This document shows positions 1 to 21,385 of a stretch of DNA of 21,385 bases, piece by piece. Source of the stretch: an uncultured archaeon. Its GTDB lineage: Archaea > Asgardarchaeota > Thorarchaeia > Thorarchaeales > Thorarchaeaceae. The translations under genes were made by a program, and so were the position numbers. The notes under the pieces are model-generated. The model was given only the letters and a program-made list of their open reading frames with translations, ran no database searches and had not been told where the DNA came from. Location of the stretch: contig CAZLEV010000028.1 in NCBI GenBank assembly GCA_964558645.1, positions 1-21,385 of the forward strand, in the 5' to 3' direction. How positions within the stretch are numbered: the stretch's first letter is position 1; every line of letters begins with the position of its first letter.

Positions 1-2
1 CT

Positions 3-1448
3 CATGACTTCAAGGAGCGGTTCCCGAACATCTCAACCAACGAGTTGCAGGAGTGTCGTGAGACCGCCATAGGGATGTGGAAGGTGTATCTGGCTCTTGG
101 TCGGGGGAAACCTCTACAGGCCAAGGGATATGACTCCCGAAAACTTCCCAGACACATCTTCAAGCGACTGTTTGACTTCGTGTACACTCCTGAGAAGACC
201 ATCAAGCACTGGTTGATTCTCAGGGACTCTCTGGACTCGGTGCGAGAGGGACGGACACGTCATGACCGGCTGGCTGTACCGTTAAGCCCGTCATCGTATC
301 ATCTGAACCTGCTGGGTGAGGGTGAGAGGAAGTCGGTGCAGGTGGTGAAGGACAGACACCGAAAGTGGTGGGTACTGTTCAAGGTGAAGCTGGAGCCTGA
401 GAGCATCGAGATGGAGTCGAGGCCCCCTGCGGTTCTTGCCATCGATTTAGGTATCAAGAAGGCTGTGTGTTCGGTCTTGCTGACCCAGCGCGGGCTCAAG
501 CATGTCCGCTACTGGAGACAGGAGGACAAGGCCCGACAGATGGAGCGGTATGACTCTATGATTGGGAGCCTGCAGAGCAAGAAGGAGCGTCATCTCGCTG
601 TTGGGAAGCATGCGGATGGTGTTCTCACGAGGCTCAAGGAACTGGGCTCCAAGCGTATGAACCTGAGTCTGGACTATGACGGCAAGCTCACCCGCGAGCT
701 CTGCGAGCACATCGCGCGACTGGCCGAGTCCTACGACCTCTATGTCGGAATCGGACGGCTGAAGGGTATTAGGAACAGGGCAAGATGCGGCAACGGTCAG
801 GGAGCAGACTATCGACAGATGATACACAGATGGTCCTTTGCCAGGATCACCGAGTTTCTGCGACACAAGCTGAGCATGGTTGGCTTCAATCCAAAGCGGG
901 TTATCACCGTGTCAGAGGCTTGGACCAGCATCATGTGTTCGAGATGCGGAAAGAAGGGCCTTCGACCCAAGCAGAGCTACTTCCTCTGCCACACCTGCGG
1001 CTACCGCGCCAACGCGGACATGAACGCCGCTGTCAACATCGGACGGCGGCTCATCACGCTCATCCCTTCATTGAGAGATGAGAACGGACTAGGACAGTGG
1101 TTGCTCACTGAGGCAGCCACGCCGAAGACCCGGAGGAGCACCTGCTCTCAAGGGAGGTCCGATCCCCCCGAGAGGTTGCCAGCCTCGCTAGCAGGGGGGA
1201 CCGTGGCTGACTGCTATGACCAGACTTCTCTCGAGGAGTATGCGAGCAGTACCGACCCCGCCATGGAAAAGACCATGGAAAACCCGTCTGCCGCCGGGCC
1301 TTCTGGCAGGCACAGCACTGGAGTGCAGCGGGCTGAGGCTGAGTTCAGAGCGAGGGACCATGTCCCGATGACCTCTGACAAACGTCGTGACCACCCGGCA
1401 GGAGCGATCCTGCTGGTCGCTGGTGACAGCAGTCATGATGAGGGCTGA
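3..1448 (+). CDS. tnpB: RNA-guided endonuclease TnpB (IS200/IS605/IS607 OrfB), 5'-truncated by the window edge, with rearranged RuvC-II and a ~130-aa C-terminal tail
   Basis: The frame is open from position 3 (HDFKERFPNISTNELQECRE...). RuvC-I is VLAIDLG (Asp codon 444-446). The RuvC-II position reads YVGIGRL, with a Glu instead in VSEAWTS (915-917). Zn finger CSRC...CHTC. RuvC-III is NADMNAAVNI (Asp 1017-1019). Confidence 0.93.
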   Translation, partial: HDFKERFPNISTNELQECRETAIGMWKVYLALGRGKPLQAKGYDSRKLPRHIFKRLFDFVYTPEKTIKHWLILRDSLDSVREGRTRHDRLAVPLSPSSYHLNLLGEGERKSVQVVKDRHRKWWVLFKVKLEPESIEMESRPPAVLAIDLGIKKAVCSVLLTQRGLKHVRYWRQEDKARQMERYDSMIGSLQSKKERHLAVGKHADGVLTRLKELGSKRMNLSLDYDGKLTRELCEHIARLAESYDLYVGIGRLKGIRNRARCGNGQGADYRQMIHRWSFARITEFLRHKLSMVGFNPKRVITVSEAWTSIMCSRCGKKGLRPKQSYFLCHTCGYRANADMNAAVNIGRRLITLIPSLRDENGLGQWLLTEAATPKTRRSTCSQGRSDPPERLPASLAGGTVADCYDQTSLEEYASSTDPAMEKTMENPSAAGPSGRHSTGVQRAEAEFRARDHVPMTSDKRRDHPAGAILLVAGDSSHDEG

Positions 1449-1606
1449 ACATGGTGGTTGATGGTGATGGAGGTTCACTCACCCTCGGCAGCGTGGGACT
1501 AGGGATTGCCTGTCCTGTGCTGGCGACAACAGGTCCGACTAGGGATTCCGGTTCCTCGGGGTCCCCTGTCAACCGTGTCACAGGTCGGACCTTGTTACGA
1601 CTTCAA
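1140..1606 (+). ncRNA. Putative TnpB omega/reRNA scaffold and IS right end overlapping the tnpB tail; boundaries approximate
   Basis: Stems: TCAGAG/CTCTGA (1345-1378) enclosing GGGAC-CAT-GTCCC; GCAGGA-GCGA-TCCTGC GNRA hairpin (1398-1413); AACAGGTCCGAC pairing with GTCGGACCTTGTT (1528-1596); inner AGGGATTCCG/CGGGGTCCCCT hairpin. IS200/IS605-like end tetramers occur at TCAC 1578-1581 and TTCAA 1602-1606. TnpB RNAs are known to overlap the 3' CDS and right end. Confidence 0.6.
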
Positions 1607-1723
1607 GCCCATCTATCAGGTTTCGTCGCGGAGAGCACCGACAGATTTGCAGCAAAAATGGTGAAGGTGGATTTATTACAAATTGAAGAGATAGTAGAGT
1701 ATAATCACTAGTGAGGGTTCAGA

Positions 1724-2890
1724 TTGTCAGGGCGCAAGAAAAGACTTGAACTAATCGAGCAAATCCAAGATATCCGAAAATCGAAAGTCATAGTGTATTT
1801 CACAGGCCACGGAAAGGTATCACAGAGCATGATTGCAGAAGACGCAGTTCTTCCAATCTACCAACATCTACTCTCCTCAACGTCAGATGAGGAAGACACT
1901 CCCAACATTGACCTCTTCCTATTCACGCACGGTGGCGATGTCAGTGTCCCATGGAGGATTGTCACTATGATAAGAGAATTTTGTGGCCGATTCGCGGTTC
2001 TAATACCTTACAAAGCATACAGTGCCGGCACTATGATATCTCTTGGTGCTGATGAGGTAGTCATGGGGCGAAAAGCCGAACTGAGCCCCATCGATCCAAC
2101 GCTTGTACGCAGGACCGTATCCGAAGCAGAGATTCCTCCTAGACAGATAAGTGTCGAGGATGTGTCATCATATATCTCCTTCATGAGGGACAGGGCAGGA
2201 ATAACCGACCAGGCCGCCTTGGCTCAGGTAGTATCACAACTGGCGGCACATCTCACTCCATTGACCCTTGGCACGGTCAACAGGCAGTACTCTCACATTA
2301 GGCTCGTAGCCCGCAAACTGATTAGTTCTCGTAACGATCGGTTGGAGGAGGAGCGAATATCCTCTATAGTAGAAGCTCTGACGGAGAAGATGTATTCCCA
2401 CGGTCACGCGATAGGCAGAAGCGAAGCGAAGGATCTGGGTCTGCCTATTGACATTCCTGATTCTGAATTGGAACAAGCCATCTGGTCACTGTATCTAGAG
2501 TACGAGAAGGAATTGGAGCGGGGTCTATCCATTGACCCCGAAGAAATCTTGGAATCAGAAGACAAAGATGAAGCCCGACTCACAGATGTGCCTGTGGCTG
2601 CTATAGAGAGCGCAAAGAATCTTCATGTATATGAGATCAATGCCTTTATGAGAAGAAAGAGGCAGGTTCCCCCGAGTCCGCAGATAAACATCAACTTGCC
2701 CATCGGGCTCCCTCCAGGAATCGACCCTAACAAGATCCCCAAGAACCTGCAGAACATAATCCAAGAATTACTCAAGCAAATTGGCAACGAGATTCCTAGG
2801 TTAGTCCAAGAGGAACTGAAACGGCAGTCGCCTATCATAGGGATAGAAGGCCGTACATACGGTGGACAGTGGAAAGAAAAGACAAAATAG
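1724..2890 (+). CDS. ClpP/SppA-fold serine protease (SDH family, peptidase S49-like)
   Basis: Motifs DLFLFTHGGD, IPYKAYSAGTMISLGADEVVMG, LSPIDP and YSHGHAI. TTG start with GAGGG upstream. Confidence 0.88.
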   Translation: MSGRKKRLELIEQIQDIRKSKVIVYFTGHGKVSQSMIAEDAVLPIYQHLLSSTSDEEDTPNIDLFLFTHGGDVSVPWRIVTMIREFCGRFAVLIPYKAYSAGTMISLGADEVVMGRKAELSPIDPTLVRRTVSEAEIPPRQISVEDVSSYISFMRDRAGITDQAALAQVVSQLAAHLTPLTLGTVNRQYSHIRLVARKLISSRNDRLEEERISSIVEALTEKMYSHGHAIGRSEAKDLGLPIDIPDSELEQAIWSLYLEYEKELERGLSIDPEEILESEDKDEARLTDVPVAAIESAKNLHVYEINAFMRRKRQVPPSPQININLPIGLPPGIDPNKIPKNLQNIIQELLKQIGNEIPRLVQEELKRQSPIIGIEGRTYGGQWKEKTK

Positions 2891-2914
2891 GGATAGTGTG
2901 GAGATACATACAGA

Positions 2915-3121
2915 ATGTCGGTCAGAATCAACGTAGATTTGTATCCCTTTGGGGTCTTGACAATCAAGAGCCTAGAAACGGCAAGTCCTAAGAGTGAACC
3001 TCAGGCAGGCAGTAGCCGTGAAGTGGTCTACACATCTCCCCATCGCACATCCTCATTTGAATACGAACTCGTCTACACTACAGATGGCACTGTCTATAGC
3101 GTTCCGGCAACGACAGGCTGA
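2915..3121 (+). CDS. Small hypothetical protein (68 aa)
   Basis: ATG 24 nt after the protease stop, preceded by GGAG, on the same strand. Confidence 0.45.
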   Translation: MSVRINVDLYPFGVLTIKSLETASPKSEPQAGSSREVVYTSPHRTSSFEYELVYTTDGTVYSVPATTG

Positions 3122-3199
3122 AGTAAAGCCAACTTCTCTTAGCATTTCAATCAGAACTATCCTGTCCGACGAATAATCAGGCTCTTGCTAGGTTTCTAG

Positions 3200-4603
3200 T
3201 CAACCAGACGAACGCGAATCCATGCCGTCGTTTCCCTTCTCTCTCTCCAAGGTTTCCACCCTTTCTGCCAACTTCTCACTTTGGTCGCCAAGTTCTCTAA
3301 TCTGGAGGTTCTTCCTAGCAAGCTCTTCTTCAAGTCGGGCAATTCTTTTGTCACGGGCCCCATTCTGTTTCTTTTCTTGCAGTTCTTTCTGTGACTCTTT
3401 CTTCTCCTGCTTTGCTGAATCTCTCCTCTCTTTCCATATGCCTCCCACTTCAAGCGCGGAGAACATGAAAGCAAACACAGGGAGGGCCACGACGTAAAGC
3501 AGTACAATATTCCAGAGAAACAATGCTATTCCGACCCAGAAGGATAGGACTGCGGTTGCTATCCAAGGAAATCCCATGACTTTCCATCTTGCCTTCAAGA
3601 GTCGTAGAATCACATTCGCTATCGCAAGCAGGAAACCCAGCCACCACAACCAATCTATTACGTTGTTAGTTGCGTTTGTGACTGCAACACAAAAGATACC
3701 CAGAAATACCATCCACATATCGGCAAGATAGTCTGAATCTCCGATTGGCGACGTTGTTGGTGAAGAGGTTGATTCATCTGGAACATTGTTGACAGTTGTA
3801 TGCGCATAGTAATATTGTCCCGCTCTTCCGGTGTCACATACCCACACCGATATGATGCATTCCCCCTCTGGATACTTCGTTGAATCAAAAGCGAAGGATT
3901 TGGTTGCGGTCTTTCTTCCCGGCTGAAAGGAGTCTTCTTCTAATATCTCTCCTTGGATGCTGACTCTGTATTCAGATAGGTTGCAGTTTGATTCTGTGAA
4001 TGTAACCGTAAATGAACCTGTGCCGCTCACTTCCGAATTGAGATCTATGCTGACCTTGGGCGGCGTTAGATCTTGTCCGATGAAGAGAGTACCCGTCCTC
4101 TCGGGTAGAAATATGTCCGTAATACCCGAGAAAGAAACGAAAGCATACCACTTCTCCACATTCAACCCATTGTATCGGTGTGGGAGTATCACATTCCAGT
4201 CCATGCTGGTTGTCTGATTCCAAAACCGCGTCCTGAGAGTCTGACCCGTGTTCACAATCTCGTTGTATCCCACTTGGTCAGTGAAGAAGAAATCAATAGC
4301 CTTTCCTTCCTCATACACTTGGACATAGCCATAAAGACATATGTCATGTCCATTTGTTTCAAATGGCACCCAAACACACTCTGCAGTCATGTTCCAAGGG
4401 GTGCCTCCTTCATACAAACGAAAATCAACGTGAATCGGACTATCGTTCTCTCCGACGGTGTAGGGTCGTTGGAGCATTGTAACAGCTGATCCGAATGGAA
4501 ACCCGCCTATGACGATAACCAGAACGCCAAGGATGAGGTTTCCCATTAACGAAAACCTGTTTGTTCGGCTCTTGACAAAGGAGTTCTCTCGGCCTCTCTT
4601 CAT
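3200..4603 (-). CDS. Membrane-anchored surface protein: N-terminal signal/TM, beta-rich (Ig-like) extracellular region, Ser/Thr/Pro linker, about 4 TM helices, cytoplasmic coiled coil
   Basis: Hydrophobic LILGVLVIVIGG; linker ESTSSPTTSP; hydrophobic stretch MWMVFLGIF...FMFSAL; charged heptad tail. Start placed at ATG 4603 (GGTGGGAG upstream); ATG 4546 is an alternative. Confidence 0.75.
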   Translation of the reverse strand: MKRGRENSFVKSRTNRFSLMGNLILGVLVIVIGGFPFGSAVTMLQRPYTVGENDSPIHVDFRLYEGGTPWNMTAECVWVPFETNGHDICLYGYVQVYEEGKAIDFFFTDQVGYNEIVNTGQTLRTRFWNQTTSMDWNVILPHRYNGLNVEKWYAFVSFSGITDIFLPERTGTLFIGQDLTPPKVSIDLNSEVSGTGSFTVTFTESNCNLSEYRVSIQGEILEEDSFQPGRKTATKSFAFDSTKYPEGECIISVWVCDTGRAGQYYYAHTTVNNVPDESTSSPTTSPIGDSDYLADMWMVFLGIFCVAVTNATNNVIDWLWWLGFLLAIANVILRLLKARWKVMGFPWIATAVLSFWVGIALFLWNIVLLYVVALPVFAFMFSALEVGGIWKERRDSAKQEKKESQKELQEKKQNGARDKRIARLEEELARKNLQIRELGDQSEKLAERVETLEREKGNDGMDSRSSG

Positions 4604-4862
4604 GACGGCTCCCACCAACCATCTGCCATGATACACAGGAGTGGTATTCACCGTCCAGATTTGAAACAATCCTATTAAGCCAAGCGCTCGGTGGATTTGA
4701 GTTAAGACACATCAGGATTGCGGTATCCTGTTTGGGTTGACTTGTGCCAGATAGATGGTATCCGCCCCATCAACAGGGCCATCTTCCTATTTGGAGTGCC
4801 GAGCAGGACGAAAACCGTTAATTACTCCCTTGGCCTCAGCTCCTATCCGGAGCATTGGGGAA

Positions 4863-5090
4863 ATGGCACGACGAAAGAGTTCCAAGAACAAGAACAGCAA
4901 CTCACGCAGACTCGCTGAGTTCACCGACACCGGCCACAAGTTGACCCAGCAGGAGCTGGAGTCCCACCTCTGGGAGTCTGCGAACATCCTGCGGGGCAGC
5001 ATCGACTCCTCCGACTACAAGAACTACATCTTCGGTCTGCTGTTCCTCAAGCGACTGAGCGATGTGTTCGAGGACGGGGCGGAGCCATAG
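4863..5090 (+). pseudogene. hsdM: Truncated type I R-M methyltransferase subunit (HsdM N-terminal domain only)
   Basis: LTQQELESHLWESANILRGSIDSSDYKNYIFGLLFLKRLSDVF is the typical HsdM_N sequence. It stops after 75 aa with no SAM-binding or NPPY motifs, and no hsdS follows. Confidence 0.88.
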
Positions 5091-5198
5091 AGAATCTGAT
5101 TCTTTCTTAGTCTGGTACAAGTCTTCAGATTTGGCAATCTATCCCCCAAAGAAATATACCTCCAGAACTCGGTTTAGTCCTGTATTGAGGTCATCGGC

Positions 5199-7295
5199 GT
5201 GACAAATGAATTATTTCCTGAGAAACAAGATGTCCTAGGACGAGTGATTGAGCATCTTGAAGAAAGAGAAGCTGGTTACATCTGTGTACCAACAGGATGG
5301 GGCAAGACCTTCCTGACGAAGCACCTGATGAGATACTATCGCGATAATGGGAAGAATGCTGTCTTCTCCGTTTTCAGCAACAATGCTCTCTTGGAACAGA
5401 CCTTTGCAGATGATGAGATTGCTCCAGCAGACTTCATGATATATGGTGAAGCTCCTAAGCCCTCTATGTCAGAACTGGAAGACGCCTTGAATTCAGGGCA
5501 GGGAACAATCACTGGAGTCACAGTTGATACGATAACAAAATCTTGGAATCAGGACCTGAAGAAGACTCTCCTAGACTATGCAGACCTGTTGGTCGTGGAT
5601 GAGATTCACAACTATATCAACAACACCGGTAACACCTTCATAGAAGATGCACTGCAATCAGGAACTCACGTTTTCGGCATGACTGCCACACCTATGCAGG
5701 GTGTCGTCGGCCGTTTGAAGTTCGTAGAACAGATATCGCCAAAGATGAATGAGATCTGGAGTAAATCTCTTGCCGACTGCCTTTGTGACCGGGACCTCTC
5801 CGATATGGAATATTATGCGATACGTAGTCCTCTCCAAGCATCAGAGATCTATGGAGCAGATACGCTGGAAAAAGCTCTCCAGTCGGCCTCGGACCATATG
5901 TTGACCATCAAGGCAGATACATTGGATGAGATTGATAGACTTCTCAGGAGAACCCGATTAGCGGTCGATGCCTATAGGCAGATGATTCAGGGTGGAAAGA
6001 CGCTGGTGTTCTGTGCGAGAACACAGACCGAAGTGACCGGAGGCAATGAGGAGAGCATTCAGGCGTTCCACTCCAAGCTCACGGCCGCCCAGTTCAATGA
6101 TGAGGTAACAGGACGCCTCTCGCTAGACTATGAATTTGACAACTATCGAAGTGACGGGGGGCTCAAACGAGCTGCATTTCTATCCGGTGAGCTAAGTCCG
6201 GCCGAGAAGAAAGAGATCATCGACGGGTTCAAGGACTTGGATTCCAATCCTGAGATTCTCTGCACGGTTGAGATGTTGATTGAGGGATTTGATTTCCCCG
6301 AGTTGAAGCAACTGATTCTGCTCAGACCAACGCTGAGTCCCAGATTGTTCGTGCAGCAGATTGGCAGAGTGCTCAGGCCAAGACCCCCTGGCAAGAGCGC
6401 CAGAGTATTCGAAGTGTCTGACAGGACAGAAACCATGATGGACCATCTTGACACTAAGGATTACGAGCACCAAACATGGGTCTCGTCCCTCATGTTGGAT
6501 CCCGAGTCGCGACTTGAGATGGTTGTAGGCGAGAACGGTGACTATCGTGCATTCAAACAACATGTTTCACTCTTCGACTTAGTTCTTGATCATTCAGTAG
6601 AAGAGTGGAATGCCAGAGTCCGGCCTCTTCTTCCGATTTCAAAGAGAGCCAATCGTGTGGAGATGCTGCTTGCCTATATTCGGGGGATCAACAAGGGAGA
6701 AGACAGTATTTTGAAGGGGCGTGCTCGACTCTTCAAAGCATTGAGTGGTCTATCGGCACTATCCGTCGAAGATGTCCGGCACATTGCCAAAATCATGGAA
6801 CGGATTGAAGACGAACAGGTCCTTACTGAAACTCAGCAGGGCATAAACAAGAGAGCACAACGCCTCAAAATGGACACTCTAAAGGCCGCCAAATGGTTCG
6901 CAACTTGCCGAACCATCTACAGCATTGTACGCCCTGAGTCCTCACTAGACACAGAAGAGACCAAGGATGCCCTGCGTCTGCTGGGGTACTCGCAATCGGA
7001 CTCGGTCACAATCAGAGAACAGTGTTTCAAGAAGGGACGGAAGATGTCTGGCCTGTCCTCACTCAAAACGCGCGTTTCACGTGCCACGAAATTCGTTCGC
7101 AAAGACAGATGGTTTGGAGGAGCACACACACGTCCATCCTATAATCATGGTAGACTGAAGAAACAGCGTAAGACGCTTTGCGAAGATCTTCTCTGGCTGG
7201 AATGCTTCAGCGATATGGAGGATATGCGGGATATGCTTGAGAACAGTCTTGCAACCCTAAGAGAGAAGTCAATATCTTGCGGTCCCGGATGGTAA
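5199..7295 (+). CDS. Superfamily 2 DExH helicase/ATPase (ResIII-type N-terminal plus Helicase_C domains) with an unknown ~280-aa C-terminal region
   Basis: Walker A VPTGWGKT, Walker B LVVDEIH, motif III GMTATP, motif V LIEGFDFPEL, motif VI QQIGRVLR. Confidence 0.9.
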   Translation: MTNELFPEKQDVLGRVIEHLEEREAGYICVPTGWGKTFLTKHLMRYYRDNGKNAVFSVFSNNALLEQTFADDEIAPADFMIYGEAPKPSMSELEDALNSGQGTITGVTVDTITKSWNQDLKKTLLDYADLLVVDEIHNYINNTGNTFIEDALQSGTHVFGMTATPMQGVVGRLKFVEQISPKMNEIWSKSLADCLCDRDLSDMEYYAIRSPLQASEIYGADTLEKALQSASDHMLTIKADTLDEIDRLLRRTRLAVDAYRQMIQGGKTLVFCARTQTEVTGGNEESIQAFHSKLTAAQFNDEVTGRLSLDYEFDNYRSDGGLKRAAFLSGELSPAEKKEIIDGFKDLDSNPEILCTVEMLIEGFDFPELKQLILLRPTLSPRLFVQQIGRVLRPRPPGKSARVFEVSDRTETMMDHLDTKDYEHQTWVSSLMLDPESRLEMVVGENGDYRAFKQHVSLFDLVLDHSVEEWNARVRPLLPISKRANRVEMLLAYIRGINKGEDSILKGRARLFKALSGLSALSVEDVRHIAKIMERIEDEQVLTETQQGINKRAQRLKMDTLKAAKWFATCRTIYSIVRPESSLDTEETKDALRLLGYSQSDSVTIREQCFKKGRKMSGLSSLKTRVSRATKFVRKDRWFGGAHTRPSYNHGRLKKQRKTLCEDLLWLECFSDMEDMRDMLENSLATLREKSISCGPGW

Positions 7296-7334
7296 TTACC
7301 ACATCTGGAGGGAATACGTTGCGGATTAGTTTGG

Positions 7335-7803
7335 CCTGCAGGATGATGGTGACAGCGGGCAGGAAAGGGGTGGAACACAGAAGTGACTTGCAGTGGGGAT
7401 TTGCTCCTCCCTGTGATGAACTGGGCCGGACGTCCCTGCCTCTTGTGCGAGGAGCAGGGCTCCCCATTCGGGTGTCTGGATTCGGTTCTGTTCGGGGAGG
7501 GCAGAAGGAACAGATGTCTTGGATCGCACGAAGGGGTCTGTTCGCAGTGAGGGGATTGATCTCACTAAGAGAAACAGGTTGGCCCTAGTCTGACCCGTTG
7601 TAGGGTACTAGACCGGTTCTTCTCCTAGGTGTATCATCTCCCTGTGTACATCTGCAAAGGAAAGGTCGGCTTGGGGTCGCAGTAGATGCTTCTGAGTGTC
7701 GTGGGTTAGCACTTATTGCTCCATTGGTCTTCTTCTCTAGGGATTATGGTTCCGCACCACCGTCGAAAAGTCGGTTTGGCAGATTCCCTGTCAACCTTCT
7801 CAC
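7335..7803 (+). ncRNA. Candidate large structured RNA or non-autonomous element related to the TnpB 3' region
   Basis: Three collinear matches to 1409-1581 (31/43, 15/17 and 16/18 nt). A series of G-U-rich hairpins on the + strand. No convincing ORF. Confidence 0.55.
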
Positions 7804-8203
7804 TTGTTTGGTGTCACCTACCTTACTCCTTGATACCACATGGCGGACACTATTAGTCGCCAGACCTGTAAGAGCGACTTCCCCGACTAAAAGGGTGATT
7901 CTCATGGGATCTCTATAGAGAAGACACATCGTCAAAAGGTTGGAGACTACTTCGACCTCAAATACTACTGTCACATCTGTGCACCCCTTAACCTAACGAA
8001 TGCTATAGTGGTGTTACATCTTCAGTGCATAGCTGTGACATTTGACATTCAATCGGAGAAGAAAGAGGTCCATGGACAGTCGTTGAGCATCAAGCAACAA
8101 GAAAGATTAATACGGCGTGCTGAGAGATGCATCACGTAGGAGTTTGAGATTGCCACAGGACTTCTTTTGTGGCCAATCAAAGCTCATATGGGAGATATCA
8201 TTA

Positions 8204-9337
8204 TTGAAGGACCTTCTAGAACGAATGCAAGATGCAAACAAGCACCTTCTCTCTCTACATGAAGTGTTTGTTGACAAGAGCAACTTTCAACCCGCTGAAG
8301 AGCATGTGTTCGAGGGATATGAAAAGCATCATAGGGAATTCAACAAACTGGTTGAGGAACTGGGAATAGATGATCAGCTATATGATTCCAACGGACGACA
8401 GATGATTCTTGCTGATTATCTTGAATACATATTCTTGGGGAGAGGATACTATTCTCTGAAAAAGAGAGAAGACAAAGAGTCGTTTGTTAGGCTAATTCTG
8501 CACTTTGTAAATCTACTGATGTCCTATGAATCCATGACAGTTTCAGAGAATTTGAGGAAGGCATTTCTCAATAAACTGAAGGCCAGTATTCCCAGAATAG
8601 CGGCGGAGGACAAGTATGACAATCTCTACACGCAGACCGGCACAGTGGGCCTGAAATCTGGCAAATCGGACGCTCCAAAGCGTATCAACAGGTACTTCGA
8701 CTCGTTATTGCCGAAGACTGCTGGGGGGCTGTGGCATGAGCTATTGGTATTCGCATTCCTTCTGAGAAATGAGGTGGGGTATATTGTTCCGCTATTACTG
8801 ACTCAGAGGTTCATAGGATCGGCCGGGCATATTGTACCTCCTGATTTCCTGATTGTGACCCATAGCAAGAACATCTACGGGATTGAAGTGGGAGCAAAGA
8901 AAGAGATTCAGTCCGGTAAATTCTCTTTGCAGACAAATATCCCGACGGCTACAATTGATACTGAGAATTCAAGAACATCTGATAGATGCCCCATCTGCAA
9001 CAGATGGATAATGTTCTGCGACTATGTCCTTAGAGAATACCCCAAGTTTGACACAGCAATTGAGAAGACCAAAATCAAATGTCTGGAGGAGTGTGACATC
9101 TACTCGCCACAGGAAATCGCAGAAGGCAAGTGTCCCTGTACAAAATACAGTCGCGATAGGGCAGAAACAAAAGAATACAGTCATCATGATTTTGCAAACG
9201 GCTATCACTATCACTATAGATGTGTTCTAGATAGAGTGTGTCCCGAGATGAAGAAGAAAATAATCGATGCCCAAGATAAAACCGCGCTTATCACGCACTA
9301 TCCAGATTATTCTGGAATTGAAGAACTGATGAAATAG
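8204..9337 (+). CDS. Putative PD-(D/E)xK-like nuclease with Cys/His Zn-binding C-terminus (paralog A)
   Basis: WHELL...PPDFLIV...GIEVGAKKE, then CPIC, C, CLEEC, C and HYRC. The TTG start at 8204 (GGAG at 8191) aligns with the N-terminus of paralog B. Confidence 0.7.
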   Translation: MKDLLERMQDANKHLLSLHEVFVDKSNFQPAEEHVFEGYEKHHREFNKLVEELGIDDQLYDSNGRQMILADYLEYIFLGRGYYSLKKREDKESFVRLILHFVNLLMSYESMTVSENLRKAFLNKLKASIPRIAAEDKYDNLYTQTGTVGLKSGKSDAPKRINRYFDSLLPKTAGGLWHELLVFAFLLRNEVGYIVPLLLTQRFIGSAGHIVPPDFLIVTHSKNIYGIEVGAKKEIQSGKFSLQTNIPTATIDTENSRTSDRCPICNRWIMFCDYVLREYPKFDTAIEKTKIKCLEECDIYSPQEIAEGKCPCTKYSRDRAETKEYSHHDFANGYHYHYRCVLDRVCPEMKKKIIDAQDKTALITHYPDYSGIEELMK

Positions 9338-9810
9338 GAGATTGGCAATCTGGCAACTGAGAAGCAGACAGAAATGAGAATCCGAGGGTTACTCATCGCG
9401 ATTATGACCGAAGAAGTAGAGAATTCCATACGCAAACTGATCTCTGGTCATCATCTCCTCTTGGAACGCGCAAGAAAAGAGAATTACATCGAGATAAAAG
9501 CCACGTCCCGCTGGTTATTGGGATGGCTCATGTCATCTGCGTATCGGTTCGAAGCACAGGATGATGGCGAGATAGGGCAGTGAGAGATCGAACATAGTCG
9601 TCGTTTGCAGTGGAGATTTGCTCACCCCTGTGATGAGCTAGATTGGACCTTCACGCTTCTTATGGGGGCTAGGCTCTCCCAATTCAGGAGGATATTGTAA
9701 TGGTCGCAGCTCGGACGAGAAAAAGATGGGGCTCGATCGATGATGAATACATCAGGTGCAGGAAGGATAATAAATAGTACAGAACACGACGAAACGGTGT
9801 GACGCCCGAG

Positions 9811-10131
9811 ATGCGAAAAATCAACGAAAGCCTGTACATGGCTATGGTGGAGAGAGGGCTCAGTGCTACTCATCCCATCTTGGCAAAGGTCAAGGGAAAG
9901 AAGGTCATAGTCTGCAGCGTTGCCAGTACGGACGGAGAGAGCAACTACGATTACTCCATGGTCTTCTTGAGAAAAGATGTTGATTTGGATGGCAATGATG
10001 AAGATTTTCTGACGAGCATATGCAATATTCCCGATTGCATAGAACGAGAAAAGGGACACAAGCTGGCGATAAGGCGAGGAATGGACCCTGACAAGATACA
10101 GCTCGTTCATAGATATATAGAGAGGAGCTAG
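9811..10131 (+). CDS. Hypothetical protein (~106 aa), probably co-transcribed with the methyltransferase
   Basis: Globular-looking ORF ending 6 nt before the MTase GTG. Start is ATG 9811 or GTG 9799. Confidence 0.6.
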   Translation: MRKINESLYMAMVERGLSATHPILAKVKGKKVIVCSVASTDGESNYDYSMVFLRKDVDLDGNDEDFLTSICNIPDCIEREKGHKLAIRRGMDPDKIQLVHRYIERS

Positions 10132-10137
10132 ATAGTA

Positions 10138-11310
10138 GTGAGAGCTGCAAGAAGATTGGAAGACGTCGATATCTCCTTCAAGGACGTACCCGAATACGAG
10201 AGGACAAAACACGTCCATAGATTGCATCCTTACCTCGGCAAGTTCATTCCTCAGCTGGTCGAGTTCTTCTTGTCGCGTTTCTTCCACAAGGGGGATACGA
10301 TTCTTGATCCCTTCGTTGGAAGCGGCACCACACTGGTCGAAGGGAATATCTTGGGGCTGAATACCATTGGCATTGATATATCTCCTTTCAACTGCCTCAT
10401 ATCAGAAGTGAAGACAAAGAAATACGATATTCCTACTCTTGAGTCCGAAATTAAGGACATACTCGAAAAGACGCGGCTGTTTAGCTCCCAGTTTACGAAA
10501 CAGAAGACGATCGATCTCTATTCAGACGAGGAGCCTCCGGAGTCAGAGCAGTATTCCACAGATAGTGAGTATCTCACCAAATGGTATTCGAGAAGAGCAC
10601 TAAAAGAGCTGTTGTTCTTCCGAGAACAGATACACGAATACAAGTACGAAAAGATACTGAGCATAATCTTGACTCGAGCCGCAAGATCTGCACGGCTGAC
10701 ACCCCATTACGAGCTGACTCGAGCCGAAGAACCGATCGTCGAACCCTATTGGTGCCATAAACATAGCAGAGTTTGTGCCCCGGTTCAAGAGGCTTTCAAA
10801 TTTCTTGAGAGATATTGCCTTGACACAATAGAAAGAATCAAGGAGTTCGCAAAACTCAGAACTGATGCCTCTGTCGAGATAATCCGCGGCGATGCCAGGT
10901 CAGTCGATCTCAAAGACCACATCAAGTCCAAGATGGATGGGATTTTCACCTCACCTCCGTACGTTGGTCTGATTGATTACCACGAACAACATGAATACGC
11001 ATACGAGTTGTTAGACCTCCCGAGGTATGATGAGAAGGAGATAGGTCCAAAATCCCAAGGCAAATCGCAGAGTGCAGTAGAGAACTATCAGAGGGGAATA
11101 ACCGAAGTCTTCCGAAATGTTGCACAACAGGTGGTCCGAGATGGGCACATCTTCATAGTTGTCAATGACAAGCATGATTTGTACCAAGATATCGCTGAGG
11201 GCGCCAATCTGGAATTGATCAAAGCGTACCCTCGAAAAGTCACCAAGAAAGCATCCCGCGAACGCGCTGCCTTTGATGAGGCTGTTTTTCACTTCATTAA
11301 CAAGAACTAA
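10138..11310 (+). CDS. Amino-DNA methyltransferase, likely N4-cytosine, M.MjaII-like
   Basis: RTKHVHRLHPYLGKFIPQLVE, then motif I DPFVGSGTT preceding motif IV FTSPPY followed by IDYHEQH. SPPY is typical of m4C MTases. Confidence 0.9.
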   Translation: MRAARRLEDVDISFKDVPEYERTKHVHRLHPYLGKFIPQLVEFFLSRFFHKGDTILDPFVGSGTTLVEGNILGLNTIGIDISPFNCLISEVKTKKYDIPTLESEIKDILEKTRLFSSQFTKQKTIDLYSDEEPPESEQYSTDSEYLTKWYSRRALKELLFFREQIHEYKYEKILSIILTRAARSARLTPHYELTRAEEPIVEPYWCHKHSRVCAPVQEAFKFLERYCLDTIERIKEFAKLRTDASVEIIRGDARSVDLKDHIKSKMDGIFTSPPYVGLIDYHEQHEYAYELLDLPRYDEKEIGPKSQGKSQSAVENYQRGITEVFRNVAQQVVRDGHIFIVVNDKHDLYQDIAEGANLELIKAYPRKVTKKASRERAAFDEAVFHFINKN

Positions 11311-11469
11311 GCTTGTCCCCTCATGTAACAAGATTCCTGTCGGAAATGATGCTGCTTCTTGTCCTTCCTGCTACAGTTATCAGAAGACTGCTGATATGAA
11401 CCGTGAACCCATATCTTCTTCCTCTCCCATGACTAGCATCCGGAGTCATGCTCAGTTTGATTGACTTCT

Positions 11470-12591
11470 TCAATCCTCAGGTAGATCCTTTAAGCCAGCA
11501 ACAAGGGGATAGTAAGACACCAGTGATCCCGCATCATCCCTAAGTATCTCCTGTTTCATCCCAGGATTCAAGCATCTGAGGTGATAGCGTGCCTTTCGGT
11601 TCGTTCCGTAGCGGTTCGTTGCTTTGGTGTAACACATGATATCCGGGCAGTTACCTTCGTCAAAATAGGGGCATTCAGAGCAGCGTAAAATGTGTTTATG
11701 ATTCGCCGGTATGCCTTGTTCGGAATAGAGTTCGATTACTCTCTGACAATACGTTATCCACTTTCCGCAACCATCACATCTGAAAGGTTGTTTTGCTATC
11801 AAGTCGACACTGAAGGTAGGAATCCCGGTTAGCATACTGAAATCCGCGCTCTGCGTTTCTTTCCCCCGTCCAATCTCAAGTCCCAGAATCTCTCCTTTTT
11901 TCCTCAGAAGAAAGATGTCCGGTGGTCTAGTCACTTTGTTTCCACTCAACAATCTCTGTTGTGTCAATGCAGAAACGACAAACCCTAGTCTTCTTTGAAA
12001 CAGATACAAGTAGACCAGGACCTCAATTGGTCCTCCTCTTACTTTCGGAAAAAGAGAATCGTAATGATCCAACACTCTTCCAGAAGGTGGATTTGTATTT
12101 GGAGGTCCAGGTATCAAGTCTCCTTGATATCCGTGTGCTTCGTTGTATTTATCAATGAAATAGCTGTCCCCGTTCTCGAAGAAGTAGTCATCTGTGAGTT
12201 CGTTTCTAAGCGTTATCATCAAGTTTCTGCGGAGTGCTAGTTGTCCCTGCGGGCCGAGGGAGTCCATGAGCAACCATTGATTGATGAGATGCATTACAAT
12301 CTTGATGAATCGCTTTCTCTCAGCACTTCCTCTTGCAGCGAGATACACGCCTCGACTCGTGATTATATATTGGAATATATCTGAGAGAATCATCTGGCGA
12401 GATCCCTTTGGGGGATTCCCTCTTGACTTGGACCCCCCAAAATACAATTCCCGGCAAAAATCATCATATCCATCGCATTGGATGAGACGGTCCTCCATCC
12501 TCTGGTACTCCGGGTCATTATCTATCATGAAATCATCAACAATCTTCAGATGCCTACTTGCTGATTCAAATCGATTCAGAATCTCTCTCAA
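11470..12591 (-). CDS. Putative PD-(D/E)xK-like nuclease with Cys/His Zn-binding C-terminus (paralog B)
   Basis: PIEVL...PPDIFLL...GLEIGRGKE, then CDGC, C, CSEC, C and HLRC. TTG start with AGGAGG upstream, 13 nt after the REase stop. Confidence 0.7.
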   Translation of the reverse strand: MREILNRFESASRHLKIVDDFMIDNDPEYQRMEDRLIQCDGYDDFCRELYFGGSKSRGNPPKGSRQMILSDIFQYIITSRGVYLAARGSAERKRFIKIVMHLINQWLLMDSLGPQGQLALRRNLMITLRNELTDDYFFENGDSYFIDKYNEAHGYQGDLIPGPPNTNPPSGRVLDHYDSLFPKVRGGPIEVLVYLYLFQRRLGFVVSALTQQRLLSGNKVTRPPDIFLLRKKGEILGLEIGRGKETQSADFSMLTGIPTFSVDLIAKQPFRCDGCGKWITYCQRVIELYSEQGIPANHKHILRCSECPYFDEGNCPDIMCYTKATNRYGTNRKARYHLRCLNPGMKQEILRDDAGSLVSYYPLVAGLKDLPED

Positions 12592-12604
12592 TAACTAACC
12601 CTCC

Positions 12605-13420
12605 TTAATCATGTACTCCGAGTTGAGTCTGGACTGCCGATGATTCTTCTACCCTTGCCAGAACTTTTTCCATTCGGTTCAATGCCTCGTGGCCTATCTC
12701 TCGGAACAGTCCTAGTAAGTCCTCATAGGTTCCATCTCCGCCTAGGAAATCCCAGAACTCCTTTCCAATGAGAAGATCCTGCCCTCGACGGAAGAATTTG
12801 ACCACTGTCCAGCGCTGGTATTCATCCGAGTAGTACGGATTGTAGGGAAAAACCACCATAGTATGAACTCCACTCAAACTCCTTTCCTTCTGTTTAATGG
12901 CGAGAATATCGAGAGAGTCCTTCTGAGCGCTTCTCATCTCATTCTTGTTTGGCTTCACAGTCTTTAGCTCGAAGAAGTACTCCTCAAGGTCGTCTGATAC
13001 TATGTAGAAATCTACGGTCACTTGAACCTCCTTGTGCTCATCATTTTCGTCAAATACCGCCTGCAGCTCTTCCTTAATGCTATCAATCCCCGGTTTCCTC
13101 TTACCGCTTTCGAGGTCCTTCAGGATTGTGTCTATCCTTGACTGCTCAGCTGGCGTTATTGTCCCCCTGACCGGATATCTCTTCTCAACAACTCGGAACC
13201 GTTCCGACGCAACAATCTCTGCAAAGTTTTCCCACTGACTACCAAACCACGTATAGATTGACTGCAGCAATGATGCAACGTAGACATACTCCTTGGAGAA
13301 GAGAGCGAAGTAGAATGGCTTGTTCATATCCTCCCTCTCCGCATAATGATTGATTTTGCTGTCTAGTTCTTCTCTCAGAATCTTTTTGATCAGACTCTTT
13401 TGAATTCCTGATAAGGTCAC
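12605..13420 (-). CDS. Type II restriction endonuclease, TdeIII/MjaII family (family members cut GGNCC)
   Basis: KPFYFAL, S..T.FGSQWE, VDFYI...FFELKTVKPNK, FPYNPY and IGKEFWDFLGGDGTYEDLL, recognised as RE_TdeIII family motifs. A cognate-type MTase lies nearby. Confidence 0.82.
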   Translation of the reverse strand: MTLSGIQKSLIKKILREELDSKINHYAEREDMNKPFYFALFSKEYVYVASLLQSIYTWFGSQWENFAEIVASERFRVVEKRYPVRGTITPAEQSRIDTILKDLESGKRKPGIDSIKEELQAVFDENDEHKEVQVTVDFYIVSDDLEEYFFELKTVKPNKNEMRSAQKDSLDILAIKQKERSLSGVHTMVVFPYNPYYSDEYQRWTVVKFFRRGQDLLIGKEFWDFLGGDGTYEDLLGLFREIGHEALNRMEKVLARVEESSAVQTQLGVHD

Positions 13421-13591
13421 TCTGTTTCCCTTCGATTAGAATGATTTGACTACCCACGACATACCTCTCACTGGGATATGCCTAGAAAAGACTTCTTCCG
13501 TCCTACCTTGCACTATGAAACTAGTGCTCTCTACCTCAGTCCTCTGAATGTTGATTTGAGTATGAATACATCCTCCTCGCAGCACCCTTTC

Positions 13592-14281
13592 CTAAGAATG
13601 CCTCCCCAGCGCACCTTCAATGGATTCCATGATATTCCTTCTGTTTTCTCCGCCTATGCGAGCCACACCGACTCGATCGTAGCAGTTCATCTTCTCTCGG
13701 GTAGGAAGTCTTCCTTTGATTGTGGCAGCAACAACAATCTCTAGGTGGACTTCAGGTGAAACTTGTCTGAACCATTCATTCTGGGTGAGGAAGATATAGT
13801 AATCACTGGGAAAACATGTAACGACTATATCCGCATGTTCTGTTACCGCAGTCATTCTGTCCAAGAAGCGCGTTCTATCATTGAGTTCTTCGAGATCACA
13901 GCTGCTTCTTAGCTTGGCAGTATAGGGTATTATTCGCTTCTCCGAAGGTATAAGCCCATACCGCCCCGTGAGGATGTAGAGTTCGACAGTTCCTAGCTCA
14001 TCAAGAGCATCGCAGAAATCCCGAATCTCGCCGAACATTCCTCCAAACATGAGTCTTGCGGGTCGCACATACTCCCTCAAAACCCCCCTATATTCATCTT
14101 CCAAGCTCATTGACTCGTCAGGAAGAGGAAGGCCATTCTTATGTAGTGCCTGAACTAAACCATCATGGGTATCAAGCGCTCCTCCTCGCCCTATAGTCCC
14201 CCTCCAATCATCGATATGAGGTAGAATAGAGGGGCTATCCTCAGAGAATACTGCGATTTGGGAACTCTCTCTGACGTCCAT
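13592..14281 (-). CDS. DUF6884/DUF5591-like alpha/beta protein (229 aa)
   Basis: RPARLMFGGMF...LYILTGRYGLIPSEKRIIPY resembles the PA..LY.G..F / ILSA.YGLI....I.PY signature. Start moved to ATG 14281. Confidence 0.55.
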   Translation of the reverse strand: MDVRESSQIAVFSEDSPSILPHIDDWRGTIGRGGALDTHDGLVQALHKNGLPLPDESMSLEDEYRGVLREYVRPARLMFGGMFGEIRDFCDALDELGTVELYILTGRYGLIPSEKRIIPYTAKLRSSCDLEELNDRTRFLDRMTAVTEHADIVVTCFPSDYYIFLTQNEWFRQVSPEVHLEIVVAATIKGRLPTREKMNCYDRVGVARIGGENRRNIMESIEGALGRHS

Positions 14282-14423
14282 TGTGGGAGAAAACCCGCCC
14301 TGCAGGATATTAGCCTTGCTATGCCCAGTACACGTACATACTTTGCTGCATAGTCGGCGACCTAACCAAGCGAAGCGAAACCTGCAAGATGTCAGTAGAA
14401 AACAAACAACAAGAGATAGCGTT

Positions 14424-14858
14424 CTACCGAAACTCATGATTCTGCTTTCGAACTCTCTGCACATCTATGAGGTTCCAGTCGGACATATCACTGATGAACT
14501 CTTCCAGCCACTTCCGGTATGAAGCTGAGAAGATTACAGTCTTGTTTCTATTCTTCGCCACAGGCTCCAAGTAGACTTCATAATAGGTCATCTCTCTATT
14601 CATGTCTAGATGACTCCCCTCTACATGGACAAGATTGAATCGTTCTTCAAGAATCCTTCCAGTTAGCAGAGGGACCTCTATGATAGAGGAAGTGTGGATG
14701 AGACTGACCAAGAAGACTATGCCGCAGTTGAGTTGGTATCTTATGATGCGGCCCCCTTCGAAAGGATTGCGAACAACCAAGACAGGTGGATCTTTCCTGT
14801 CAAGATGTTCTACAACAGCTGCTTCCGTCATCAATGGATATACTTCCGGGGGATCCAT
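14424..14858 (-). CDS. Hypothetical protein, possibly a remnant
   Basis: Open frame of ~144 aa with protein-like composition and no recognisable motif. Confidence 0.4.
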   Translation of the reverse strand: MDPPEVYPLMTEAAVVEHLDRKDPPVLVVRNPFEGGRIIRYQLNCGIVFLVSLIHTSSIIEVPLLTGRILEERFNLVHVEGSHLDMNREMTYYEVYLEPVAKNRNKTVIFSASYRKWLEEFISDMSDWNLIDVQRVRKQNHEFR

Positions 14859-15440
14859 GTGAATCAACTTCCTGTTAGTTGGACGCCGTATTCGTAGTTC
14901 CTGATAAGCTTGAGTACAGTCTTTGTTACTCCAGCAAAGCCTACTGGGGAGTAAAACCAGAAGTCCCGTGACAGAACGTTCTCATTTTCCCTCCTTTACC
15001 GACTATACCTATTGGAATCTTCCACATCAAGATTCGCCTCGCCCCCCGTGAATCGAGAATAGTCATCCTCATGGTATCCTCCAATGCCATCGGGCATATT
15101 CCGGTGTCTTTCCCTGAGGCAAAATTCTTTCGGTGTGGCAGGTCTGTGGTAGTCACAAGGCGGCTGTCGGTCTTCACTCGAACTATCTCTCAATCATCGC
15201 CTACATCTCATTCTCCTTAGTACCCCCTCAGAACACATCAGCCAGAGTGCTCACCCCCGTTGTGGCTTTTCCGCCTCATAAAGTGTCTTCAATCTGAAGA
15301 CAAAATCTGCTTCCGTCAACCGTCCTAGTTGAATCAACAGAAAATAGAGGATGAGATTGATTCACCTCTTCCGTCAAACACTTTCTATGTTCTCCACCTC
15401 TACGAGGTGAAAGCAGCTGAAGTACGGGCCTTGATTGAGA

Positions 15441-16000
15441 TCAGTGCAATGTTTCTCTTGCCTTTATTTCCCGGTCGAGCCATCCTATTCTTGTTGAACA
15501 TTCAACAAGCTCTAGGGTGACGAAGGTCTTCTCAATCCTCTTTCTCAGATGTCCAGAACGTTTGAGTAGTTCCTCGGCAGAGCTCTCATGCCACGTTGCC
15601 ACATATCGCTCAAATATCGTGATGCCCTCATCGGCGTTCTCTCGTGCCGAAAGGACAATTCCATCTTCTGGGGCAAAGCTAGCCGAACCTATCAATACCA
15701 TTGCCACATCTACTCCTTTGACGAGTCCCGTTCGGCATTCTCTCTTGGGAGATTCAGCCTGAGTCCAAGCTCCTCCCTGCCATCGATTTCGTTGGGTCGC
15801 ACGATTATGAGCCAATCGTGTAGCTTGTCCACGGGTCCCTCGAACTCCTGGGGCACACCAGCCTCATCGAAGTACTCCAAAACTACCTCTTCTATCCTTT
15901 CGTTAGCTAGTTCAATAGCATCTCACTATCCCACTCGGCACCCGCCGCGAGTTGCAGAATCGGCGGGGCAATCCTTTCTCCTGTGACAACCTCATGCCAA
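15441..16000 (-). pseudogene. Probable decayed gene split across reading frames
   Basis: Consecutive protein-like segments in different frames: NIWHEVVTGERIAPPILQLAAG, then DAIELANERIEEVVLEYFDEAG..., then GVDVAMVLIGSASFAPEDG.... No clean start. Confidence 0.35.
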
Positions 16001-16039
16001 ATGTTTCACAACCTCTGTAAGAATTCCCTGTTTACTCTG

Positions 16040-17500
16040 TTAGGATTCAACCTTCGGGCTTAACTGGATTGCATGATTCTTCATGACATCTGATTTTAGC
16101 AGTTGAATTACTTTCTTCCGGTTTGCTCCCCCTGCTGAATGAATTTTGAAAAGGATTTCCTCGTGCGGATACAGATAAGAAATCCTCTGTTCTTGCAGAA
16201 ACTCCTGATAACTCTCGTCAATCACCTGATCGCCTAGTATCCTGTCCAAGTCGTCAGTAGTGTACTTGTACTGGCTCAGTGCGTCTGTGATTTTTCTGCA
16301 GTCATATTTGGAAACGTATTTGCCGGGTCCAAAGGTATACTCTACATTACGTCTACACCAAGCTATCACATCACTGTTTCTTGCCTTGATACGTGGCAAT
16401 GCTTTCTGAGTTTCCCGGAGAAACCTTTGGATAGTTTTGCGCTTCTTTGATTCATCAATCAAGTCACCTTTCGCATATCTCACTAGGACTACAGGGACGT
16501 TTTCTCGTCCGCGTGATTTTGTACGATAGAATGAACTTCCAACACCCGAAATCCGCTCATCGAGATATGTGCTTCCGACCACACGTAATGTATCATAGCA
16601 GTTCTCTGCTCCATGACCTAGGATATAGATATCCTTGATTTCGGGGTTATCCAAATACTCCCAAATCCACCTCTCATGCGGCTTGGTGCCGAACGCGGCA
16701 ACGACCGATGCTCGAGCTACCAGTACAACTCCTACACCGTAGTTCTCACCTTTGAGTATAAGATCAACATCTCTTGTATGAACCTCGGGTTTGTTATCAC
16801 ATTTCTGGGCAATGGGATAGACAAAATCAAGCCACTCACGCGTTTCACCTATCACGTTTGGTCTTATGGCAAATCCTATTCTCTTCGCAACAAGTTCAAG
16901 TTCAGGGAGAAAGAGCCGAGTCAAATAACCAACTTCATCGACATAGCTTGTTTTCTCGAGAGCTTGAAGAGTATCCTCTTCCGAGCGGCAGGCGTCTATA
17001 TGTACTTCATGTAGGACCTTCAGGGCATCATCACTGGCTGAAACCAGCCTATGCATGATTGTCAAGTCTACCGCCTTCTCAATTGGAGGGGGTGTAATCC
17101 TGCGTCCCTCGTTCATTATTCCTCTCCGGACATATTCCTCTGCAATACGAACAAGGTTCTTTCCCTCTTCACTGCTATCATGCAGTCTTATGTAGAGCTC
17201 ACCATTCTTCATCCTTGTCCTCTCATTCAAGGATTTGCTGAACTCTATCTTAGCAACAGGCAGAATCATCTCAGGGTTCTCTTCATTCAGCTCACCAATT
17301 CTAGGGACCATGAATGCGGCAGTCTGTGCACTGATTGTTGATTTGTCGAACCTTTTTATGCCGACACGTCTGAGGCCCTTCAGCACGAATAGCTCGCTTT
17401 TCGCTCGGTTCTCGGGATTCCAAATCCATTTGAGATATCCAAGGATAGCTAAGATTATCGGGATGAATGGGGCAATTGACAAGATGAATTCAAACTGCAC
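16040..17500 (-). CDS. Uncharacterised protein with a single N-terminal TM helix and a large soluble domain
   Basis: 486-aa ORF from GTG 17500 (GAGGGAGG upstream). TM segment FILSIAPFIPIILAILGYL. Overlaps the upstream gene by 11 nt. Confidence 0.75.
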   Translation of the reverse strand: MQFEFILSIAPFIPIILAILGYLKWIWNPENRAKSELFVLKGLRRVGIKRFDKSTISAQTAAFMVPRIGELNEENPEMILPVAKIEFSKSLNERTRMKNGELYIRLHDSSEEGKNLVRIAEEYVRRGIMNEGRRITPPPIEKAVDLTIMHRLVSASDDALKVLHEVHIDACRSEEDTLQALEKTSYVDEVGYLTRLFLPELELVAKRIGFAIRPNVIGETREWLDFVYPIAQKCDNKPEVHTRDVDLILKGENYGVGVVLVARASVVAAFGTKPHERWIWEYLDNPEIKDIYILGHGAENCYDTLRVVGSTYLDERISGVGSSFYRTKSRGRENVPVVLVRYAKGDLIDESKKRKTIQRFLRETQKALPRIKARNSDVIAWCRRNVEYTFGPGKYVSKYDCRKITDALSQYKYTTDDLDRILGDQVIDESYQEFLQEQRISYLYPHEEILFKIHSAGGANRKKVIQLLKSDVMKNHAIQLSPKVES

Positions 17501-17720
17501 TGTCTTTTTCCTCCCTCTCACCCATACAATCAACACGGCTACAGTAGACTACGATTGACCCATTTCTCATCCCAACACTATCGAAGTTTTCTACTGTTAC
17601 TTCTCTCCTACATTTCGAACACATTATCTCACCGTTCTCGATCTGCTCTAGCAAACTGATAGACTGCAGAAAACCAAGGAGATCCGTTTCATGAACAGCC
17701 CTTATCTTTCTTGATTTCAT
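17490..17720 (-). CDS. Small Zn-binding protein (76 aa; CxxC...CxxxxC)
   Basis: MKSRKIRAVHETDL...GEIMCSKC...YCSRVDC; overlap suggests translational coupling to the downstream gene. Confidence 0.7.
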   Translation of the reverse strand: MKSRKIRAVHETDLLGFLQSISLLEQIENGEIMCSKCRREVTVENFDSVGMRNGSIVVYCSRVDCMGEREEKDSAV

Positions 17721-17993
17721 TTGTGTACTCCTAGCGCAATTACTATCCAAGAGAACTCTGATACTTGCTATCTAGTCCGCTCAGCATTTTCCCCCGAGTT
17801 GCCGAAACAAGGCACTCAGAACCACGCGCTGTTTATCCGTTACCAAGAATGAAGATTTAACTCTATCGAGTTCAAAGACCCACCTCTTTTCCGCAAGGAG
17901 AAACACAGAACCATCGCCTTCTCAGAATCTCAATCTCAGAGCTCAGTAGTTGCCCCACACTAGGCCTCGGTTACAGAGCCTGTAATTCGAGAT

Positions 17994-19004
17994 TCATATC
18001 CTCTTTCCGAAGGCCGTCTCGAACTTGTCCTCGAAATACACCAACGCATCCGAGACCGCAGAGGGATCACTGGTGCAGATGCCGGCCTCCAGATTGCGGT
18101 CCATGGACGTCCTGACAAGGTTCGCAGACCCGATGTAGAGCTCCTTGTTGTCGACGAGAATCAACTTCGCATGGAGGAAGTCTTCAGTCTCCACGAGGAA
18201 CTCCCGCTTCCAGAGGGTCCTGACCATCTCCTTGTGCTGGTCCTCCTTTCCCGGTTCGGGTCTTCGCACAAGGATTTTCACCGTGATGTTCCGCTCCTGT
18301 TTCAGCTCAGTCAGCTTCTCGACAATCTCGTCTATGCCCCAAATCCACGGCGTGGCAATCAACACCTTCTGCTCCGCCTTCTCTATCATGCCAATCAGCG
18401 CTGGAGCTATCTCCCGATCAGCCACAAACAGGACATCCGAGGCGGAAGTCTGCTTCTCAGGTACGACTTGTGGCTCGCTGGAGACCGACCGTACTTGCTG
18501 TTTCAGGTCTTCAGCCACCTCGAGCGCCCCTGAGTAGCGACGGATGTCATGGCTATCGTCCGAGTAGTGTAGCCCCTTCTTTGCCACGTCCGACAGCACC
18601 AAACTCCAGTCCTCAAGCAACTCCATCGGGATGTCGATGAGGGCGGCATTGGTATCACACCAGTGGGAGTGTATCTCGCTGGAGATGCCTAGGATCTCCT
18701 CGTATCTTCGTTCATCGTGTTCAGTACGGGCCCACTCCTCCCCCTCTCTCGCAATCGCATACAGTCGTTTACTCCAGATCTCGACCAGCTCCCGCTGAAA
18801 GATCATGCTCTCTGGTTCGCCACTCGCTTCCTTTGCACACTTGGGACAGCCCTCTGATGCGAGATACCAGCGTCCACAATCGGAGCACTTCACAACCTCT
18901 GCAGTCTTGGTCATCTGATAGTGATGCATACACAGGGGATAAAACCGTTCATTTTTGGTTGGACAAACTTGGACAGCAGAGTGATGTCCGTCCAGAAACG
19001 GCAC
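17994..19004 (-). CDS. Zn-ribbon + tandem Nudix_N-like helical repeats + PLD (HKD) nuclease-like domain
   Basis: CSDC...CPKC; two repeats of W...L..(I/V)A..G......HD.RRY; HAKLILVD...IGSANL. Start codon uncertain (19004, 18929 or 18914). Confidence 0.8.
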   Translation of the reverse strand: MPFLDGHHSAVQVCPTKNERFYPLCMHHYQMTKTAEVVKCSDCGRWYLASEGCPKCAKEASGEPESMIFQRELVEIWSKRLYAIAREGEEWARTEHDERRYEEILGISSEIHSHWCDTNAALIDIPMELLEDWSLVLSDVAKKGLHYSDDSHDIRRYSGALEVAEDLKQQVRSVSSEPQVVPEKQTSASDVLFVADREIAPALIGMIEKAEQKVLIATPWIWGIDEIVEKLTELKQERNITVKILVRRPEPGKEDQHKEMVRTLWKREFLVETEDFLHAKLILVDNKELYIGSANLVRTSMDRNLEAGICTSDPSAVSDALVYFEDKFETAFGKRI

Positions 19005-19257
19005 TGGACCAACTCTGTGAGGCCGAAATATCTGTCATCTTGACCTCAGGATGAGGTGTCCAGATCAAACTATTTGAACTCCTACGCAGTGTTTCATGGG
19101 GCCAGCTCAGAGATGTCTAACTCAGCCCGAATACCAAGGAGATGTTCCCAACTCGCTCTTCCTACTGCAGATTTGACAGACCATCTCAATGCCTCATAGG
19201 AGGCGAATCTTCCCGCCCTATTAAGTAAACTCCTCCCCTAGAGTTTCAAATACATCC

Positions 19258-20496
19258 TTAGATCCCGTAGAGCTTCTCAAGCTCTTCTCTGACTATTTTC
19301 CTGTGATTACTCCTGGTGTAGACCCTTATCTCCTTCTTTGCGATGCGCGAGAAGTGAGGTCGGAATTCGACTAAGTTGACGATGTCTTTGGAATCGGTCT
19401 TGATGCGTACCGGATTGGTCTGTTCCTGAAACTTGACGAACTCATTACTCAACTCCTCATAGAAGACCCATCTCGGGTCAACACCGATTGAGGAACTGAA
19501 GTCTTGACGTTCCTGAGGCGCACTGAGGTCCTGCAAGTCAGTATAGCGGTCATCTGGCTCTTCCCTGTCATATACTATAGCCGAGCCCGCCGGCTTCAAG
19601 GGTCTTCTGTGGAAGAAGTCCTCAATCATCTCAGAGAGGATTGTAGCTCCTGTGCAGGCATCCTTCATCTGATGCAAGAGGTATCCATCGGTGTAGCTGT
19701 TCCATTCATTGGGGTTGAGGCTCTGAACCGCATCTCCATCATAGACGTTTCCCTTCTCGACAAGCATCTGATGGATTCTCTCTAACAGCAATCGGAATGC
19801 AACCACAGTCTTGTGATTATAGATTGCCTCATACATGTGATATCGGGCCAAGAGGAAGTTCTCGACTGCTGTAATCCCCTTTTCCTGGAAACACAATCCT
19901 TCGTCATCATAGTCCATTATCTCCGCAATCCGGTTGAGGTCGATGCCACCGTAAGTCACACCCGTATGGTACGCATCTCTGAGAAGATAATCAATTCTGT
20001 CCACATCGATGTCTGATGACATGAGATAAGCGAAGATGGGGTTATCGATTTCCCCTGCGATAGTCTGTGCTATCTCTTCTCTGTCTTCGGGCTTTTTGAT
20101 CACAGAACGAAGATCAGGCTGTTCGATTATTCTCTCAGCCATTTCTTCATGTGAGAGGAACCTCCCTTTCTTTGATTCCCATTTCCTTATCATGTGTGAG
20201 AAAGGGAAGTGTCCTATGTCGTGTAGCAATGCAGCCAATTTGAGGACTCTTTGCTCGTCACCATTGATTGCTCCTCGTTCGGCGAGCTTATTGGCAAAGG
20301 TGACCATGACCTGATACACACCCAGTGAGTGTGAAAAGCGGGTATGCTGAGCGGTAGGATAGACCAAGTAGGCTGGTCCGTTTTGATGAATCCGATGAAG
20401 TCGTTGAAAAGGAAGTGAATCAACGACTGCCAGTTCCTCTGCATCCAAAGTGATGTAGCCGTGGAGTGGGTCGTAGATCTTCTTCAAAGAATTCAC
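19258..20496 (-). CDS. HD-domain phosphohydrolase, YwfO/SAMHD1-like dNTP triphosphohydrolase family
   Basis: IYDPLHG, FQRLHRIHQ, HTRFSHSLGV, AALLHDIGHFPFSH, DVDRIDYLLRD, IYNHK. Confidence 0.92.
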   Translation of the reverse strand: MNSLKKIYDPLHGYITLDAEELAVVDSLPFQRLHRIHQNGPAYLVYPTAQHTRFSHSLGVYQVMVTFANKLAERGAINGDEQRVLKLAALLHDIGHFPFSHMIRKWESKKGRFLSHEEMAERIIEQPDLRSVIKKPEDREEIAQTIAGEIDNPIFAYLMSSDIDVDRIDYLLRDAYHTGVTYGGIDLNRIAEIMDYDDEGLCFQEKGITAVENFLLARYHMYEAIYNHKTVVAFRLLLERIHQMLVEKGNVYDGDAVQSLNPNEWNSYTDGYLLHQMKDACTGATILSEMIEDFFHRRPLKPAGSAIVYDREEPDDRYTDLQDLSAPQERQDFSSSIGVDPRWVFYEELSNEFVKFQEQTNPVRIKTDSKDIVNLVEFRPHFSRIAKKEIRVYTRSNHRKIVREELEKLYGI

Positions 20497-20521
20497 AGCC
20501 CTCGCACTATTGTCTAAGGGA

Positions 20522-21031
20522 CTATGGACGTATGAGGCCTACTTCACTCATCAACCTGCAGACCCTGGTGGCTTGTTCCAGACGAAATTCCGGTTTCCGT
20601 TGTCGAAGTCGTTCTACTATCTCTTTGCAGTTCCCTCTGTCTCGCAGAGTTCGTCTAGCTAAGAAATGTAGTGAGGCAGCCAACTCGAATCGCTCGTAAT
20701 CCTTGAGTCCAGGGGTTATACCTCTCAGATGTTGGAGAAACTCTCTCATCCTCTCAAGATTCTCTCTGTTCTCCTCTATACTGTAGGGCTCAGCGAGTTT
20801 GTCTAATTTGGACGAATCCATACTAGCAAGAGCAAAACCATCATCTGCTAGTTGAGTCGAATAAGGGCCATGTAGATACCAATTGAAAGGATACCAGATG
20901 TCAACATCGAAGGCCTGTAAGAGATACGTCATCTTCTGGAACTCGACTCTCTGGCTCAGAGTATCCATACTAATCCCTTCACCGAGGAAATCAAGAAACT
21001 TCCGAAGTCTGAATCTTTTCTCAAAACCCAA
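20522..21031 (-). CDS. YwgA/DUF4065 (SocA/Panacea)-like protein
   Basis: RVEFQKMTYLLQ...YPFNWYLHGPYSTQLADD and FELAASLHFL. AGGAGG upstream of the TTG; 25 nt from the HD gene. Confidence 0.75.
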   Translation of the reverse strand: MGFEKRFRLRKFLDFLGEGISMDTLSQRVEFQKMTYLLQAFDVDIWYPFNWYLHGPYSTQLADDGFALASMDSSKLDKLAEPYSIEENRENLERMREFLQHLRGITPGLKDYERFELAASLHFLARRTLRDRGNCKEIVERLRQRKPEFRLEQATRVCRLMSEVGLIRP

Positions 21032-21254
21032 CTCAATGCCTCCTTTGTTATCTGAGATTAGTTAAGTAGTAGAGAATATAGGCTCCACGATATACCTGTT
21101 ATCTCTATCTCCGTCTAGACCCTTCACAGAAGTCCCTCTTTAATCCATCGTCAACAGACTACTGTTCTCAATTCTGTTAGTGGACTAAATTACCTTCTGT
21201 ACGAAACAAATAAGCGGAGATTTGCAGATTGCCTAATCGAAGGGAGTTTCACAG

Positions 21255-21385
21255 ATGGCCCGAGTACATGGCGTTCCCGGCTCAGAAAGGGTTCTTGTCC
21301 AGAATCTTCGAAAACGAGGGATCAAGGGAATAGACTCCCTGAGTGATGTAGAGTGGCACATCGCAGAGTCAGATGGCATCATCGC
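21255..21385 (+). CDS. Start of a divergent gene, truncated by the window end
   Basis: AGGGAG at 21241, then ATG and an open frame MARVHGVPGSERVLVQNLRKRGIKGIDSLSDV.... Confidence 0.5.
   Translation, partial: MARVHGVPGSERVLVQNLRKRGIKGIDSLSDVEWHIAESDGII

Follow-up and report, generated by a model that had tools for sequence, protein, structure and literature searches.

A tnpB-less omega-RNA tail with 16S rDNA-like guide units in a Thorarchaeaceae genome

Two tnpB-less tails among stacked gene blocks

The window (the whole stretch analysed here, 21,385 nt of contig CAZLEV010000028.1, or C28, from an uncultured Thorarchaeaceae genome, G000) begins within a tnpB gene, whose first ~95 codons are found at the end of contig C10 (C10:132570-132620 codes for the same first 17 residues) and whose motifs, D..CxxC..CxxC..NADxNAA, are conserved in the orthologs (Table 1). 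The window as a whole is built of stacked blocks that carry an SDH protease, a helicase, a nuclease, a methyltransferase, and a restriction enzyme. Three other genomes have homologs of the methyltransferase immediately after tnpB tails (tblastn; L038, L040, and L046; 25-40% identity), and homologs of the SDH protease are placed likewise in other genomes. The ORF at 4755-5090 (111 aa) matches only the N-terminal 40 positions of HsdM_N; it probably represents a piece of a gene for a type I methyltransferase, which would be another sign of a patchwork island.

An earlier note had described the segment 7335-7803 as an orphan, expanded relative of the RNA region at the 3' end of tnpB, and this description is correct. 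It had listed three collinear matches to the end of tnpB, all of which are found where they had been placed. The longest (7335-7377 versus 1409-1451; 31/43, or 72%) is far above chance and belongs to a multi-copy family. The other two are present but short: the match at 7737-7753 (15/17) is an A-type 16S-like unit (CTAGGGATT...), antisense to 16S rDNA (see below), and the match at 7786-7803 (16/18, CCCTGTCAACC..TCAC) scores highest among local alignments of the two parts downstream, its score of 14 being reached in 5/500 and 3/1000 mononucleotide shuffles. The letters of the AGGG/CCCT basal stem, also pointed out in that note, are there, but the stem carries no statistical weight because it consists of only 4 bp in two copies. 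The absence of a tnpB coding sequence upstream holds as well: tblastn matches C28 only at 3-1445, and upstream of orphan 1 lies the helicase ORF, with its stop at 7295 and a gap of 40 nt. An ORF of 103 aa at 7277-7588 on the plus strand has no Pfam match and was regarded as open by chance within G-rich sequence.

A profile of the tail core matches 7336-7423 with E=4.4e-16, and the bit score of 60 falls within the range of intact copies (56-66). The terminal hairpin is stable, its stem letters differing from those of the G003 relatives. Given these scores and the stable hairpin, decay of the core part of orphan 1 is slight. The folding energy is -195 kcal/mol for the plus strand versus -143 for the minus strand, with a z-score of only -1.6; an Rfam search of the whole window matched no family, and the unique part of orphan 1, 7385-7830, matched nothing in 85 other family genomes. 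In a freshwater-sediment metagenome (2025), contigs are 95-99% identical to pieces of the window, 6790-7353 among them; the likely source samples are marine sediment. Joints in metagenome contigs from 1026, 1291, or 1451 to 7347 or 7380 have short sides of 80% likeness and were taken as other family copies.

The earlier note overlooked a second, more decayed copy at ~9540-9740, orphan 2, which aligns with 7322-7531 of orphan 1. By BLAST, 9557-9639 is 76% identical to 7339-7422, and the local alignment extends over 9505-9740 and 7282-7531, with ~200 nt shared. The scaffold 3' domain of orphan 2 runs to 9646, where it closes with GATTGG; next, 9647-9665 bears a B-like segment, ACCTTCACGCTTCTTATGG, that agrees with 16S at 11/19 positions.

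The family is large in this genome. A BLAST search with 7296-7900 found the ~50-nt core (GGTGAC...GGCAGG.GA.GGGTGGAACACAGAAGT) in at least 12 other places, orphan 2 included, and in 13 of 24 other family genomes; a core profile gives 24 copies in the genome, orphan 1 being one of them. In most copies, the core closes the coding tail of a tnpB gene, whole or broken, and there are many further truncated tails with differing 5' ends. The closest relatives of orphan 1 are the copies on C26, C9, C2, and C15 (83-87% identity), which belong to other tnpB subfamilies; the tail of the window's own tnpB, at the 72% given above, is more distant. Another kind of derivative is a gene-less element of ~185 nt, in six copies, in which a left end of ~110 nt is fused to the last 73 nt of the TnpB tail. 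Its flanks (..TCTAGAAT on the left, TAGAA.. on the right) suggest a palindromic target or a short duplication.

Table 1. Features of the window and related features, with coordinates in the window unless a contig is named
Feature	Position	Strand	Basis or remark
tnpB, 5' end cut by contig start	3..1448	+	Pfam Cas12f1-like_TNB 6.6e-15; NCBIfam guided_TnpB 4e-28
Omega-RNA scaffold of the window's tnpB	1049..1494	+	scaffold HMM 1050-1489 at positions 2-444
Guide units behind the window's tnpB	1495..1604	+	16S matches, 0-2 mismatches
Helicase (ResIII/Helicase_C) cassette	5199..7295	+	Pfam
Orphan 1, 3'-terminal domain of omega-RNA scaffold, no tnpB	7322..7429	+	core HMM 7336-7423; full-scaffold HMM
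B-type guide-like segment ACGTCCCTGCCTCTTGTGC	7430..7448	+	sense 16S rDNA 16/19 (ACGTCCCTGCTTCTTGCAC)
"Expansion"	7449..7803	+	three further end-motif units, A-like unit, decayed antisense-16S flank
Orphan 1 unit 2	end motif 7571-7582, then 7583-7598	+
Orphan 1 unit 3	end motif 7660-7669, then CTTGGGGTCGCAGTAG at 7670-7685	+	16S 1433-1449 with 1-nt deletion
A-like unit	7737-7753	+	second match of the earlier note
Orphan 1 unit 4	end motif 7765-7774, then 7775-7790	+
Cassettes parted by orphan 2	8117..11310	+
Unknown 406-aa protein	8117-9337	+
Orphan 2, more decayed copy of orphan 1	9540..9740	+	core HMM E=3.2e-10
DNA methyltransferase	10138-11310	+	Pfam N6_N4_Mtase
Diverged duplicate of 16S 3' end and trailer	~15340-15520	+	alignment to C10:126380-126960
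Frameshifted pseudogene fragment, C-terminus of the 1721-aa gene beside 16S	15525-15919	-	tblastn
~185-nt gene-less element, six copies	G000 C6:184935, C2:325363, C13:104075, C17:54933, C26:18358, C2:404516
Guide type A, ACTAGGGATTCCAGGTT			antisense in 16S; rDNA site preceded by CGGAT
Guide type B, ACGTCCCTGCTTCTTGC			sense in 16S; rDNA site preceded by AGAAT
Guide type C, ACCTTGTTACGACTTCT			antisense in 16S; rDNA site preceded by CGGAT
Guide type D, GGATCACCTCCT			sense in 16S; rDNA site preceded by CGGAT

The family scaffold and its rows of 16S-like segments

The scaffold of the family was defined on an alignment of 11 orthologs of the window's TnpB (61-68% amino-acid identity, from ten other genomes). 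Across the last ~390 nt of tnpB, third-codon conservation rises from ~0.55-0.65 to 0.8-0.9, and RNAalifold on the region from -400 to +47 predicts 104 pairs, 36 of them with compensatory changes, including long-range helices that would join the 3' core of the scaffold to upstream segments. The scaffold is thus ~445 nt long, comprising the last ~400 nt of tnpB and ~45 nt beyond; in the window's tnpB, the GTTCACTCA hairpin of the part past the stop lies at 1474-1481. The ortholog scaffolds finish in (A)CAGGTCGG, which aligns with the end of the ~185-nt derivative (..ACAGATTATC). An invariant GGACTAGGGA inside the tnpB ORF, ~360 nt before the stop (columns 40-49 of alignment A2, window ~1088-1097), is identical to the first bases of the A-type guide plus those just ahead of it; this likeness may be a coincidence, or else a pairing or decoy site.

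On the scaffold profile of 451 positions, intact copies in the genome match positions 2-444, several copies for which tblastn detects no tnpB match over ~33-440, and orphan 1 matches only positions 364-439. The 5' partners of the long-range helices are therefore absent from orphan 1, which retains about one sixth of the scaffold (its last 17%, ~95 nt), ~83% being missing. The motif GTTCACTCA, which is invariant in 11/11 orthologs and lies in the terminal hairpin, is altered in both orphans: the hairpin is preserved in orphan 1 with the loop ATTTGCTCC in its place, and orphan 2 has ATTTGCTCA. The proposal that orphan 1 is a stand-alone omega-RNA gene, made in the earlier note, finds no support in so short a match to the profile. 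With tnpB and most of the scaffold missing, orphan 1 is probably unable by now to yield a working guide RNA by itself.

In 10 of 11 orthologs, the 16-31 nt directly after GGTCGG match the 16S rDNA of the family, on either strand, with 0-2 mismatches. In intact elements, the first 16-17 nt past GGTCGG are the 16S copy. These segments (loci L038-L047 and L053 have such tails) fall into four types, A to D, and up to four units may stand in a row, each with its own ..GGTCGG before it. The 16S 3' domain has three CGGAT sites, and guides exist for each of them; over both strands of the whole gene, there are nine. Behind the window's tnpB, a degenerate A' unit at 1497-1512 is followed by GGTCCG with guide A (1538-1554), antisense to 16S, and by GGTCGG with guide C (1589-1604), antisense of AAGTCGTAACAAGGT. 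The 23-25 nt of antisense 16S in unit A reach a score found in 0/1000 shuffles. From their 16S matches and the 5' neighbours of these sites in rDNA, the segments after GGTCGG and the CGGAT/AGAAT motifs are likely the guide and the TAM of the aCas1-associated Asgard TnpB group.

Orphan 1 has the same organization. Its scaffold part closes with the end motif GAACTGGGCCGG at 7418-7429, which opens an array of four units, each composed of a scaffold-end motif (GAA..GGTYGG) and a 16S rDNA-like segment; the first reads ACGTCCCTGCcTCTTGtgC. On the plus strand of the window, there are nine GAA..GGTYGG motifs, of which four lie within 7418-7774. In the first unit, GGCCGG is followed directly by the B-type segment, so that an end motif and a target-matching segment are found together, as in a guide, with the match degraded. 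The 16S site of the segment in unit 3 is preceded by CGAAT in rDNA. The 18-mer at 7786-7803 that orphan 1 shares with the tail of the window's tnpB is the end of a decayed antisense-16S flank common to both, with different deletions; in orphan 1, this flank gives a weak collinear alignment to antisense 16S, whose score was reached by 13/1000 shuffles. As 16S-like words at K=14 have a background of ~3 per 605 nt, only longer matches or those after an end motif were used. A relative on G003:C52, again with no tnpB coding sequence upstream, has a similar multi-unit tail.

The earlier note had proposed TTGTTTGGTGTCACC..., after TCAC, as the guide of the orphan. This does not agree with the family, in which the guide follows GGTCGG, the corresponding GGCCGG of orphan 1 leading into the segment at 7430-7448. 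Moreover, similarity to the tnpB tail stops exactly at TCAC (7803), and neither 16S-like nor C-unit-like sequence was found beyond it. Other identities for the array were considered and rejected. A 16S rRNA pseudogene would need contiguous SSU homology, and only segments of 14-19 nt match, on both strands, with no match in Rfam. A CRISPR array is not indicated, the unit motifs being 66-153 nt apart and a repeat search giving only two weak two-copy families of direct repeats. The "GGTCGGAC..." modules are not independent MITEs, occurring in this genome only in the tnpB tail and the orphan.

The B-type segments have a further property. The sequence at 7444-7459 matches the antisense strand of the same 16S site at 14/16 positions and can, as a consequence, pair with the B-type segment as a hairpin. 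Regularly, a B-type guide has its own complement behind it (GTCCCTGC..loop..GCAGGGAC), as in the window (7430-7459), L038, L043, L047, and the tail on G003:C19, and the guide may thus be locked in a hairpin. The mini-introns found at the B site of 16S genes start with a similar complement of the upstream exon.

These findings may be compared with several known systems. In the TnpB loci of Asgard archaea associated with aCas1 (Cas1H-Asgard-1/-2), GTTCACTCA is conserved downstream of tnpB, and the guide was left undefined, the variable stretch before GTTCACTCA being proposed (Altae-Tran et al. 2023, PMC10691335). The window's tnpB and its orthologs resemble these loci in the conserved GTTCACTCA, in the repeats that flank the loci, and in a divergent pairing with a very large neighbour gene; orphan 1, unlike them, has neither gene. 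Contrary to that proposal, the guide-like segments lie ~15-25 nt further on, after GGTCGG, and copy 16S rDNA; the variable stretch itself is rejected as a guide because its compensatory changes mark it as the covarying 5' arm of the hairpin. The large neighbour, of 1721 aa, has no named match in Pfam, NCBIfam, a PDB sequence search, or the ESM Atlas, so "Cas1-like" is a label that comes from the literature, the Cas1 domain not being confirmed by these searches. A literature search found no paper linking TnpB guides to rRNA genes.

The TnpB and omega-RNA of IS200/IS605 elements (ISDra2 type) reportedly constitute an RNA-guided homing nuclease (Karvelis 2021; Meers 2023). As there, scaffold and tnpB overlap at the 3' end of the gene, the guide comes right after the element end, and the target lies beside a short 5' TAM. 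Here, however, the scaffold of ~445 nt is roughly twice as long, the guides are fixed copies, on either strand, of a distant conserved gene (16S) rather than of the present flank, and they come in rows of up to four, while the orphan keeps only a remnant of the scaffold. In proposed intermediates between TnpB and Cas12, the guide RNA is split. The alternation of a short scaffold-end motif with target-matching segments recalls these intermediates and CRISPR arrays, from which the orphan differs in lacking a regular period, in having "spacers" that are conserved across genomes and aimed at a host gene, and in showing no adaptation genes and no sign of processing. Finally, solo or decayed right ends of insertion sequences, and leftover att sites in tandem integrative islands, are likewise truncated, geneless ends between cargo blocks, and decayed ends show a similar graded decay among copies; the relic here differs in bearing an rDNA-aimed RNA-guide array instead of a recombinase site.

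The 16S gene, its mini-introns, and the island

The 16S gene of this genome (G000:C10:124412-126689, locus L067/L068) measures 2278 nt versus the 1478 positions of the model; it is interrupted by an intron of 740 nt, within which lies a LAGLIDADG ORF, and by four hairpin inserts, each 29-32 nt long. In 26 family 16S genes, such 30-nt inserts cluster at reference positions 1311/1317, 1347/1358, 1459-1461, and 1492-1493, and every cluster falls either within one of the four guide targets (A, B, C, or D) or in the gap that separates such a target from its 5' motif. The 16S gene of this genome is occupied at all four of these mini-intron sites. TnpB is found at E<=1e-30 in 19/19 genomes with inserts versus 2/8 without; as the genomes are related, this co-occurrence is not an independent test. 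Where both guide and 16S gene are known, the site of the leading guide is interrupted in the host 16S of G000, G004, G005, G053, and G095; in G069 and G050, the sites are intact and the guides mismatched. The exception is G023, where the C site is intact and the leading C guide matches it over 14 consecutive bases. B-type guides are found in G000 only in the two orphans, though the host 16S has a B-site intron, which could mean recent or continuing use.

In at least eight genomes, drawn from several genera, tnpB shares the strand of the 16S gene and is found 4-11 kb downstream from it; in G000, its 5' end, at the end of C10, is 5.6 kb from the 16S gene. The far side of the window carries a diverged duplicate of the 16S 3' end, followed by a remnant of the 1721-aa gene with 43% and 32% identity to residues 1582-1721 in two frames (tblastn). 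The stretch 15340-15919 is likely the distal border of an island, and the duplicated 16S tail suggests that the ~21 kb from the 16S gene to this point are inserted material. A parallel layout exists at a tRNA-Gly gene on C2, in the order orphan tail with target fragment, big gene with tnpB, and tail with target. There, a leftover tail with a 3' fragment of tRNA-Gly (G000:C2:426088-426160) and an intact tail with an intact tRNA-Gly(TCC) (432801-432973) stand on either side of an intact tnpB and a paralog of the 1721-aa gene, in an architecture like that at the 16S gene.

Origin and significance of the orphan tails

We consider it fairly probable that orphan 1 is the relic right end of an older Asgard Cas1-like/TnpB element, of a subfamily unlike that of the window's tnpB. 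The segment 7322-7803 would be the last ~95 nt of its omega-RNA scaffold together with the guide-unit array that once stood behind it. The truncation and the 16S nature of the units are directly observed, and so is the decay series, in which GGTCGG becomes GGCCGG in orphan 1 and GATTGG in orphan 2, while the B guide, perfect against 16S in L039, L041, L043, and L047, falls to 16/19 and then to 11/19. As to mechanism, TnpB would recognize intron-less 16S sequence and spare the resident gene that bears mini-introns; cutting of intron-less 16S DNA would then be the driver, with repeated cutting, repair, and insertion at the locus stacking gene blocks behind the 16S gene, and every round of insertion would leave an older tail behind. 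Orphans 1 and 2 would be two such leftovers at successive stages of decay, parting the helicase, nuclease, and methyltransferase blocks. The earlier note had named a simple decayed tnpB tail as the outcome that would speak against its own reading; this comes close to what was found, except that the tail bears a multi-unit array of 16S-like guides.

Another possibility is that orphan 1 still works as a guide module detached from tnpB, being transcribed (for example, by read-through from the helicase) and its units used in trans by TnpBs encoded elsewhere, with the missing 5' scaffold supplied by a separate omega-RNA transcript in the manner of tracrRNA and crRNA, which would make it a natural split guide or proto-CRISPR array. 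Two long-range helices (columns 402-409 and 420-424 of alignment A2) still have their 3' strands in the part of the scaffold that was retained, and these strands could in principle pair with a separate 5' RNA; C26 and C2 carry intact tnpB genes of the subfamily that orphan 1 matches. The preserved terminal hairpin, the four units with a scaffold-end motif, and the confinement of B-type guides to the orphans of a genome with a B-site intron are also in keeping with such a role. However, where a strand of the orphan would have to pair with the scaffold of the window's tnpB, about half of its positions are different (GGGCAGGA versus AGUCAUGA), the most conserved motif of the family has mutated, the guides show degradation, which is strong in orphan 2, the units are irregularly spaced (66-153 nt), and the region is conserved in no other species genome searched. 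This reading is thus unlikely, and the stricter version in which the orphan is a functioning nuclease-detached multi-guide locus, whose units are excised for use in trans alongside a 5' scaffold RNA made separately, is very unlikely. The position of both orphans exactly between gene blocks, the recurrence across genomes of a tail followed by a cassette, and the 16S-tail duplicate at the border of the island raise the question of whether the units and tail serve at present as a landing pad or cassette boundary, recognized by TnpB guides or by the Cas1-like protein in the way of attC or att sites. Against this, the orphan segments follow GGCCGG or GGTYGG and not the CGGAT/AGAAT of rDNA, so that as targets they have no TAM-like context; moreover, the loci of relatives are almost devoid of orphan tails 1.5-4 kb downstream of tnpB, and no insertion event was observed. 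Present use as a landing pad accordingly seems quite unlikely to us.

A non-autonomous IS200/IS605 derivative, as suggested in the earlier note, or more generally a MITE or PATE-like element moved in trans by a transposon of the TnpB family, has been largely refuted and is most improbable. Such derivatives do exist in this genome, namely the six ~185-nt elements, made of a left end and the last 73 nt of the right end, and several further copies keep a near-full scaffold with no tnpB detected upstream. But the genuine gene-less derivatives have defined ends and several copies, whereas the orphan lacks a left end, only 40 nt separate it from the helicase stop, and its flank is unlike the left end of the MITEs; it occurs as only two diverged copies, both in the window, and none was found in 85 other genomes.

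Taken alone, orphan 1 is most likely a fossil, and an informative one. From it we learn that these Asgard TnpB elements end, on the right, in rows of guide units whose sequence is copied from the 16S rRNA gene and that such right ends persist as separators while blocks pile up behind that gene. Should the orphan be active after all, it would bear on the origin of CRISPR arrays from the single-guide RNAs of transposons; on the multi-guide reading, it would be a naturally occurring step between omega-RNAs with one guide and CRISPR arrays with tracrRNA, its target being intron-less 16S rDNA. Taken with the intact copies, the orphan supports the idea that an RNA-guided nuclease linked to the 16S gene recognizes intron-less 16S DNA and that the 30-nt mini-introns protect the resident gene. 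If true, this would define the guide and the TAM of a TnpB group whose guide the literature had left open, and it would provide a reason for the existence of mini-introns in archaeal rRNA genes.
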